Assembly (NCBI GenBank): GCA_963666275.2
Contig: CAXXOA010000003.1
Coordinates: 256,001-320,000, forward strand
DNA length: 64,000 nt
DNA from: Oceanispirochaeta sp.
GTDB lineage: Bacteria; Spirochaetota; Spirochaetia; DSM-2461
Direction: 5' to 3'
Shown here: positions 1 through 64,000 of the stretch, piece after piece
Layout of the letters: each line of letters starts with the position of its first letter
How positions within the stretch are numbered: the stretch's first letter is position 1
Notes under the pieces: generated by a model
The model's input: the letters and a program-made list of their open reading frames with translations, nothing else
What the model was told of the DNA's origin: nothing
Databases searched by the model: none
Made by a program: the position numbers and the translations under genes

Positions 1-348
1 GTCGGTTGGGGAGCCATGGGTTTCAAAATGACATGGAATAACCGGACCCTGGTAAATCTAGGGGATTCCCTATTAAAAAAAGTAGCCTGGTCATCCATTA
101 TTGAACCGGATGTGCTGATGCTGCCTATCGGTGGAAAAGAGGCCCTGAATACCATGGGTGTCGACGAGGCGATCGAAGCGGTCAGGTTGATAAAGCCCAA
201 AGTGGTTATTCCCATGCACTATAACCTGCGGGCTCTGTTTACAGATACATACTGCCCGGCGGATGCCCAGGAATTCAGAAAAGGCATAGAAAAACCTGGT
301 TCCCGATGTGTTGTGCTTTCTCCCGGTGATTCCTGGGAGGAAAGCTAG
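1..348 (+). CDS. MBL-fold metallo-hydrolase (UPF0173-like), C-terminal part; start lies before the window
   Basis: 'PDVLMLPIGG...TMGVDEA...KPKVVIPMHY' is typical of the UPF0173 C-terminus; frame is open back to the window edge. Confidence 0.75.
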   Translation, partial: VGWGAMGFKMTWNNRTLVNLGDSLLKKVAWSSIIEPDVLMLPIGGKEALNTMGVDEAIEAVRLIKPKVVIPMHYNLRALFTDTYCPADAQEFRKGIEKPGSRCVVLSPGDSWEES

Positions 349-660
349 GATAGGAAAAACCGCAAACCACCCCGATCCCGGCAGCAGTCCTGCCGATTAC
401 TACCGGGATTACCACCCCGGTGGTATGCGGTTCATCCCCTCTGGGAGCTATGCTTCCATCAGCATGAAGGAGGAATTCATGAAAAAAATTAAAAAGAAGA
501 AGCTGGAATACCTTCCTGTGGAACTGAGAAAAGACTGCGGGATGGAACCGCGATTTGAATATCACCATCCCGGTTCCATGGATCTTATCTTTTTTAATGG
601 GTCAAGGATCGGGCTGGGATTCAGCAGTCATTCCAATAGGAAAGAGAAAAGGAGAGTTTC

Positions 661-1377
661 ATGAAAAGTATGACCGGAGGAAACTGTACCATCGACAGTA
701 ATTCCGAATGCACCAATTGCAGAATTGATGGAAGACTGGAATGTAAGTGGAATAAAAGGGCGTTGAATAACTTTCTGGTAACATCTATGCCGGTATCCCT
801 GATTTGTCTGACCGCCGTGGCCACAGGAGCCTATGTTACTTCAAACTGGTGGTACCTGATCGGCTATTTCGTTTACTTCATCCTTATGTTTAATGTATTT
901 GAGATCCGTTTTCTCTGCAGTCATTGCCCATACTATGCAAAATCGGGCAATAAACTGGAATGCCTGGCCAACCATGGCAGTCCGAAACTCTGGAAGTACA
1001 GACCGGGACCATTAAATGGTTTTGAGAAAGCATTGATGATAGTATTAATCTCCACCATTTTTTATATAGGTCCCATGGGCAGTACAGTTGCAGGTGTGGT
1101 TCATATGCTTATGTCTGGAGAAAGGATACTTTCTCCCATCATTATGGCCTTAGCCGCATTGGCACTAATGACAGCTTTTTCCAGTACCGGTTTTGTTATT
1201 TCCTTACGCCGTAATTTCTGCTCAAAATGTGTCAATTTTTCCTGCCCCCTCAACAAAGTCGATAAACCTGTGGTGGACCAGTATCTCTTAAAAAACGATG
1301 TGATGCGGGAAGCATGGATCAAAAGCGGATATCAATGGGAAGATCCCCATTTGAAATATAAAGAAGGAGCTGTCTGA
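661..1377 (+). CDS. Cys-rich integral membrane protein, unknown function
   Basis: RBS AGGAG before ATG; about 4 hydrophobic segments; CSHCPYY and CSKCVNFSCPLN motifs. Confidence 0.7.
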   Translation: MKSMTGGNCTIDSNSECTNCRIDGRLECKWNKRALNNFLVTSMPVSLICLTAVATGAYVTSNWWYLIGYFVYFILMFNVFEIRFLCSHCPYYAKSGNKLECLANHGSPKLWKYRPGPLNGFEKALMIVLISTIFYIGPMGSTVAGVVHMLMSGERILSPIIMALAALALMTAFSSTGFVISLRRNFCSKCVNFSCPLNKVDKPVVDQYLLKNDVMREAWIKSGYQWEDPHLKYKEGAV

Positions 1378-1378
1378 T

Positions 1379-2137
1379 ATGAAAATTCTAGCCATATGCG
1401 GCAGCCCGCGAAAAGGAAATACTTATAGGGCACTTCAGAATATCCAGGATCGCTTTATTGATATTGACATTGAAATTCTGATGCTGAAGGATCTGGATTT
1501 AAAACTCTGTCGTGGATGCTATTCCTGTGTGACCAGGGGGGAAGAGAATTGCCCTCTGAAAGATGACCGAACCTGGCTTATTGAGAAGATACACAATGCC
1601 GATGGTCTGATCGCAGCCTCTCCTGTCTATTCCCATATGATTACTGCTCTGATGAAAAACCTCTTCGACCGGTTGGGTTATGTCAGCCACCGGCCTCTGT
1701 TTTTTGATAAATTCGCCCTGTCCCTTGTAACCTACTCAGGATACGGAGCCATGCCGGCTCTGGAGTATTTGGACAGGGGATTGAGTGTTTTCGGTTTTAA
1801 TATGGTTCCTTCTCTGGCTCTGAAATACAGACCGGCCGGGAACACAGAATCCCTGGATCAGGAGAATACACGGAAATCCATTGATGCTTTTGAAGTCTTT
1901 CTGGATAAAGTCCGGAAGGGAGAGAGGGAGAAACCGGGATTGAACAAATTGATACCCTTCGGCATTTTTAAAGCCATCTCCCAAATAGCCCGGGAAACCA
2001 TGCCGGCCGATTACGAATACTACAGGAACAAAAGGGAGTATTACTATGAAGTGAAACTGCCTTTTTATACAAAATGGATCACCGAAAGGGTTGTAAAACA
2101 GGAACTGAGTAAAATACTCGGCACTGGGAATTCCTGA
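1379..2137 (+). CDS. Flavodoxin-like / NADPH-dependent FMN reductase (iron-sulfur flavoprotein family)
   Basis: GSPRKGNT, CRGCYSC..C.LKDD, ASPVY motifs. Confidence 0.85.
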   Translation: MKILAICGSPRKGNTYRALQNIQDRFIDIDIEILMLKDLDLKLCRGCYSCVTRGEENCPLKDDRTWLIEKIHNADGLIAASPVYSHMITALMKNLFDRLGYVSHRPLFFDKFALSLVTYSGYGAMPALEYLDRGLSVFGFNMVPSLALKYRPAGNTESLDQENTRKSIDAFEVFLDKVRKGEREKPGLNKLIPFGIFKAISQIARETMPADYEYYRNKREYYYEVKLPFYTKWITERVVKQELSKILGTGNS

Positions 2138-2160
2138 AACTATATCCAGGGAGAATAGAA

Positions 2161-3099
2161 ATGAATTGTAATAAAAACAAAAAAAAGATAATCCGGAAGC
2201 TCTATATACCGCTTGTCATTATGATATCATTCTGGATGGTTGCGATTCTGCTCTGGCGGGCCACGGGAATGCCTTTTTTTCTTTTTAATTTCGGGTATAT
2301 CGGTTTTGCGGTTGCCCTGGGATTGGGACTTTACGCTCTCCTTCCCAAAAAGAAAAAATTCCTGGGTCGGTGTATTGCCCAATTAATGGTGGGAATCTAT
2401 CTGCTGGGTTTTCTGGGTATACTGGGAAGAGAGAACATGCAGCTGGAAGGGCTTTTCTTTCACCTTCTCTCGGGGTACTTCGCGGCATCTGTAATACACT
2501 ATCTGGTGGCAAAGGTCTTCGGCCCCCTGCTCTACGGCCGAGGATACTGCGGATGGGCCTGCTGGACGTCCATGATACTGGATTTTCTTCCATACAAAAG
2601 GAATAAGGCTGGCCGGGTGAGTCAAAAATGGGAACGGCTCAGGTACATCCATTTCGCCATAAGTCTGTCAGTGGTCCTGGGGGCCTGGTTTGTCATGGGT
2701 TACAGGCCTGATCCCACCGGAAAGACAACCCTGATCTGGCTGGTCATCGGGAATGCATTTTACTATGTCTCATCAATCATTCTGGCATTTGCCTTAAAAG
2801 ATAATCGCGCTTTCTGCAAATATCTCTGTCCTGTTGCGGTGGTTTTAAAAATCACTACCCGGTTTTCATTGATGAAGGTTGAAGGGAAAACCGGGGAATG
2901 CACCAGCTGCGGAGCCTGCTCCCGGGCCTGTCCTATGGATATCGATGTGATGGCCTATATTAACAATGGGGAACGTGTTCTCTCCACGGAATGCATCGGA
3001 TGCAGAACCTGTTCCAATGCGTGTCCGAAAGGGATTCTGGGAGATACCCTTAAGTTTGACATCGGCGGAAAAGAGCGGATTCGCAGAAGAATATCCTAA
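2161..3099 (+). CDS. Membrane 4Fe-4S binding protein (NapH/polyferredoxin-like)
   Basis: GRGYCGWAC and RAFCKYLCP motifs plus two CxxCxxCxxxCP clusters; multiple TM helices. Confidence 0.85.
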   Translation: MNCNKNKKKIIRKLYIPLVIMISFWMVAILLWRATGMPFFLFNFGYIGFAVALGLGLYALLPKKKKFLGRCIAQLMVGIYLLGFLGILGRENMQLEGLFFHLLSGYFAASVIHYLVAKVFGPLLYGRGYCGWACWTSMILDFLPYKRNKAGRVSQKWERLRYIHFAISLSVVLGAWFVMGYRPDPTGKTTLIWLVIGNAFYYVSSIILAFALKDNRAFCKYLCPVAVVLKITTRFSLMKVEGKTGECTSCGACSRACPMDIDVMAYINNGERVLSTECIGCRTCSNACPKGILGDTLKFDIGGKERIRRRIS

Positions 3100-3127
3100 A
3101 AAACATAAAAACGAGGAGAATCATTGT

Positions 3128-3706
3128 ATGCTGAAAAAAATATTATCCCTTATCCAGGACAAAACCAGCTGGCTGGTAATTCTATCCCTGCTGGCGGTGA
3201 CTCTGGGTTTGATGTTTCTCATGAATGGAACCCGGCTGCCTTTCAGCCATCCCACCATCCTGGAGCACTCCGGTGGGATCCCTATTCTGGATATCCGTCT
3301 GGGGTTTTCTCCCGATGATGCTTATGAACTGTTTGATGCACTGGGGATGCAAGGACGCCGGGCTTATCGCCTCCTGCATCTTCTGCCGGATTTGTTTTTC
3401 CCCATGGGCTATTCCCTGGTGTTTGCCTTCCTCAGTGCCTGGTTTCTGGTGCGTCTTTTCCCCCTTAACCACTATCTGCAATGGCTCTGTCTGATTCCCC
3501 TGGTTGCCGGATTATCCGATTGGCTCGAAAACCTCAGCCTTGTGATTTGCAGTCTTTCCTATCCCGCCCGATTTGATTGGCTTGTCCGACTGGCTAATCT
3601 GATGAATAAAATCAAGTTCTTCCTGATGCCGATCGGTTCGGTATTCCTGATTCTCCTGATAATTCTCTGGTTCCTGCGGAGACGTCCGGTAAAGAATATC
3701 TGTTAA
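3128..3706 (+). CDS. Hypothetical membrane protein
   Basis: GAGGAG RBS before ATG 3128; 4 TM segments; PILDIR..F and D..EN motifs. Confidence 0.7.
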   Translation: MLKKILSLIQDKTSWLVILSLLAVTLGLMFLMNGTRLPFSHPTILEHSGGIPILDIRLGFSPDDAYELFDALGMQGRRAYRLLHLLPDLFFPMGYSLVFAFLSAWFLVRLFPLNHYLQWLCLIPLVAGLSDWLENLSLVICSLSYPARFDWLVRLANLMNKIKFFLMPIGSVFLILLIILWFLRRRPVKNIC

Positions 3707-3730
3707 CAGGCCCCGATGGAAGATTACTAC

Positions 3731-3766
3731 CCCGAATACCCCCTCTGAGGTATGCGGGTTTTTTTT
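3731..3766 (+). terminator. Probable intrinsic terminator
   Basis: cccgaatacc...ggtatgcggg stem followed by T8. Confidence 0.6.
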
Positions 3767-3813
3767 CCAGGGCTTATCCTGCCAGAGTAAAGTTTTTTTG
3801 CGAATGGAGGAAA

Positions 3814-4053
3814 ATGATGAGAACAATACAAAGGAAAGGAAATCTGATTCATAGGCTGTTTGCCATCCTTTTTCTGGTAAGCGCAGTACTGACTGTGCTG
3901 CCCAATGCTGCTGCCAGTAAGGAATGCCGTCTCGGATACAAGGCAGTTTGCAGTTTTACACCCTTCGGGACCCTGATTCTGATAGGGCTGTCCGCTCTTC
4001 ATGTGTTTCTCGCTGTAAAGCGCACAGGTTCAATGAAAAGGCGGGAGATATGA
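3814..4053 (+). CDS. Small 2-TM protein with Cys pair (C.LGYKA.CSF.P)
   Basis: GGAGG RBS; two hydrophobic segments. Confidence 0.65.
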   Translation: MMRTIQRKGNLIHRLFAILFLVSAVLTVLPNAAASKECRLGYKAVCSFTPFGTLILIGLSALHVFLAVKRTGSMKRREI

Positions 4054-4094
4054 CCACTCAGTACAGTTCCCGGGTTCTGGCAAAGGAGGAGAGT

Positions 4095-4979
4095 ATGAGG
4101 AATTACGAAGGAAAAAAGGAATGCACCGGTTGCGGACTCTGCGGCAGGGTCTGCCCCTTTCATGTTATTGATATTCAAATAGGGAAACCTGCCGCATTAC
4201 ATCCCGACCGTCAGCACCTGTGTATCCGCTGCGGTCAATGCATGGCGGTTTGTCCTTCCCGGTTCATTCAGATAGAAGGATTATCCTATGATGAAAATTT
4301 CCCAGAGTATCAACCCCATGGAATAAAAGAGGAGAATTTTGCAAGTTTTCTTGCCTCCCGAAGATCATTAAGGGATTTTGAAGATCGGGAAGTGCCCGGG
4401 GAAGCTATCCGGACAATACTTAATTCCGTCGGATACGCCCCTTTTGGATGCCATCGGTAAAAGAGTTCCATAACCGTTGTGGATAGCCGGGAAACGATCG
4501 AGGCTGCTCTTCCTGCAATCTCCCAATTTTTGGGCCGTGTGGTAACATTAATTGAAAATCCGTTTATATCCTTCTTTTTCAAAAAAAACAGCTCTGCAGA
4601 AGAGTTCAATACGGTGAAGAATCACCTCTACCCCATCTCCAAACAGGATACCTTTGATCTGGAAAAGGGGGACCGTATTACCCGGGGGGCACCCGTAATG
4701 CTCCTGTTTCACTCAGAAAAAACAGCCGAAGCCCGGACGGCAAATGGGCTGATCAATGCCACCTACGCCATGCTTCAGGCCCATGCTCTGGGACTGGGTT
4801 CCACCTTGGTGGAGGTGGTCCCGGCGGCCATCAATCAGGTTAAGGATTTGAAAAAACTGTTTCAGATTCCCAAAACTCATGAGGTGACGATGGCTCTTGT
4901 ACTGGGATACCCGAAGTTCCCTTATAGAAGATCTTTATGCCGGCCGCTGCAGAATGTGAATTGGGTCGGTCATGATTGA
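4095..4979 (+). pseudogene. Ferredoxin-nitroreductase fusion interrupted by an in-frame TAA (4458-4460)
   Basis: ORFs 3924..4460 and 4479..4979 share a frame; N-terminal 2x CxxCxxCxxxCP, SRRSLR.F and C-terminal AHALGLGS/LGYP nitroreductase motifs; AAGGAGG RBS before ATG 4095. Confidence 0.8.
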
Positions 4980-5074
4980 TGAGAGATTTTTTTTTACCGC
5001 CGGGCTGTACTGCAAATCCCCGGGATATTTCTGCTATCCCGGGAGTGTTTCCTTGACCTGAATCTGCCATATTT

Positions 5075-5808
5075 TCAGCGGTATCGGGCGTCCTCGATGG
5101 TACAGCGGAAAAATTCCCCTTCTGTTTCAAACCGGTCTGTCCCGAAGAACCAGCCCGCCCTGAGTTTTGCGGGGATTGTGAATCTTTGGAACTGCTTTTC
5201 CTCCTCAAAGAGGGCGCCAAATGCATGGGATCTGAAGTCTCCGCCGTCTGGGTTGCCCCAGCGCTGCATCCTGAGGTGTCGGGGCTGTCCCTTTTCATCG
5301 ATCCTGAGGGTGAGGGAGGTCCTGCCCTCTCCAAGGGGGAGTGCCGCTTTTATGCGGGTGTCATCCTGGGCGGTCCACTCTACTTCAGGCCCGGCCAGGG
5401 CAGAAGGCAGCCAGATGAGTTCTGCCAGAAACCGGTCCAGGGCGGATCGGGTTATATCAGGTCCCGATGCTTTCATTACAGGGAAGAGTCCGAAAAGGCG
5501 CCAGTCCATACGGCCTTTGCCGTCAATCACCCGGTCCGAACCGCCCACAGGCAGGCCGTTGACCCGGGTCCGGGCACGCCACAGCATGCCCCGTTCCCTG
5601 TGGATAACCTGTTCTGCCCGGTAGGAGCCCCAGGTTTTCAGTTTTATCTCAGCCGAACCGCCTGGGACAAGGGGGTTCCCGGTTTTATGGCATGGGTAAG
5701 GTAGCGGGTTACCGGTTCGGGTAAATTGCTCAGTTTATCAGGCAGGAAGGGTTCCGCCGGGGAAGCCGGGGAGTACCAGAGTTTGTTGAGGGATAGCTTT
5801 TCAGACAT
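5075..5808 (-). pseudogene. DUF6544-like protein, frameshifted near 5645-5650
   Basis: ATG 5808 reads MSEKL...LPEPVTRYLTHAI...AVRLR then stops; another frame continues EIKLKTWGSYRAEQV...MLWRAR into ORF 5075..5587 (LAELIWLPSAL). Confidence 0.7.
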
Positions 5809-5882
5809 GGTTTTCCGCCTTTGTGCCGTTTTTAGTGTTTTATGGTCTGCCCCTTTTATAACCGTCTGTCAGGGGTATCCTG

Positions 5883-7067
5883 TCACTCTCTCTGTAATTG
5901 ATTTATTAAAAGACTTTTCATGCTTTGTGGCTGAGTCTCTTCCACAATAAAGGAATGGCATTGATTGAACCGGGCGTAGGCTGCCAGCTCAGACTTCAGA
6001 GCCCTGGCAAAGTCTTCCCTGTTTTTGTTAAACCTGTTTTCCATGACTAACTTGCTGATGTGGAAAATCCCCTGCTTCCTGTCGGCCCTGGCATCCAGCC
6101 GTGCGACAAACTGTCCCTGCCAGAGAACGGGGAGGGCATAGTAGCCATACTGTCGTTTATCCGCCGGAACGTAGCACTCTATGCGGTAATCAAAATCAAA
6201 CAGTTCCTGTAACCTTTTGCGCTGAATCACAAGGTTATCAAAGGGGGATAAGATTTTCACCCTTTTTCTTGCCAGCGGTTTTTCCAGTAAGGCGAGTTGC
6301 GCCTCCGAGGTATAGTAGCTGTGCTTTCCCACCTGGACCCGGAGCAGCTCCCCCTGTTCCTCCAGGGCCGCCAGTTCCTTTTTGATGGGAGAGAGGATGT
6401 TTTTCCGCTGATACGCCGCTTCACCGGCCTGAATCAGGCCGTGGGCCCTCAGGTTCTGCCGGATCAAATGTCCGGCCATTTCCTGTTCTGTGGGCATAGT
6501 CCTGTCTGTTTGCTCAGGCAGCACCCGTTCTGTCAGGTCATAGACTTTCTGGAATCCTGCCCGGTAGGGGCACATCAGTTCTCCTGCCATAAAGAGTTGT
6601 TCCAGAGACTGCTTGGCCGGTTTCCACTGCCACCAACCGCCTTCATGGCCCTGGGGTTTTTCAAAGTCTTTCGCCTGCAACGGCCCCTCATTTCTGATCC
6701 GGCTCAGGACTTCCTGTTCAACTTTCTGATCCCTCTCAAACCAGTGGCGGTGTTCCCTGATCCGGGCTTTTCCGGGCAATGAAAACCGGTAGTCTTCCAT
6801 GGGCAGGTAGGCCGCCGCATGGGACCAGTACTCAAATATCTGCTGCTTTTTCAGGAGTTTGTCTATGTATTCGGGCTTGTAGTTTCTGACCCGTGACCAG
6901 AGGGTGTGGTGATGGGCCCGGGAGACCACAGAAATGCTGTCGATCTGGACGTAGCCGAGATGCCGGATGGCCGCGAGAGTTCCGGTGAGCCCGGAAAATC
7001 TGCCGGTTGGAAGACCCTGGGATAACAGAGCGATTTTTCTGGCCTGGGGGTATGACAGTGTTTCCAT
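5883..7067 (-). CDS. YcaQ/AlkZ-family (HTH_42) DNA crosslink-repair glycosylase
   Basis: VQIDSISVVSRAHH, FEYWSHAA, LSPFDNL, FDYRIECY.P..KR.YGYY motifs. Confidence 0.9.
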   Translation of the reverse strand: METLSYPQARKIALLSQGLPTGRFSGLTGTLAAIRHLGYVQIDSISVVSRAHHHTLWSRVRNYKPEYIDKLLKKQQIFEYWSHAAAYLPMEDYRFSLPGKARIREHRHWFERDQKVEQEVLSRIRNEGPLQAKDFEKPQGHEGGWWQWKPAKQSLEQLFMAGELMCPYRAGFQKVYDLTERVLPEQTDRTMPTEQEMAGHLIRQNLRAHGLIQAGEAAYQRKNILSPIKKELAALEEQGELLRVQVGKHSYYTSEAQLALLEKPLARKRVKILSPFDNLVIQRKRLQELFDFDYRIECYVPADKRQYGYYALPVLWQGQFVARLDARADRKQGIFHISKLVMENRFNKNREDFARALKSELAAYARFNQCHSFIVEETQPQSMKSLLINQLQRE

Positions 7068-7136
7068 TTTTTTCAGAATTTTATCTTAAGGGGTTTTAAT
7101 TGTTTGGTCCACAAGAGATCATTTCAGTCAGCTTTC

Positions 7137-7435
7137 TCACAGTTGGTACCTGAGGACGACTATTCCGCAATCAAAAGATCTGGATTCCACCAGTGTCAGG
7201 TCGAGCCTGGCGTTCAGGTCTCCGAATATGGGCAGTCCCTTTCCGATGGCACTGGGGTTAATGAAAAGAAAGAACTCATCTATCAGGCCGTTTTTGATTA
7301 ATCCGGAGACAAAAGCGGCTCCGCCGTAGGCAATCATGTCTTTTCCGGATTGGGATTTGAGTCTCTGTATTTCTTCCACCAGATCCCCTTTTGCCAGGAT
7401 TGTATTTTCCCACTGCGATGTTTCAAGGGTTTTTG
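7137..7435 (-). pseudogene. Displaced 3' half of the DHFR-like gene (copy of 12889-13182)
   Basis: Near-identical to the 3' half of 12878..13429; no 5' half present. Confidence 0.85.
7142..7435. repeat. 294-bp direct repeat, copy 1 (copy 2 at 12889-13182)
   Basis: Ungapped alignment at offset 5747; about 10 mismatches by eye. Confidence 0.95.
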
Positions 7436-7540
7436 GGTTTTTAAGTTTGAAAGAGACGAATCGATCAGATTGATATTCTCATTTCAAGCAAATCTGACTG
7501 TTCAGAGAGGATCTGTCATTGTGCTTTTTCTGAGGATTCA

Positions 7541-7583
7541 TTGACAGGCTAAGTTGATCTCTTTAAAGTTCCTATATATGGAC
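7541..7583 (+). promoter_or_regulatory. sigma70 promoter TTGACA-N17-TAAAGT with overlapping candidate IclR operator
   Basis: -35 7541-7546, -10 7564-7569; GTTCCTATATATGGAC at 7568-7583 overlaps the ATG. Confidence 0.65.
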
Positions 7584-8342
7584 TATGTAAACTCGATTCT
7601 GAAAGCTGTAAAAATTCTGGATTTATTAAAAGAAAAGGGACCATTGGGGTTTAATGAGCTTTTAAAGCTCTATGAACTGCCTAAAAGCACCCTTTCCAAA
7701 ATTCTTCACACATTGGAATCGGAGGAGATGGTCCGGAAAGATTCTGTGAGCAGCAAGTATTATCTGGGTAATAAACTGATAGAACTGGGAAGCGCTGCCA
7801 GATCTTCTCTGGAAATTCGGAATATCAGCCGTCCTATAATTACAAAACTGCATGATGATCTGGATTATACAGTCCATCTCGGTGTGATCGCTCATGGAGA
7901 AGTTCTTCCTATTGAAAGCATCGAATCGGGGCATTGGTACTGGCACCATTTCAAGTACCCCGTTGCGGTAGGAATTCCCGCCCCCATGTATGCCACAGGA
8001 GCCGGTAAAGCCATATTGGCTTTTTTAAGCTCCGATGAGATAGATGACATTTTATCCAGAGGACTGGAAAAATTTACTGATAAAACTCAAACGGATACAC
8101 AGTCTCTCAAAGAAGAGCTGGTGGAAATCCGTTCACAGGGATATGCGGTCAGCAATGCTGAACACGATGAAATGATCCGCAGTGTGGCGGCGCCAATCTT
8201 TAACAATGATGGAAAGGTTATCGCTTCGGTCAGTGTACTAGGGTTGGCAACAAGAATTGTTCCGGAAAAAATCCCTGAGATTGCGGAAAAAGTTATGGCT
8301 TCAACCAAAGAGATCTCCCACCTTTTAGGATACCAATCCTGA
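7578..8342 (+). CDS. IclR-family transcriptional regulator
   Basis: N-terminal HTH (LPKSTL..IL.TL); ATGAGKAILAFL and GYAVS..E....RSVAAPIF effector-domain motifs. Confidence 0.92.
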   Translation: MDYVNSILKAVKILDLLKEKGPLGFNELLKLYELPKSTLSKILHTLESEEMVRKDSVSSKYYLGNKLIELGSAARSSLEIRNISRPIITKLHDDLDYTVHLGVIAHGEVLPIESIESGHWYWHHFKYPVAVGIPAPMYATGAGKAILAFLSSDEIDDILSRGLEKFTDKTQTDTQSLKEELVEIRSQGYAVSNAEHDEMIRSVAAPIFNNDGKVIASVSVLGLATRIVPEKIPEIAEKVMASTKEISHLLGYQS

Positions 8343-8411
8343 TTTTTTTCTAAGATCCAGGATACATTCTCTTATTCAATACAATCCGTTGGAAAAAATC
8401 TGAAAAAAAAG

Positions 8412-8474
8412 TTGACAATTTCCCATCCCATGTTACGATGTTTACATATAGAAACAAAGTTCATATATATGTAC
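8412..8474 (+). promoter_or_regulatory. Promoter TTGACA-N16-TACGAT with two candidate IclR operators
   Basis: GTTTACATATAGAAAC (8440-8455) and GTTCATATATATGTAC (8459-8474) resemble the motif at 7568. Confidence 0.6.
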
Positions 8475-8497
8475 TAATAGAACGTACGGAGAATGCA

Positions 8498-9556
8498 TTG
8501 TTAAAATTAGTTCAAAAAGAATATATTCCCAAACCTGCAGGAACGGATTTTGTTCATGCTTCCACTAATTTGAGGTTGCAAAACGGAACGGTACTTCTCT
8601 CCTGGTTCGGCGGTTCGAAAGAAGGGAATGATGACGTTTCCATCTACTATTCCCTAAAAAAGGATGCCGCCTGGAGTCTTCCAGTGAAACTGGATGACGG
8701 GATTAATGAACCTCATTGGAATCCTGTTCTCTTTCCACTGGATAATCAGAAAATCATGCTTTTCTACAAAGTAGGGAAGGAGATTACCAAATGGAGAACT
8801 TATTACTGCTTTTCTTTAGACGGTGGAACCACTTTCACAGCTCCTAAGGAACTGGTTCAGGGAGATAAGGGGGGCCGTGGTCCTGTCAGAAACAAACCTA
8901 TCCGGCTCTCCAATGGAGATATGGCTGCACCGGCTTCCATGGAAAACGGGATATGGCATGCTTTTGTGGATTTGTCATCGGATAATGGAAAGACCTGGAA
9001 ACCCAGCAATAATATTGTCATTGAAAATATAACCTATTCTCAGGAAGAGATTGTCATTTCCGAGTCCAAGAAAAAAATCCCTGTCAGTGAACAGTCTTTC
9101 TTCGGCCGGGGCGTGATTCAGCCTTCTCTGTGGGAATCGGATCCAGGTTCTGTACATATGCTGCTCCGTTCATCTGAAGGAGCCGTATACCGGAGTGATT
9201 CATTGGATTACGGTAAAACCTGGTCAAAAGCTTACGTTACGGATCTTCCCAACAACAACAGCGGTTTGGATCTGGTTAAGCTGAACAACGGTGTTCTGGT
9301 TCTCATCTACAATCCGGTGGGTACCAACTGGGGACCACGATCTCCCATCTCTCTGGCTTTATCCCAAAATAACGGGAAAACCTGGCAGAAACTGATGAAT
9401 CTGGACAGCGGGGAGGGAGAATTCTCTTATCCGGCTATCACTGCTTCGGAAGATAGAATTTTTATATCCTATTCCTACAAAAGAGAGAGCATTGCTTTCT
9501 GGGAACTGGAGATCCAACAGGAACAAGCAGATGGTACGCCGTCTGTTTTAAAATAG
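8498..9556 (+). CDS. BNR/Asp-box sialidase-like protein (probable TTG start)
   Basis: Asp boxes SLDGGTTF, SSDNGKTW, SLDYGKTW, SQNNGKTW; WNPVLF, GPVRNKP, FSYPA; GGAG RBS before TTG 8498. Confidence 0.88.
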   Translation: MLKLVQKEYIPKPAGTDFVHASTNLRLQNGTVLLSWFGGSKEGNDDVSIYYSLKKDAAWSLPVKLDDGINEPHWNPVLFPLDNQKIMLFYKVGKEITKWRTYYCFSLDGGTTFTAPKELVQGDKGGRGPVRNKPIRLSNGDMAAPASMENGIWHAFVDLSSDNGKTWKPSNNIVIENITYSQEEIVISESKKKIPVSEQSFFGRGVIQPSLWESDPGSVHMLLRSSEGAVYRSDSLDYGKTWSKAYVTDLPNNNSGLDLVKLNNGVLVLIYNPVGTNWGPRSPISLALSQNNGKTWQKLMNLDSGEGEFSYPAITASEDRIFISYSYKRESIAFWELEIQQEQADGTPSVLK

Positions 9557-9587
9557 ACTTTCATTAGAAAGAGAGGAGTATTTTATA

Positions 9588-10550
9588 ATGAAAAAAAGCA
9601 CTTTTTTCGTAATGGCAGCACTGACTGTCTTTTCATTCACAGCTCTGTTTGCAAACGGACAGACTGACAAGCCTTATCCTACAGCCGGTGACGTTAAGGT
9701 AATTATCCCCAAAGGGGCCGGTGGTGGAACAGATACTTCTGCCAGAGGAATGCTTCAGTTCCTTGGAAAGAAAATCGAAGGCGTTAGTTTTGTTCCGGTT
9801 AACAAACCCGACGGAGGCGGAGTAACGGGTATGGTTGAAACCGCTCATGCTAAACCCGATGGTTATACACTTGGCATGGTAACAGTTGAACTGGCCATGT
9901 TTCCCCATCAGGGAAAATCTCCTGTGACTTTTGCCGATTATGCTCCTATTGCCGCTCCCATTGCCGCTCCGGCTGCCTTGATTGTACCTGCAGATGCTCC
10001 TTACAGCACATTGGACGAATTCGCTGCCTACTGTGAAGCCAATCCCGGTAAAGTACAGGTTGGAAACTCCGGAATGGGTGCTATCTGGCATATAGCTGCG
10101 ATGAAGTTTGAGGAAGAATTCGGAGTTAAGGTTAAACATGTTCCCTATCCTAACGGAACCGCTGATATTGTAGCAGCTCTTCTGGGTGGACATATCGATG
10201 CTACCTTCGCAGATCCTTCAGGAATCAAAGGTCAGTATGAAGCCGGTCAGGTAAAAATTATTGCTTCCATGGCTGGACAGAGATCCAATATCTTTCCCGA
10301 TGTTCCTACTTTCAAAGAACTGGGACATGATCTGACGATTCGTGCCTGGGCTGCTCTGGTTGCACCCAAAGACACTCCTGCTGATGTTCTGAAAATCCTT
10401 CGTGATGCAGCAACTGAATGCTATAATGATCCTGCCTACATCGACTACTTCGTTAAACAGGGAATTGATCCTACCAATATTGTTGGTGATGAATGTTTTA
10501 AAATGATGGAACAGGATCATAAACTGTATGAAGTAATGCTGAAAAAGTAA
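9588..10550 (+). CDS. tctC: Tripartite tricarboxylate transporter substrate-binding protein (TctC/Bug)
   Basis: P.GAGGGTD..AR, NKP.GGG..G, KPDGYTL, PDVPTF.ELG. Confidence 0.92.
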   Translation: MKKSTFFVMAALTVFSFTALFANGQTDKPYPTAGDVKVIIPKGAGGGTDTSARGMLQFLGKKIEGVSFVPVNKPDGGGVTGMVETAHAKPDGYTLGMVTVELAMFPHQGKSPVTFADYAPIAAPIAAPAALIVPADAPYSTLDEFAAYCEANPGKVQVGNSGMGAIWHIAAMKFEEEFGVKVKHVPYPNGTADIVAALLGGHIDATFADPSGIKGQYEAGQVKIIASMAGQRSNIFPDVPTFKELGHDLTIRAWAALVAPKDTPADVLKILRDAATECYNDPAYIDYFVKQGIDPTNIVGDECFKMMEQDHKLYEVMLKK

Positions 10551-10619
10551 TCGTATTAAAAGAATCTTTTTATTGCCGGCATGGGTGACCATGCTGGTCG
10601 TATTTTATAAGAGGTGTTT

Positions 10620-11087
10620 ATGAAACCTATGAGTTTCTGGAATTCTATCGTTGCCGTGTTTTTTACGGCAATCGGTGTCGTGATGATAGCTTTATCCCGG
10701 CAGTTTCCCATCGATTTCGGAGCAGGAGATCCGGGGTCCGGTTTCTGGCCAGTCGCTTTGGGAACTATTATGATTGCTCTGTCTGTGCTGTTGGTTATAC
10801 AGAGTCTGCTGTCTCCTACTGTGAAAAGTAAAATGGTCAACCTGGCATCTGAACCGCATTTTAAGGTTTATATGGTTATGGGGCTTTCTGTTTTATTCTG
10901 TGTTCTGGTTTATCTGGCGGGTTTCCTGGCGGCCGCTCTGATTTTTATTTATCTGGTAACCGGTGTTCTCGGCGATGCCGGTCATAAAGAGAGAATCCTG
11001 ACTGCTCTGATTATCGTGGCAGCTTTATATATCATATTTACTTTGGTTTTAAAGACGTCTCTGCCTTTGCCGATTTTTCTACGTTAG
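10620..11087 (+). CDS. tctB: TctB small membrane subunit
   Basis: 4-5 TM, PG..F.P motif, located between tctC and tctA. Confidence 0.85.
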   Translation: MKPMSFWNSIVAVFFTAIGVVMIALSRQFPIDFGAGDPGSGFWPVALGTIMIALSVLLVIQSLLSPTVKSKMVNLASEPHFKVYMVMGLSVLFCVLVYLAGFLAAALIFIYLVTGVLGDAGHKERILTALIIVAALYIIFTLVLKTSLPLPIFLR

Positions 11088-11105
11088 TTTCATAAGGGAT
11101 ATTGT

Positions 11106-12608
11106 ATGTTGAATTTAATCACTGCCATCGGTCATGTTTTTCAACCGTTAAATATAATTGTTCTCATATTCGGTACCGGAGTCGGGATCCTTATCGGGGC
11201 CCTGCCTGGTTTATCCGTAAATATGGGTATCGCTCTCCTTTTTCCTCTTACCTTTGCATTCAACGGTTTGGCGGGAATCCTTATGCTTATGGGGATTTAC
11301 TGCGGAGCCATATACGGGGGCTCTATTTCAGCCATCCTACTTAATACACCGGGAACGCCCGCTTCTGCCGCCACAACAATGGACGGCTATCCTCTTGCCA
11401 TAAAGCGGGGCGAACCGGGAAGAGCCCTGGGGCTTTCTACTTTGGGTTCTCTTTTCGGAGGAGTTTTCAGTGCCATAACCCTGATGCTGATTGCTCCTCA
11501 GCTGGCAAAAGTCGCCTTGAAGTTTTCCAAGCCGGAGTTTTTTGCCCTGGCTATTTTTGGAATCAGTATTATTACCAGTCTGTCATCCGGATCCGTTATT
11601 AAGGGAGTTCTGGGAGGCGTTCTGGGGCTGGCCATTTCCACAATAGGTATTGATGCCATGAGCGGCCAGATCCGTTTCACATTCGGAACGACTTATCTTC
11701 TGGGAGGAATCTCCTTTATTCCTATTCTCATCGGGCTTTTTGCCTTTTCCCAGGCCCTTTTGACATTGGAAGAATCTTTTGGAAAGGAGCAGACGAAACA
11801 GAAAGTGAAAATCACCCGATCTTTTCCAACCTGGCAGGATATTAAAAAGGTTCTGGTAACTCTCATCCGTTCTTCTTTCATTGGAACTTTTATCGGCTGT
11901 GTTCCAGGTACAGGTGGAGACATTTCCTCATTTATAGCGTATGACCAGGCCAAAAAATGGTCGAAGGACAAAGCGGAGTTCGGCAGCGGCGCTATAGAGG
12001 GAATCTGTGCACCCGAAGCCGGCAACAATGCCGTATCAGGCGGGGCTTTTATTCCCATGCTGACTTTAGGGATTCCCGGTGACGGAGCAACAGCCATTAT
12101 GCTGGGAGCTCTGATGGTGCAGGGGATTCAACCCGGGCCGCTTCTCTTTAAGGAACAGATCCCAACAGTATACAGTTTGTTTATCGGACTTTTAGTGGCG
12201 AACCTTGTAATGGGAATATTCGGATTTTCTCTTATCCGTCTGTTTGTCAAGGTGATCAATGTACCGAAGAAAATTCTGATTCCCTTGATTTTCAGTCTGA
12301 CCTTTGTGGGGGCTTATGCCTATAACAACTCTATGACAGATATCTATATCATGGTTGGTTTTGGGATTCTGGGATATTTTATGAATAAGTTCCAGTTTTC
12401 CATGTCGGCTATCATCATCGGAATCATTCTGGGAAAACTGGCGGAAGCCAACTTCCGGGGAGCCTTGATTATGAGTGACGGGCAGTTAAGTGTTTTTGTA
12501 ACAAATCCTATCTGTTTTGTTCTTCTGATTATCGCCTTTATCTCTCTTTTTACACCTCTGATAGCACCGCTTATTAATAAAAAGAATAAAGTCAAATCTG
12601 CTTCCTGA
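11106..12608 (+). CDS. tctA: TctA large membrane subunit
   Basis: GALPGL, YGGSISAILLN.PGTP, PEAGNNA, LTLGIPG. Confidence 0.93.
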   Translation: MLNLITAIGHVFQPLNIIVLIFGTGVGILIGALPGLSVNMGIALLFPLTFAFNGLAGILMLMGIYCGAIYGGSISAILLNTPGTPASAATTMDGYPLAIKRGEPGRALGLSTLGSLFGGVFSAITLMLIAPQLAKVALKFSKPEFFALAIFGISIITSLSSGSVIKGVLGGVLGLAISTIGIDAMSGQIRFTFGTTYLLGGISFIPILIGLFAFSQALLTLEESFGKEQTKQKVKITRSFPTWQDIKKVLVTLIRSSFIGTFIGCVPGTGGDISSFIAYDQAKKWSKDKAEFGSGAIEGICAPEAGNNAVSGGAFIPMLTLGIPGDGATAIMLGALMVQGIQPGPLLFKEQIPTVYSLFIGLLVANLVMGIFGFSLIRLFVKVINVPKKILIPLIFSLTFVGAYAYNNSMTDIYIMVGFGILGYFMNKFQFSMSAIIIGIILGKLAEANFRGALIMSDGQLSVFVTNPICFVLLIIAFISLFTPLIAPLINKKNKVKSAS

Positions 12609-12635
12609 TTGAAATTTTTTAGAAACACGCTTTTT

Positions 12636-12664
12636 CTCCGGGGGATTTCCTCCGGAGTTTTTTT
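12636..12664 (+). terminator. Intrinsic terminator after tctA
   Basis: ctccggggg/cctccggag stem plus T7. Confidence 0.7.
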
Positions 12665-12877
12665 ATAAAATGTGGTGTTCTGTATAAAGTAACCTTTCCT
12701 GTTTGAATGGCGGTCATCTGTGCTTATAGAACACAGTCAATGTGTCCTACATTGTTTACCAATCGTATATTTTGTCTTTCCAATGATGTTGAATGGATTT
12801 TTATTGGATACGGGGGTCTGAGACTGTAGAATAATGAATGATCCTACCACCGGGCTGTCCTATTCTGGCGAAATCCC

Positions 12878-13429
12878 TTATCCCGCCGGTTGGTACCTGA
12901 GGACGGCTATTCCGCAATCAAAAGACCTGGATTCCACCAGTGTCAGGTCAAGCCTGGCGTTCAGGTCTCCGAATATGGGCAGTCCCTTTCCGATGGCACT
13001 GGGGTTAATGAAAAGAAAGAACTCATCTATCAGGCCGTTCCTGATTAATCCGGAGACAAACGCGGCTCCGCCGTAGGCAATCATGTCTTTTCCGGATTGG
13101 GATTTGAGTCCCTGTATTTCTTCCACCAGATCCCCTTTCGCCAGGGTGGTATTTTCCCACTGCGATGTTTCAAGGGTTTTTGTGAATACAACTTTCTTTG
13201 TGTTTATGAAGGTCTCAGCGCCTTCTTCTTCGGGGTGGGAGGTCCAATAGGGTATGAATCCTTCTGCTAGTTTTCTTCCAAGGACTATACAATCAACATT
13301 TTCAGTGATCTGCTCCACGTATTTTTTGAGTTCCTTGTCCCAGTCAAAGTTAACCCAATCCATTTCGCCTTCAGGTCCGGCAATATACCCGTTTACTGTC
13401 ATTTGAACCTGGAGTTTCAGTTTTCTCAT
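12878..13429 (-). CDS. Dihydrofolate reductase-like protein (RibD C-terminal domain)
   Basis: MT.NGYIAGP.G..DW, LGRK, YGGA, GLIDE....NP...G.G.PIF; AAGGAG RBS. Confidence 0.88.
   Translation of the reverse strand: MRKLKLQVQMTVNGYIAGPEGEMDWVNFDWDKELKKYVEQITENVDCIVLGRKLAEGFIPYWTSHPEEEGAETFINTKKVVFTKTLETSQWENTTLAKGDLVEEIQGLKSQSGKDMIAYGGAAFVSGLIRNGLIDEFFLFINPSAIGKGLPIFGDLNARLDLTLVESRSFDCGIAVLRYQPAG
12889..13182. repeat. 294-bp direct repeat, copy 2
   Basis: Matches 7142-7435. Confidence 0.95.
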
Positions 13430-13610
13430 GGTTTCTCCTTTTTTATCTGGTTTGAAAGATGAAGAGGGGATTTTGTGATGCTGCTTTTATTTTAGTATAG
13501 TGGGAGCTTTGGTGCTTGTAGGAAGTTGTTTTTGTCTACAAGTGGCCGAAATGTGGGGTGAGGTCAGTCTTCAGGAATAGAATGGTAATTTCTGCCCGTA
13601 CCTTTTGTTC

Positions 13611-13703
13611 TTTTAACACCGATTTCTGCTGTTTGCCGAAAGCTGGCGTGGTCGTTGCAAATGCAAGGACCATGACAGTAGGCAAATCAGTAGCAAATTT
13701 TTG
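13611..13703 (-). repeat. attC-4 (99 bp when rejoined with 15902-15907; split by intron 1)
   Basis: Top strand ATATAAC-AAAAATTT(G)CTACTG(A)TTTGCC...GGCAAACAGCAGAAAT-CGGT-GTTAAAA. Confidence 0.85.
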
Positions 13704-15901
13704 GTACGCCTGACATGGCAATAAACTTATGAGGTGAAAGTCCTCTACAGCTACCCACGTATAGTAAACATGCTATACCAACTGTTAGCCGACGGCAAGG
13801 GCAATTCCGTGAGGAATTGTCTGGAGGAAGCCTGAGTGCAAAACCGGGAGCCCATGTACAAGAATGTGATATGGAATGCGAGTCACGCAGCATTCCACCC
13901 CCCAGTTCTGGAGGCTGGTCGCAAACAAGTTTGCTGCTCGCCCATGCAGCCTAGGGTGAGTCAGCCAATGATGACGATGCCCCGTGGGTGAGGGATAGGG
14001 TAAATCACAGGGTTGTCCGGCCCTGGTCGTAAACTTCGTTTACTGCTCGGGTATGCATCCGAGGAAAGTTTATTGTCTTATTCGGGAACCGAAAGCCGTT
14101 TCGGCTGGAGGTTGTTATTCAAGCGGCATGGCCGCAACCTTAACGAACACAGATCGAAGCAGCTTGCTGCGTAGAACTTTATTCGGGGAGATCTGTCTGC
14201 AAGGCGGTAACGGCGGTTTGACCGTGAGAATCCGGAGGATACCGGGGTAACAAATCCAGGCCTATCAGGGGATGACACTCTGATAAGGAGCCGTTTATAC
14301 GGAACACAAAGAAGTCGTCACAGCGATTCAAACCGGATGATACAGCGTCAGCAGGAGTAATTCTACTGATAAGCAGACAGAAGTCAGCAGAAGGCATAGT
14401 AGCCAACGCCCGGAGTAATGTCCGGTTCATGGTGAAGGTCTGAACATTTCACAAGGAGGAGCCTTATGGTTCTCAAAGGAACAATTTCAGTTTATGCCGG
14501 AATCACTTTTGGCGGACCATGGAGAAACCAGCCTTGAACGAATCTATGATGGATTTGATTTTATCCTCTGAAAATATGCACAAAGCCTGGAAACAGGTCA
14601 AACGCAATGGAGGTAGCCCTGGAATCGACGGTATCACTGTCGAGAAGTTTCCAGGATATCTGAAAACCAGATGGCCTAGAATCAAACGAGCTTTGCTCAA
14701 CGGGTACTATGTACCTTCTCCGGTGCTGAGGGTAGAAATCCCGAAGAAATCCGGAGGAAAACGGATGCTGGGAATCCCGACAGTTCTAGACAGGGTTATC
14801 CAGCAGGCTATTTCACAGGTTCTGAATCCCATATTTGATCCGGATTTCTCGGAGCATAGCTATGGATTCAGACCGGGAAGATCGGCTCACGGAGCAGTGA
14901 AACAGGTAAATCAACATGTCAAATCCGGGTATAGATACGCCGTGGATCTGGACTTGGAAAAGTTCTTTGATACAGTTAATCATGATATCCTGATGCATTT
15001 TGTGGCTGTAAAAGTCTGGGACAAATCTGTCCTCAGACTCATCGGCCGTTACCTGAGAGCCGGTATTCAGTTGGACAATGGAAAAGTGATTCCTACAGAC
15101 ATCGGCACACCCCAAGGCGGGCCCTTATCACCTCTGCTTTCCAATATCCTCCTTGATCGGTTGGATATGGAACTGGAGAGAAGAAATGTGAGGTTCGCAC
15201 GGTATGCAGATGACACTATCCTTTTAACGAAGAGATTGTGTGATGCTAGGAAGATCCTACAGGAAGTTTCAATATTTCTGGTAAGGAAATTGAAATTGGT
15301 AGTGAATCAGGAGAAAACGAAAGTTGCAAAGATAAGGGAGTGCAGTTTCCTGGGATTCACATTCAAGGGTAAGAAGATTCGCTGGACAGAGTCGTCCTTT
15401 GAGGATTTTCGGTATCATCTGAAATATCTGACAAGGCGTTCCTGGGGTGTTTCCATGGAATACAGAATCGGGAAACTCAATGAGTATATCCGGGGCTGGA
15501 TGAACTACTATGGGATCTCCCAATATTACAGCCCTTTACAGAACCTTGATGACTGGCTCCGTAGGAGGATTCGCATGTGTTACTGGAAACAGTGGCGATA
15601 TCCCAGAACGAAAGTCAGGAAACTGATGGAACTGGGGATTCCGAAAGATTTTGCCATTATCACCGGTGCCAGTAGTAAATCCTATTGGCATCTCTCCAAG
15701 TCTTACGCTACCAATGCAGCTATGTCCAATAAATGGCTGGAAGAGCAGGGATTGGTCAATATCAAATATCTGTGGTGTAAAGCCCAGGGATATATCTGAT
15801 CAAATCAGGATTTCGTTTGCTCCATGGAGTGAACCGCCCCGTGCGGACCCGCATGCGGGGTGGTGTGGGGGCTGGAGGTTAAAAGCCTCCGGCTACCCGA
15901 T
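13704..15901 (+). mobile_element. Group II intron, class C (IIC-attC type), copy 1, 2198 nt
   Basis: 5' GTACGCCTGACATGG; DV GAACCGCCCCGTGCGGACCCGCATGCGGGGTGGTGTG with CGC triad; 3' end CTACCCGAT; removal restores TTG|TTATAT of attC R''. Confidence 0.92.
14519..15799 (+). CDS. ltrA: Group II intron reverse transcriptase/maturase, no endonuclease domain
   Basis: PGIDG, R.LGIPT..DR..Q.A, SYGFRPGRS, DLEKFFD, GTPQGGPLSPLLSN, RYADD, FLGF, GW.NYY. Confidence 0.95.
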   Translation: MEKPALNESMMDLILSSENMHKAWKQVKRNGGSPGIDGITVEKFPGYLKTRWPRIKRALLNGYYVPSPVLRVEIPKKSGGKRMLGIPTVLDRVIQQAISQVLNPIFDPDFSEHSYGFRPGRSAHGAVKQVNQHVKSGYRYAVDLDLEKFFDTVNHDILMHFVAVKVWDKSVLRLIGRYLRAGIQLDNGKVIPTDIGTPQGGPLSPLLSNILLDRLDMELERRNVRFARYADDTILLTKRLCDARKILQEVSIFLVRKLKLVVNQEKTKVAKIRECSFLGFTFKGKKIRWTESSFEDFRYHLKYLTRRSWGVSMEYRIGKLNEYIRGWMNYYGISQYYSPLQNLDDWLRRRIRMCYWKQWRYPRTKVRKLMELGIPKDFAIITGASSKSYWHLSKSYATNAAMSNKWLEEQGLVNIKYLWCKAQGYI

Positions 15902-15915
15902 TTATATAGCAATTA

Positions 15916-16725
15916 TTAGCTCATACCTTTAATATTTACAGAACATTCATCTACTGTTTTTATTTCTTCAAACAAATCAATGTTTGTAAATTTTAACGAA
16001 GCCTTTGATTCGCCCAATACAATTGGTTCACAAATTGAATATAATTCAAAATCTTTACCAATTGTTATACCAAGCTGCAAACCTCCACCTATACTTGAAT
16101 ATGTACCTTCTTCAACAATTTTTGAAATTACATGATAGGGAGCTCTACTTGATAAAATTGGATGGCTAGATTCCTTTTTAAATTTCTGAATTCTTTGTTT
16201 TATATCATCTTTATGAGCACCAAGGAGAATAAAATCATTTTCACATTTCTTAGTCACATCTTCAGATAATTCTCTATTGTCTTTTCCTATTTGTGTTCTA
16301 TAGATTTTATAATCATTGTTCTTTTTGCAGTAACCAAATGAAGAGAACTCAACAGGATAGTTATTAACTATTGGTGTCGTATATTGCTTAACAATTCTAG
16401 TAACAAGATTGTGGATTTCTTCAATGCATGGTACCTTTTTATTTACTGAAATTAAACTTGTAAGGATTTTGTTTAAATTTGTTGTAACAATGAGAGCAAC
16501 TAAAGCTGATCCAGCAAATGCTATTCCAATTTTTTGGTCCCAGTATATCCGATTAAATAATCCGGAATTATCTGATTCCTTACAAATGACCTGTAATTCA
16601 TAAATTTTTGGCCCAAAATCTGTTAGAATCCTATTTGATTCTTGGCCTGATGAATATCTGGTATCAGAAACAGCCCAAAGTGATCTAGATTCATAATTAT
16701 TTATCCATAGTGCAATAGTCGACAT
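15916..16725 (-). CDS. Cassette ORF: proteasome-beta/HslV-like Ntn-hydrolase-fold protein (putative)
   Basis: N-terminal S-T, SDTRYS, PKI, IGIAFAG and SIGG.LQ in beta-subunit order; GAGG RBS; AT-rich. Confidence 0.6.
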   Translation of the reverse strand: MSTIALWINNYESRSLWAVSDTRYSSGQESNRILTDFGPKIYELQVICKESDNSGLFNRIYWDQKIGIAFAGSALVALIVTTNLNKILTSLISVNKKVPCIEEIHNLVTRIVKQYTTPIVNNYPVEFSSFGYCKKNNDYKIYRTQIGKDNRELSEDVTKKCENDFILLGAHKDDIKQRIQKFKKESSHPILSSRAPYHVISKIVEEGTYSSIGGGLQLGITIGKDFELYSICEPIVLGESKASLKFTNIDLFEEIKTVDECSVNIKGMS

Positions 16726-16796
16726 ATTTTAAACCTCAAAAAAAATTATTCATGCCTAAGTTTGTATCTTTCAAGATTGATGATTTTTAAAAGAAT

Positions 16797-17516
16797 CTAT
16801 ATTTCAGAATATTTTCTTCTAATGCTATGTAAGACTTCAAATCCAATTTGCCTCATAGCTGGAAGATGAGGTTTTGAGTCTATATCTGAGAATACAAGTG
16901 TTTCTGGTTTTGTAATATCTCCTTTGTATGTTCGGATTCCAGTTTTATTTGTCTTTGATAACTCATAGTATTTTTCATCTTGTTTAGGATCGACATGAGC
17001 ACCACCATCAGTATCAGCCATATGAAGAACTAGTTCTTCTCTTGTGTATGTTATTGTATCAGAATCTACTAAAATTACTTGATTCCACCAATTTTTAAAT
17101 TCGATAAAATTCCAAGGCCTACTTTCTTTAAAATTTTCTAATGCTGGTTCAAATTTAAAGGTCAATGATTCAGGATTTTTGCTAATTTTTTGCATTGTTA
17201 GTGGAGATGAAAACATTTTTACTCCTGTCTCAACAATAGGTATAGCAGTATTAAGCATCATTAGATTGGAGTCAATTATTGATAATAAAGACTTACTATT
17301 TTTTGTATCATGAAATAAGATTCTAAGTGTTAGAGCTATTCTTTTTGATTCTATAAGATTCCCCTGATCAAATGAATTGCATGATGTATCTAAAAATGTA
17401 ATTTGCTCTTTTAAGGAATCTAGCAGATCTTTTGAGGTTAAGGGTCTTTTTCCCAAGCAACATCTTTTATATTTAATTCCGCTACCACATGAACATGAAT
17501 CATTTCTACTAGTCAT
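16797..17516 (-). CDS. Cassette ORF: SEC-C motif protein with an unassigned C-terminal domain (DGGAHVD)
   Basis: RNDSCSCGSGIKYKRCC = SEC-C; WWNQ...TREELV..MADTDGGAHVDP; AAGG RBS. Confidence 0.75.
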   Translation of the reverse strand: MTSRNDSCSCGSGIKYKRCCLGKRPLTSKDLLDSLKEQITFLDTSCNSFDQGNLIESKRIALTLRILFHDTKNSKSLLSIIDSNLMMLNTAIPIVETGVKMFSSPLTMQKISKNPESLTFKFEPALENFKESRPWNFIEFKNWWNQVILVDSDTITYTREELVLHMADTDGGAHVDPKQDEKYYELSKTNKTGIRTYKGDITKPETLVFSDIDSKPHLPAMRQIGFEVLHSIRRKYSEI

Positions 17517-17584
17517 AATAAAACACCTTTATTATTAATAATTTAAAATAAGCTTGCAATGTAGTCGGACCCTACCCTTTTGCT

Positions 17585-17679
17585 ATATAACATTCTTTTA
17601 TGCTGCTGCTCGTTAAGTTGGCGTGGTCATTGCGCATTGCAATGAGCATGACAATAGAGCAGACAGTATCAAAAGCTTG
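17585..17679 (-). repeat. attC-3 (101 bp when rejoined with 19812-19817; split by intron 2)
   Basis: Top strand ATATAAC-AAGCTTTT(G)ATACTG(T)CTGCTC...GAGCAGCAGCATAAAAG-AAT-GTTATAT; the cassette gene's TAA lies within R''. Confidence 0.88.
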
Positions 17680-19811
17680 GTACGCCTGACATGGCAATAA
17701 ACTTATGAGGTGAAAGTCCTCTACAGCTACCCACGTATAGTAAACATGCTATACCAACTGTTAGCCGACGGCAAGGGCAATTCCGTGAGGAATTGTCTGG
17801 AGGAAGCCTGAGTGCAAAACCGGGAGCCCATGCACAAGAATGTGATAGAAGGCCCAGTTCCGGAGGCGAGTCAGCCAATGATGACGATGCCCCGTGGGTG
17901 AGGGATAGGGTAAATCACAGGGTTGTCCGACCCTGGTCGTAAACTTCGTTTACTGCTCGGGTATGCATCCGAGGAAAGTTTATTGTCTTATTCGGGAACC
18001 GAAAGCCGTTTCGGCTGGAGGTTTTTATTCAAGCGGCATGGCCGTAACCTTAACGAACACAGATCGAAGCAGCTTGCTGCGTAGATCTTTATTCGGGGAG
18101 ATCTGTCTGCAAGGCGGTAACGGCGGTTTGACCGTGAGAATCCGGAGGATACCGGGGTAACAAATCCAGGCCTATCAGGGGATGACACTCTGATAAGGAG
18201 CCGTTTATACGGAACACAAAGAAGTCGTCACAGCGATTCAAACCGGATGATACAGCGTCAGCAGGAGTAATTCTACTGATAAGCAGACAGAAGTCAGCAG
18301 AAGGCATAGTAGCCAACGCCCGGAGTAATGTCCGGTTCATGGTGAAGGTCTGAACATTTCACAAGGAGGAGCCTTATGGTTCTCAAAGGAACAATTTCAG
18401 TTTATGCCGGAATCACTTTTGGCGGACCATGGAGAAACCAGCCTTGAACGAATCTATGATGGATTTGATTTTATCCTCTGAAAATATGCACAAAGCCTGG
18501 AAACAGGTCAAACGCAATGGAGGTAGCCCTGGAATCGACGGTATCACTGTCGAGAAGTTTCCAGGATATCTGAAAACCAGATGGCCTAGAATCAAACGAG
18601 CTTTGCTCAACGGGTACTATGTACCTTCTCCGGTGCTGAGGGTAGAAATCCCGAAGAAATCCGGAGGAAAACGGATGCTGGGAATCCCGACAGTTCTAGA
18701 CAGGGTTATCCAGCAGGCTATTTCACAGGTTCTGAATCCCATATTTGATCCGGATTTCTCGGAGCATAGCTATGGATTCAGACCGGGAAGATCGGCTCAC
18801 GGAGCAGTGAAACAGGTAAATCAACATGTCAAATCCGGGTATAGATACGCCGTGGATCTGGACTTGGAAAAGTTCTTTGATACAGTTAATCATGATATCC
18901 TGATGCATTTTGTGGCTGTAAAAGTCTGGGACAAATCTGTCCTCAGACTCATCGGCCGTTACCTGAGAGCCGGTATTCAGTTGGACAATGGAAAAGTGAT
19001 TCCTACAGACATCGGCACACCCCAAGGCGGGCCCTTATCACCTCTGCTTTCCAATATCCTCCTTGATCGGTTGGATATGGAACTGGAGAGAAGAAATGTG
19101 AGGTTCGCACGGTATGCAGATGACACTATCCTTTTAACGAAGAGATTGTGTGATGCTAGGAAGATCCTACAGGAAGTTTCAATATTTCTGGTAAGGAAAT
19201 TGAAATTGGTAGTGAATCAGGAGAAAACGAAAGTTGCAAAGATAAGGGAGTGCAGTTTCCTGGGATTCACATTCAAGGGTAAGAAGATTCGCTGGACAGA
19301 GTCGTCCTTTGAGGATTTTCGGTATCATCTGAAATATCTGACAAGGCGTTCCTGGGGTGTTTCCATGGAATACAGAATCGGGAAACTCAATGAGTATATC
19401 CGGGGCTGGATGAACTACTATGGGATCTCCCAATATTACAGCCCTTTACAGAACCTTGATGACTGGCTCCGTAGGAGGATTCGCATGTGTTACTGGAAAC
19501 AGTGGCGATATCCCAGAACGAAAGTCAGGAAACTGATGGAACTGGGGATTCCGAAAGATTTTGCCATTATCACCGGTGCCAGTAGTAAATCCTATTGGCA
19601 TCTCTCCAAGTCTTACGCTACCAATGCAGCTATGTCCAATAAATGGCTGGAAGAGCAGGGATTGGTCAATATCAAATATCTGTGGTGTAAAGCCCAGGGA
19701 TATATCTGATCAAATCAGGATTTCGTTTGCTCCATGGAGTGAACCGCCCCGTGCGGACCCGCATGCGGGGTGGTGTGGGGGCTGGAGGTTAAAAGCCTCC
19801 GGCTACCCGAT
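17680..19811 (+). mobile_element. Group II intron, class C (IIC-attC type), copy 2, 2132 nt
   Basis: Same boundaries and DV/DVI as copy 1; 66 nt shorter in domain I. Confidence 0.92.
18429..19709 (+). CDS. ltrA: Group II intron reverse transcriptase/maturase (protein identical to copy 1)
   Basis: Same 426-aa translation with RYADD. Confidence 0.95.
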   Translation: MEKPALNESMMDLILSSENMHKAWKQVKRNGGSPGIDGITVEKFPGYLKTRWPRIKRALLNGYYVPSPVLRVEIPKKSGGKRMLGIPTVLDRVIQQAISQVLNPIFDPDFSEHSYGFRPGRSAHGAVKQVNQHVKSGYRYAVDLDLEKFFDTVNHDILMHFVAVKVWDKSVLRLIGRYLRAGIQLDNGKVIPTDIGTPQGGPLSPLLSNILLDRLDMELERRNVRFARYADDTILLTKRLCDARKILQEVSIFLVRKLKLVVNQEKTKVAKIRECSFLGFTFKGKKIRWTESSFEDFRYHLKYLTRRSWGVSMEYRIGKLNEYIRGWMNYYGISQYYSPLQNLDDWLRRRIRMCYWKQWRYPRTKVRKLMELGIPKDFAIITGASSKSYWHLSKSYATNAAMSNKWLEEQGLVNIKYLWCKAQGYI

Positions 19812-21839
19812 TTATATCTCACTTTCCAATGTCCTTATTTCATCCTCTAAAAAAAGAATTTCCTTTTCTTGTTTGAGTTTTGTCTCATTACTAAAGTTAT
19901 TTCTTTTAAATATTTTCCTTAATATATTCTCATTTTTACGTGATAATATTTTTTTAATATTTGGAGTTCGTTCTTTTATTATGATAAAAATTAGAGAAAG
20001 AATATGAGGAGAAAAGGATAATAGAGTTGCATACTTCTCGACACTATTCCAGTTTATTCTTTTAATTGCTAAAAATGAAATTAAGTAAATCATAACTATT
20101 GTAAAAACTAAAATATGTTTTCTTCTATTAATTCTTTTATTAGCTAAGGCTCGAAGTTCTTTTTCATCATTGAGGGTTTTACTGAAATCAACTTTTAGTT
20201 TTTCTAGTAATATTTTTTTAGAACTGATTGAGCTTTTCGTTGCTTCGATGTATTTCAATTCTAAGTCACTCATTGATTGTTGAAGTTTACTATTCTTATC
20301 TTTATTGAGCTCTGCTTCCTGTTTAAAATGCTCTTCTTGAATAAGATATTTTTCTAAAGAATCTTCTGTAATATTAACCAATACTTCTTCAGCATTATCT
20401 TCATTAAGTATTTCTGGTTCTTTTCTTTTTTGTCTTAGATCATTAATACGATTATGCAATGTTTCTTTTGAAACTTTTTTTTGGTTAAACAGATTTTTTA
20501 CTTCTTCATACTCTTCATTAATAGAATCCCCTAAGTGTGCTGAGAGTGTTATTTTAGCTTTATTGACTACATCTACAGTATAAGGAGAATCCTGTTTACC
20601 AAAACCTTTATTCATTTTGAACCAGAATTTATTTACAAGAAAATCAAGATCTGTTGCTAAAGGGATTCCATTTTCTTCCCTAAATGATTTTGCTTCGTAG
20701 GAAATTTTAAGAGTAGTTGAAGTTCCCGTTAAAAGTATGAAGCGGGCATCCTCAAATCTATAAACAGTGGAGTTTTTCCTCAGAATATTTATATAATTTA
20801 AAAATCTAACATTATCCCTTATATCATCAAAGTCTTTTTCTTTCTCAATTTCTTCTATCTTATCCGAATCAATTAGATTATATTTATGATTTTTTTCTGA
20901 AAAATAATCTGACTCATCATCTTGAAAAATCCTATTTGTTTTGAGTAATAAATATAAATCAGATTTTTTTGTAAGTATATCTGATTTATCCTTAGCCCCA
21001 TTAAGAATTGAAGCCATAGCTGTATGTCCAGGTTTTAAGCTTTTTGTTCCCTGTTTTATTTTTTCAGCAATATAAAAGTAGCCTTCAACCTCATCTTTAA
21101 CTTCTTGGAAGTATTTTAAATGGATTTTTTCAGTTCTTTTATTAATTTCCTTAATATATGATAGTAAAGTATTAACTTGTCTTTTAAATATTGGTCCATT
21201 ATAACCAGCTAAATGAAAAAGTATTTCAGTATCCAAATATATGGTGAGTTCAGTATCCCAGGAGCCCATAAGTGAAGGATCTGTATATTTTATACCAGAG
21301 TATAGAACTACTCCTTCTTTTATACTTTGAAGATTATTATTAAACGCTTTATTCTTTTCATTCAAGATAATAAAAGTACTTATATAGTCTGAGTACTTAA
21401 ATCCATTTGTATTAAATAAAAGAAAATTACAAAATGAATTTGAAACATCCAATTTTTGGACATCAGAAAGTTTTGATTGTTGTTTTTCTTCGATAAAACA
21501 TATCAGTTGATCAATAATTGAATCAGTTTCATCAGTAACTGTTTTTTTCAGTTTTAAGATTTTAGAATTGGATTCAGCCTTTGAAATCACATTATACATA
21601 CCATATGATTTTTCTAAAAAATCAATTTTTTTAAGAGATGTTTTCACAACTGATAAAGGTAAATCGAAACTAAATTCTTCATTTATTTTTGTAGTAATCT
21701 CTTCAATGTTAAATCTATGGAGATTATTTATTATGATAGATTCTTTAGCGAACTGACGAACTACATCATAAATATCATGATCCTTTGCATACAATTCTTT
21801 AAAAATTACATATGAAGCTAAACACTTGTGATCTTTCAT
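19812..21839 (-). CDS. Cassette ORF: large protein with putative PIN-like domain, coiled coil and 2 C-terminal TM helices
   Basis: TIYLDTEILF (hhhDT), downstream acidic residues, FILLT; coiled coil around aa 490-570; two hydrophobic helices; starts 28 nt after the crossover. Confidence 0.65.
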   Translation of the reverse strand: MKDHKCLASYVIFKELYAKDHDIYDVVRQFAKESIIINNLHRFNIEEITTKINEEFSFDLPLSVVKTSLKKIDFLEKSYGMYNVISKAESNSKILKLKKTVTDETDSIIDQLICFIEEKQQSKLSDVQKLDVSNSFCNFLLFNTNGFKYSDYISTFIILNEKNKAFNNNLQSIKEGVVLYSGIKYTDPSLMGSWDTELTIYLDTEILFHLAGYNGPIFKRQVNTLLSYIKEINKRTEKIHLKYFQEVKDEVEGYFYIAEKIKQGTKSLKPGHTAMASILNGAKDKSDILTKKSDLYLLLKTNRIFQDDESDYFSEKNHKYNLIDSDKIEEIEKEKDFDDIRDNVRFLNYINILRKNSTVYRFEDARFILLTGTSTTLKISYEAKSFREENGIPLATDLDFLVNKFWFKMNKGFGKQDSPYTVDVVNKAKITLSAHLGDSINEEYEEVKNLFNQKKVSKETLHNRINDLRQKRKEPEILNEDNAEEVLVNITEDSLEKYLIQEEHFKQEAELNKDKNSKLQQSMSDLELKYIEATKSSISSKKILLEKLKVDFSKTLNDEKELRALANKRINRRKHILVFTIVMIYLISFLAIKRINWNSVEKYATLLSFSPHILSLIFIIIKERTPNIKKILSRKNENILRKIFKRNNFSNETKLKQEKEILFLEDEIRTLESEI

Positions 21840-21861
21840 TTCTTCCCCATTTTTTATGTAG

Positions 21862-22035
21862 ATATAACACTCTGATCACCTGCGCCCCGGCCTGGCCGCA
21901 GGACAGGTATTGGCGTTCTTCTTGCCATCATGGTAAAACATCTTTACTATATTGAGAAGCGATTATTTACTATTGAGTTGAAATATCAGCAAGAAGTATG
22001 ACAATAGGGGTGTCAGGTGCATCAGCATGTTATGT
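21862..22035 (-). repeat. attC-2, long type (174 bp)
   Basis: Top strand ACATAAC-ATGCTGAT(G)CACCTG-ACACCCC...GGGGCG-CAGGTGATCAG-AGT-GTTATAT. Confidence 0.85.
21922..21950 (+). promoter_or_regulatory. Candidate sigma70 promoter inside attC-2 (TTGCCA-N17-TACTAT)
   Basis: 5/6 -35 match, 17-nt spacer, TAnnnT -10; faces the plus-strand ORFs. Confidence 0.45.
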
Positions 22036-22167
22036 GAGCGTCCTTGCAGTAGTTTTGCCCCGAGCGAATATTACACTTAACAGATTATAATCTGAATTCT
22101 GTCTTCATTTGTATTTTAATGGTAATTTTAAGATATGCTTTATGATTATTGAGAAATAGGAAGTCTG

Positions 22168-22746
22168 ATGCAAAAAATAAATATTTCATTGATATTTTTC
22201 TTTCTCTTCTGTTTTTATTCTTGGGGTGAAAGCAGAATTGATGAATATCGTAGGAATTATAGTACAGCTATTATTAGCAATGATACGGAAATTATAGAAA
22301 ATACACTTTCTTTTATAGATAAATTAATCGATCAAAATGAATTTAAGGATATCTCTAGTATTTATTACAACAAAGCTCAATTGCTTAATAAGCTTAAAAG
22401 AACTGATGAAGCTATAGAGGCATTGGAGCATCTGGAATTCCCATTAAATAAATTTTATCAAGCTTCACTATTCGTCAGGATTGGACAAGAAGAAGATGCA
22501 ACAAGCTTATTTGATTCTGTTATTAATTTGTACTTAACTACTTTGAAAGAAGACGAAAGAACTAGAGACAATATACGTTCTTTATATGAAAGTATCATTT
22601 TAGCTAATATCTTAGCTGATAGAGATCAAAGACAAGTTGAAAAGATGATAAGAGATGACATAAGGCTTAGCGATTCAGATATCACTAGATTAAATAAAGC
22701 AAAAGAAGCTCAAAAGGATGCTTTATTGCAAGGGTTATGGCCATGA
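22168..22746 (+). CDS. Cassette ORF (reverse orientation): secreted TPR-like helical protein
   Basis: Signal peptide MQKINISLIFFFLFCFYSWG; YYNKAQLL..L.R.DEA TPR-like; AGGA RBS. Confidence 0.7.
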   Translation: MQKINISLIFFFLFCFYSWGESRIDEYRRNYSTAIISNDTEIIENTLSFIDKLIDQNEFKDISSIYYNKAQLLNKLKRTDEAIEALEHLEFPLNKFYQASLFVRIGQEEDATSLFDSVINLYLTTLKEDERTRDNIRSLYESIILANILADRDQRQVEKMIRDDIRLSDSDITRLNKAKEAQKDALLQGLWP

Positions 22747-22871
22747 ATAAACGGGTAGCATTGCTACTGATAACCGGATATCTGTCTACTGCTGTTAATA
22801 TATGATATATTCAAATTAGGATTCTATTACAATGTGTATTTTTAGAGTTAAACGTCATTGAAGAGAGCTTT

Positions 22872-23195
22872 ATGGATCAGAAATTATTTTACAAAAAAAA
22901 ATATCTTTACAAGATATATATGATATTACTATTCTTGAGAATTTCTTCATTTTCAATCTCTGTTTTATGGGTCCTTAGTTCTATAATAATTTTGTTTGAA
23001 CCATTTCTGTCATCGTTCCAAGTTGGTCGTGATGGTTCTATCGCGTTATTTAGTTTTGCGATTGATAATATTGGAAGAAATATCAGTATTTTAGCAATAT
23101 TAGTTACTATAACAATATTTTTTGTCTTCTTATCAAAAGCTTTCAAGAAACGGAACCATGAAATAATTGATTATTGGAGTTTGGGAAGGTATTAA
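22872..23195 (+). CDS. Cassette ORF (reverse orientation): small 2-TM protein
   Basis: Two hydrophobic segments; follows 22168..22746. Confidence 0.55.
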   Translation: MDQKLFYKKKYLYKIYMILLFLRISSFSISVLWVLSSIIILFEPFLSSFQVGRDGSIALFSFAIDNIGRNISILAILVTITIFFVFLSKAFKKRNHEIIDYWSLGRY

Positions 23196-23379
23196 ATGAT
23201 AATTACCGAGATTTATGGTAAATCGGTGCAACGACTTGGGCTTGGATTAAGCAAAATTTTCTTGTTATCAAAATACTTAATACTTCAGCAGAAAATAACT
23301 ACTGCTAAGGTTCAATTTTGTCTAATTTGAAATTTATGCTAACAAATTCCTTCTGAAGATTAACGAAATTTTCGAGTCC

Positions 23380-23551
23380 ACATAACACCAAAATATGCTG
23401 CGCAGCGGCCTGGCTTGCCAGGTATAGGCGCTTTTCTTGCCCCTTTATTCTAAACAGCTATTCCTTATTTGAGAAGAACAATTCCTTTGTCGAAGCAATT
23501 TCTGCAAGAAATGTGATCTATAGCTTCGACTGCATCATTTTTTTGTTATGC
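23380..23551 (-). repeat. attC-1, long type (172 bp)
   Basis: Top strand GCATAAC-AAAAAAAT(G)ATGCAG...CAGCATATTTTGGT-GTTATGT; internal sequence related to attC-2. Confidence 0.85.
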
Positions 23552-23779
23552 CGCAGCATTTTGTATGCCCGGAGGCCATGAAAAGGTTGAAGATTTCCAC
23601 AATCGTAGGTGAAGGCGAATTCCCTATATTCTCTACCCATTGCCAGCCGCAACCGGCGTCGATAAGTTAGTAATCAGTGTAGGTAACGAGCCATGAAACC
23701 AGGATCAAAACCCTCATAATCTGAAAAGTTACGATCAAAAAGTCAGGAAATCTACCCGTACAAAATGTGTCGATATAAC
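23545..23779 (+). ncRNA. Candidate structured RNA filling an ORF-less cassette
   Basis: Four nested helices; several non-Watson-Crick positions become G.U pairs on the plus strand; no ORF of 60 aa or more. Confidence 0.5.
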
Positions 23780-23836
23780 ATAACTTATTATGCTGTTCAG
23801 TATAATAATACTGAACTCCCTTTCACCCCCTGTCAA
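23773..23836 (-). promoter_or_regulatory. Candidate attI core (GCATAAT-N7-G|TTATAT) with Pc-like elements and a 22-bp palindrome
   Basis: GTT box with no attC hairpin upstream; minus-strand TTGACA (23831-23836), GTGAAA-N16-TATACT; GTTCAGTAT-N4-ATACTGAAC at 23795-23816. Confidence 0.5.
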
Positions 23837-24047
23837 TAACAGAAAAAAAAGAATTATCTAGACATTTACGCAGTGATAACATCCATATCCAACAGTTATC
23901 TAGACGTCTATATAATTCCGGGAATTGTTGCCAGATGGGGGAGCGGAGGGAATATACGTCTGTAAGAAAGGATATTCCGTGAAACCGGAAGAGGGATTTT
24001 TTTTTCCCGGCCGGGAATGTCCCCCGGCCGGGATGGAGTAGACGGGA

Positions 24048-25451
24048 TTAGCCGATAGACTTCCAGGCATGCCCTTCCATCCGGTTGGTCATGCCTCCGA
24101 TTTTTGCAAGATCTTCCGCGGCTGCCTGGGCGTCGGAGAGGATCTTCTCTTCTTTCACCGGGCCTGTGTACTTTCCGGCCTCCACAAGGATTTTGCCGTC
24201 TACAAACACAGTATCCACATTCTTCTCCGACGAGGAATAAACAATGGTGGACACAGGGTTATGAAGGGGGATCGACTTGGCCGAGCGGGCGGGGTTAAAA
24301 ATCAGGATATCCGCTTTTTTCCCCGCTTCCAGGGAGCCTATCTCCTTGTCCATACCCAGGCACCGGGCGGCGTCTATGGTGGCCATTTCCAGAACCTTTT
24401 CGGCGGTCATAATGGTGGGATCACAGCTCACGGCTTTATGGATCAGGGCGGTCATCTTCATCAGTTCGATCATGTCCTGGCAGTTGTTGCTGGCCGCACC
24501 GTCCACTCCCAGGCTCACGTCGATGCCTTTTTTGAGCATCGCCGGGACAGGGGCGGTCCCTGAGGAGAGGTACATATTGCTCACCGTATTGTGGGAAACC
24601 TTCATGCCGTATCGGGCGGCGGTTTTCTGATCCTCTTCGGTCAGGTAGACGCAGTGGACCATAAGGATATCCGGACCGGTGAGGCCCAGTTTTATCATCA
24701 CATCCATATCGGGGACGCCGTGGAGTTTTTCCGCCGCCTGCCTGTCAAAGGGGGTTTCCGAGATATGCACGGTGAAGCCGGTTTTGTAGGTATCCTTCAG
24801 CTCCTTCAGCATCCTTAGGTTCTTTTCCGAGTTGGACCAGATGGCCGCCGGAGCCAGCCACAGACCGATCCGGCCGTCGTAGCTCCCGCTGTACCGGTCC
24901 CACAGGTCGATAAAGTCCTTCTCTATGACAGAGCTCTCCTGCATGATCTGCCGGGGAACGCCGAACTCTTCGCCTGTGTCCATGCAGCCCCGGCCCAGAA
25001 TGCCCCTGATGCCGATGTCGCCCATGGCTTTGATCACCCCTTCGGACAGCCCTTCGGCGGGGTGGGGGTACATGTAGTCCAGAGTGGTGGTTACCCCCGA
25101 CTGGAGGCTCTCCAGAGAGCCTGCCATGGCCGCTTTGTAGCAGTGGTCGGGGGTCAGATTCTTCGCTGCCGGAAAGGTCATGGTGGCCAGCCATTTGTCC
25201 AGGGCCATATCGTCCCCCAGGCCTTTCAGCAGGTTTTGAAAAAGGTGAGTATGGGTGTTGATCAGACCGGGCAGAACAATTTTGTTCCGGCAGTCGATCA
25301 CCCTGTCGGCACCAGCTTCCTCCGATGGAGTCAGATCCCTGACGATCCCTTCAATCCGGTCGTCCCGGATAATAACAGACCCCCCGTAAAGGATCTCCCT
25401 GTCACTGTTCAAGGTCAGAACAATGCCGCCTTTCAGAATCGTCACACCCAT
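24048..25451 (-). CDS. Amidohydrolase (MtaD/SsnA/AtzA-like deaminase)
   Basis: PGLINTHTH, HISET, MVHCV, LGVDGAASNN, GSLEAGKKAD. Confidence 0.9.
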   Translation of the reverse strand: MGVTILKGGIVLTLNSDREILYGGSVIIRDDRIEGIVRDLTPSEEAGADRVIDCRNKIVLPGLINTHTHLFQNLLKGLGDDMALDKWLATMTFPAAKNLTPDHCYKAAMAGSLESLQSGVTTTLDYMYPHPAEGLSEGVIKAMGDIGIRGILGRGCMDTGEEFGVPRQIMQESSVIEKDFIDLWDRYSGSYDGRIGLWLAPAAIWSNSEKNLRMLKELKDTYKTGFTVHISETPFDRQAAEKLHGVPDMDVMIKLGLTGPDILMVHCVYLTEEDQKTAARYGMKVSHNTVSNMYLSSGTAPVPAMLKKGIDVSLGVDGAASNNCQDMIELMKMTALIHKAVSCDPTIMTAEKVLEMATIDAARCLGMDKEIGSLEAGKKADILIFNPARSAKSIPLHNPVSTIVYSSSEKNVDTVFVDGKILVEAGKYTGPVKEEKILSDAQAAAEDLAKIGGMTNRMEGHAWKSIG

Positions 25452-25474
25452 AACTCGCCTCCTTACTGTTTATG

Positions 25475-26926
25475 TCAGGACTTAATCATCCCGTTGAACT
25501 CTTCAATCAGAGCATCAATTTTGTCCATTTCTGCAAAGGTACCGTCCCAGTAGTTTCTGTCGTACCACTGATCGTTCAGCTCCTGCAGATCCTTGCCCTG
25601 CTGTTCAATCCAGGTAAAGTACTTCAGATTGTGAATGGCCTTCTTATCCACATAGGTCAGTTCCTTGAAGTTGTCGTAGCTTTCGGACTGCAGAGCTTCC
25701 CAGTCCCTCACCGCCTGTTTGTACGAGTAGGGGGCCTGGGCGTTCATCTCTTCCAGACGGGAGCGGTACATATCGCAGGAATCGGTTCCCATGGTGACAA
25801 GCACATCCTCCGAGGTCAGTTCCGCGTACTTGGCGTACTTGATGGCCGAGAGCACATTGGCTATGCCGCTGATTCCCAGGAGGTCCAGCTGGCCGATCAG
25901 TTCTTCCGATACACCCTCTTCCTTCAGAAGGGCCTGTCCGTCTTTCTCGTTGAACAGCTGGAGAAGTCTCAGGGGCACGTTGTCGTCGATAGCTGCCAGA
26001 TAGTCGGTCTCTTTACAGTTATGGATCCAGGGAACGTGCTTGTCCCCGATTCCCTCGATTCTGTGACCGCCGAAGCCGTTGTTCATCAGAGTGGGGCACT
26101 GGAGGGCCTCGGAAACCACAAGTTTGGAACCGGGGAAGGCTTTTTTCAGATAGTATCCCGCTCCCAGGGTTCCGCCGGAGCCGGAGGAGGAGATAAATCC
26201 CGCCAGGCTTTTTCCCTCTTTCACATAGGACTGAAGGATCTCCTCCACAGCCCGTCCTGTCACATTGTAGTGCCAGGTGGGGTTGCCCAGCTCGTCGAAC
26301 TGGTTGAAGATCCGCAGATCCTCACCGGAGGAGCGCAGCTCGGCGCACTTGTCAAAGATCTCTTTGACATTGGATTCGCATCCCGGGGTGGCAATGATCT
26401 CTCCGGCTACTTTTTTGAGCCAGTCAAAGCGCTCTTTGGACATCTCTTCGGGCAGGATGGCGATGGATTTACAGGCCATAAGAACAGAAATATAGGCCCC
26501 GCCCCGGCAGTAGTTTCCTGTAGAGGGCCAGACAGCCTTGGTTTTCTGGGGGTCGAACTGACCGGTCACCAGGGGGGGGACCAGACAGCCGAAGGTGGCG
26601 CCCACCTTATGGGCCCCCGTGGGGAACCATTTACCGGTCATCACAATAATGGGGGAGGCCACTCCTGTCAGTTCGGGAGGAAGCACAATATGGTTGGGAG
26701 CGCCGAAAAGGCCGCCGCTTGTTTTGGGTTCGTTCTTCCAGCTGATCCTGTAAAGGTTTACCGGGTCGGTATCCCAGAGACCTGTGGTTTTCAGTTTGTC
26801 CCTGATCTCATCGGGAATCTTTTCGGGATGAATCATCATATCGAAGGTAGGGAGGGTAATACCCTTTTCCCTGAAATAGCGGGCTGTCTTCTCTCTGACA
26901 TCCCCGTTCAATTGCAGATCTAACAT
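25475..26926 (-). CDS. PLP-dependent fold-II enzyme (cysteine-synthase-like)
   Basis: FPTGAHKVGA, STGNY, GSGGT, HRIEGIG. Confidence 0.85.
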   Translation of the reverse strand: MLDLQLNGDVREKTARYFREKGITLPTFDMMIHPEKIPDEIRDKLKTTGLWDTDPVNLYRISWKNEPKTSGGLFGAPNHIVLPPELTGVASPIIVMTGKWFPTGAHKVGATFGCLVPPLVTGQFDPQKTKAVWPSTGNYCRGGAYISVLMACKSIAILPEEMSKERFDWLKKVAGEIIATPGCESNVKEIFDKCAELRSSGEDLRIFNQFDELGNPTWHYNVTGRAVEEILQSYVKEGKSLAGFISSSGSGGTLGAGYYLKKAFPGSKLVVSEALQCPTLMNNGFGGHRIEGIGDKHVPWIHNCKETDYLAAIDDNVPLRLLQLFNEKDGQALLKEEGVSEELIGQLDLLGISGIANVLSAIKYAKYAELTSEDVLVTMGTDSCDMYRSRLEEMNAQAPYSYKQAVRDWEALQSESYDNFKELTYVDKKAIHNLKYFTWIEQQGKDLQELNDQWYDRNYWDGTFAEMDKIDALIEEFNGMIKS

Positions 26927-26937
26927 TGTATCTCCTG

Positions 26938-26951
26938 TGAAAGCGCTTTCA
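26938..26951. promoter_or_regulatory. LacI-type operator TGAAAGCGCTTTCA
   Basis: Perfect palindrome with central CG, 11 nt upstream of the PLP gene. Confidence 0.75.
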
Positions 26952-27194
26952 GATGGCTTTTAAAATTTATCCGTATTTCCCTCTAGATTACGGAGAACCC
27001 GGAGACTGGTCAATATTATCCTGAAAATCTTCTCAAAAGGGGAGGGAAAACTTATGATATCCTCCAAAAGATACAAAAATGTTATAAAATTGGAAAATGT
27101 CCTGTTTTTCAGAATAAAATATTCCCTTTCCTTCCGGGATCCGCGGCCCGGTCTTGCAGAAAATCCGGAAATCCGGAATGATGGAATTAGTTTT

Positions 27195-27208
27195 TGAAAG
27201 CGGTTTCA
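27195..27208. promoter_or_regulatory. LacI-type operator TGAAAGCGGTTTCA
   Basis: One mismatch to the 26938 box; upstream of the divergent operon containing lacI-family gene. Confidence 0.7.
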
Positions 27209-27285
27209 GGAGAGTTCGCCGGGAACCGCCGTCAGGGGCGGAAGACCCGGCGGATAAATATAACAACAGTGAGAGAGCAAAAATT

Positions 27286-28383
27286 ATGAATATACAGTTT
27301 CTGGGGCAGACCCTTCAGTCTCCTTTTATCATAGGTTCAGGTCCCCTGTCCTACGGCGCCGAGGGAATGATTGCCCTGCATAAGGCCGGAGCCGGTGCGG
27401 TGGTGACAAAAACCATCCGGGATGAAAAAGCAGTCAATCCGGAGCCCCACATTGCCGCCATCGGCAACAGAACCATGGTGAATTCGGAAAAGTGGTCCGA
27501 CTATTCGGGAGAACGCTGGATCGAAGAGGAACTGCCTGCCGCCCTGAAAGCGGGGGTGACTGTCATTGCCAGTGTGGGACATACAATGACAGAGGTGAAA
27601 AACTGGGTTCCCCGGATTCACGAAGTGGGAGTCCCTTTTTTTGAACTGGTGTCCTATATGGAAGAGGATATGCTTCCCATGATCAAAGAAGCTCTTAAGC
27701 TGACGGATAAACCGGTCCTGGCCAAGGTCAGTCCCAACTGGAACGACCCTGTGGGAGCCGCCCTGGCCTGTCTGGAAGCGGGAGCCGCCGGGATCACAGC
27801 CATAGACTCTCTGGGGCCTGTCCTTTCCATCGATATTCAGACCGGCCGGCCCTCTCTGGGCGGTCAGGGCGGTATGGGTTGGATGACAGGAAGCGGACTG
27901 AAGCCCCTGGCTCTGCGCTATGTGGCCGAGATTGCCGCCCGGACAGACAAGCCCGTCCTGGGGCTGGGCGGTGTTATGAGTCCTGAAGACGCGGTGGAAA
28001 TGGTCATGGCCGGGGCCTCCGCTGTGGGTGTGTGCACTTTTCCCATCCTTCAGGGAATGCAGGGCCTGGAAAAACTGATAGGGAAGTTTGATACGCTCCT
28101 CTCCGACCTGGGTTATGCCTCTCTGGAAGAGGCCCGGGGCGTCGTTCTGCCCCATCTGCCCGAAAGGGAAATCCTCGAGGAGCAGGGCCTTGTGATGAAG
28201 ACCGACCGCTGCCGGCTCTGCGGGATCTGTCTGACCCGCTGCCCCTATCAGGCTCTGTCCAAAGAAGAGGGGGCTCTCAAATTGAATACTCAGCGCTGCC
28301 GCCGCTGCGGTCTGTGCGTTTCTTCCTGTCCCGACAGGAATCTGTCTCTGCAGAAAATCTCTCTATTACAGGAGGCCTTGTGA
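27286..28383 (+). CDS. Dihydropyrimidine/dihydroorotate dehydrogenase-like flavoprotein with C-terminal 2x4Fe-4S (PreA-like)
   Basis: GAGAVVTKTI, AKVSPN, GLGGV, AGASAVGVC; two CxxCxxCxxxCP. Confidence 0.85.
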   Translation: MNIQFLGQTLQSPFIIGSGPLSYGAEGMIALHKAGAGAVVTKTIRDEKAVNPEPHIAAIGNRTMVNSEKWSDYSGERWIEEELPAALKAGVTVIASVGHTMTEVKNWVPRIHEVGVPFFELVSYMEEDMLPMIKEALKLTDKPVLAKVSPNWNDPVGAALACLEAGAAGITAIDSLGPVLSIDIQTGRPSLGGQGGMGWMTGSGLKPLALRYVAEIAARTDKPVLGLGGVMSPEDAVEMVMAGASAVGVCTFPILQGMQGLEKLIGKFDTLLSDLGYASLEEARGVVLPHLPEREILEEQGLVMKTDRCRLCGICLTRCPYQALSKEEGALKLNTQRCRRCGLCVSSCPDRNLSLQKISLLQEAL

Positions 28384-30725
28384 AAGAGTTTAACGTGATC
28401 CATCACTCCCATCTTCGTCTGGAAGGGGAGGAGAAGGCGGCGGGACTGACCCGCTATGCCGAGGATATCCGGCTGTTTAATGAAGCGGCGGGAGCCACTC
28501 TCTATGCCCGGTATCCCAGAGCCCGGATTCTGGAGATACATACGGAAAAAGCCGAAGCCCTTCCGGGTGTGCTGAAGGTGATTACCGCAAAGGACATCCC
28601 CGGTTCCAACTGCCTGTTCGGACGGTTTCCCGTTCTGGCGGCAGAGGAAGTCAAATACATCGGCGATGCTGTGGCCTGTGTGGCCGCCTGCGACAGAGAG
28701 ACTGCCGAAAAAGCGGTCAGTCTGATAGAGGTGGAGTACAGGGAGATCCCCGGGATCTTCTCTCTGGAGGATGCCCGGAATCCGGATCTGGCTCCAGTGC
28801 ACGAGGACAGACCCGACAATACCATGGAAAATACTTTTTATCCCCTCTATGCGGGGGATATTGAAAAGGGTCTGGCTCAGGCGGACCTGAGGGTCAGCGA
28901 AGAGTACGACACGCCCTTTTCCATAAACGGATACATCGAGCCCGACAGCATTGTGGCCGACAGGGATCCCCTGACAGGGGGCGTGGTTATCTACGGCTGT
29001 ATTCAGAATGTCTTCTCCATCCGGGGATCGGTCTGCGGGGCCCTGAACCTTCCCGCTTCCCGGGTCCGGGTGATTCAGTCTGCCATCGGAGGCAGTTTCG
29101 GAGGAAAGAACGAAACCTCTGTGACTCTTGCCTGCCGGGCGGCCCTTCTTTCCGTCCTGACAGGCCGGGCCGTCAGGCTGCGGTTCAGCCGGAGGGATGT
29201 CTTTGTTTCCGGAGTGAAGCGTCATCCCTATCATCTGGCTATTGAAGCCGGCGTCAGCTCCGACGGGGAGATCTGCGGATGGCGGAACAGGGTCTCTGTG
29301 ATCGGAGGGCCCTATAACAACCAGGCCATGTTTGCCAACTGGCGGGCGTCGGTCCACTCTGCGGGACCCTACAGAACGCCCCATGTGAAAACGGATATTC
29401 AGGCCTACTATACCAATACCCCCTATGCCGGAGCCTACCGGGGCTTCAGCGCTCCCCAGATGTGTTTTGCCGTGGAGAGCATGATCGATGAGCTGGCCCA
29501 TAAAGCGGGAATGGACCCCGCCGAGTTCCGCAGGAAAAACTTTGTCCGTCCCGGAGATGCCCTGACCTGCGGTCAGGAAGTGGATCCCGGGGTCATGGTT
29601 CTGCCTCTGGAAGAGATGCTGGACCATGTGCTGGAGAGGGGCGAATATCAGGCGAAAAAGGCCGAATTCAATCAGTTCAACCGGGAGAACCGGCGGTACC
29701 GGAAAGGCCTCGGCCTGGCGGCGACCTTCCGGGGCTGCGGTCTGGGCGGCGAAGGGTTTGACGTGGCCGGCGCCAGGATCATCATAGAGAAAGACGGATC
29801 CATCCTGGTCCATTCGGATATGGTCGATATGGGGCAGGGACTGCGGACCTCCCATGCCCAGGTGGCGGCGGAAGCTCTGGGGGTCTCTCTGGAAAGGGTC
29901 CACATGGCCGAAACCGATACCTCCTCCACCCCCGACGGCGGGCCCACTGTGGCGTCCCGGGGGCTCTCGGCGGGAGGAATGGCTGTCAAAGTCTGCGCGG
30001 AAAAGCTCCGGGCCAGGATGATCTCCTCTCTGGCTGAAATCTGGAAGGTCTCTTCCCAATCCATTGAAATGAGCCTGGATAGAGTGACAGTCTCCGGGGG
30101 AGAACAGGATCTCTCATTTGAAGAGGCGGCTTTTCTTATTATCAACGACAACGGTATAGGGCTCCAGGCCGAAGGCTGGTTCAATCCGGGGATCTCCGAA
30201 ATTGATCCGGCGACCGGTCAGGGAACCTGCTATCCCACCTATCTTTCCGCAGTGACCCTGACGGAGGTTCTGGTGGACCTTTACACAGGGCAGATCCGGG
30301 TTCCCCGGGTCACCATGGCCTACGAGGTGGGCCGGGCTGTGAACCCGGATATCGTGAGGGGCCAGATTGTGGGCGGATATACCCAGGGGCTGGGATACGC
30401 TTTGAGCGAGAATTTCATTACCAGTGAGGGCTATGTGAAAACCACAAGTTTCGGCTCCTATCTTATGCCGGGAATAGCGGACGCCCCGGAGTTTGATCTT
30501 GAAATATTCGAACAGGACTTTCATACAGGCCCCTACGGAGCCAAAGGGGTGGGAGAAGTCGGTGTGGAGCTGGCCGCTCCCGGTGTGGCCAACGCTGTCT
30601 TTCATGCTACAGGCTGCCGGGTGCGTTCCCTGCCTCTGAATATGGAAAAAATGGCCCCTCTGTTCCTGCAGAGGGAAGAGATACATCCCGGCGGGAGTGA
30701 AGGGGAAAATCATGGAGTATCATAA
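28380..30725 (+). CDS. Xanthine dehydrogenase family molybdopterin-binding subunit
   Basis: IGGSFGGK, AYRGF, DMGQG..T, GAKGVGE; GGAGG RBS before GTG. Confidence 0.92.
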   Translation: MKEFNVIHHSHLRLEGEEKAAGLTRYAEDIRLFNEAAGATLYARYPRARILEIHTEKAEALPGVLKVITAKDIPGSNCLFGRFPVLAAEEVKYIGDAVACVAACDRETAEKAVSLIEVEYREIPGIFSLEDARNPDLAPVHEDRPDNTMENTFYPLYAGDIEKGLAQADLRVSEEYDTPFSINGYIEPDSIVADRDPLTGGVVIYGCIQNVFSIRGSVCGALNLPASRVRVIQSAIGGSFGGKNETSVTLACRAALLSVLTGRAVRLRFSRRDVFVSGVKRHPYHLAIEAGVSSDGEICGWRNRVSVIGGPYNNQAMFANWRASVHSAGPYRTPHVKTDIQAYYTNTPYAGAYRGFSAPQMCFAVESMIDELAHKAGMDPAEFRRKNFVRPGDALTCGQEVDPGVMVLPLEEMLDHVLERGEYQAKKAEFNQFNRENRRYRKGLGLAATFRGCGLGGEGFDVAGARIIIEKDGSILVHSDMVDMGQGLRTSHAQVAAEALGVSLERVHMAETDTSSTPDGGPTVASRGLSAGGMAVKVCAEKLRARMISSLAEIWKVSSQSIEMSLDRVTVSGGEQDLSFEEAAFLIINDNGIGLQAEGWFNPGISEIDPATGQGTCYPTYLSAVTLTEVLVDLYTGQIRVPRVTMAYEVGRAVNPDIVRGQIVGGYTQGLGYALSENFITSEGYVKTTSFGSYLMPGIADAPEFDLEIFEQDFHTGPYGAKGVGEVGVELAAPGVANAVFHATGCRVRSLPLNMEKMAPLFLQREEIHPGGSEGENHGVS

Positions 30726-31542
30726 ACTGGCATCTCTCGAAGAGATCAGGCCTCTGACGGCGGACAGAAAAGTTGTCCGCTTTCTGGCAGGCGGTACAGA
30801 CCTGATGTACAGGGTCAAAAAGAACTTTCTGAAAACCGACCAGCTCACACTGCTGGATCTTTCGGGCCTTGAAGGCCTGGCTGGGGTGGAGATACAGGAC
30901 GGCGAGATTGTCATCGGCGGCATGACCACCCTGAACGACCTCATACAGGCTCTGGAGGAGGGTGATCATCTGCCTCTCCTGTCAGAAGCCCTCAGATCCG
31001 CCGCGTCTCCCCTGATCAGAAACAGGGCGACCCTGGGCGGTCATATCGGAGGTTCCTATCCCAATTCCCATATCCTGCCGGCCCTCCTGGCCCTGGGCTG
31101 CCGGGTGGAACTCAGAGAGGCGGGGGGGCAGATCACTGTCTCTCCTCTGGAGGATCTGCAGGGCCGTGCCTATCATAACAGGCTGGAGAAGGGGACGCTG
31201 ATCCTCTCTCTCAGAATCCCCTGTGAACAGCCCGTGAGGACCCTCTACTGGGGCTACGGGCCCCGGAAGGATTTTGCCTTTGCTCCAATGGTGCTGGCAC
31301 TGGCCGAAGGGGCAGACGGAAGCTTCAGGATAGCCGGAGGCGGCAGGGAGTGGGTTCCCCGGCGGTTTCCCCTTTTGGAAAAGGCCCTTGCCGATTCCGC
31401 CGTTCCTGACAGGACGGCTCTGAAGGGGCTGATCGAGGAGGAGAGGGCCGCCCTCTTCCAGGGACAGGGGGACTTTTCGGAGTATGAGAAAACCCTGCTG
31501 TTCCGCTTTCTCAGCGATGCGCTCACCCGGGAGGACATATGA
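30712..31542 (+). CDS. Xanthine dehydrogenase family FAD-binding subunit
   Basis: LAGGTDL, IRNRATLGG. Confidence 0.9.
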   Translation: MEYHKLASLEEIRPLTADRKVVRFLAGGTDLMYRVKKNFLKTDQLTLLDLSGLEGLAGVEIQDGEIVIGGMTTLNDLIQALEEGDHLPLLSEALRSAASPLIRNRATLGGHIGGSYPNSHILPALLALGCRVELREAGGQITVSPLEDLQGRAYHNRLEKGTLILSLRIPCEQPVRTLYWGYGPRKDFAFAPMVLALAEGADGSFRIAGGGREWVPRRFPLLEKALADSAVPDRTALKGLIEEERAALFQGQGDFSEYEKTLLFRFLSDALTREDI

Positions 31543-32009
31543 ATATTACTCTGAATGTGAATGGACAGGACTATCCGGTGGTAATCTCTCCCGAAGAGAG
31601 CCTGCTGACTGTTTTACGAGACCGTCTGAATCTGATCGGCACGAAAGAGGGCTGCGGCACCGGAGAGTGCGGATCCTGTACGGTCCTGGCGGATGACAGA
31701 CCCCTCAAATCCTGTCTCACCTGGGCGGTTCAGATGGAAGGGAGGAAAATCCTGACCATCGAGGGAATGACCCGGTCCGGTCACCCTCTTCATCCCGTAC
31801 AGAAGGCCTATGTCGAAGCGGGAGCCGTTCAGTGCGGATTCTGTACCCCCGGTTTTGTTCTGGCCACCTACGGACTGCTCAAAAAGTATCCCGACCCGAC
31901 GGATAATCAGATAAAAGAAGAACTGGCGGGGAATATTTGCCGATGTACTGGGTATGAAACCATTCTTGCAGCTGTGAAACTGGCTGCGGCAAATATGAAG
32001 GAGCTTTGA
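31539..32009 (+). CDS. Xanthine dehydrogenase family 2Fe-2S subunit
   Basis: GTKEGCG.GECGSCTV, QCGFCTPG, GNICRCTGY. Confidence 0.95.
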   Translation: MNITLNVNGQDYPVVISPEESLLTVLRDRLNLIGTKEGCGTGECGSCTVLADDRPLKSCLTWAVQMEGRKILTIEGMTRSGHPLHPVQKAYVEAGAVQCGFCTPGFVLATYGLLKKYPDPTDNQIKEELAGNICRCTGYETILAAVKLAAANMKEL

Positions 32010-32010
32010 T

Positions 32011-33045
32011 ATGTCTGAAAAAGGAAATGTACCCCCTAAACATTGCACCATTGATACGGTAGCCCGGAAGGCCGGAGTGTCTCCCGCTACGGTGTCCCGT
32101 GTGATGAACAGGCCCGAGTCCGTTTCCACAGACAAGAGAATCAAAGTTCTGGAGGCCATGGAGCAGCTGAACTACAGTCCCAGTCCCCTGGCCCGGGGGC
32201 TGGCAACGGATTCGCTGAGGCTGGTGGGAATCCTGATTCCCAACATAACCAACCAGGCCAACTCCCAGATCGTTTACGGCGCCATGGACGTGCTTGAGAA
32301 AAAGGGCTACGGGGTTCTCCTTTTTGATGCCCGGGAGGATCTGGAGCGGGAGATGAGTCTCTATTCCAGCATTCCCAAAAAACTGATGGACGGCGTGATT
32401 GTCATATATGGAAACGGCAGTGAAAAGGAGTATGAACTCCTGAACCAGGGGCTTCCTGTGGTTCTGGCGGGTCCTCCGGGAATGGATCTCCCTCTGGACC
32501 AGCTGACGGCCAATGAAAGCCTGGGGTTTATGAATCTGATCCAGTACCTCTACGGTCTGGGACACAGGGAGATCGCCTTTCTCTACGGCAGCGAGGAAAC
32601 CTCCGGAGGGATCCGCCGGAAAAAGCATTTTCTCAGAGTCATGGAGGAGTTCGGGCTGACTGTGAACCCCCGGTACCTGTCCGGCTGCGAGTGGACTCTC
32701 GAAGGGGGCTACGAGGGGGCTCAGAGCCTCTTCTCCCGGGGGATCCGTCCCACCGCGCTGATAGGGTCTTCCGACCAGATTGCCATCGGCGCCATGCGGT
32801 ACCTGAAAGAACAGGGTTACCGTATCCCCGGGGACATCTCTGTGACAGGGCTGGATAACTCTCCCATGAGCCGCTTTGTCACCCCCAGCCTGACCACTCT
32901 GGATCTGCCCCATCATGTGATGGGAGCCTCCGCGGCGGAGCTGCTCCTGCAGAAGATCTCCGACCCCGGACATGCCCCTGTAAAGAAGGTCCTTCCCCTG
33001 GACGTGGTGGCCCGGGAGTCCTCCGGACCGGTCAGGAAAGATTAA
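32011..33045 (+). CDS. LacI-family transcriptional regulator
   Basis: TIDTVARKAGVSPATVSRVMN; IPGDISVTGLD; PSLTTL. Confidence 0.93.
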   Translation: MSEKGNVPPKHCTIDTVARKAGVSPATVSRVMNRPESVSTDKRIKVLEAMEQLNYSPSPLARGLATDSLRLVGILIPNITNQANSQIVYGAMDVLEKKGYGVLLFDAREDLEREMSLYSSIPKKLMDGVIVIYGNGSEKEYELLNQGLPVVLAGPPGMDLPLDQLTANESLGFMNLIQYLYGLGHREIAFLYGSEETSGGIRRKKHFLRVMEEFGLTVNPRYLSGCEWTLEGGYEGAQSLFSRGIRPTALIGSSDQIAIGAMRYLKEQGYRIPGDISVTGLDNSPMSRFVTPSLTTLDLPHHVMGASAAELLLQKISDPGHAPVKKVLPLDVVARESSGPVRKD

Positions 33046-33099
33046 AACAGCAGATTTACCGGAATGCCTTCCGGAATACTGAAATTGTGAGGATGGTTC

Positions 33100-34422
33100 A
33101 TGAAATTGTATAAAACGGACTGGCTTGTGGTCAGTGCCGATAAGGTTCTTGAAAAAATGACCCTGGTGGTGGATCAGGGACAGGTCCGCTCCTGGATCAG
33201 CTGGGACGAAACCCAGGAGTTTCTCAGCCGCAACCCCGGAGCGGAAATGGCGGATTTTACCGCGCACATTCTCTTTCCCGGTTTTATCAATGCCCATATG
33301 CATCAGTACGGACTTCTGGCCCACGGGATTCCCGTCCACGGCGAGATCAGGGACTTTGAGGATTTTCTTAAAATCTTCTGGTGGCCCCTGGTGGAGGACC
33401 GGATCAGGATGAAGCAGATCGGAATAACAACCCGTTTTTCCGCGGCCGAGATGATCCAGTCGGGGGTGACAGGGTTCTGCGATACCCTGGAAGCTCCTCT
33501 CAGCGAAGAGGGCTCTCTGATTGAACAGGCGAAGATCGTTGAATCCATCGGTATGAAGGCCCTCCTCTCTCTGGAAAGCAGCGAGAGGATCGATCTGGAT
33601 AACGGCATGCGCTGCCTGGAGGAGAATGCGGAGCTGATCCGCTGGTGCCGGGAAAACAGCCGTCTTGTCGGGGGCGCCGTCTGTACGCACACCTCCTTTT
33701 CCTGTTCAGTCCCGTTTCTGAAAAAAGCGGCGGATCTGGCCGGGTCTCTGGACTCTCTCTGGCAGTTCCATCTTTCCGAAAGCCGGTATGAGCCCGATTA
33801 TGCGGCGGAGCATTTTTCCTCCCTCCCTGTAAATCACTACTATAGAGAGGGGCTTCTCTCCTCCCGGGTGCTGGCATCCCAGTGCGTCAAGGTGACAGAG
33901 GAGGAGATTGCTCTTCTCAGTGAGACCGGTGTGAGAGCGGTCCATATGCCTGTGAGCAACTGCGAAGTGGGAGGCGGTTTCGCTCCCGTCCCGGCCATGC
34001 TGAAGGCAGGGATTCCCGTGGCTCTGGGGAGCGACGGCTATGACAACAACTTTCTGAATGTCATGAAAATGGCCTTCCTTGTTCATAAATCGGTTCTGGA
34101 GGACCCCTCGGCCATGCCGGCCCGGGATGTTTTCCGCATGGCCACCGAATCGGGAGCTCAGGCTCTGGGCTGGACGGACTGCGGGACTCTGGAGACGGGG
34201 AAAGATGCGGATTTTGTCTGCTTCTCCCGGAGCATACCCACCCCTGTGACCAGGGAGAATCTCTTTGATCAGATTGTGGTATACGGAAAGAAAGAGTCCA
34301 TCAGCCATGTGTACAGGCAGGGGGAGGCCCTCCTTGAAAATGGAAAGCTCACCACCCTGGACAGGGAGGCCCTCACCGAAGAGGCCGCAGAAACCGCAGC
34401 GGAATTCTGGAGGGGCCTGTGA
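33100..34422 (+). CDS. Amidohydrolase (SsnA-like)
   Basis: PGFINAHMH, FHLSES, LGSDG, GTLETGKDAD. Confidence 0.88.
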   Translation: MKLYKTDWLVVSADKVLEKMTLVVDQGQVRSWISWDETQEFLSRNPGAEMADFTAHILFPGFINAHMHQYGLLAHGIPVHGEIRDFEDFLKIFWWPLVEDRIRMKQIGITTRFSAAEMIQSGVTGFCDTLEAPLSEEGSLIEQAKIVESIGMKALLSLESSERIDLDNGMRCLEENAELIRWCRENSRLVGGAVCTHTSFSCSVPFLKKAADLAGSLDSLWQFHLSESRYEPDYAAEHFSSLPVNHYYREGLLSSRVLASQCVKVTEEEIALLSETGVRAVHMPVSNCEVGGGFAPVPAMLKAGIPVALGSDGYDNNFLNVMKMAFLVHKSVLEDPSAMPARDVFRMATESGAQALGWTDCGTLETGKDADFVCFSRSIPTPVTRENLFDQIVVYGKKESISHVYRQGEALLENGKLTTLDREALTEEAAETAAEFWRGL

Positions 34423-36029
34423 TGACTGAGATTGTTATAAACAGCTGCCGCATTCTGGACGGGACGGGGCGTCCTTCCTACGAGGGAAGCCTCCTTATTA
34501 AAGAGGGCAGGATCGAAAGGATTGTCCCTGCTGATCAGACCAATACAGTTCTCACCGCAACGACTGTCATTGACGGTCAGGGCCTGACGGCCATGCCCGG
34601 ATTCATCGATACCCACAGCCACAACGATGTGGATGCTCTGAAGGATCCCGTGATTGCTCCCAAGCTACTGCAGGGCATCACAACGGAAATCCTGGGACAG
34701 GACGGCCTCTCAGTGGCTCCGGTCCGGAAAGATCCGGCCCTCTGGGAGGAGTATCTGAAGGGCTTCTACGGCGGCGGACTGGATCTGAGCGCAGAGGTCT
34801 GCTCCGGGACGGGAGCCTATCTGGAGGCTCTGGAAAAAGCCGGGACCTGTGCCAACTACGGATACCTGGTTCCCCATGGAAACCTCCGCTACTGCTGTAT
34901 GGAGAATCCCGGAGAGGAGGCTGATGAAAAGGAAAGCCACCGCATGGCGGAACTCCTGGCCGAAGAGTTCCGGCAGGGCGCTCTTGGCTGGTCTACGGGG
35001 CTGATCTATCCGCCCTGCAGTGCGGCCCGGCAGCAAGAGATGGAAATCCTGGCTGCCGTGGCCGCAGAGGCGGACAAGCCCTTTGTGGTCCATCAGAGAA
35101 GCGAATCCGATGATATCCTCTCTTCCATGGAAGAGCTCTTTCAGATCAGTGAGAAAACGGGAATGGCCCTGCATATTTCCCACTTCAAAATCTGCGGATT
35201 CAAAAATATGGCTCTCCTGGACAAAGTACTGGCTATGATAGACGCCGCTCCCTCCCGGGGAATCCGGTTTTCCATGGATGTGTATCCCTATGTGGCGGGG
35301 AGCACCGCCATGTCGGCCATGCTTCCCCCCTGGGTCAAAAAAGGTTCCCCCGCACAGATGCTGGAAAGGTTGAAAGAGAAGGACGTGAGGCGGCAGATCC
35401 GCCTGGATATGGAGACGGGAATCCCCGGATGGGATAACTTTGCCGACTTTGCGGGGTTCGACAATATTTTCGTGGCATCGGCGAAAACGCCCCAGGGAGA
35501 GGCTCTGGTGGGCAAAAGCCTGAGCGAGCTGGGGGAACTCTGGAACAGCTTTCCCTCGGATGCCCTCTGCGATCTTCTGATCCAGGAGGAAAATCAGGTC
35601 TCCCTGGTGGATTACTACACCGAGGAGTCTGTGCTGGAGGCCTTCCTCAAAAGGCCTGAAACCAATATCTGTACCGACGGTCTGCTCAATGGTTCCTCCC
35701 ACCCCCGGACCTTCGGCTCCTTTCCCCGGATGATCAGCCGTTTTGTCAGGGAGAAGGGACTGCTTTCTATGGAAGAGGCCGTCTTCAAAATGACAGCAAA
35801 AGGGGCCCGGGTCTTCGGCATCGAAGACAGAGGGACTCTGGAGCCTGGGAAAGCCGCGGATATCGTCCTGGCCGACATGGAGGCTCTGGAAGACCGGGGA
35901 ACTTTCTCCCGGCCCGCTGCGCATCCCGGGGGCATCGCGGGAATCTATGTGAACGGAGAGCCTGTCGTTTCGGCAGGACAGACTGCTGACAGCCGTCCCG
36001 GTCGGATTCTACGGAACCGGAATCAGTAA
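34419..36029 (+). CDS. N-acyl-D-amino-acid deacylase family amidohydrolase
   Basis: PGFIDTHSH, HISHFK, DVYPY.AGST, HPRTFGSFPR. Confidence 0.9.
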   Translation: MMTEIVINSCRILDGTGRPSYEGSLLIKEGRIERIVPADQTNTVLTATTVIDGQGLTAMPGFIDTHSHNDVDALKDPVIAPKLLQGITTEILGQDGLSVAPVRKDPALWEEYLKGFYGGGLDLSAEVCSGTGAYLEALEKAGTCANYGYLVPHGNLRYCCMENPGEEADEKESHRMAELLAEEFRQGALGWSTGLIYPPCSAARQQEMEILAAVAAEADKPFVVHQRSESDDILSSMEELFQISEKTGMALHISHFKICGFKNMALLDKVLAMIDAAPSRGIRFSMDVYPYVAGSTAMSAMLPPWVKKGSPAQMLERLKEKDVRRQIRLDMETGIPGWDNFADFAGFDNIFVASAKTPQGEALVGKSLSELGELWNSFPSDALCDLLIQEENQVSLVDYYTEESVLEAFLKRPETNICTDGLLNGSSHPRTFGSFPRMISRFVREKGLLSMEEAVFKMTAKGARVFGIEDRGTLEPGKAADIVLADMEALEDRGTFSRPAAHPGGIAGIYVNGEPVVSAGQTADSRPGRILRNRNQ

Positions 36030-36100
36030 AAAAATAAAACGAAATAGAAGAGCTTCAGGCCAGGGTTTCCCGGTCCCGGGGCTTTCACAGGAGTAGAAAA

Positions 36101-37276
36101 ATGGAAATTACCAATCAGGAAGTTGTAGAACTCTGCAGCCGTCTTATAAAGTCTCCCAGCGTGTCCGGACAGGAACAGGGAGTTGTTGAAATTGCCCGGA
36201 AATACTGGGAGTCCAAAGGCCTGGGAAAATTTACTGTAGACCCCTACGGGAATTTCGTGGCCGAGGTGGAAGGCCGTCGTCCCGGGCAGACCATCCTCTT
36301 TGATGCCCATATCGACACGGTTCCGGCAGATCCCGCCCAGTGGTCCATGGATCCCTGGTGCGGAGATATCCGGGAGGGGAAGGTGTACGGAAGGGGCGCC
36401 TCGGATATGAAGGGAGCTCTGGCTTCCATGCTGGCCGGGGCGGCGGCTTTTCATGCCGAAACAGCCGGGAATTTCGCCGGAAAAATCTGTGTGGCCGGTG
36501 TGGTCCACGAAGAGTGTTTCGAGGGCATCTCCGCCAGGCTTATCAGTGAAGCCGTCAAGCCCGACCTGGTTGTCATCGGCGAGGCCTCCCAGCTGAATCT
36601 GAAAATCGGTCAGCGGGGAAGGGGAGAGATCGTGGTGGAAACCTTCGGTGTGAATGCCCATTCGGCCAACCCCGAAACGGGACGGAATGCGGTTTACGAT
36701 ATGGCCCGGGTGATCCAGGCGATCCGTGAAATCGCTCCGATGGAGCAGGAGAATCTGGGCAAGGGGATCCTGGAGCTGACGGATATCAAGTCCGATCCCT
36801 ATCCGGGAGCATCGGTTGTTCCCGACTACTGCCGGGTCACCTACGACCGGAGGCTTCTGAAAGGGGAAACCCCCGAGAGTGTCTTAAAACCTCTGAAAGA
36901 GAAAGCCGCCGCTCTGACCGCTGAGGATCCTGCCATGAAGATCAAGGTCTCTCTGGCGGAAGCAAAAGAGATGTGCTACACGGGAAATGAGATCAGCGGA
37001 GAGCGGTTCTTTCCCGCCTGGTACTATGATCAGAATGAACCCTTTGTGCAGAAAGCCCTTCAGGGAATCCGCTCGGCCGGGATGGATCCAGAAATTACAA
37101 CCTATTCCTTCTGCACCAACGGCAGCCACTACGCCGGAGAGGCGGAAATCCCCACCATCGGTTTCGGTCCCTCCCGGGAAAACCTGGCCCATACGGTGGA
37201 CGAGTACATTGAAATTTCCCAGCTCGAAGGGGCCTGTCTCGGTTATCAGGGGATTATGAAGGTGTTTCTGCTTTAG
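36101..37276 (+). CDS. YgeY-family M20 metallohydrolase
   Basis: DAHIDTV, GRGASDMKG, V.EE, GQRGR.EI, FCTNG, GFGP..E.LAH..DE. Confidence 0.88.
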   Translation: MEITNQEVVELCSRLIKSPSVSGQEQGVVEIARKYWESKGLGKFTVDPYGNFVAEVEGRRPGQTILFDAHIDTVPADPAQWSMDPWCGDIREGKVYGRGASDMKGALASMLAGAAAFHAETAGNFAGKICVAGVVHEECFEGISARLISEAVKPDLVVIGEASQLNLKIGQRGRGEIVVETFGVNAHSANPETGRNAVYDMARVIQAIREIAPMEQENLGKGILELTDIKSDPYPGASVVPDYCRVTYDRRLLKGETPESVLKPLKEKAAALTAEDPAMKIKVSLAEAKEMCYTGNEISGERFFPAWYYDQNEPFVQKALQGIRSAGMDPEITTYSFCTNGSHYAGEAEIPTIGFGPSRENLAHTVDEYIEISQLEGACLGYQGIMKVFLL

Positions 37277-37321
37277 AGGGAAAATCCTTAGAATACCCGG
37301 ACAATTTTGTTTCTTCTGGAC

Positions 37322-37351
37322 AAATAGCCTACAAAAATGTAGGCTATTTTT
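37322..37351 (+). terminator. Intrinsic terminator
   Basis: aaatagcctaca/tgtaggctattt stem plus T-run. Confidence 0.7.
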
Positions 37352-37469
37352 GTTTTTCCCCAGTTTTCGGCTTCAAAACCGCCCCTGAAAGGGGTTTCAT
37401 AAAAAAAGGCAAAAATAATTTCCCATCGGATATCTGAAAAAAAATCCCCATAGTATTCTGTTAGTACAA

Positions 37470-37491
37470 GTTGTTATGACGTTATAACAAC
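37470..37491. promoter_or_regulatory. GntR/HutC-type operator GTTGTTAT-N6-ATAACAAC
   Basis: Palindrome 25 nt upstream of the GntR gene. Confidence 0.65.
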
Positions 37492-37516
37492 AGGACTTTA
37501 TTTCAGGAGATGTGTC

Positions 37517-38263
37517 GTGAGTACAGGGATTGATCCGGACAGTCTGATACCCCTTTATGCCCAGCTGGAGAAAATCCTGCTCAAAAGGATCACCTCAGGT
37601 GAGTTCCTTCCCGGTGATATGATCCCTTCGGAAATAGAACTGGGAAGTGAGTACGGGATCAGCCGGATAACTGTCCGCAAGGCCATTGAAGGACTGGTCA
37701 CCGAAGGTCTCCTGACAAAGAAAAGGGGACGGGGGACCATCGTCAATGCTCCGAAATTTGTGGACGATACATTCAGTCTGCAGAGTTTCTCGGAAAAAAC
37801 CAATCAGTCCGGCGGGGAGTTCTCAACCAGTGTTCTGGAAGTAGAGGACACGGTCGCTTCCAGTCTGATCGCTCTGCATATGGGCCTGCAGGAAGGAGAG
37901 AGGATTCTCCACATCAAAAGGCTCCGTTTCTCTGACGGCAAACCCATTGGCTATTTTGAAAACTATATTCTGGGAGAGCTGAATCTCGGTCCGGAAGAGG
38001 ATTACAGCAAATCCATCTACAGTCTGATAGAGGACAAGTGCGGCATCTCCATTAAAGAAGCCAAGCGGGAGATCTCCTCGGTTCTGGCGGACCGGGAAGT
38101 CAGTCACTATCTGGAAGTGGAAAGGCCCTCTCCTGTACTCTCCATGAAAACCTACTCCTATGATAACAGCGGCAGGGTAGTGGAGTATTCCGAAGGCTTC
38201 TACAGAGCCGACAGGTATCAGTTCACCGTTCATCTGAACCGGATGAAGGGAGGAGTGAAGTGA
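37517..38263 (+). CDS. GntR/HutC-family regulator (UTRA domain)
   Basis: PLYAQL, IPSE.EL...YGISRITVRKA, RGRGT, YRADRY. Confidence 0.93.
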   Translation: MSTGIDPDSLIPLYAQLEKILLKRITSGEFLPGDMIPSEIELGSEYGISRITVRKAIEGLVTEGLLTKKRGRGTIVNAPKFVDDTFSLQSFSEKTNQSGGEFSTSVLEVEDTVASSLIALHMGLQEGERILHIKRLRFSDGKPIGYFENYILGELNLGPEEDYSKSIYSLIEDKCGISIKEAKREISSVLADREVSHYLEVERPSPVLSMKTYSYDNSGRVVEYSEGFYRADRYQFTVHLNRMKGGVK

Positions 38264-39693
38264 TCCTCCTGGGACTGGATATCGGAACAGGCAGTATGAA
38301 GGCGTCTCTCTGGAAAGACGGAGAGATTACCCAGTATTCCCATAGCTATGACAGCGCCGTATTCCTGAGGGGCTACTATCAGGACATCCCGGCCTTCAGC
38401 GGTTCGGTTCGTCAGTTTCTGTCTGAGATTATGAAGAGCCTGCCCGAAGGGGCTGCCCCCGACTGCCTGGCCCTCTCCTGCCACGGCCCCTCCCTGGTCT
38501 GTCTGGACAGCAGGGGCACTCCTCTGGGCAAGATGGACACATGGCAGAACCGCGATGCCTCGCCCCAGGCGGTCCGGATCAGAGAGGCCTATCCCGGTTT
38601 CGGCAGAGACGGGACTTCCTGGGAAGCCAAGTGCCTGAGGCAGTATGAGATGCTTCCTGACGGAGTGATCGATGCTTTTCTCTATCCGAAGGATTACATC
38701 AACTTCCTCCTGACCGGTGAGAAGGGATTTGACCGGTCCACAGCTTCGACCCTGATCTTCTTCAACAGGGACGAGAACAGTTGGAACACGGCGCCCCTGG
38801 GAATAGGAGAAGAGGTCTTTCCCCGGGTATTCGACTCATCCGAGTCTGTGGGCATGACAGGCACTTCCTACAGCCGGGAGTGCGCTCTGCCCGACGGTAT
38901 CCCTGTTCTGGCAGGGGGCATCGACGCCTACTGCGAAGCTCTGGGCGCCGGTGCTGTTTCCGTGGGGGATATTACCGAAGGATCGGGGACTTCAACCTGT
39001 CTGTCAGTCTGCGCTCCCCGGGGAACCGGAGACGATCATGTGATTCAGGACAAAGGTCTCCTGATGGCCATGATGTCCAGTACGGGGGCTTCGATCAACT
39101 GGCTTGAGTCGGTTTCCGGCCGGATAGGAGGGCTGAATGAGGATCCCCTCCCACTGGAGCTCCTTTTCCTCCCCTATCTGAACGGCGAAAGGAGTCCTTT
39201 CTGGGATGAAAAACTTCAGGGAGCCTTTCTGGGAATCACGGGAAATACCCGGCAGGAGGACCTTTACCGTTCTGTTCTGCAGGGGATTGCCTTTGGTATC
39301 AGACAGAATCTGGAAGCCCTGCCGCAGGAGCTTTTCGGAAGTGAAAAAAAGGTTTTTGCCGCCGGAGGGGGCGCGGAGAACGGCTACTGGCTTCAGATGA
39401 AAGCGGACATCCTGGAGATTCCCTTCATACAGCCAGTTTTTAAAGATACGGCCTCTCTGGGGGGGCTGGCCCTGTGCGGCTACTATCTGAACAGGGGGGT
39501 GAGTGCAGCGGAACTGGGACTTCCCCGGGTGAAACATATCTTTTCCCCCACAGGTCTTTCCTGGAAGAGGGAAGCCTATGACGATCTCTACCGGGAGTAT
39601 CGGAAGGCAGCGGAAATTCTCAAAGGATCCTTCCACAGTTTGTGGGACATAAAACAGAAAATACAATACTCCAAGGAGATGAAATTGATATGA
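38260..39693 (+). CDS. FGGY-family carbohydrate kinase
   Basis: LGLDIGTGS.K, GSGTS, FLPYLNGERSPFWD, GGGA. Confidence 0.9.
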   Translation: MILLGLDIGTGSMKASLWKDGEITQYSHSYDSAVFLRGYYQDIPAFSGSVRQFLSEIMKSLPEGAAPDCLALSCHGPSLVCLDSRGTPLGKMDTWQNRDASPQAVRIREAYPGFGRDGTSWEAKCLRQYEMLPDGVIDAFLYPKDYINFLLTGEKGFDRSTASTLIFFNRDENSWNTAPLGIGEEVFPRVFDSSESVGMTGTSYSRECALPDGIPVLAGGIDAYCEALGAGAVSVGDITEGSGTSTCLSVCAPRGTGDDHVIQDKGLLMAMMSSTGASINWLESVSGRIGGLNEDPLPLELLFLPYLNGERSPFWDEKLQGAFLGITGNTRQEDLYRSVLQGIAFGIRQNLEALPQELFGSEKKVFAAGGGAENGYWLQMKADILEIPFIQPVFKDTASLGGLALCGYYLNRGVSAAELGLPRVKHIFSPTGLSWKREAYDDLYREYRKAAEILKGSFHSLWDIKQKIQYSKEMKLI

Positions 39694-40475
39694 GACGAAT
39701 GGCAAATCTGTTCGGAAAGGATGGTAAAACCGTTATTTTACCAATTGACCATGGTGCTTCTCTCAACGTCTATCCGGCGTTGAACCAGCCGGACTACATC
39801 ATCAGCCGCTGCCGGGAAGCCGGAGCCGATGCGGTTCTCACAACGTTCGGCGTTGCCCGAAAGTTCGAGAAACAGCTGAGCGGATGCGGGCTGATTCTGA
39901 GAATGGACGGGGGCAACAGCCAGCTGGGAACCGCATCAGGCGATGCTCTGCTCTACTCTCTGGAAACCGCTCTGAAAATGGGCGCCGACGCTGTGGCCTG
40001 TATGGGATTCCTCGGAACGGATAATGAAAAAACCACTCTGAAGAATCTGGCTTTTCTGGGAGAAAAGTGCCGGGACTGGGGAGTTCCCCTGATGGCTGAA
40101 ATGCTCCCCGGAGGATTTTCCAATACGCCGGAGAAGAGTGCCGAAAATGTCAGACTGGCTGCACGGATCGGTGCAGAACTGGGAGCAACGATCATCAAAA
40201 CGACCTTTGCCGGTTCAAAAGAGGAGTTCAGCGCCATTGTGGAGAGCTGCTATGTTCCTCTTGTGATCCTGGGAGGGGCTCACAGCTCCGATTTTTCCTC
40301 ACTCCTTGAAACTGTGGAAACCAGCAATGCCTGCGGTGCCGCCGGAGTGGCTATAGGCCGGAATGTCTGGGGCCAGAAAGATCCCTATCCCAGGATGAAG
40401 AGCCTCTGCCGTCTGGTTCACGACAATGCAGGGGCGGATGAGGTCCTGAAAGAGCTGAAGGGGTATGAATCATGA
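39690..40475 (+). CDS. Class I aldolase (DhnA/LsrF family)
   Basis: PIDHG, MGADAV, AELGA..IKT, ILGG, GVAIGRNVW. Confidence 0.88.
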   Translation: MRRMANLFGKDGKTVILPIDHGASLNVYPALNQPDYIISRCREAGADAVLTTFGVARKFEKQLSGCGLILRMDGGNSQLGTASGDALLYSLETALKMGADAVACMGFLGTDNEKTTLKNLAFLGEKCRDWGVPLMAEMLPGGFSNTPEKSAENVRLAARIGAELGATIIKTTFAGSKEEFSAIVESCYVPLVILGGAHSSDFSSLLETVETSNACGAAGVAIGRNVWGQKDPYPRMKSLCRLVHDNAGADEVLKELKGYES

Positions 40476-41500
40476 AGGCTCTGACGGTTACAGCACCGGA
40501 AACAGTAGAAATCCGGGAGGTCTCTTCTCCTGAACTGATGCCGGGATTTGTCCGCATCAGAATTGAATACTGTCTTATCTGCACCTGGGAAAAGAGGATC
40601 TTCTCCGGTCAGGCTTCTCTGCCTTTTGTTCCCGGCCACGAAGCTTCGGGAATCATCGAAGAAGTCCATGCCGATACGGTGACCTCTTTCAAACCCGGGG
40701 ATCACGTGGTATTCAAAACCCTGGATCACTGCGGTCACTGCCGCTTCTGCTACACCGGAGAAACCAATCTCTGTACCGGAGTGTCCCGTAAGCGGGAGTA
40801 CGACGGAACTCCCGGAAGCGGGGGAATGGCCCAGTATATCGATCTGGAACCGGGACGGATCTTCAAGGTGAACAAAGATATTCCCCTGGAGATTGCCGCC
40901 TTTGCGGAACCCCTGGCCTGCTGCTATCACAGCATCATGAGAGCCGATATCAAACCGGGCGATTATGTCGGGATATCCGGCGGGGGCATTATGGGGCAGC
41001 TTCACGGTCTTCTGGCTCTTTCCAGGGGGGCGAAGGTCCTGCTTATCGAGCCCGATGAGACCAAAGCCGAACTGGCGCTGAAATCGGGAATCCACAGAGT
41101 TTGTCACCCCTTCAAAGAGACGTTATCCGAAACAGTTGCTGATTTTACAGGGGGGGGACTGCTTGACTGCTATATCATTACCACCCCCCAGCTGGCTATT
41201 GCCGAAGAGGCTCCCCGGCATGTGAGAAACTCGGGCAGCATTATCTTTTACGGCTCCTTCCATCCCAGGGGGACCATTGCTCTGGATCCCAACGGGGTGC
41301 ACTACAGTCAGCATGTGATAACAGGCTCCTACAGCCCCTCGACAGAGGATTTCTTCCGGGCGGCCCGGCTTCTTTCGGAAAGTCTGGTGGATATGAACCC
41401 GTATCTCAACAGGGTTTACTCTCTTGAAGATGCAGAAAGCGCTTTCAGGGACTCCCTGAAACCGGAGAACTACAGGATTGCCATCAAGTTGCAGGATTAG
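40472..41500 (+). CDS. Zn-dependent alcohol/polyol dehydrogenase
   Basis: PGHEASG, CGHCRFC..G..NLC, EPLAC, GGGIMG. Confidence 0.9.
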   Translation: MKALTVTAPETVEIREVSSPELMPGFVRIRIEYCLICTWEKRIFSGQASLPFVPGHEASGIIEEVHADTVTSFKPGDHVVFKTLDHCGHCRFCYTGETNLCTGVSRKREYDGTPGSGGMAQYIDLEPGRIFKVNKDIPLEIAAFAEPLACCYHSIMRADIKPGDYVGISGGGIMGQLHGLLALSRGAKVLLIEPDETKAELALKSGIHRVCHPFKETLSETVADFTGGGLLDCYIITTPQLAIAEEAPRHVRNSGSIIFYGSFHPRGTIALDPNGVHYSQHVITGSYSPSTEDFFRAARLLSESLVDMNPYLNRVYSLEDAESAFRDSLKPENYRIAIKLQD

Positions 41501-41564
41501 AATCTCTGCGTTTGACAATAGGAATTGAATGCCTGGTACAGGCAGAATTTTATGGAGGAATTTT

Positions 41565-42899
41565 ATGAAAAAATTGGTGAGTGTGCTGTGTACTCTTCTC
41601 ACAGCGTCGGTTTTTCTGTTTGGCGGAGGTTCCCAGGAAACAGCGGGAACAGACTCTTCCTCTTCGCTCCCTTTCGAGGGTGTCTCTCTGACCATGGCTG
41701 TCTGCGCGGAACAGTATGCGGACTACCTCAAGGTTATGGCGGAATCCTTTGAAGAGGAAACCGGTGCGGAAGTGATGATCGATATCATCGGGTATGTGGA
41801 GCTGTATCAGAAGATAACACAGGACTATGCTTCAGATACAAAACTCTACGATCTGGCGACCGTGGATATCATGTGGACCGGTGAATTCGAAGACAAGGGA
41901 TTTACAATGGATCTGACAGATCTTATGGACGCCGATGCGGATGAGATTGATCTGGAAGACATTATTCCCGTTATGTGGTCCATGGGATCCTGGAACGGAA
42001 AACAGATCGCCTTTCCCATGGCCGGCTACGCCAACAGCCTGATCTACCGCTCGGACCTTCTTGCCGATCCTGCTGAGATGGCCGCTTTCGAAAGCAGATA
42101 CGGATACGAACTGGGGGTTCCCGAATCTCTGGAAGCCCTGGAGGATATTGCCGAGTTCTTTACAAGACCTGATGAGAACCTTTACGGTCTTGTCGCCAAC
42201 GGAGCCAGAGGCTCTGCCGTGGCCCAGGACTGGATGGAGTATATGAGAGCCTTCGGCGCCTCCCTGTTTGATGCAGAGGGCAATGTGAGCATCAATACAC
42301 CCCAGGCGAAAGAGTCTCTGGAATTTTTTGTCAGAATCTTTGACAACTATGCCCCTCCCGGAGCCATCGGTTACTGGTGGGACGACAGAGAATCCGCCTA
42401 CAGAACCGGACAGGCTGTGATGCAGTCCAGCTGGAGTATTGCCAGAGCCGGATACGAAGATCCCGATATCTCTCTTGTGGTGGGTAAAACCGGTATGACC
42501 GAAACTCCGAAAGTGGATTCCGATGACTCTCTCTACGGTGTCGGCGGTTGGGGTGTCGGTATCAATTCCGATATCGATGACAGGAACAAAGAGGCTTCCT
42601 GGGCCTTTGTCAAATACATCACAGGGGCGGAAATGCAGAAAAAATGGATGCTCAACGACGGAGCTCCCATCCGCTATTCCACTCTGACCGACAAGGAACT
42701 TCTGAAAGAGAAACCCTGGATGCCCGCTATGCTGAATGTGTTTGAAAACGGAGACGGAGACTACCGCCCCCGGGGACCTGAAGCAACAGAGATCCAGAAC
42801 GCTCTCGGCCTGAGAGTCAACCAGGCCATCACCCATGAACTGACTGTAGATGAAGCTATCACAAAGATGGAAGAAGATATTACAGCCATAATGGAATAA
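41565..42899 (+). CDS. Carbohydrate ABC transporter substrate-binding protein
   Basis: GGAGG RBS; signal peptide MKKL...FGGGSQE; GGWG.GIN. Confidence 0.88.
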   Translation: MKKLVSVLCTLLTASVFLFGGGSQETAGTDSSSSLPFEGVSLTMAVCAEQYADYLKVMAESFEEETGAEVMIDIIGYVELYQKITQDYASDTKLYDLATVDIMWTGEFEDKGFTMDLTDLMDADADEIDLEDIIPVMWSMGSWNGKQIAFPMAGYANSLIYRSDLLADPAEMAAFESRYGYELGVPESLEALEDIAEFFTRPDENLYGLVANGARGSAVAQDWMEYMRAFGASLFDAEGNVSINTPQAKESLEFFVRIFDNYAPPGAIGYWWDDRESAYRTGQAVMQSSWSIARAGYEDPDISLVVGKTGMTETPKVDSDDSLYGVGGWGVGINSDIDDRNKEASWAFVKYITGAEMQKKWMLNDGAPIRYSTLTDKELLKEKPWMPAMLNVFENGDGDYRPRGPEATEIQNALGLRVNQAITHELTVDEAITKMEEDITAIME

Positions 42900-42965
42900 A
42901 GCTATTTCGACAGTATTCCCGCTCTGTGCGGGGATACTGTCATATCCTGCCAAACGAGGTTTTCA

Positions 42966-43859
42966 GTGTTACGGCATAGATCACAAAAAAAATACTATAA
43001 AGATAGGATCGCCCTTTTTCTTATTCCCCTGAGTCTGTATATGGTGGTGTTCTTTCTCTATCCCGTCGTCTATGATATTTTTATCAGTTTCTTCGACTAC
43101 TCCCTGGGTGGGGAACGGGACTTCAACTACGGAAAAAACTACATCGCCATGTTCGGGGATGAACAGTTCCTGGGCTCTTTGAAGACTACCTTCCTTTTTA
43201 TCCTTTACTGCGTGGTAAGCCAGATGGTCCTGGGGATTGTCATCGCGATGCTTTTCAATATCAAGTCGAAGTTTATCGAGTTCTGCAGAACCCTGATCCT
43301 TCTACCCACGGTTTTTACTCCCCTGGTTGTGGGGCTGCTCTGGAAAGCCCTCTACCATCCCGATCAGGGTGTGATCACCTACTATCTGAGACAGATCGGT
43401 CTGGATATAGGCAGAGGTCTGCTTGTGGAAAGGCACCTGGCTCTTATGGGAGTTGTCATTATAGATATCTGGGAGTGGACTCCTCTTGTGGCAATCATCA
43501 TCCTTGCGGGTATGAAAAGTCTGCCCAGGGACCCCTATGAAGCGGCTATGCTGGACGGTGCGGGAAAAATATCGATCTTCCGTTACATTACACTGCCCTT
43601 GCTGAAACCGACTCTTCTGATTGCCGTCCTGATAAGGATCCTGGATGCCATGAAGGTCTTCGATACCATATTTGCCACCACCAACGGAGGCCCAGGAACA
43701 GCCACCACCGTGGCCAACCTGAGGATCTACGAAGTGGGAGTCCAGCAGCTGAATGTGGGATATGCCGCAGCCCTGTCCAATGTTCTCCTCCTCTTCGGAA
43801 TCCTTCTGGGGTCTCTGTTTATGCATATTCTCTATAACAACAAGGAGAGGGTTTTATGA
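42966..43859 (+). CDS. Carbohydrate ABC permease (MalF-like)
   Basis: YEAAMLDGA EAA loop; TNGGPG. Confidence 0.9.
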   Translation: MLRHRSQKKYYKDRIALFLIPLSLYMVVFFLYPVVYDIFISFFDYSLGGERDFNYGKNYIAMFGDEQFLGSLKTTFLFILYCVVSQMVLGIVIAMLFNIKSKFIEFCRTLILLPTVFTPLVVGLLWKALYHPDQGVITYYLRQIGLDIGRGLLVERHLALMGVVIIDIWEWTPLVAIIILAGMKSLPRDPYEAAMLDGAGKISIFRYITLPLLKPTLLIAVLIRILDAMKVFDTIFATTNGGPGTATTVANLRIYEVGVQQLNVGYAAALSNVLLLFGILLGSLFMHILYNNKERVL

Positions 43860-44689
43860 CAATAAGCGACAACCGGGAGTATACCCGCTGGATCCGTTAT
43901 ATTTTTATCGCCCTGATCCTGGGATTCTTTCTCATCCCTGTTCTGTGGCTACTGGAAACATCTCTGAAACTGAAAATCGATATGTTCAAACTGCCGCCGG
44001 TCTGGTTCAAGTTCCGGCCCACCATGAAGAACTATGACTATATTACAAGCTCCATGCCTATCCTGAAATGGGGCGGCAACAGTCTGGCTATTTCGCTGGG
44101 AACAATGATCCTTTCGCTCCTTCTGGGAGTTCCCGCCGGGTATGCCTTTTCCAGAGTAAAGTTCAAGGGCCGCTTTTTTCTGCTGACCTTTATCCTCCTG
44201 GCCCGGACTCTGCCTCCTGTGATCATTGTCCTGCCTTTCCGGATTCTTATGCAGAAAATGGGACTCTTCGGAACCAGGACGGCGGTTATCCTTATCGATA
44301 CCATATACAACGCCTCCTTTACCGCCTGGCTGATGTCGGGAATCTTTGAAACCGTTCCGGAAGAGCTGGAGGAGGCTGCCATCATCGACGGCTGCGGAGT
44401 ATTCAAGGCTTTCTACAAAGTCATCGTTCCCCTGAGCCTGCCCGGTCTTGTGACATCGGCGCTCTTCGCTTTCATCTACTCCTGGAATGATTTCATATTC
44501 GCCATGACCCTGACCTCGCCCAGAACGGCGACCCTGCCGCTGGGAATGCTCAGTACCTTCGGTATGATGAGTGTGGGCTGGACCAATATGGCGGCTATGG
44601 GAGTTATTTCAGTGTTTCCGGTGATGATCCTTTCGCTCTGTCTCCAGAAGTACTATGTCAGCGGACTGACCTTCGGAGGAGTCAAATAG
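43856..44689 (+). CDS. Carbohydrate ABC permease (MalG-like)
   Basis: LEEAAIIDG, SWNDF, GLTFGGVK. Confidence 0.9.
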   Translation: MTISDNREYTRWIRYIFIALILGFFLIPVLWLLETSLKLKIDMFKLPPVWFKFRPTMKNYDYITSSMPILKWGGNSLAISLGTMILSLLLGVPAGYAFSRVKFKGRFFLLTFILLARTLPPVIIVLPFRILMQKMGLFGTRTAVILIDTIYNASFTAWLMSGIFETVPEELEEAAIIDGCGVFKAFYKVIVPLSLPGLVTSALFAFIYSWNDFIFAMTLTSPRTATLPLGMLSTFGMMSVGWTNMAAMGVISVFPVMILSLCLQKYYVSGLTFGGVK

Positions 44690-44690
44690 A

Positions 44691-45890
44691 GTGATCCGGC
44701 GATGTTACACCAATCTCAGTCTCTTTGCGGGCAGGGACTTCGAATACCTGCCCGAGGCGTCCATCTATACAGAAGGAGACAGGATCTCCGAGATCAGAAG
44801 CGGAACCGATCCCTCGGGTCTCGATATGGAAGGCTCCCTGTTCCTTCCGGCCTTTATCAACGGTCACTCCCACCTGGGAGATACTGGTGCTAAAGACCTG
44901 GGAATCGGCCTGTCCCTGGAGGAGGCCGTGTCGCCGCCGGATGGTTTAAAGCACCGGTATCTGAGGAGCCAGAGCCGGGATGAGCTTGTCTCTACTATGC
45001 GCAGGGGCCTCCTGGAGATGCTTCTGTGCGGAATCACAGCCTGTGCGGATTTCAGGGAGGGCGGCCCTGAAGGCTCTGCCGCTCTCAGGGAAGCTGCTGG
45101 AGGGCTCCCCATTCAGGTTCTCATCCTGGGGAGACCCCTGACGGAGGAGAAGGACAATCCCGAAGAGTGTCTGAGGGAAGTTGACAGGATTCTGGCTGTG
45201 GCGGACGGCCTGGGAATCCCCTCTATGACTGCCTTTTCCACTCCTTTCCTGAAAGGGATAAGAAAAAAATATCCCGGCAAGATCCTGGCCGCCCATGGTC
45301 TGGAAGCATCGGAAAATATCCTTCAGAAGCAGGGATTGTCCCACTCCGCAGAGCTGGGGAAAATCCTCAGGGATCCCCTGGATTTTGTTGTACATCTGAC
45401 TCAGGGAACTCCCCGGGACATCCGGAAGTTATCCCGGAGGGGAATGAAAATTATAAGCTGTCCCCGGACCAATGCGATTCTGGGAGACGGAATCCCCCGG
45501 ACAGACCTTTTTGCAAAGGAGGGGCTGACCTGGGGAATGGGCAGTGACAATATGATGTTTTCCAGTCCGGAAATGCTGAAAGAGGCTGATTTTGCCTCCC
45601 GTTCCATCCGGGGGCTACTGAAAAAGCCAGACTGCCTTCATGGGTCTCTTCTGAAAAATATCACCTGGATGGGGGCAGACGTGCTGGGGCTTGGAAAAGA
45701 TTACGGCTCTCTGGAGCCGGGGGCTTACGCCAGCTTCATAGGCCTTTCCGGCACTTCTCATGCTGTCTCGGGTTCCCATAATCTCCTTGACAGTATCATT
45801 CACCGGACAGGGCTCAGCGATATCCGATATTTTGTCTCCCACGGAGTGGACGTCCTATCCCGGGGGGAATGGCAGCTGGAAGGGTTCTGA
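44691..45890 (+). CDS. Amidohydrolase (nucleoside-deaminase-like)
   Basis: FINGHSHLGD, DFREGG, CPRTN, GSDN. Confidence 0.8.
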   Translation: MIRRCYTNLSLFAGRDFEYLPEASIYTEGDRISEIRSGTDPSGLDMEGSLFLPAFINGHSHLGDTGAKDLGIGLSLEEAVSPPDGLKHRYLRSQSRDELVSTMRRGLLEMLLCGITACADFREGGPEGSAALREAAGGLPIQVLILGRPLTEEKDNPEECLREVDRILAVADGLGIPSMTAFSTPFLKGIRKKYPGKILAAHGLEASENILQKQGLSHSAELGKILRDPLDFVVHLTQGTPRDIRKLSRRGMKIISCPRTNAILGDGIPRTDLFAKEGLTWGMGSDNMMFSSPEMLKEADFASRSIRGLLKKPDCLHGSLLKNITWMGADVLGLGKDYGSLEPGAYASFIGLSGTSHAVSGSHNLLDSIIHRTGLSDIRYFVSHGVDVLSRGEWQLEGF

Positions 45891-45897
45891 TCCGGTT

Positions 45898-45932
45898 AAA
45901 AAAAAGGATCTTCCATTTCGGGAAGACCCTTT
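45898..45932. terminator. Bidirectional terminator between convergent genes
   Basis: A-run, ggatcttcc/ggaagaccc stem, T-run. Confidence 0.6.
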
Positions 45933-45947
45933 ACTCAGTTCAAATCT

Positions 45948-46643
45948 TTACTGAATCACACCGTTCACCCAGGTTCCGCTTCTGGCTTCGCCCTCTGCCG
46001 AGGGAATCGTCAGAATCATATCCGGGAGGATCAGACGGGGATTTTCCGGCTGGGGGAGCTTGTCTTTATTGGCTTCGTAGATAAGCTTCCACTTCCAGGG
46101 ATCTCCGTAGACAAAATCGTAGCCGGCTATATTCCACAGGCAGTCCCGGTTATCGGGAAGCAGTCTTACTTTGTAAGCTGCCACTTTGGCTCCATCCGGG
46201 CGGATATAGTGGATCACTGACATCACTTCCAGGGCTTCCAGAGACTTGTCATAACTTGTCAGGTACTCTTCGTCCTGAAAGAGCTGATAGGCCTCTTCGT
46301 AGAGAGCCTTTCCCGACTGATAGGCTTCAGGAAAGTTCTCTGCCGCATTCACATTGTCTGCCGAGCGGATCTGTGTTTCCACCCTGCGCAGAGCTGAGTT
46401 GGCTTTGTACCGGTTCAGCATCATTTTGATCCAGGCATCAGACCGTTCGGCGTAGACTTTGGATTCTTCCGCCAGCCGTTTGGCTTCCAGATAGTCGCCA
46501 TCGTCAAAGGCCTGTTCACTCTGCCTCTTCAGCTCCAGTGATTTCCTGTAATCGGGGTTATCCTGGAGGGACTGGGAGAAAAGGGCTGTTGTAAAACAGC
46601 TCAGGACTATCAGGGTAAAAAGCAGGGCAGCTGTCCTTTTCAT
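45948..46643 (-). CDS. Secreted protein with C-terminal LysM-like domain
   Basis: Signal peptide; DCLWNIA..VYGDP.KW..IYEAN...P.LI.P...L.IP. Confidence 0.85.
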   Translation of the reverse strand: MKRTAALLFTLIVLSCFTTALFSQSLQDNPDYRKSLELKRQSEQAFDDGDYLEAKRLAEESKVYAERSDAWIKMMLNRYKANSALRRVETQIRSADNVNAAENFPEAYQSGKALYEEAYQLFQDEEYLTSYDKSLEALEVMSVIHYIRPDGAKVAAYKVRLLPDNRDCLWNIAGYDFVYGDPWKWKLIYEANKDKLPQPENPRLILPDMILTIPSAEGEARSGTWVNGVIQ

Positions 46644-47122
46644 CAGTTCTCCTCCTGTTCTGCTTCTTCAGCAGCTTCCTGAGCGCTCTTTTCCGCATTG
46701 GAAATCGCGGCATCCGCATCGTTCATGGCCCTCAGGGCTTCCTCTCTTCTTGTGTCGGCAGTCTCTTTGGCTGCTTTGAACCCCTGAGCGGCCCCGCTGT
46801 AGGCTTCATAGGCTCCTTCCAGATCGTCCGCTGTATCCAGAGACTCTCCCTCTTCATAGAGCGCTACCGCAGCTTCAAACTCCTGAGGCGCTGCTTTGGG
46901 CGCTTTCGCATTTTCCGCATCAAAACGGGCGGTGTCAGCGCTGTTTTTTGCTTCGCTGACTCTGGTTCTGTCTATGGCAGTGGTCTGAGTGGTTCCCTCT
47001 TCTTCTGTGGTTTCCTGAACAACCTCTTCTTCAACAGGAGCTTCGGTGGAAGCACAACCGGAAAAAAGCCAGAGGATCAGCAGGGCGGCACCCAGCAGGG
47101 GTAACTTCTTTTTTAATTTCAT
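46643..47122 (-). CDS. Helical lipoprotein (DUF4398-like)
   Basis: Lipobox FSGC; Ala/Glu-rich helices. Confidence 0.75.
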   Translation of the reverse strand: MKLKKKLPLLGAALLILWLFSGCASTEAPVEEEVVQETTEEEGTTQTTAIDRTRVSEAKNSADTARFDAENAKAPKAAPQEFEAAVALYEEGESLDTADDLEGAYEAYSGAAQGFKAAKETADTRREEALRAMNDADAAISNAEKSAQEAAEEAEQEEN

Positions 47123-47317
47123 TTTATCTCCTTCTCAAACTGAAACAGATTTACTCTATTATAAACATCATTGTTTACTAAATAATACACTCTTTCAAAT
47201 GTTTTTTAAGGTTTTCCAGTTCTTTCTTTCTTTGAATTTTCTACTCTTGCGTTTGGAGTGATAATGAAATAGAATAATAATTCAATAGAAAAGAAATAAA
47301 AGGGGAATCGAAAGGTT

Positions 47318-48652
47318 ATGGAAAATAGGTCCCATCAAGCCCAATTGGAAAAACTGAATGTTTCCAACGAAGAGGACAGGCTGAAAGCTCTTGAAAAGTT
47401 AACGGAAGACTCTGCTCTGATGGCAACTCTTCCCGCAGAAAGCGATGAAGTGAATAATCATGTGCATACCACATACTCATTCAGTCCCTACTCACCAACC
47501 GCGTCGGTATGGTTTGCCCGGAAAGCCGGACTGAAGGCTGTGGGAAGTATGGACCATGACAGTATCGGCGCTGCTGAGGAAACGATCAGAGCGGGTAAAA
47601 TCCTGGGAATGGCTACCACTGTGGGCTTCGAAGTCAGAGTGAACTTTACAGGCACCTCCGTGGAGGGCAGAAAGCTGAACAACCCGGACTCCAATAACAT
47701 TGTATATATGACAGTTCACGGTATACCGGCTGATCAGATCGGAAAGGCTGCAGAGTTCCTGAAACCTATACAGCAGGAGAGGAATAAAAGAAACAGAAAA
47801 GAGACAGAGGCTCTCAATGCCCTGATCACTCCTCTGGGGCTGGATCCTCTGGACTTTGATAAAGATGTGTATGACCAGTCCGAAGCGGCCCGGGGCGGAG
47901 GGATTACAGAACGGCATATCCTTTATGCCCTGTCCCGCAAAATTGTGGAGAAAGCCGGAAAAGGGGAGAGCCTTGTTGCGTTTCTGGAAGAGACCATGAA
48001 GCTTTCCATAACGGGGAAAATCCGGGAGTTCCTGCTGGATCAGGAGAACCCCCACTATCTCTATGACCTTCTGGGAATCCTCAAGGGGAATTTCCTCTCC
48101 CGGTTTTTTATTCAGCCCGATGAAAAAGAGTGTCCTTCCGTTTTTGATGTGGTCCGTTTCGGGAATGAAATCAACGCCATTCCCTCCTACGCCTATCTGG
48201 GTGATGTGGGCGAAAGTCCCACGGGTGATAAAAAAGCGGAAAAGTTCGAAGATGACTTTCTGGATGATCTGATCGGGGATCTCAAAAAAATAGGCTTTAA
48301 AGCTGTGACCTATATGCCCCCCCGGAATACACTGGAACAGCTGAAACGGGTTCAGAAACTCTGTGCTCAGCACGGCCTGATGGAAATCAGCGGAGTGGAT
48401 ATCAATTCCTCCCGCCAGAGTTTCAACTGCCCCGAAATCCTCCAGCCTGATTTTACCCATCTGATTACAGCCACCTGGGCCCTGATCGCGCATGAGAAAC
48501 TGGCCGCTCAGGATGCAAAGTACAGCCTCTTCCATCCGGAGAATCCCCTGAAGGATCTCTCTCTGAACGATAGAATCGCCCGTTACGGTGCTCTGGGAGA
48601 AAAGATGGACCGTCACTCTCCCGAGTCACTGATCGACGCTGTCGATTTCTGA
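47318..48652 (+). CDS. PHP-domain protein
   Basis: NNHVHT.YS, MDHD, GFE. Confidence 0.8.
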   Translation: MENRSHQAQLEKLNVSNEEDRLKALEKLTEDSALMATLPAESDEVNNHVHTTYSFSPYSPTASVWFARKAGLKAVGSMDHDSIGAAEETIRAGKILGMATTVGFEVRVNFTGTSVEGRKLNNPDSNNIVYMTVHGIPADQIGKAAEFLKPIQQERNKRNRKETEALNALITPLGLDPLDFDKDVYDQSEAARGGGITERHILYALSRKIVEKAGKGESLVAFLEETMKLSITGKIREFLLDQENPHYLYDLLGILKGNFLSRFFIQPDEKECPSVFDVVRFGNEINAIPSYAYLGDVGESPTGDKKAEKFEDDFLDDLIGDLKKIGFKAVTYMPPRNTLEQLKRVQKLCAQHGLMEISGVDINSSRQSFNCPEILQPDFTHLITATWALIAHEKLAAQDAKYSLFHPENPLKDLSLNDRIARYGALGEKMDRHSPESLIDAVDF

Positions 48653-48673
48653 TTCCTGGGGATTCGAGACTCT

Positions 48674-48702
48674 AAAAAAGCCCCTGATGCAGGGGCTTTT
48701 TT
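48674..48702. terminator. Bidirectional terminator
   Basis: aaaaaagcccctg-atg-caggggctttttt. Confidence 0.8.
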
Positions 48703-49265
48703 CATGAGTTCAACATATCCTTCAAGGGGATTCTGTCTCCGCTGAAGGACTGTCCCTCGGGGGTTTTCAGAAACTCCCGGTTCAGCTTGCCCAGCAGCAG
48801 ATTCCACTCTTCCATGTTGATCACATCTTCGGGATCGAAGATATCTTCCATGGTCTCTTCGCTGACTTCCGTGAAATTCAGATCACACCAGCTGATCTGC
48901 CATTCCGGATCATCCGGTTTGATCCGTATGCCCGCATCGCTGTACTCCTCGGTCAGATAGAGTAGAGGCAGTCCGTGGGTCCGGCAGATCAGGGGACGGA
49001 AGGGATAGAGGGAACAGGCCCGGTCAATCAGGAGCGCACACCTTTCATCCGATTCGGCAGGCTGGAGGGCAGGATTCTCTTTCTGAAGCATCTGTCTCAG
49101 GGCATACCATTCCAGGGGAAGAAGGGTCAGATCGGTGCAGCATTCACTGCAGCCTTTCCGGCATTTCATATACTCGCTGTAATTTTCCGTCAGGCGCTGG
49201 GCCTCCTCGGAAACATCCTTCATCAGAGTCCGGTAGTCTGTGAGAATATCCTCAATTTCCCTCAT
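48702..49265 (-). CDS. YkgJ-family cysteine-cluster protein
   Basis: CRKGCSECC, C.LY..RP.ICR. Confidence 0.85.
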   Translation of the reverse strand: MREIEDILTDYRTLMKDVSEEAQRLTENYSEYMKCRKGCSECCTDLTLLPLEWYALRQMLQKENPALQPAESDERCALLIDRACSLYPFRPLICRTHGLPLLYLTEEYSDAGIRIKPDDPEWQISWCDLNFTEVSEETMEDIFDPEDVINMEEWNLLLGKLNREFLKTPEGQSFSGDRIPLKDMLNS

Positions 49266-49277
49266 CTGCTGTCCTTT

Positions 49278-51200
49278 TTACGACAGGCCAAACAGATTTT
49301 TCACAGCCTCAATATTCTCCGGGCTCTTCAATTCCGTTCCGTTTGATCCGTACATTGTTTCAATTTTTTCCTGATAGAAATCCCTGACCTTATGACGAAC
49401 AAGCTTCATGGTGGAATTTATAAGCTGATTCTTCTCGGAAAAGGGCTCTTCTATTATTGTAAATGTTGAAGGTACCCATTGGGAAGGAATTTTCGATTCT
49501 TTTCTGAAACTATAGAAAGAGTCCCCGATGAGAGACAGGGCCTCCGACGGGTCAGTGATCCCCCGGCTCTTCAGTTCTTTTCTGACTGCCTCCTCGTTAA
49601 GAGTCACAAGAGCCGTGGTGTAGCGGCGCTGCTCGTTGTACACCATAATCTGATTTATCAGGGGGGAGCTGTTGATCACCGCTTCTTCAATGGTTTCGGG
49701 GGAGTATTTTTCTCCGTCCGCCGAGATCAGAAGGGCTTTGGCCCTGCCTGTAATGACAAGAAACCCGTCGTCATCAAAATATCCCAGGTCTCCTGTCCAG
49801 AGCCATCCGTCTCTGAGAACCTCCGCACTGGCTTCGGGATTCCTGTAATATCCTTTCATCACATTGTCGCCTTTTATAACCAGTTCTCCCGGGACTCCCG
49901 GTTCGGCCGGGGTGCTCTCATTGTCCATAATCCGGCATTCGATAGAAGGCATGGTTATCCCGGAGGTTCCGAACTTATGCCGGGACGGGGTATTGGTACA
50001 GATAATGGGGGCTGCTTCGGTTAATCCGTATCCCTGATAGATCGGGCATCCTATGGCATTGAAAAACTCCTGCTGGCTTATCTCCAGAAGGGCACCGCCT
50101 CCCACGCAAAAGGCCAGTTCGCCGCCGAATATTTCTCTGACTTTGGGGAAAATTAGCTTTTCCGCCAGGAAGTAGGAAAATCCCCGGCGCAGCCTGACCG
50201 ATAGGGGGGCTTTCCGGAATCCGTCTCCGTGGATCTGAATGCCCGCTTCCACGCCTCTTGTAAATATCCCGTTGATCAGGGCGCCTTTGGCGGCAATGCC
50301 CGACTGGATTTTTTTCATGAAGTTACCCGAAAGGGCAGGGACTGTCAGCAGGAAGTAGGGTTTCACCTCTTTCAGATTCCCGGGAATATTCCTGAGCAGG
50401 GCCATGCCGCCGCCTCTGGCATCCACAAAGTACATGGCCAGTCCCAGACGGAGACTTATATAGATCCCTACGGTATGGGCAAAGGAGTGATCCAGGGGCA
50501 GGATGATGAGACTCCGGCATTTTTCGGGAATCGGGCAGGTATTGACCGCATCCAGGCTGTTGGCCCAGTAGTTCAGATGGGTCAGCATGATTCCTTTGGG
50601 GTTTCCAGTTGTCCCCGAGGTATAGCTTATGGTGACCGTGTCATCTTCCTTCACTTCGGAAAGGCGTTTTTCCAGTTCATCCTCCACGCTCAGAGAGGCC
50701 TGTTCCCCCTCTTTCAGGAAGTCATCGTAAAGGATGATATCCTCACCTGTTTTCAGTCCATATTCCTCCGCTCTGGAGCTCACATCTTTCAGATAGTCTC
50801 CCAGAACAATGATCAGGGGGCGGTTTTCCAGCTCTTTCAGCACCGCAAGCAGTTTATCCAGAGAGTATTCTGAAATCAGGATACCCCGGGCTCCGGAATG
50901 GTTCAGCCGGAAAGGAAGTTCCTCATCCAGAAGTTTGATCGACAGGGGTACCGAGATGCATCGGGCTTTCAGTATACCGAACTCTCCTGTTACCCAGTTT
51001 CTGCGCCCTTCCGACAGGATGGCTATTTTCTCTTCCGCCTGAAAACCTCTGGCGATAAGAGCTCTTGCAAAGGTAGCGGACTCTCTGTCCACCTGGGAAA
51101 AGCTTCTGGGGATCCAACCGCTTTCCTCTTTTTCGACAACATAGGGAGCATTTCCGTAGGTTTCGGATGCCTCTTGGAGCATATTCAATACTGTTCTCAT
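49278..51200 (-). CDS. Long-chain fatty acid-CoA ligase
   Basis: YTSGTTGNPKG, QGYGLTE, TGDLG. Confidence 0.9.
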   Translation of the reverse strand: MRTVLNMLQEASETYGNAPYVVEKEESGWIPRSFSQVDRESATFARALIARGFQAEEKIAILSEGRRNWVTGEFGILKARCISVPLSIKLLDEELPFRLNHSGARGILISEYSLDKLLAVLKELENRPLIIVLGDYLKDVSSRAEEYGLKTGEDIILYDDFLKEGEQASLSVEDELEKRLSEVKEDDTVTISYTSGTTGNPKGIMLTHLNYWANSLDAVNTCPIPEKCRSLIILPLDHSFAHTVGIYISLRLGLAMYFVDARGGGMALLRNIPGNLKEVKPYFLLTVPALSGNFMKKIQSGIAAKGALINGIFTRGVEAGIQIHGDGFRKAPLSVRLRRGFSYFLAEKLIFPKVREIFGGELAFCVGGGALLEISQQEFFNAIGCPIYQGYGLTEAAPIICTNTPSRHKFGTSGITMPSIECRIMDNESTPAEPGVPGELVIKGDNVMKGYYRNPEASAEVLRDGWLWTGDLGYFDDDGFLVITGRAKALLISADGEKYSPETIEEAVINSSPLINQIMVYNEQRRYTTALVTLNEEAVRKELKSRGITDPSEALSLIGDSFYSFRKESKIPSQWVPSTFTIIEEPFSEKNQLINSTMKLVRHKVRDFYQEKIETMYGSNGTELKSPENIEAVKNLFGLS

Positions 51201-51367
51201 TATGACCTCACAGGGGGGGATGAAATAATTTTAACAGAGCCGGGAATTTTGTCAAATTTATTGTTTTCTTATTAAAAAGGGCATTTTTTCATCTCTTTTA
51301 ACTGTGTCCTAACAAAAGAGTGCTTAGCTGTTCAGGGAACTATTTTTAATTATAAAGGTAAAAAGAA

Positions 51368-53146
51368 ATGAAAATCCGGACTCAGTCTTTACTGCTTCTG
51401 TTTCTGGGGATGGCCGGGATTGTTTTCGCCGGTTATCTGACACGGCATCAGCTGGCTCTGAACAACCGTATAACCGCAGAAATGCAGACCCACCAGAGAG
51501 GCCTTGTCATCCTGAATGATTTTCAGGTGTCCGCCAACAACCAGGTCCTGTACGGCGTAGACCTGATCCGGACCGGAGATATCTCAGGGGAGAGGATCGT
51601 GCCCTACAGGATGACCGAAACCCGGTTTAACAGGGAAATTGAAAATCTGAACTCCCTGAAAGGCCTTGATCCGGAACTGGATCCTCTGATTGATTCTCTG
51701 GCAGTCAAGGCCGGAAACCTGGCCAGGCTGTGCAAGGAGGATATGATGGATCCCCTCTATTCCCATCAGCCCCTGCGGGAGGGGATCATCGAACAGCTCA
51801 TTTACGGGGAACTCGACGGGATCGTCCAGTCATCCAATGAAATCCGCTCCCGCCTTTCGGATTCTGTCAAAAGGGATCTTCATGAGCAGTCTGTAAAGAG
51901 AGAAAGGTTTCTGTACCGTTTCCTTCCCTCCGTAGGGGCCGGTCTTCTGTTTCTCTACCTCTGTCTCTATTTTATTATCCACCGGAGCATCAGTCATATA
52001 AACAGAACCAGAGGGTATCTGGGAGTCCTGGCCAGGGGGCAGGGCCGTCTGGATGTGTCCCTTCCTGCAAAAGGCAGGGATGAAATATCCGCACTTCAGA
52101 AGAATTTCAACTCCTTCATGGGAAATTTGAAATCCCGCCATGAGGCTCTGTCCGGTATCGCGGAGCGGCAGCTCGCCTCGGGGGAGACACTCAGCCGGGT
52201 GAGCCTTGAATACGCCGGAACGGCCGGCCAGATCTCCCGCAGTCTTAGTGCTGTAGACGCTCAGACAGGCGAGATCAATGAGAAAGTGAAGTCTTCGGCC
52301 CGGGAGGCGGCCCTTATTGCCGGAACCCTGGACTCTCTGGAACAGCTGTCCCGTCAGCAGGTTTCCAGGGTCACAGGGATGGCTTCCCGGGGGCAGAATG
52401 TATATGACTCCCTTTCCGCTCAGCAGGCTGCCATTGAGAAGCAGGTGGAACTGACCGGTCTGGTCAGAATCGAGGGAGAGAACAACCGGAAGATCCTGGA
52501 ACTTCTGAAGGAGCAGATCGGCAATATTCTGGAACAGTCCGAAGAGATCTCCGGCGCCATCAGGTCCATTGAAGACCTGGCAGGTCAGACGGATGTTCTG
52601 GCAATCAATGCTTCCATAGAAGCCGCTCATGCGGGTGCCTACGGCAGGGGTTTTGCTGTGGTCGCCGGAGAAATGCGGCGGCTTTCCCATAAAGTCAGGG
52701 ACAATTCGGGCCTTGTGACGGAGCTGCTGGATTCATTAAACAGGAAACTCCTTATGATGGCGGAAGAGGAGCAGCAGAACCGGGAGTCCATTTCCCGGCT
52801 GATCCGGCAGAACAGTGATGCCGAAGAGGTCATTCAAAGCCTGGAGAGTTCCATGAAGGGGATTCAGGATGTGATTCAGGATTTCTTTCATACCCTGGAG
52901 GAGGTCCGTACCGGTTCTGCCGCTGTGCACGGGGAGACGGAACGGGTCCGATCAAGCGGAGCACAGATTTCTGAGCATATGGAGCAGCTCAACATCGCTT
53001 ACAGGCAGATGTCCAGGGAGTGGGATGAAATCTCTCTGGGAATCAGGCAGCTCTCAGCGGCTTCGGAGACTCTGAAAGGTCTGAGCAGCGGCAACAGAGA
53101 GTCTGCGGAAACTCTCAACGAGGAAATCCGAAAACTGGGATCCTGA
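51368..53146 (+). CDS. Methyl-accepting chemotaxis protein
   Basis: 2 TM, HAMP, QTDVLAINASIEAAHAG.YGRGFAVVA.E. Confidence 0.92.
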   Translation: MKIRTQSLLLLFLGMAGIVFAGYLTRHQLALNNRITAEMQTHQRGLVILNDFQVSANNQVLYGVDLIRTGDISGERIVPYRMTETRFNREIENLNSLKGLDPELDPLIDSLAVKAGNLARLCKEDMMDPLYSHQPLREGIIEQLIYGELDGIVQSSNEIRSRLSDSVKRDLHEQSVKRERFLYRFLPSVGAGLLFLYLCLYFIIHRSISHINRTRGYLGVLARGQGRLDVSLPAKGRDEISALQKNFNSFMGNLKSRHEALSGIAERQLASGETLSRVSLEYAGTAGQISRSLSAVDAQTGEINEKVKSSAREAALIAGTLDSLEQLSRQQVSRVTGMASRGQNVYDSLSAQQAAIEKQVELTGLVRIEGENNRKILELLKEQIGNILEQSEEISGAIRSIEDLAGQTDVLAINASIEAAHAGAYGRGFAVVAGEMRRLSHKVRDNSGLVTELLDSLNRKLLMMAEEEQQNRESISRLIRQNSDAEEVIQSLESSMKGIQDVIQDFFHTLEEVRTGSAAVHGETERVRSSGAQISEHMEQLNIAYRQMSREWDEISLGIRQLSAASETLKGLSSGNRESAETLNEEIRKLGS

Positions 53147-53267
53147 TCCTCTGTGGTTTTCCTCCCGGAGAGAGATTTGGAAAAAACTCAAATAATACTG
53201 AAATACTCATAATATGGTGTAAGCTATATATAGAAAATACTTCAGCAGACCGCTGAGGGAGGAACAA

Positions 53268-54203
53268 ATGAATAGGAAAAAAACAATTATTAGAAATGGT
53301 TTTCTCCTGTTTGTCCTTCTTGCCTTTTTTACTTCCTGTGATGGATTAACAGGGTCGAATGATGACGATGTCACTGATGGAATGGGCGGTGTGGAACTGG
53401 CCATACAGGGGACTCTGCCCGATGGCGCTTCTCCGGGAAGAGCCGCTGTGGACTCGGTTGCCCTCACTGTAACAGATTCTGCCGGTGCTTCACTGGGGAC
53501 TCTGACTCTCACGGACGCCCGTCTTAACATCTATCAGATTGAACTGGAACAGGATTCTGACGAAATTGATTCGGAAGAGGAACAGGAACAGGAGCTGGAA
53601 GTCGAATACACCGGTCCCTTTATTATTGATATTCTGGCAGACACAGTGACTCCTGAGCTTCCCTACATTGAACTTTTGCCGGGAGTGTATGATGAAATCA
53701 AAATGAAACTGGCCAGGACGGAAACGGGGGACATTGCGGTGAGCGATCCCCTCTACGGCAACAGCATCTATCTGGCCGGATCCTATACCGGTACAGTTTC
53801 TACAGGATCGGTAACGAATGTACCTGTATATATCTCCATTGACACCGATGAGGAGTTTGAGCTGACCGGAGCGGGAGACACAAGCGAGGGGTTTATCATC
53901 GACGAAGGGGAAGTGAATGATATTATTATAGAAACCAGAATGGTCAAATGGTTCGCTTTCAATAACTCCGAGACCAATGAGAATGCCCTGGATTTTGGTG
54001 ATCTGACCCTGACTTCAGACGGATCGGGAGGCTATCAGCTGGTACTGAATTCCTCACAGACCGGAAACAATGCGGGTATTTATGAAGTGATCATCGATAA
54101 TATAGAGGAATCCGCTGATTATGGCGAAGACGATGACGGCAGCGGTCATCTTGAGTCCGATGAGGATGATGATCCCGATTCGGAAGATGCGAACGATTCC
54201 TGA
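53268..54203 (+). CDS. Acidic lipoprotein, unknown function (DUF4382-like)
   Basis: Lipobox FTSC; beta-rich; Asp-rich tail. Confidence 0.7.
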   Translation: MNRKKTIIRNGFLLFVLLAFFTSCDGLTGSNDDDVTDGMGGVELAIQGTLPDGASPGRAAVDSVALTVTDSAGASLGTLTLTDARLNIYQIELEQDSDEIDSEEEQEQELEVEYTGPFIIDILADTVTPELPYIELLPGVYDEIKMKLARTETGDIAVSDPLYGNSIYLAGSYTGTVSTGSVTNVPVYISIDTDEEFELTGAGDTSEGFIIDEGEVNDIIIETRMVKWFAFNNSETNENALDFGDLTLTSDGSGGYQLVLNSSQTGNNAGIYEVIIDNIEESADYGEDDDGSGHLESDEDDDPDSEDANDS

Positions 54204-54228
54204 GTTTATCCTTTTACCATGAAACAAG

Positions 54229-54261
54229 AACCGGTTTTCTCCAGGGGGAACCGGTTTTTTT
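54229..54261 (+). terminator. Intrinsic terminator
   Basis: aaccggttttct/ggggaaccggtt stem plus T-run. Confidence 0.7.
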
Positions 54262-54404
54262 ATGTCCTCCCGCCGATGGTGTTTCCAGGAAAATCCTGAT
54301 CCCGGGATCAGGTCTCTCCTCCGGAACTTTTCTCTTGCAATAAAAAGTAATGTGAAATATAATCGAAGGTAAATTGAAAGCTAAAAGATAGTAAAAGGTA
54401 AGCT

Positions 54405-55550
54405 GTGAAAAAGAAAAAGCTTATCTTTCAGGAGAAGATTGTGAATAAATTGTCTTATATCGGTGCTTATCTCAGGGGAATGACCTTTGATGGAGATAAG
54501 GGACAGATCGTCAGTTACAGCAAAGAAGTACCGGCCGGTGTCACGGCGGTAACTCTTCCGGCTCTTCCTGATGCTCCGGAAGAGATCGGCGCTGTTATAG
54601 AAAAGACTATAGACAGGGAGAATCTTCCCATGGCCGTATCCCTTTCCGAGGGGGGCGCTTTTACCATCGCCCTCAGTTATGATGCTGCCCGGGGAATCGG
54701 ATCCGAACCCTTTCAGGGAGGAAATCCCATTGTCAGGGACAAGATTGCTCTGGTAACAGGAGGAGCTCAGGGATTCGGAGAAGGTATGGTCCGTCAGCTT
54801 GTTGAAGCGGGAGCCTATGCCTATATTGCGGATATGAATGTTGAGGGCGCTGAAAAACTGGCTGCCGAACTGAACGCAAAAGCCGGTTCTACAAGAGCCT
54901 TCGCCCTGAAGGTGAATGTCACAGACGAAGCCTCTGTCGAGGCCATGATGGACAGTGTGGCTCTCACAACCGGGGGGCTTGATGTGTTTATCAGCAATGC
55001 GGGAGTTCTCAAAGCGGGAAGCGTCAAAGAGATGGCTCTCAGGGATTTTCAGTTTGTTACGGATGTGGATTATACAGGATATTTCATCTGTACAAAATTT
55101 GCGGCAAAACTGCTGGAAGTTCAGAATCTTCCTTCGGGAAAATACTATACTGATATTATAGGCATCAGCTCCAAGTCCGGACTGGAGGGATCCAATAAAA
55201 ACGGCGCCTATGCGGGAGCCAAATTCGGCAGTATCGGTCTGACCCAGAGTTTTGCTCTGGAGCTTGTGACCGACAATATTAAAGTAAATGCCATCTGCCC
55301 CGGAAACTTTCTGGACGGACCTCTGTGGTCGGATCCCGACAGGGGGCTGTTTGTCCAGTATCTGAATGCCGGCAAGGTTCCGGGAGCCAAAACCGTTGCC
55401 GATGTGAGGGCTTTCTATGAGTCCAAAGTCCCCATGGGTAGGGGCTGCCGGACCGAAGATGTTGTAAAGGCTATTTTCTACATTGTGGATCAGAAATATG
55501 AAACAGGCCAGGCGGTTCCGGTGACGGGCGGCCAGGTCATGCTGAACTAG
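54405..55550 (+). CDS. SDR oxidoreductase (sorbitol-6-phosphate dehydrogenase-like) with an N-terminal extension of about 110 aa
   Basis: VTGGAQGFG, SNAG, YAGAKFG, CPGN, TGQ..PVTGGQVM. Confidence 0.85.
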   Translation: MKKKKLIFQEKIVNKLSYIGAYLRGMTFDGDKGQIVSYSKEVPAGVTAVTLPALPDAPEEIGAVIEKTIDRENLPMAVSLSEGGAFTIALSYDAARGIGSEPFQGGNPIVRDKIALVTGGAQGFGEGMVRQLVEAGAYAYIADMNVEGAEKLAAELNAKAGSTRAFALKVNVTDEASVEAMMDSVALTTGGLDVFISNAGVLKAGSVKEMALRDFQFVTDVDYTGYFICTKFAAKLLEVQNLPSGKYYTDIIGISSKSGLEGSNKNGAYAGAKFGSIGLTQSFALELVTDNIKVNAICPGNFLDGPLWSDPDRGLFVQYLNAGKVPGAKTVADVRAFYESKVPMGRGCRTEDVVKAIFYIVDQKYETGQAVPVTGGQVMLN

Positions 55551-55553
55551 GGC

Positions 55554-55653
55554 GTTGGAAATCTCGGGGCATCTGCTGCGTTGCCGTCCTGTTTGCGTAC
55601 ATTTCGTACGCGGCACAGTCCGGCGCCTAGCATCTGCTCCCGATATTTCCAAC
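55554..55653. repeat. Long intergenic palindrome (REP/BoxC-like element)
   Basis: gttggaaat..gcgtac-attt-cgtacgc..atttccaac nested inverted repeat, 100 bp. Confidence 0.6.
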
Positions 55654-55744
55654 TTGGTTTTACAGGGTTGGAAATTCTGAGGCGATTGCGGCCTTGCACT
55701 CATACTCAATATTTTTGACTTGGATATTTTAAGAGGAGATAAAT

Positions 55745-57007
55745 ATGAAAACAAAAGCGGTAAGATTATACGGAAAGAAAGATTTAAGGCTGGAAGAGTT
55801 TGAACTTCCTGAAATGAAGGACGATGAGATCCTGGCCACTGTTATTTCAGACAGTATCTGTATGTCATCCTATAAGGCGTCCTCCCAGGGGGCGGATCAT
55901 AAGAGAGTTCCCGATGATGTGGCGGAAAATCCGATCATCATCGGTCACGAGTTCTGTGGTGAAATCCTGAAAGTCGGATCCAAATGGGCCGGTCAGTTCA
56001 AGGCGGGGCAGAAATTTTCCATTCAGCCCGCTCTGAACTACAAAGGGTCTCTGGATGCTCCGGGGTACTCTTTTCAGTATATCGGCGGCGACGCCACCAA
56101 TATCATTATCCCCAATGAGGTCATGGAAATGGGATGCCTCCTTCCCTACGAAGGGGATGCCTATTTCATGGGATCCCTCAGCGAACCTGTTTCCTGTATT
56201 GTAGGAACCTATCACGCCATGTACCACATTCCCCAGGGAACCTATATTCACAATATGGGCATCCGGGAAGGCGGGAAGCTGGCTATTATTGCCGGTGTAG
56301 GTCCCATGGGACTGGGAGCTATCGACTATGCGATTCATAATCCTGTGAAACCCTCCCTCCTTGTGGTTACCGATATCGATGATGCCCGTCTTGAAAGAGC
56401 GGCTTCCATCTACTCTGTAGAGGAAGCGGCAAAGAACGGTGTGAAACTGATCTATAAAAATACAAAAGACAGCAAAGACCCCGTGGCCGATCTGATTGAG
56501 CTTTCCGGCGGTGACGGATACGATGATGTCCTGGTTATGGCTCCTGTAAGGCCTCTGGTGGAACAGGGCGATGCGATCCTGACAAAAGACGGCTGTCTGA
56601 ACTTTTTCGCCGGTCCTTCCGATACGGAATTCAAGGCGGAAATGAACTTCTACAACGTTCACTACGCGTTCCATCACATTGTGGGAACCAGCGGCGGTAA
56701 TACAGACGATATGAAAGAGTCGCTTGTTATGATGGGAGAAGGAAAACTCAATCCTTCCGCCATGATCACCCATATCGGCGGTCTGAACGCTGTTGTGGAA
56801 ACCACTCTGAATCTCCCCCATATCCCGGGAGGAAAGAAACTGATTTACAACCACAAAAAAATGGAACTCACTGCCATTGCTGATTTTGAAGAGCTGGGTA
56901 AAAAAGACCCCTTCTTTGCCGAGCTGGACAAACTCGTGAAAAAGCATAACGGCCTGTGGAATGTGGAAGCCGAAAAATACGTTCTGGAGAATGCAGAGAG
57001 CATCTGA
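55745..57007 (+). CDS. L-sorbose-1-phosphate reductase-like Zn-binding dehydrogenase
   Basis: SDSICMS.YK, GHE, EP.SC, GPMGLG, GTSGG. Confidence 0.85.
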   Translation: MKTKAVRLYGKKDLRLEEFELPEMKDDEILATVISDSICMSSYKASSQGADHKRVPDDVAENPIIIGHEFCGEILKVGSKWAGQFKAGQKFSIQPALNYKGSLDAPGYSFQYIGGDATNIIIPNEVMEMGCLLPYEGDAYFMGSLSEPVSCIVGTYHAMYHIPQGTYIHNMGIREGGKLAIIAGVGPMGLGAIDYAIHNPVKPSLLVVTDIDDARLERAASIYSVEEAAKNGVKLIYKNTKDSKDPVADLIELSGGDGYDDVLVMAPVRPLVEQGDAILTKDGCLNFFAGPSDTEFKAEMNFYNVHYAFHHIVGTSGGNTDDMKESLVMMGEGKLNPSAMITHIGGLNAVVETTLNLPHIPGGKKLIYNHKKMELTAIADFEELGKKDPFFAELDKLVKKHNGLWNVEAEKYVLENAESI

Positions 57008-57021
57008 CCCTCTCTAACAAT

Positions 57022-57072
57022 ATCCCCCTCTCCCTTTCGGTCCCTGAGCGTAGCCGAACGGGGGAGAGGGGA
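57022..57072. repeat. REP-like hairpin (CCCTGAGCGTAGCCGAA core)
   Basis: atccccctctccctttcgg...ccgaacgggggagaggggat. Confidence 0.55.
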
Positions 57073-57127
57073 TTAAGGAGTGAGGGGCAGGTATGCCATT
57101 TTTAAAAAAGGAAGGAGTCTTGGAATC

Positions 57128-58549
57128 ATGAAAAAATACATTGCTGTAGATCTGGGAGCATCAAACGGACGGGTCATAGTAGGAAATCCTGAAAAATTTG
57201 AAGTAACAAACCGGTTTCCCACATGGAATATCCGTCTGGGAAACAGTGTTTTCTGGGATATCCTTGCTATTTTCAATGAGATAAAAAAGGGTATCAAAGA
57301 GGCCTGCCGTCTCTATCCTGATGATGTGGTCAGTATCGGAATCGATACCTGGGGTGTGGATTACGGTCTCCTGGATAAAAACGGTGATCTCATAGGAAAT
57401 CCCTACATGTACAGGGACAGCCGGACCGATACGGCCCGGGAAGAGGTTTACAATGTTGTTTCCCAGAAAGAGCTGTATGACAGGACGGGGATTCAGTTTG
57501 CCCAGTTCAACACCATTTATCAGCTCTGGGCCATGAAACGGGATTCTCCCGAACTCCTGGCGGCGGCGGAACACTACCTTTCCATTCCGGACCTTCTGAA
57601 CTACTGGCTCACCGGTGTGATGAAAAATGAATTCTCTCATGCCTCTACAACCCAGCTGATGGATGCAAGATCCGGAAAATGGGATACAGAGCTGATGGAT
57701 AAACTGGGACTTCCCGGGAAAATCTTCGAAGAGATTGTTCCTTCCGGTACAGTGATCGGCCCTCTGGCTCCCCATATAGCCGAGGAGCTGGGCGCGCCCT
57801 CTTCTCTGAAAGTGGTTGCTGTAGGGGCCCACGATACGGCTTCGGCTGTGGCGGCCGTTCCGGTGGAGAAGGGACAGGAGAACCTGTTCCTCAGTTCCGG
57901 AACCTGGTCTCTCCTGGGAGTGGAGTCGGAAACTCCTGTGATCAACGAAAAATCCTTCAGCTACGACCTGACCAATGAAGGCTCTGTGACCGGTCAGATC
58001 CGTCTGCTGAAAAATATCATGGGGATGTGGATCCTGCAGGAATCCAAACGCTACTGGGATGAGAATGTGAAAAAGTACAGCTATGATGAACTCTCCGATA
58101 TGGCCCGGGATTTCGGACCTGTGGAATGGCATCTGGATCCCAATGACAATCTCTTTTTCGCCCCCTCGTCCATCGACGATCCCATGCCCGAAAGGATCAA
58201 GAAGTTCTGTGTGAAGAACGGCTGGAAAGAGCCTTCCTCCATAGGGGAAATTGTCCGGGGAATCTTCCAGGGCCTGGCGGAAACCTACACAAAGACAATC
58301 AATGCTCTGGAAGATCTGACAGGGAAAAAGTACAATGAGCTCTTTATTGTAGGCGGCGGCTGTCAGGAGGTTCTGCTCTGCGAACTGACGGCGGAAATAT
58401 CCGGAAGGAAAGTCTATGCGGGACCGATCGAAGCGACCGCACTGGGGAATATCCTGGTGCAGGGACTGGCTTCGGGAGAGATCTCTTCTATAGAAGAGGG
58501 AAGGCTGCTGCTTAAAAAAACACAGAATATCAAAGTATATTCTGCCTAA
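57128..58549 (+). CDS. Rhamnulokinase-family sugar kinase
   Basis: DLGASNGR, DTWGVDY, YRD.RT, HDTASAV, SSGTWSL, LKNIMG.W. Confidence 0.9.
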   Translation: MKKYIAVDLGASNGRVIVGNPEKFEVTNRFPTWNIRLGNSVFWDILAIFNEIKKGIKEACRLYPDDVVSIGIDTWGVDYGLLDKNGDLIGNPYMYRDSRTDTAREEVYNVVSQKELYDRTGIQFAQFNTIYQLWAMKRDSPELLAAAEHYLSIPDLLNYWLTGVMKNEFSHASTTQLMDARSGKWDTELMDKLGLPGKIFEEIVPSGTVIGPLAPHIAEELGAPSSLKVVAVGAHDTASAVAAVPVEKGQENLFLSSGTWSLLGVESETPVINEKSFSYDLTNEGSVTGQIRLLKNIMGMWILQESKRYWDENVKKYSYDELSDMARDFGPVEWHLDPNDNLFFAPSSIDDPMPERIKKFCVKNGWKEPSSIGEIVRGIFQGLAETYTKTINALEDLTGKKYNELFIVGGGCQEVLLCELTAEISGRKVYAGPIEATALGNILVQGLASGEISSIEEGRLLLKKTQNIKVYSA

Positions 58550-58566
58550 TAGTTCAGGAGCTTGAT

Positions 58567-59232
58567 TTGAGTCAGTTAAAAGGCGTCCTTTTTGATATGG
58601 ACGGTGTACTGGCCGATTCGGAGGAATTCATCTGCGAAGCGGCCATGAAAATGTTTGAAGAGCTGGGGCTTGCCGTAAAGGCGGAGGATTTTCTTCCCTT
58701 TGTGGGAGCCGGAGAAAACAGGTATCTCGGCGGTGTTGCCGAAAAATACGGTTTTGATCTGGATAAAGCCATCGGCGGGATTGATCCTGCTAAAGCCAGG
58801 ACCTATGCGATTTACGGTCAGATTATAAAGGGAAGGCTCAAGGAGATTTCCGGGGCGGCGGCCTTTGTCCGGTCCTGCCGGGAAAAAGGGCTCAAAACCG
58901 CCCTTGCCACCAGTGCGGACAGGGATAAAATGACCTACACCCTGGATGAGATAGGACTTCCCCTGAGCGTCTTTGATGCGGCGGTGAACGGCCTGGATGT
59001 GGAGAGGAAAAAGCCTTTTCCCGATATCTATCTGAAAGCGGCGGAACTGATAGGGATTCCGCCGGAAAACTGCCTTGTAGTGGAAGATGCGGTCAACGGA
59101 GTGGAGGCGGCAAAAGCCGCAGGATGCCGCTGCATCGGGATTACAAGCAGTTTTACAGAAAAAGAGCTGGAACAGGCCGACTGGTTCAGCAGCTGCCTGG
59201 CAGAGGTTCCCCCGGAAGCTCTTCTATGGTAG
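58567..59232 (+). CDS. HAD-superfamily phosphatase
   Basis: FDMDGVL, KPFPDIY, VEDA..G..AA. Confidence 0.9.
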   Translation: MSQLKGVLFDMDGVLADSEEFICEAAMKMFEELGLAVKAEDFLPFVGAGENRYLGGVAEKYGFDLDKAIGGIDPAKARTYAIYGQIIKGRLKEISGAAAFVRSCREKGLKTALATSADRDKMTYTLDEIGLPLSVFDAAVNGLDVERKKPFPDIYLKAAELIGIPPENCLVVEDAVNGVEAAKAAGCRCIGITSSFTEKELEQADWFSSCLAEVPPEALLW

Positions 59233-59329
59233 GATAGCCTAAACTGTATCAATCAAAGGATTTGATCTCTCTGCAAGAGCGGATCCGACACATAAAACCA
59301 ATTAACCTATCTAAGTGAGGAACACACAG

Positions 59330-61357
59330 ATGAGTAATGAACTTGTGAATAAGGCTGCGGATAATATTCGTATCCTTTCTGCTGCCATGGTGGAAAAAGC
59401 CAATTCCGGTCACCCCGGAGGCGCCATGGGCGGTGCGGATTTTGTAAACATACTTTTTTCTGAATTTATGAATTTTGATCCCAGCGACGGTAAATGGATC
59501 AACAGGGACAGGTTTTTCCTTGATCCCGGCCATATGTCTCCCATGCTCTACTCCATTCTCTCTTTTTACGGACATTACTCCATGGATGAGCTGGCCAACT
59601 TTCGCCAGTGGGACAGCCCCACTCCGGGCCATCCCGAAGTCGATGCTTCCCGGGGTGTGGAAAACACATCCGGTCCTCTTGGACAGGGACACACATTTGC
59701 TGTGGGAGCAGCCATAGCGGAGAAATTCCTGAAAACCAAATTCGGCGACTGGATGAGCCACAACATCTACGCCTTTATTTCCGACGGTGGTGTTCAGGAG
59801 GAGATCTCCCAGGGTGCCGGTAGAATCGCCGGAAACCTGGGGCTGGATAACCTGATCATGTTCTATGACTCCAATGACATACAGCTTTCCACAACTGTAA
59901 AAGAAGTCACTACAGAAGATACAGCCAAAAAATACGAAGCCTGGGGATGGAAAGTTCTGACCATCGACGGCAACGATGCGGATGCTATCAGAGGCGCCCT
60001 GAAAGAAGCTCAGAATGTCAAAGGCCAGCCCACCCTGATCATTGGTAAAACCATTATGGGTAAAGGCGCTGTCGACGCAGACGGAAACAGCTTCGAAGGC
60101 AAAACCTCCACTCATGGTCAGCCCCTGAGCGCGGCAGGTGCCTCTTTCGAGAAAACCATTGAAAATCTGGGCGGAAACGCGGCGGATCCTTTCAAAATTT
60201 TCCCCGATGTTCAGGAATGGCTTGACGGCATTATCAAGGCTAAAACTGAAGCCGCTGCCGCACTGAAGGGAGAACAGGCCAAGTGGGCCGCTGCCAACCC
60301 CGAACTGGCTGCCAAGCTGGATATGTTCTTCAGCGGAAAAACCCCCGAGATCGACTGGGCGGGAATCGAACAGAAAGCCGGATCTGCCACAAGAGCCGCT
60401 TCTGCTGCTGTCCTCAGCGCCCTGGCGGAGAACGTGGAAAACATGATTGTGTCTTCTGCAGACCTTTCCAACTCGGATAAAACCGACGGTTTCCTGAAGA
60501 AAACCAAAGCCATCACCAGAGACGACTTTTCCGGTGCCTTCCTGCAGTCCGGTGTTGCCGAGCTGACCATGGCGACAATCTGTTCCGGTATGGCTCTCCA
60601 CGGCGGTGTCATCCCCGCCTGCGGTACTTTCTTTGTTTTCTCCGATTACATCAAACCCTCTCTGAGAACAGCCGCACTGATGGAACTTCCCGTCGTGTAC
60701 GTATGGACTCACGATGCGTTCCGCGTTGGAGAAGACGGACCCACTCATCAGCCCGTTGAACATGAAGCTCAGCTGAGACTGATGGAAAAACTGCAGAATC
60801 ACTCTCACAAAAACTCTGTTCTTGTTCTGAGACCTGCGGATGCGGAAGAAACCACGGCGGCATGGAAAATGGCTATTGAAAACCGTTCCACCCCCACAGC
60901 CCTGGTTCTTTCCAGACAGAATATCAAATCCCTTCCTGCCAAATCCAGCCGTGTGGAAGAAGCCTTCCAGGCTGACAAGGGTGCCTATATTGTAGAAGCC
61001 GATGCCAACCCCGATGTGATCCTCCTGGCTTCCGGTTCAGAAGTTTCCACCCTGATCGACGGTGCGGCTCTTCTGAGAGAGAAGAAAAGCCTGAAAGTAC
61101 AGGTTGTTTCCGTTCCCTCTGAAGGCCTTTTCCGGACTCAGGACTCTTCCTACCAGGCGAAAGTCCTTCCTGCGGGAGTTCCCAAATTCGGTCTCACCGC
61201 CGGTCTTCCTGTAACACTGGAAGGTCTTGTGGGAGCTGACGGTAAGGTCTTCGGACTGAACTCCTTCGGTTTCAGTGCCCCTGCAGGCGTTCTGGATGAA
61301 AAACTCGGTTACACAGGTGAAAACGTGTATAACCAGGTTACGGAGATGCTCAAATAA
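59330..61357 (+). CDS. tkt: Transketolase
   Basis: SGHPGG, RDRF, TPGHPE, GPLGQG, GEDGPTHQP. Confidence 0.95.
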   Translation: MSNELVNKAADNIRILSAAMVEKANSGHPGGAMGGADFVNILFSEFMNFDPSDGKWINRDRFFLDPGHMSPMLYSILSFYGHYSMDELANFRQWDSPTPGHPEVDASRGVENTSGPLGQGHTFAVGAAIAEKFLKTKFGDWMSHNIYAFISDGGVQEEISQGAGRIAGNLGLDNLIMFYDSNDIQLSTTVKEVTTEDTAKKYEAWGWKVLTIDGNDADAIRGALKEAQNVKGQPTLIIGKTIMGKGAVDADGNSFEGKTSTHGQPLSAAGASFEKTIENLGGNAADPFKIFPDVQEWLDGIIKAKTEAAAALKGEQAKWAAANPELAAKLDMFFSGKTPEIDWAGIEQKAGSATRAASAAVLSALAENVENMIVSSADLSNSDKTDGFLKKTKAITRDDFSGAFLQSGVAELTMATICSGMALHGGVIPACGTFFVFSDYIKPSLRTAALMELPVVYVWTHDAFRVGEDGPTHQPVEHEAQLRLMEKLQNHSHKNSVLVLRPADAEETTAAWKMAIENRSTPTALVLSRQNIKSLPAKSSRVEEAFQADKGAYIVEADANPDVILLASGSEVSTLIDGAALLREKKSLKVQVVSVPSEGLFRTQDSSYQAKVLPAGVPKFGLTAGLPVTLEGLVGADGKVFGLNSFGFSAPAGVLDEKLGYTGENVYNQVTEMLK

Positions 61358-61384
61358 TCATCCGTATTAACTGAATCAGTATTG

Positions 61385-61419
61385 CGCCCTGCCGGTTTTT
61401 CCTGCAGGGCGTTTTTTTT
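61385..61419 (+). terminator. Intrinsic terminator after tkt
   Basis: cgccctgc..gcagggcg plus T8. Confidence 0.75.
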
Positions 61420-61495
61420 GTTCCTTTTTGAAGCAGGGGCCCTCTTTTTTCCGTCATTTCCTATAAGTCACCATGAAAAGGAAAAGGGAGGAAAT

Positions 61496-61717
61496 ATGCT
61501 CATTGAAATGGAACATAAAATAGGAAAAATCAAGGTCACTGTGGAAAACGGGGGCGGGATCGCTCCTTTCCGGGCTTCCTGCCCGGAAATCTGCGGCTAT
61601 GCTTTCGGCGATACCGAGATGGAAGCCTTCTGTCAGCTGCGGAATATGGTCGATATGTATCTGGATCCCGACTCCCCCGGGCCCGATCCGGATCTGCTTT
61701 TTGATCTGGAGTTCTGA
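61496..61717 (+). CDS. Small HicB-like (N-terminal domain only) protein
   Basis: GGAGG RBS; F.ASCPEI.G.AFGDT..EA...L..MV pattern. Confidence 0.6.
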   Translation: MLIEMEHKIGKIKVTVENGGGIAPFRASCPEICGYAFGDTEMEAFCQLRNMVDMYLDPDSPGPDPDLLFDLEF

Positions 61718-61823
61718 TTCTGCCGTACCGGGGATCAGATCTCAGACAGCGAAATCTCCGGAGATGTCAGGCTCATGTCCGGGGGGCTCTTCCGGAAACG
61801 ACAGGTCCCGGGGGCTTTCGGCA

Positions 61824-63821
61824 CTACAGTGTGTCGTCATCTCCCAGGGCGGTTGTCTGGAGGGGGCTTTTAAAATAGAAAAAGATGACACCGATAATAA
61901 GGCAGTTCACAATAGAGGCGGTAGCAAAAAGATGCCACTGGGGCCGACCCGAGGAAAGATTCCCCACCAGGGAGAAGAGCTTGATGCTGATTGTGAATTT
62001 CTCCTCCTGATTCAGAAAGAGCAGGGGAGCCATGAAACCGTTCCAGGCGGAAAGGAAGGCCAGAATCCCGTTTGTGGTCAGGATGGGTAAACTCAGGGGG
62101 AGTATGATTTTTACCATATATTTCAGAGGGGAAATCCCTTCCAGTTCGGCCGCCTCCCTGTAGGCGGGAGGGATTTTCTCAAGATAGGCGATAGAGGTTA
62201 TCAGCCCTGTGGTCAATGAGTGGTTCAGATAGATCAGGATCAGGGGGAGATAGCTGTCCAGAAGGTGGAGCCTCCGGAAAAGGGCGTACAGGGGGATCAT
62301 GGAGTGCATTCCCCCGTAAAGCCCTATGATCTGGAGCCCTGTGATGACCGCAAAGACTGTTTTCACTCCCCGCTCTCTGAGAACCAGCGCCGAGGGAAGG
62401 ACTATAAACGGAGTCAGTATCCCCGCAGCGGCGGCAATGGCCAGGGTGTTGAGAAAATAGTGCAGTATATTCTCCTCCACCAGGATCTTTCTGTAGTTGG
62501 AAAGGGTGGCAAAGGGGGGAATCAGCGAATCAATGGAACAGGCACCGATGCCGGAAAGGCTGAGCCAGATCACCAGGAAGAATATGAGCAGTGAGGCAGC
62601 CATAAAGGTATACTTTAAAAGAGCGGTCCCCGCAAGGTGAAGGGTATTCCTGATTTCCGGAAACAGGAGCCGGGAATCTGTCTTTTCCTCCTGCTGCGTG
62701 ACCAGAAGGGGAATCAGGGCCACCAGGATTTCCGGGTGGAACCCTTCGAAAAATCCGGCTTTGAATATCCAGCGGAGATTGATAAGGCAGTGTACCAGAA
62801 AGACTGTCATATAGGACTTCCTGCTGCGGAACCAGGCCGCCAGGTAGATCCCTCCCCAGATAATGCCCCATATTCCTCCCATAAGAACCTGGGAGACTAC
62901 AAGGACTATGAGGGGGATCCTGTGTGATCTCTTCTCCCTCCTCGCCGCCAGCCATAGGCCCATGAGGACGATCACAAGCCCGGCCAGACAGACTGCATAG
63001 GCCGATGTTATCCCCAGATCTTCTGTGGTTTTGAACACCTCATAGAGGAATATGTCCAGTGTGGTTGTAGCCCCGATGATATGGCGGTTTGTCATGCCTG
63101 ATACCAGGGGAGGGCCTCCGGTGGTCATAAGGAAGAGCAGGTTGAACTCTTTGAAAAACTTGAGAAAGTTGATAATTGTCATGGCCCCGATGGAACCCCG
63201 GATTTGGGGAAGCAGGATTTCTTTGAAAATAATATAGGAGTTGGCCCCGTCGATCCTGGCCGCTTCCGAATAGGACAGGGGGATCTTCCGGAAGCTTCCC
63301 CAGAAGAGAAATGTCATGAAAGGAACTGTCATCCAGAGACTCACCCACAGGGCTGCCAGAAAGGCGGCGACCGGATCGTTCATCAGATCTACAGGGATCC
63401 TGAAAAGAGTACGGAACAGGGAGTCTCCTCCGTCTCCATGAAAAAACGAACGCCAGAGCGGAACCGCTATATAGATGGGAGTTCCCCAGGGTACCAGGAG
63501 GGAGAGATAGAGCAGGGTGATCTTTTTCTTCTTTCTGCTCAGGTACCAGGCCAGTTTCAGAGATATCCCCAGAGAGAGCACCGTGTTGGCAAAGGCCCAT
63601 AAGAGGCTTATTTTGAAACTGTATAAAAAACCTTTATCTGAAAGAATATAGAGATAATTGTCCAGGCCCGCTGCTGTCCGCCGGCCGTATATGTCATGGA
63701 AAAAGGAAGTGAAAACAGCTTCGCCGAAAGGGGCTATACCCACAAGCAGAACAATCCCGGCCATAGGCAGGAGCAGGAGGCTGTCTGCGGGAAATCCCTT
63801 TCTTTTCAAAGCTGTTTTCAA
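61824..63821 (-). CDS. Fused double-domain carbohydrate ABC permease (MalF+MalG-like)
   Basis: Two EAA loops (EAARIDGA, EAAELEG); TGGP; SAWN.F. Confidence 0.85.
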   Translation of the reverse strand: MKTALKRKGFPADSLLLLPMAGIVLLVGIAPFGEAVFTSFFHDIYGRRTAAGLDNYLYILSDKGFLYSFKISLLWAFANTVLSLGISLKLAWYLSRKKKKITLLYLSLLVPWGTPIYIAVPLWRSFFHGDGGDSLFRTLFRIPVDLMNDPVAAFLAALWVSLWMTVPFMTFLFWGSFRKIPLSYSEAARIDGANSYIIFKEILLPQIRGSIGAMTIINFLKFFKEFNLLFLMTTGGPPLVSGMTNRHIIGATTTLDIFLYEVFKTTEDLGITSAYAVCLAGLVIVLMGLWLAARREKRSHRIPLIVLVVSQVLMGGIWGIIWGGIYLAAWFRSRKSYMTVFLVHCLINLRWIFKAGFFEGFHPEILVALIPLLVTQQEEKTDSRLLFPEIRNTLHLAGTALLKYTFMAASLLIFFLVIWLSLSGIGACSIDSLIPPFATLSNYRKILVEENILHYFLNTLAIAAAAGILTPFIVLPSALVLRERGVKTVFAVITGLQIIGLYGGMHSMIPLYALFRRLHLLDSYLPLILIYLNHSLTTGLITSIAYLEKIPPAYREAAELEGISPLKYMVKIILPLSLPILTTNGILAFLSAWNGFMAPLLFLNQEEKFTISIKLFSLVGNLSSGRPQWHLFATASIVNCLIIGVIFFYFKSPLQTTALGDDDTL

Positions 63822-63835
63822 TTTACCTGAATTCT

Positions 63836-64000
63836 CTATTCTACAATCAGTTTACTGATATTCCTTACGGCTTTGATTCCATCGGGAACCAGAGCGGCAT
63901 TCTGATCCCAGACAAGCACCAGGGGCCTTTCCCGGTCCGAGAGTTCCGAACCGTCTCCGTAGTACATGGCCAGGATGACATCCTGATTTCCGATCACTTC
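63836..64000 (-). CDS. C-terminal fragment, possibly molybdopterin-oxidoreductase-like domain
   Basis: Open frame EVIGNQDVILAMYYGDGSELSDRERPLVLV...KAVRNISKLIVE*. Confidence 0.4.
   Translation of the reverse strand, partial: EVIGNQDVILAMYYGDGSELSDRERPLVLVWDQNAALVPDGIKAVRNISKLIVE

Follow-up and report, generated by a model that had tools for sequence, protein, structure and literature searches.

An attI Platform without an Integrase Gene Heads a Cassette Array in Oceanispirochaeta and Is Likely Served in Trans

Introduction

What is a cassette array that begins with an attI-like region but has no integrase gene? Arrays that lack an integrase are usually regarded as relics or as passive donors. 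Clusters of attC sites lacking an integron integrase (CALINs) and their mobilisation in trans are already known: half of the CALINs lie in IntI-encoding genomes (PMC4889954), and service in trans has been proposed (PMC4889954, PMC9668308, 10.1101/2025.06.18.660453). According to the survey's account of its search, attI was looked for by exact match only, for class 1–3 integrons (PMC4889954); standard tools are blind to attI outside these classes. Here we ask the question for one array in a 64,000-nucleotide stretch of an Oceanispirochaeta sp. genome (the window).

Results

Four imperfect palindromes had been proposed as the attC sites of the array, and folding, profile HMMs and a covariance model all place them where the initial annotation did. 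They lie on the plus strand (the bottom strand). The sites attC 1 (23380..23551, 172 nt) and attC 2 (21862..22035, 174 nt) are unsplit, with fold z scores of -2.2 and -6.2 and HMM E values of 3.5e-45 and 1.9e-41. Introns split the other two: attC 3 covers 17585..17679 plus a final 6 nt beyond the intron at 19812-19817 (z -6.4, HMM E 2.9e-12), and attC 4, the array's final site, covers 13611..13703 plus a final 6 nt beyond the intron at 15902-15907 (z -5.3, HMM E 1.6e-11). For folding, the introns were cut out in silico and z was calculated against 200 dinucleotide shuffles. The HMMs were trained without the window sites, on clear cases picked from a loose attC scan that gives many false matches in coding DNA; the training relatives of both long sites are about 94% identical. 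The covariance model, built from 17 attC sites of the genus and family that all lie outside the window, scored all four, with E values from 1.5e-17 (attC 4) to 0.059 (attC 1), 8.9e-6 for attC 2 and 4.1e-19 for attC 3. Its sole extra match in the rest of the 64 kb is the opposite strand of one of the four. The folded hairpins consist of an R box, a 2x2 central spacer and a bulged L box. Close relatives occur elsewhere in the genome: attC 1 is 93.6% identical to one attC of the intI array, attC 2 matches sites of two other arrays at 94% identity, and attC 3 has an intron-free counterpart (94.6% identical) at G000:C1:1290316.

The four cassette borders claimed earlier are exact. That each leading box matches the cassette's own R'' holds for cassettes 2, 3 and 4 (8, 9 and 12 nt) and more weakly for cassette 1 (5 nt only). 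A stop codon was said to lie within R'', as is the case for the 675-aa gene of cassette 3 (ORF end 19812). The gap of about 270 bp to the next metabolic gene, with no intI in it, measures 269 bp from the crossover at 23779 to the amidohydrolase gene end at 24048. By tblastn and blastn we found no IntI-like sequence or remnant within 25 kb of the array. With at least two attC sites (four) and no integrase gene nearby, the array fits the CALIN definition; it is not a complete sedentary integron, which has intI beside attI.

All cassettes lie on the minus strand. Cassette 1 (23386..23778) consists of a body without an ORF (23552-23778; the longest frame from an ATG has 30 codons) and a long attC. 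It belongs to a genus-restricted family that is often first in an array and has two invariant blocks (23611-23623 and 23642-23655), the spacing between which breaks the reading frame. The motif was absent from all 400 other genomes sampled from the phylum and occurs in three metagenome contigs, every one next to attC-like sites. An Rfam search of this cassette gave no match. Fold prediction yields only 6–7 pairs, which hardly covary on either strand, and a convincing sigma-70 promoter is lacking. Cassette 2 (21868..23385) carries two reverse-oriented genes, at 22168-22746 (TPR-like) and 22872-23195, and its ends are similar to cassettes of two other arrays. A short motif that lies between cassette genes in reverse orientation did not turn up in a pattern search of this cassette.

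Cassette 3 (17591..21867) carries the 675-aa gene (19812-21839, 27% GC), whose protein belongs to no Pfam or PADLOC family and whose Atlas neighbours are hypothetical proteins, one of them named putative PIN-like. Cassette 4 (13617..17590) encodes a SEC-C motif protein (16797-17516) and a 269-aa protein (15916-16725); the Atlas neighbours of the latter include a cluster with 14% Proteasome-family members, which is a lead only. We claim no defence system among the cassette proteins, since PADLOC gave only SEC-C-motif or weak matches. The closest match to a window cassette in the other arrays of the genome is 87.6% over 259 nt, and there is no identical copy. No excised circle or rearranged allele of the array was seen in the contigs of seven runs, although contigs drop rare forms. 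A joint of 22060-23775 was considered as an excision product; the paralogous cassette that comes first in another array accounts for it.

The attI platform occupies 23779..23917 on the minus strand. Its crossover, G|TT, falls at 23779 and is followed by a conserved block and by two TTATCTAGAC boxes (23854-23863 and 23896-23905). It had been called a candidate attI. We find that it is a real one and that its crossover was placed correctly, because the same junction is used at the intI-linked head. The two heads are 88.6% identical over 140 nt (intI-linked head G000:C1:1063336), and their homology stops at TATAATT, 11 bp ahead of the intI start point in the complete integron. A model of nine intI-linked heads, that of this genome included, scores the window head at E 2.3e-4. 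Mismatches between the window head and the intI head are rare where the other three heads are conserved (3/77 columns) and more frequent elsewhere (13/63; Fisher p 0.003). A search for a Pc promoter gave one 9-of-12 site on the minus strand (23826-23799); the three sites found in total, against 1.1 +/- 1.1 in shuffles, are at chance level. A dif site at the head was considered and dropped, because the central spacer measures 4 bp and the motif is repeated at five array heads.

If the head is an attI, which integrase could use it? A genome search for a tyrosine recombinase with the IntI insert, as had been suggested, returned an intact IntI elsewhere in the genome. The gene is the genome's sole intI, lies on another contig (G000:C1:1063487-1064710) and is divergent from eight attC sites, together forming a complete sedentary integron. 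Its 407-aa frame is intact, scores above the TIGR02249 cut-off and has the RHRY motifs and the integron-specific insert. The model of nine heads finds five sites in the genome at E<1e-3, with the next best at 0.44, and all eight genomic copies of TTATCTAGAC fall within these five heads. The genome has 28 attC sites (13 of them training sequences), all inside the five arrays. We refer to the four arrays without intI as satellites; none has an intI remnant within 25 kb. Two satellites carry a common 88-bp non-intI flank that is absent elsewhere, and the homology of two satellites of different age ends within 3 nt of the same point.

Similar layouts are found in relatives. In 7 of 11 (G002, G003, G004, G006, G009, G013 and G017), integrase-less heads are followed by attC arrays, each genome having one intI elsewhere. 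G008 yielded no satellite head, and in G001, G007 and G018 the head matches have no attC in the stretches compared. A 1,536-bp AAA-ATPase cassette of G013 is 100% identical in the intI array and in first place at a satellite head, joined exactly at AAC. In G003, an ORF-less cassette is 98.8% identical between first place at the intI head and a satellite. The parts of G006 that we compared contain no shared cassette. Shared stretches in G002 were dropped as cases of cassette exchange, because they are mostly self-mobile IS91-like and IS21 DNA. Satellites can also be followed across genomes: the one beside adhE is common to this genome and G003, and that on contig C2 to this genome and G004; the cargo differs. 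Both G002 and G004 have a broken IntI and still carry satellites.

The two introns run on the plus strand, opposite to the cassettes. Copy 1 (13704..15901, 2,198 nt; RT/maturase 14519-15799; predicted EBS1 CAAT 13966-13969) sits in the R'' of attC 4 and copy 2 (17680..19811, 2,132 nt; RT/maturase 18429-19709; predicted EBS1 CAAT 17876-17879) in that of attC 3, both at TTG|TTAT. Their proteins have RVT_1 and GIIM only, without an endonuclease domain, and score above the TIGR04416 cut-off; the RNAs have Rfam group II D1D4 matches. A quick IQ-TREE analysis (48 rows, midpoint root) joins them with class 1 integron IIC-attC introns (SH-aLRT 99) and supports a spirochaete clade (100). The copies differ at only four positions over their last 1,900 nt, and another copy (C1:1056714) shows 99.8% identity over 1,723 nt, so the attC sites split in the window were recent targets. 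A recent spread is suggested by the near-identical copies that four arrays carry.

All 11 intron 5' junctions of the genome lie in the R'' of an attC bottom strand, opposite to the cassettes, and an intron-free homologous attC confirms the insertion point. Of 20 distinct spirochaete 5' junctions (targets TTG/T 18, ATG/T 1, GTTA/T 1), 19 end in G, whereas 22 of 25 others end in GT; the published TTGT/T target was seen again in five plasmid copies. The predicted EBS1 follows the target: ACAA/TTGT, CAAT/TTG, TAAC/GTTA, ACCA/TGGT and CACA/TGTG. These EBS1 assignments are alignment-based, and in this genome the -4 base is usually mismatched, which leaves a 3-bp pairing. In L072 and L081, ACAA is paired with TGGT. 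Judged by protein and junctions, both window introns belong to the IIC-attC lineage, yet use a G|TT register instead of the published TTGT/T. We regard the mismatch as the mark of a variant and not as exclusion from group IIC-attC, since PMC7923331, where it treats target sites, calls TTGT/T the majority case.

Discussion

Our results point to a satellite integron platform. A 140-bp attI copy heads four attC-bounded cassettes, and the lone IntI, whose gene is on another contig, likely acts in trans to insert and excise them. Loading of satellites in trans is itself likely, given the cassette of G013 that is 100% identical at the intI array and a satellite attI. For the window array, activity would follow by analogy with such relatives. 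The initial annotation had proposed an orphan attI/Pc platform serviced in trans or an intI deletion, and the first branch is favoured by the conserved head motifs and, in relatives, by identical cassettes in intI arrays and satellites. In such a system IntI would bind the repeated GTTAT/ATAAC boxes of the head and recombine the bottom strands of folded attC sites, using position 23779 (G|TT) as the crossover. The five arrays would thus feed from one cassette pool.

How could the platform have arisen? The 88-bp non-intI flank common to two satellites and found nowhere else makes it probable that, on one occasion or more, the platform was copied and intI was not. The window copy may instead reflect precise loss of intI after a whole integron was copied. 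A spirochaete sub-lineage of IIC-attC introns enters R'' exactly at G|TT, and this register is predicted to stem from a change of the EBS1 loop from ACAA to CAAT. Insertion would disrupt the R boxes of attC 3 and attC 4, locking cassettes 3 and 4, while cassettes 1 and 2 stay mobile. One could go further and imagine a distributed integron by design, in which the 140-bp attI module, ending at a fixed box, is copied without intI, one relocating IntI loads several platforms from a common pool, and an intron re-aimed to the G|TT of R'' fixes chosen cassettes by attC inactivation. This extension is tentative, and we think it somewhat unlikely.

One could also argue that the array is a frozen relic of a second complete integron that lost intI by deletion and is no longer serviced. 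Loss of intI is, in the survey's description of origins, a published route to CALINs (PMC4889954). Introns split two of the four attC sites, and identical cassettes are not shared within the genome. The intI locus varies among congeners, which fits several integrons with differential loss, and a head beside ubiA has intI nearby in G006 and not in G009. Against a relic stand head motifs that are conserved while the spacers drift, the missing intI remnant, and homology that stops within 3 nt of one point in two satellites of different age. The G013 satellite with its identical cassette and the near-identical introns, which mark the attC sites as recent targets, also speak against it. We consider a frozen relic improbable.

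The array and head might have arrived on an accessory island from another spirochaete, their use unrelated to the resident integron. The flanking genes would fit: the RibD-like gene was found in none of 10 congeners, and the amidohydrolase has only paralogues (33–39%) in 5 of the 10 and no orthologue. A 294-bp duplication of the RibD gene brackets the neighbouring transporter block. Marine metagenome contigs from one other study also contain the cassette 3 gene at about 100% identity; head or flank pieces are not among the matches listed there (low depth). Yet the window head is most like the intI head of its own genome (88%), the best head among 40 relatives reaching 72%, and its attC types and introns are common to the other four arrays. 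We regard import as very improbable. An ordinary CALIN without a true attI, formed when a cassette inserted at a genomic attG site or when the main array was divided by a rearrangement, would follow routes described in the relevant parts of two papers (PMC4889954; 10.1101/2022.09.11.507474), and many insertion sequences do lie inside the arrays. There is none, however, at either end of the window array, which is headed by a 140-bp attI homologue while the intI array retains its own head. We give this origin hardly any credence.

If the attI of arrays such as this one is still functional, a single integrase governs several first positions, and many of the CALINs now catalogued may be active in cassette capture. 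With five natural attI variants for a single IntI, the genome also offers a ready set for defining what attI requires. Similarly, the intron registers across R'' (G|TT, GT|T, GTTA|T) with matching EBS1 changes form a natural series. With it, one can test directly what sets the position of IIC-attC introns: EBS1 pairing or the distance to the hairpin.

Comparison with Known Systems

We did not find the layout of several attI sites with one integrase, or the shifted intron register, in the literature that was searched, although published intron target-site tables may list shifted registers. The window array resembles CALINs in having no fewer than two attC sites and no intI nearby. It differs in that CALINs, where the cited sources discuss them, appear as donors or relics, whereas here each array has a full attI head, there are four satellites, and in relatives loading occurs at a satellite attI. 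With the sedentary chromosomal integron on C1 the window shares attI region, attC types and introns; the difference is that the window has no intI and that the genome's cassettes are spread over five loci. The neighbours of intI vary between congeners here, in contrast to Xanthomonas, for which one ancestral locus at ilvD is described in the part of 10.1101/2025.06.18.660453 that deals with it.

ORF-less (promoter or RNA) cassettes, proposed to act from first position, have been described in Treponema and Xanthomonas integrons (PMC8876359). Ours is similar in its non-coding body and normal attC. Relative to what that paper's cassette descriptions contain, it differs by its two invariant blocks and the lack of an Rfam match, a clear conserved fold and a convincing sigma-70 promoter.

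Group IIC-attC introns such as S.ma.I2 have the consensus target TTGT/T (PMC3001079, PMC7923331). The window introns resemble the members described there: their proteins are 50–52% identical to class 1 integron intron proteins, they have the same GTACG...CCCGAT ends and an endonuclease-free RT/maturase, and they insert in the bottom-strand R'', opposite to the cassettes. Compared with that published consensus, insertion in the spirochaete clade is shifted back by one base (G|TT), and in a single divergent copy it falls two bases further on (GTTA|T); the predicted EBS1 matches each.

A satellite array in the window

Our results show that the array in the window is a real attI-bearing array without an integrase. 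It is best read, with fairly high confidence, as one of four satellites (heads with attC arrays but no adjacent intI) of a single IntI. The initial annotation placed the four attC sites and the borders of cassettes 1 to 4 (23778 to 13617, minus strand) exactly. With introns removed by script, the bottom strands form attC-type hairpins (z of -5.3, -6.4, -6.2 and -2.2). A covariance model, trained on 17 non-window attC sites and showing compensatory changes in 23 of 35 pairs, matches all four sites; its sole other match in the 64 kb is the reverse strand of one of them. That each leading box corresponds to the cassette's own R'' is true of cassettes 2 to 4 (8, 9 and 12 nt) and weaker for cassette 1, at only 5 nt. 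GC content is 27-30% in the bodies of cassettes 2 to 4, compared to 48% in the genome.

The cassette at 21868-23385 belongs to a family whose ends are conserved and whose attC is 174 nt long; the short genes that it carries vary and are oriented in reverse. The other members, at C3:203937-205222 and C2:1169806-1173755 of the host genome, have a short intergenic motif and one gene module in common. Elsewhere in the window, the end of a RibD_C gene is duplicated over 294 bp (7142-7435 and 12889-13182, 96.6% identical), with an IclR regulator, a sialidase-like gene and a tripartite transporter block in between.

Five platforms and one integrase

It had been suggested that the array is serviced in trans or that intI was deleted. 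In the host genome (5.27 Mb, three contigs, the window being C3:256001-320000) a single gene, C1:1063487-1064710, passes the integron-integrase cut-off; this gene is intact, with catalytic motifs and the IntI insert both present. The candidate attI was borne out: window 23778-23917 is 88.6% identical to the 140 bp upstream of intI, with homology ending at TATAATT, 11 bp short of the intI start. These two heads differ at only 3 of the 77 positions that the three remaining heads conserve, against 13 of 63 elsewhere (p 0.003). The crossover can be fixed at 23779, because the intI-linked array uses the AAC junction too: the lead of its first cassette agrees there with that cassette's own R''. A promoter scan for Pc gave nothing above chance.

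A head model made from nine intI-linked heads, the host's own among them, finds five heads at E<1e-3, the next site having E 0.44. Besides the window head and the intI-linked one on C1, these are C1:1288088, C2:1179972 and C3:205217, the last interrupted by an IS66 (8-bp duplication). With profile HMMs, 28 attC sites were detected (13 of them training sequences), eight by intI and 6, 5, 5 and 4 at the satellites, plus one stray match (E 0.39). Up to 25 kb from each satellite, no intI remnant was found. The heads at C2:1179972 and C3:205217 agree at 83%, and both have an 88-bp flank that the genome contains in no other place, so at least once a platform lacking intI probably gave rise to another.

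This flank is a GC-rich folded element (C2:1180147-1180234, C3:207758-207844), and a similar stretch follows the adhE head of the relative G003. By eye, the array end of the complete integron adjoins two tRNA-like genes (C1:1032050-1032220). In the long attC-free stretch C3:195219-203915 lie several genes of low GC content, one of which matches a G004 cassette protein at 36%; the stretch may be a multi-gene defence cassette, with a resemblance to TIR proteins.

Satellites and intI in relatives

IntI is encoded once in 8 of 9 congeners besides the host (G010 is the exception), and intI is present in 18 of the 24 family genomes sampled. Genes downstream of intI differ among most congeners, and oppF, which follows intI in the host, has other genes after it in 5 of 5 congeners. 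Since IntI identity declines with relatedness (78, 61, about 53, 43-45%), the sequences suggest that intI has been kept vertically while changing place.

Among 11 relatives searched for satellites, heads followed by attC on the right strand occur in G002 and G003 (three each), G004, G006, G009, G013 and G017. Head matches in G001, G007 and G018 had no attC within the stretches fetched, and no second head was found in G008. In G006, attC matches are more numerous in the satellite region than in the intI array. The satellite beside adhE is common to the host and G003, and the C2 satellite locus to the host and G004, each time with different cargo. The same ubiA-like gene follows an attI head in both G006 (stretch L161) and G009 (L176); beyond it lies intI in G006 but not in G009, whose first cassette is a gene set of ~7 kb resembling a type I restriction-modification system.

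Probable loading in trans

G013 has a 1,536-bp AAA-ATPase cassette in two 100% identical copies, one within the intI array and the other first at a satellite, where it is joined exactly at AAC. Similarly, the ORF-less cassette (the family of cassette 1 in the window) comes first at both the intI head and a satellite of G003 (98.8% identical). Other observations speak against such loading. DNA common to the G002 arrays is mostly insertion sequence, and the parts compared in G006 contained no identical cassette. Because no cassette is identical between arrays of the host, and no excision product was seen in the contigs of seven runs, the activity of the window array is something we infer.

In all three G002 arrays compared (for example L174:14256-15761 and L232:12963-14467), an IS91-like Y2 transposase gene seems to be packaged between attC sites, in one case immediately next to a satellite attI. 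G013 has a 399-bp cassette repeated in tandem, in its intI array as well as in its satellite (L024, L177).

Cassette 1 of the window has no ORF above 30 codons. Homologues, which have two invariant blocks, were found in 4 of 10 congeners; they stand first at heads in G001, G002, G003 and G009, and adjoin attC-like sites on three metagenome contigs. An Rfam search gave no match and fold analysis no clear fold.

Introns with a shifted target

Both window introns, which split attC 3 (17680-19811) and attC 4 (13704-15901), are group II RT/maturase elements of 426 aa. The closest relatives of the protein are from Spirochaetia, Spirochaetaceae and Oceanispirochaeta, and a same-genus genome encodes a protein identical to that of Oceanispirochaeta. 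The best plasmid matches, one 58% match excepted, are class 1 integron introns. A quick 48-row tree nests a spirochaete clade (SH-aLRT 100) within a group joint with these introns (99).

Plasmid copies are inserted at TTGT/T, the IIC-attC target given in PMC7923331. The window introns sit at G/TT, as an intron-free homologous attC confirms. Spirochaete introns gave 20 distinct 5' junctions, of which 19 have a final G and one a final GTTA; 22 of 25 other junctions end in GT, and kin are non-independent. At one domain I loop, the alignment shows ACAA for introns at TTGT, CAAT for the spirochaete clade, TAAC for the copy at GTTA and CACA for an intron at TGTG; at TGGT, one intron has ACCA and two still have ACAA. 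The loop would thus be EBS1, setting the insertion register, and the window array is best read as carrying a re-aimed IIC-attC intron. Insertion parts G from TT in the R'' of attC 3 and attC 4, so IntI would act poorly on these sites, even if part of the R box remains able to pair.

All intron copies of the host lie in four arrays. The fifth (C1:1288000-1306000), without a copy, is the sole array with its attC bottom strand on the negative-GC-skew strand, a pattern resting on this single array that fits insertion into the lagging-strand template. Domain I of the attC 4 intron has a hairpin-like insertion of ~42 nt (13913-13954). Other copies (440-aa variants) have a near-identical sequence within their RT gene, in frame, and L065 has one where a deletion is joined; a CCGGAGG-like site precedes it each time, and it may be a tiny mobile insert.

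Comparison with known systems

Published work already describes CALINs, reports that they co-occur with intI, and covers mobilisation in trans; the loss of intI by one of several integrons is a scenario in that literature (PMC4889954, PMC9668308, 10.1101/2025.06.18.660453, 10.1101/2022.09.11.507474). Our literature search found no description of several attI-bearing arrays sharing one integrase, and no shifted IIC-attC register, three primary intron papers being outside its reach. Cassette 1 is ORF-less like the promoter cassettes of PMC8876359, and by this analogy a regulatory role in first position is plausible. The spirochaete introns insert one base earlier than the published IIC-attC introns (PMC7923331). 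Like a CALIN as described in these sources, the window array is integrase-less; its own feature is an attI head homologous to the intI-linked one.

Follow-up and report, generated by a model that had tools for sequence, protein, structure and literature searches.

A reusable integron cassette frame in Oceanispirochaeta sp. with a variable, reversed interior divided by dif-like sites

Integron cassettes are usually taken as single promoterless genes that lie in one orientation. In the stretch of Oceanispirochaeta sp. DNA analysed here (64,000 nt, G000:C3:256001-320000, hereafter the window), genes lie the opposite way in a cassette closed by a long attC site, which raises the question of how such reversed cargo is acquired and read. 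The original prediction for this DNA was that long attC sites form a self-expressing class of cassettes, in which the cargo is reversed and a back-facing promoter is located in the site itself.

The array in the window comprises four attC sites without an adjoining integron integrase gene (intI), and attC-1 and attC-2 lie at its attI-like end (Table 1). This is the composition of a CALIN, in which clustered attC sites have no intI next to them. The sole integron integrase of the genome is encoded on C1 (TIGR02249 above cut-off), and the genome (G000) contains four further attC arrays. Ends resembling the attI side were observed in all four integrase-less arrays (window 23772-23900; C3:205198; C1:1288087; C2:1179968). 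All attC sites of the window are imperfect inverted repeats with AAC/GTT cores and an attC hairpin fold.

Table 1. Features of the integron array in the window (positions counted from the first letter of the window)
Feature	Position	Strand	Remark
Short attC, 99 bp without intron	13611..15907	-	split by group IIC-attC intron 13704-15901 (+)
Short attC, 101 bp without intron	17585..19817	-	split by group IIC-attC intron 17680-19811 (+)
attC-2, long attC, 174 bp	21862..22035	-	hairpin fold z -6.3; closes reversed frame cassette
Back-facing sigma70-like match TTGCCA-17-TACTAT	21922..21950	+	putative; points into reversed cargo
Forward-facing sigma70-like match TTCTCA-17-TACCAT	21930..21958	-	putative; points at the 675-aa gene of the next cassette
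Leader of frame cassette	22036..22067	+	25-32 nt in all three copies and in metagenome contigs
Degenerate first dif-like site	22080..22107	+	matrix score 12.6
ORF-A, 192 aa	22168..22746	+	N-terminal hydrophobic stretch, one weak TPR match
Internal dif-like site	22763..22790	+	20/22 arm bases as in chromosomal dif; closest match in G000
ORF-B, 107 aa	22872..23195	+	hydrophobic, no family
Terminal composite site	23275..23326	+	ACTTAA(C/T)A box, 15 nt, dif-like site with 7-bp centre
Tail of frame cassette	23327..23386	+	conserved, runs to R' core
attC-1, long attC, 172 bp	23380..23551	-	hairpin fold z -2.8; closes gene-less cassette
Forward-facing sigma70-like match TTCTCA-17-TAGAAT	23447..23475	-	putative; in attC-1 loop
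Gene-less cassette 1	23552..~23777	.	two conserved G+C-rich blocks at 23608-23656
attI-like region	23772..23900	-	87% identity to DNA adjoining the only intI of G000; no intI follows here

The direction of the cassettes was determined from two introns. According to the available text of PMC3001079, group IIC-attC introns enter attC sites on the bottom strand, opposite to the genes; the introns that split the two short sites of the window are placed in the same manner and contain a group II RT/maturase and ribozyme domains. Because the insertion point of both is G|TT on the plus strand, the plus strand is the bottom strand and the cassettes are read on the minus strand, as the original prediction had assumed. 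Introns of this type account for the two split sites and give the strand, but they do not account for the long sites. Their outward promoters (PMC3001079) are a further likeness, since the putative forward promoter of the long sites would likewise be tied to the site and serve the next cassette. The RT ORFs of the two introns are identical and their 5' domains are unequal in length. At least 11 full-length group II intron copies were observed in the arrays of G000, together with remnants in which an attC is fused to the intron 3' end only or a 3' remnant occupies the expected place of an attC (C2:1173749-1173876, C2:1166314-1166911, C1:1032512, C1:1034514, and C3:182668). Between window positions 10000 and 26000, Rfam returned group II intron families only.

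The two size classes of attC sites, 174 and 172 bp versus 99 and 101 bp, were found with the lengths and arms that had been described. The apical parts of attC-1 and attC-2 are indeed related (60% identity over 63 nt, equalled in 0 of 500 shuffles), and both short sites close normally oriented, minus-strand genes. Size classes inside one array are known in Treponema (PMC3607928, in its accessible part). The long sites found here span 157-181 bp versus the range of 57-141 bp cited in the part of PMC5027507 that was available. An inverted insertion of a normal cassette was considered for the attC-2 cassette and ruled out, the polarity of attC-2 being that of its neighbours.

Reversed cargo had been ascribed to both long sites, and this holds for attC-2, which closes two plus-strand ORFs, but not for attC-1. 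In the cassette closed by attC-1, neither strand contains an ORF that reaches 50 aa, and the 30-aa plus-strand ORF present there lacks conservation in six homologues, with loss of the start; cassette 1 is therefore gene-less rather than reversed. In the homologues the spacing between the two G+C-rich blocks shifts by 2 or 3 bases, the blocks themselves being near-invariant. Among the 38 genomes searched, four others contain the family (G009 with seven copies, G010 with three, G005 with two, and G004 with one); it is often first in its array, and every copy checked is closed by a long attC. The block gave 0 matches in viral contigs, and the homologues at five loci gave no Rfam match. A structured RNA was also considered; the consensus fold of 6-7 pairs with one covarying pair was too little to retain it. 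Gene-less promoter cassettes, often first in the array, have been described in Treponema and Vibrionaceae, with sense and antisense promoters and some transcription starts mapped inside an attC (PMC6557892 and 10.1101/2023.11.21.568050, in the parts available). Cassette 1 shares with them the absence of a conserved ORF. The difference lies in the place of the promoter, which in those cassettes is in the cassette body, whereas the candidate promoter found here would occupy a fixed place in the long-attC loop.

The association between attC length and cargo orientation was then assessed in a larger set. Two covariance models, built from 17 short and 12 long sites, were used to search 11 and 38 genomes, and the best 150 or best 73 candidates per genome were scored, site numbers being lower bounds. 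Among the matches listed, 136 sites from eight genomes of the genus were classified by hand, with sites of 150 bp or more counted as long; the tally left out G003, G006, G007, other genera, and several small contigs. The 43 long sites among the matches listed comprised 23 with normal cargo, 15 gene-less, 4 reversed, and 1 unclear, and the 93 short sites comprised 89 normal, 2 reversed, none gene-less, and 2 unclassifiable. Gene-less cassettes were accordingly found at 15/42 long versus 0/91 short sites among the matches listed, many of them copies. Reversed cargo was commoner at long sites by count (4/27 versus 2/91 gene-bearing sites listed, Fisher p 0.024), a point in favour of the original prediction. 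All four reversed long sites and a fifth, decayed one belong to a single nine-member attC-2 clade (support 98), so that the reversals suggest about one event, and four members of the same clade in G002 close normal toxin-antitoxin or gene-less cassettes. Of the 27 gene-bearing long sites listed, 23 close normal cargo, and attC length does not predict cargo orientation. By eye, toxin-antitoxin-like pairs were seen in 7 of the 23 normal long-site cassettes (G000, G002, G010, and G011). Reversed cargo also occurs behind short sites: a second reversed frame family (G010:C1:2395582 and 3066233; L212 and L210) consists of 100-bp attC sites with a common leader, and the two sites close different reversed Rhs-core genes with downstream partners.

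Promoter matches in the long sites were scored with a sigma70 matrix, which was fitted on 2456 upstream regions of G000 and seeded with the consensus. The motif TTGCCA-17-TACTAT was found in attC-2 at the place and in the direction that had been claimed, toward the two ORFs of the cassette. Matches at 9 of 12 consensus positions are not rare in this DNA (16 in 2.15 kb versus 9.0 +/- 3.6 in shuffles). The back-facing scores of the attC-2 copy in the window (W) and of its two other copies in the genome (Y and X, described below) were 12.9, 12.9, and 11.6, with shuffles as high in 3/60, 0/60, and 0/60 cases, and the 90th percentile of upstream regions was 11.8. One other of the 43 long sites listed reaches a comparable back-facing score (11.9). 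The equivalent promoter that had been suggested in attC-1 was not borne out, the best score being 1.1 and equalled or beaten by 60 of 60 shuffles. Four attC-2 homologues of G002, with normal or no cargo, lack the T at -12 and score 8.4-9.0, and the two G005 homologues with reversed cargo are without the back-facing motif. Because these homologues and attC-1 lack the motif, a back-facing promoter is plausible only for the attC-2 lineage of G000, where the chance that it is active appears evenly balanced.

These results bear directly on the explanation that long attC sites are a self-expressing class with reversed cargo. The high back-facing scores of the three attC-2 copies and the excess of reversed cargo at long sites agree with it, and in this narrow form, limited to the three copies, it stands. 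As a rule it fails, because reversed cargo accounts for only 4 of 27 gene-bearing long sites listed and comes from one clade, attC-1 has neither reversed cargo nor the motif, and 100-bp sites close reversed Rhs-type cargo. The explanation is largely refuted and is regarded as very improbable.

For the notion that an attC site may double as a promoter, the forward direction has better support than the back-facing one. In attC-2 the forward match (21958-21930, minus) overlaps the back-facing one (21922-21950, plus). Among 21 dereplicated long types, 12 have their best forward match at a common aligned position of the loop, the spacer being 17 nt, and with anchoring on the stem and the -10 element the pattern TT-17-TAnnnT was present in 13/20 types, one type being without the anchor. 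The TT columns of the -35 element are kept at 0.75 and 0.85 versus a spacer mean of 0.51, the types being kin, and two other columns also reach 0.75; TT occurs at 17 nt in 15/20 types, and other offsets gave 11, 9, and no more than 3. The forward -35 element lacks the consensus G. Among the intact hold-outs, 1/7 passed the strict forward test and about 3/7 a looser one judged by eye, two of the seven representing another long family. The bias of scores toward the forward direction is not usable as evidence because short sites show it too (p 0.003 versus 0.006 for long sites). The forward promoter in the attC loop is slightly more likely than not to be active. For Vibrio cassettes, the available part of 10.1101/2023.11.21.568050 reports that in silico promoter scores failed to predict activity. 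A leader promoter was also rejected for the frame cassette, the scores being 4.8, 9.1, and 4.3 without conservation.

Three copies of attC-2, 93-94% identical, are present in G000, namely W, X (C3:203937), and Y (C2:1169806). All of them close reversed multi-gene cargo, and the cassettes have the same two ends, different genes, and differing downstream neighbours. What they have in common is the 25-32 nt that follow the attC and a final stretch of 60-80 nt that runs up to the next site, and the copies diverge by 6-7% in attC and by about 15% in the shared flanks. Of 38 genomes, only this one contained the complete frame. Outside this genome, the leader (22046-22067) was joined to the tail (23344-23373) at five joints in contigs of two metagenomes from other studies; the interiors are other or unknown, and the short sides of the joints measure only 28-42 letters. 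The X4 contig, which matches 22018-22789, ends at the dif-like site with only 12 further letters, and may be taken as suggestive only. A reusable frame with a variable interior is very probably a real architecture.

The cargo proteins gave few relatives. The search with the ORF-A protein returned one 93% relative among 154 candidates, and matches were detected in 2 of 300 other genomes: a homologue in G005 (36%) directly before a dif-like site of the terminal type, with no attC found nearby, and another in G130 (32%) after an Rhs gene. The 92-aa module had no match in 300 other genomes, Atlas protein matches were TPR-like or weak, and protein-family searches of the cargo proteins revealed no immunity family.

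Throughout W, X, and Y the genes are separated by a 28-bp motif, which faces the same direction as the cargo and resembles dif, the chromosome's own unlinking site. A candidate dif was located at C1:1962570; the point of maximal cumulative GC skew on C1 is 635 bp away, and the identical sequence was present in five relatives, once each among the matches listed; the site is thus the chromosomal dif by inference. When the 22 arm bases were compared over 5.27 Mb, one site differed from dif at 2 positions (22763), one at 3 (in X), and four at 4, one of which lies in Y. Three of these six sites, including the two best, are distributed one per frame cassette, and the three cassettes make up 0.07% of the genome. 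A matrix from 25 sites of other genomes gave 34.8 for dif and 30.6, 29.7, and 27.9 for W, X, and Y, respectively, which are the top ranks; its training sites were chosen by likeness to dif via a pattern partly shaped on cassette sites, and the count of arm mismatches is the cleaner test. A loose dif-like pattern was discarded, its 88 matches being mostly chance. A small hairpin over the XerC-side arm of the internal site (22755-22767, minus) was flagged as terminator-like.

Such motifs could be chance matches in A+T-rich cassette DNA, and three other cassettes of 135 do hold a single match each, with scores of 18-23 and on the opposite strand. The three best matrix matches apart from dif, on the other hand, fall one per frame cassette, between genes, and in one orientation. 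Each frame cassette also ends in a composite site, in which the spacing from box to dif-like site is exactly 15 nt. The pattern of this terminal site matched G000 three times, once per frame cassette, versus one control match; matches were also obtained in 11 of the 37 remaining genomes, in some of them no more than chance would give. Chance is considered a negligible explanation.

The sites also coincide with a boundary of homology. A module common to X and Y (84-86% identity) begins at the first base of the XerD-side arm and ends one base past the next XerC-side arm. The names of the arms follow the E. coli layout. In the part of PMC13141974 that was available, crossover between dif modules needs identical or near-identical spacers. 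The centres inside one frame cassette differ, which counts against a reading with two tiers of recombination; centres such as CCGGAT and CTAGGT begin with the four bases that are commonest in relatives (CCGG 5/30 and CTAG 4/30). Several sites are degenerate, in copy X no first site exceeded the threshold, and in copy Y one module is a deletion remnant beside an IS.

These signs of decay would fit a fossil capture: an empty cassette would have taken up part of a free-standing dif-like island a single time, recombinases would no longer act on the sites, and the copies would have diverged later by homologous exchange or gene conversion at short repeats. The degenerate first sites, the mismatched centres, and the deleted module with its IS in Y are in agreement with this explanation, as is the lack of a free-standing array in G000 among the top matrix matches. 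Against it, 18-20 of the 22 dif bases are retained at the internal sites despite divergence of 6-7% in attC and about 15% in the flanks, and two metagenomes contain the frame again around other interiors. A fossil capture is judged unlikely, and site-specific crossover as the source of the cargo variety is fairly probable. That recombination at the sites still goes on appears doubtful.

Arrays of the same design occur outside integrons. In G002, G005, and G007, free-standing arrays of small genes in the same direction end in the composite site, with no attC found around them, and in four of them the box spacing is identical to that of the frame cassettes. Their cargo includes GNAT, NUDIX, and DUF952 genes. 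They were located at G002:C1:410570-416992, in G005 on C94, C96, C104, C125, C127, and C135, and in G007 on C98 and C123; their centres recur, and several adjoin primase fragments or parA and replication-like genes. In two G005 homologues of attC-2, the attC is separated by 68 and 76 nt from a dif-like site (scores of 17.4 and 8.0), behind which a reversed gene follows.

The XerC-like and XerD-like genes of G000 are intact, and their best matches are XerC and XerD, with scores just under the NCBIfam cut-offs for both. Given two intact genes and sites that match dif in both arms, host XerC/XerD would be the likeliest enzyme, and we put their involvement at about an even chance. On the chromosome, Xer normally acts only with FtsK or an activator (PMC9226527), which counts against the two-tier reading. 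Alternatively, the inner array could be mobile via an element-encoded tyrosine recombinase, acting alone or with one host Xer protein, a hybrid case of which is known in Tn6022 (PMC11014353, available part). An integrase and IS91-family transposase pair adjoins the reversed example in G005, and the fixed extra box suggests another binding protein. A repeated element in G000 (C2:1-16500 and C3:1800-6200) also contains tandem Xer-like integrase genes with primase and ParA, in addition to an Rhs-core gene, toxin-antitoxin pairs, and back-to-back dif-like sites related to those of the frame, whose centres measure 6 and 7 bp. The likeness to the host dif, however, extends over both arms rather than one, and no recombinase gene was found in the three frame cassettes or beside most of the free-standing arrays examined. 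An element-encoded enzyme is therefore rated as rather improbable.

Taken together, the preferred reading, which is judged just probable, is that an Xer-type module array is nested in an integron cassette and is probably read from the attC-2 promoter. The outer tier would be an IntI-mobile cassette with a fixed frame of attC-2, leader, and tail in an integrase-less array, and the presence of three copies in three arrays suggests that IntI of the C1 integron moves the whole frame. The inner tier would consist of single-gene modules on the bottom strand between same-direction dif-like sites, closed by a composite terminal site, a design that appears to be that of the free-standing arrays in sister species. 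Modules would be gained, lost, and swapped by crossover at the dif-like sites. The array may have entered the cassette in reverse, so that later modules would inherit the orientation and attC length would not be its cause. By the dif-module rule in the available part of PMC13141974, the differing neighbouring centres would block excision and keep the array stable, and centres like the commonest in relatives would fit exchange with an outside pool. In the attC-2 loop, the back-facing sigma70 match probably reads the modules, and the older forward match would read the next cassette. That all of this forms a working two-tier device, with a platform moved by IntI, filled by Xer, and served by a two-way promoter in the attC loop, is a tentative proposition that we hold to be more doubtful than the nested array itself.

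The outer tier resembles CALINs and sedentary chromosomal integrons in its attC hairpins, R boxes, bottom-strand asymmetry, attI-like end, and distant intI, and differs from their cassettes in that one cassette is multi-gene, reversed, and internally modular. The inner tier resembles the dif (pdif) modules and islands of Acinetobacter, for which the parts of PMC13141974 and PMC12907356 available describe 28-bp dif-like sites of 11+6+11 layout with variable centres, and one or a few genes between sites in modules recurring in different company. The internal sites found here have the 11+6+11 layout and the terminal site has a 7-bp centre; XerC-like and XerD-like proteins are both encoded in G000, and pdif modules depend on XerC and XerD for movement. 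In Acinetobacter, pdif sites alternate between C/D and D/C (PMC13141974 and PMC12907356, same parts), whereas all sites here face one way, and the near-identical spacers described in PMC13141974 have no counterpart in the unlike neighbouring centres. Further differences from Acinetobacter are the terminal site with its 7-bp centre and extra box, and the position of the array inside an integron cassette in a spirochaete. With non-alternating sites and unmatched spacers, the frame interior appears to work like a dif-module array without being a member of that group.

The rAID arrays of Bacteroidales are alike in their co-oriented short A+T-rich genes and conserved intergenic motifs (PMC12247911, available part), and a homologue of one frame cargo gene directly follows an Rhs gene. 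Systems of the rAID type have their own upstream tyrosine recombinase (PMC12247911), unlike the three frame cassettes, and the cargo of arrays related to the frame cassettes is not immunity-only (GNAT, NUDIX, and DUF952). In the open main texts searched, no report was found of dif-like arrays in a cassette or of a fixed attC-loop promoter.

A fixed frame with an exchangeable interior would be one concrete answer to how new cassettes get genes, as Xer-packaged genes could enter the integron pool without the making of a new attC. It would connect integrons and dif modules, which have hitherto been studied apart, and would widen dif-module biology from Acinetobacter to a variant whose sites all point one way. 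If the forward promoter match is active, it would account for the expression of integrase-less arrays far from Pc and would give the oversized attC loop a function.

Exact-pattern scans for the core of the long site returned 70 genome and 76 metagenome stretches, nearly all of them chance; real sites were recovered only in L071/L072, L135, and L195, which were left out of the length tally. In G020 (C1:3602958-3610343), near-identical attC matches follow one another in a long series at intervals of about 399 bp, which suggests tandem copies of one short cassette.
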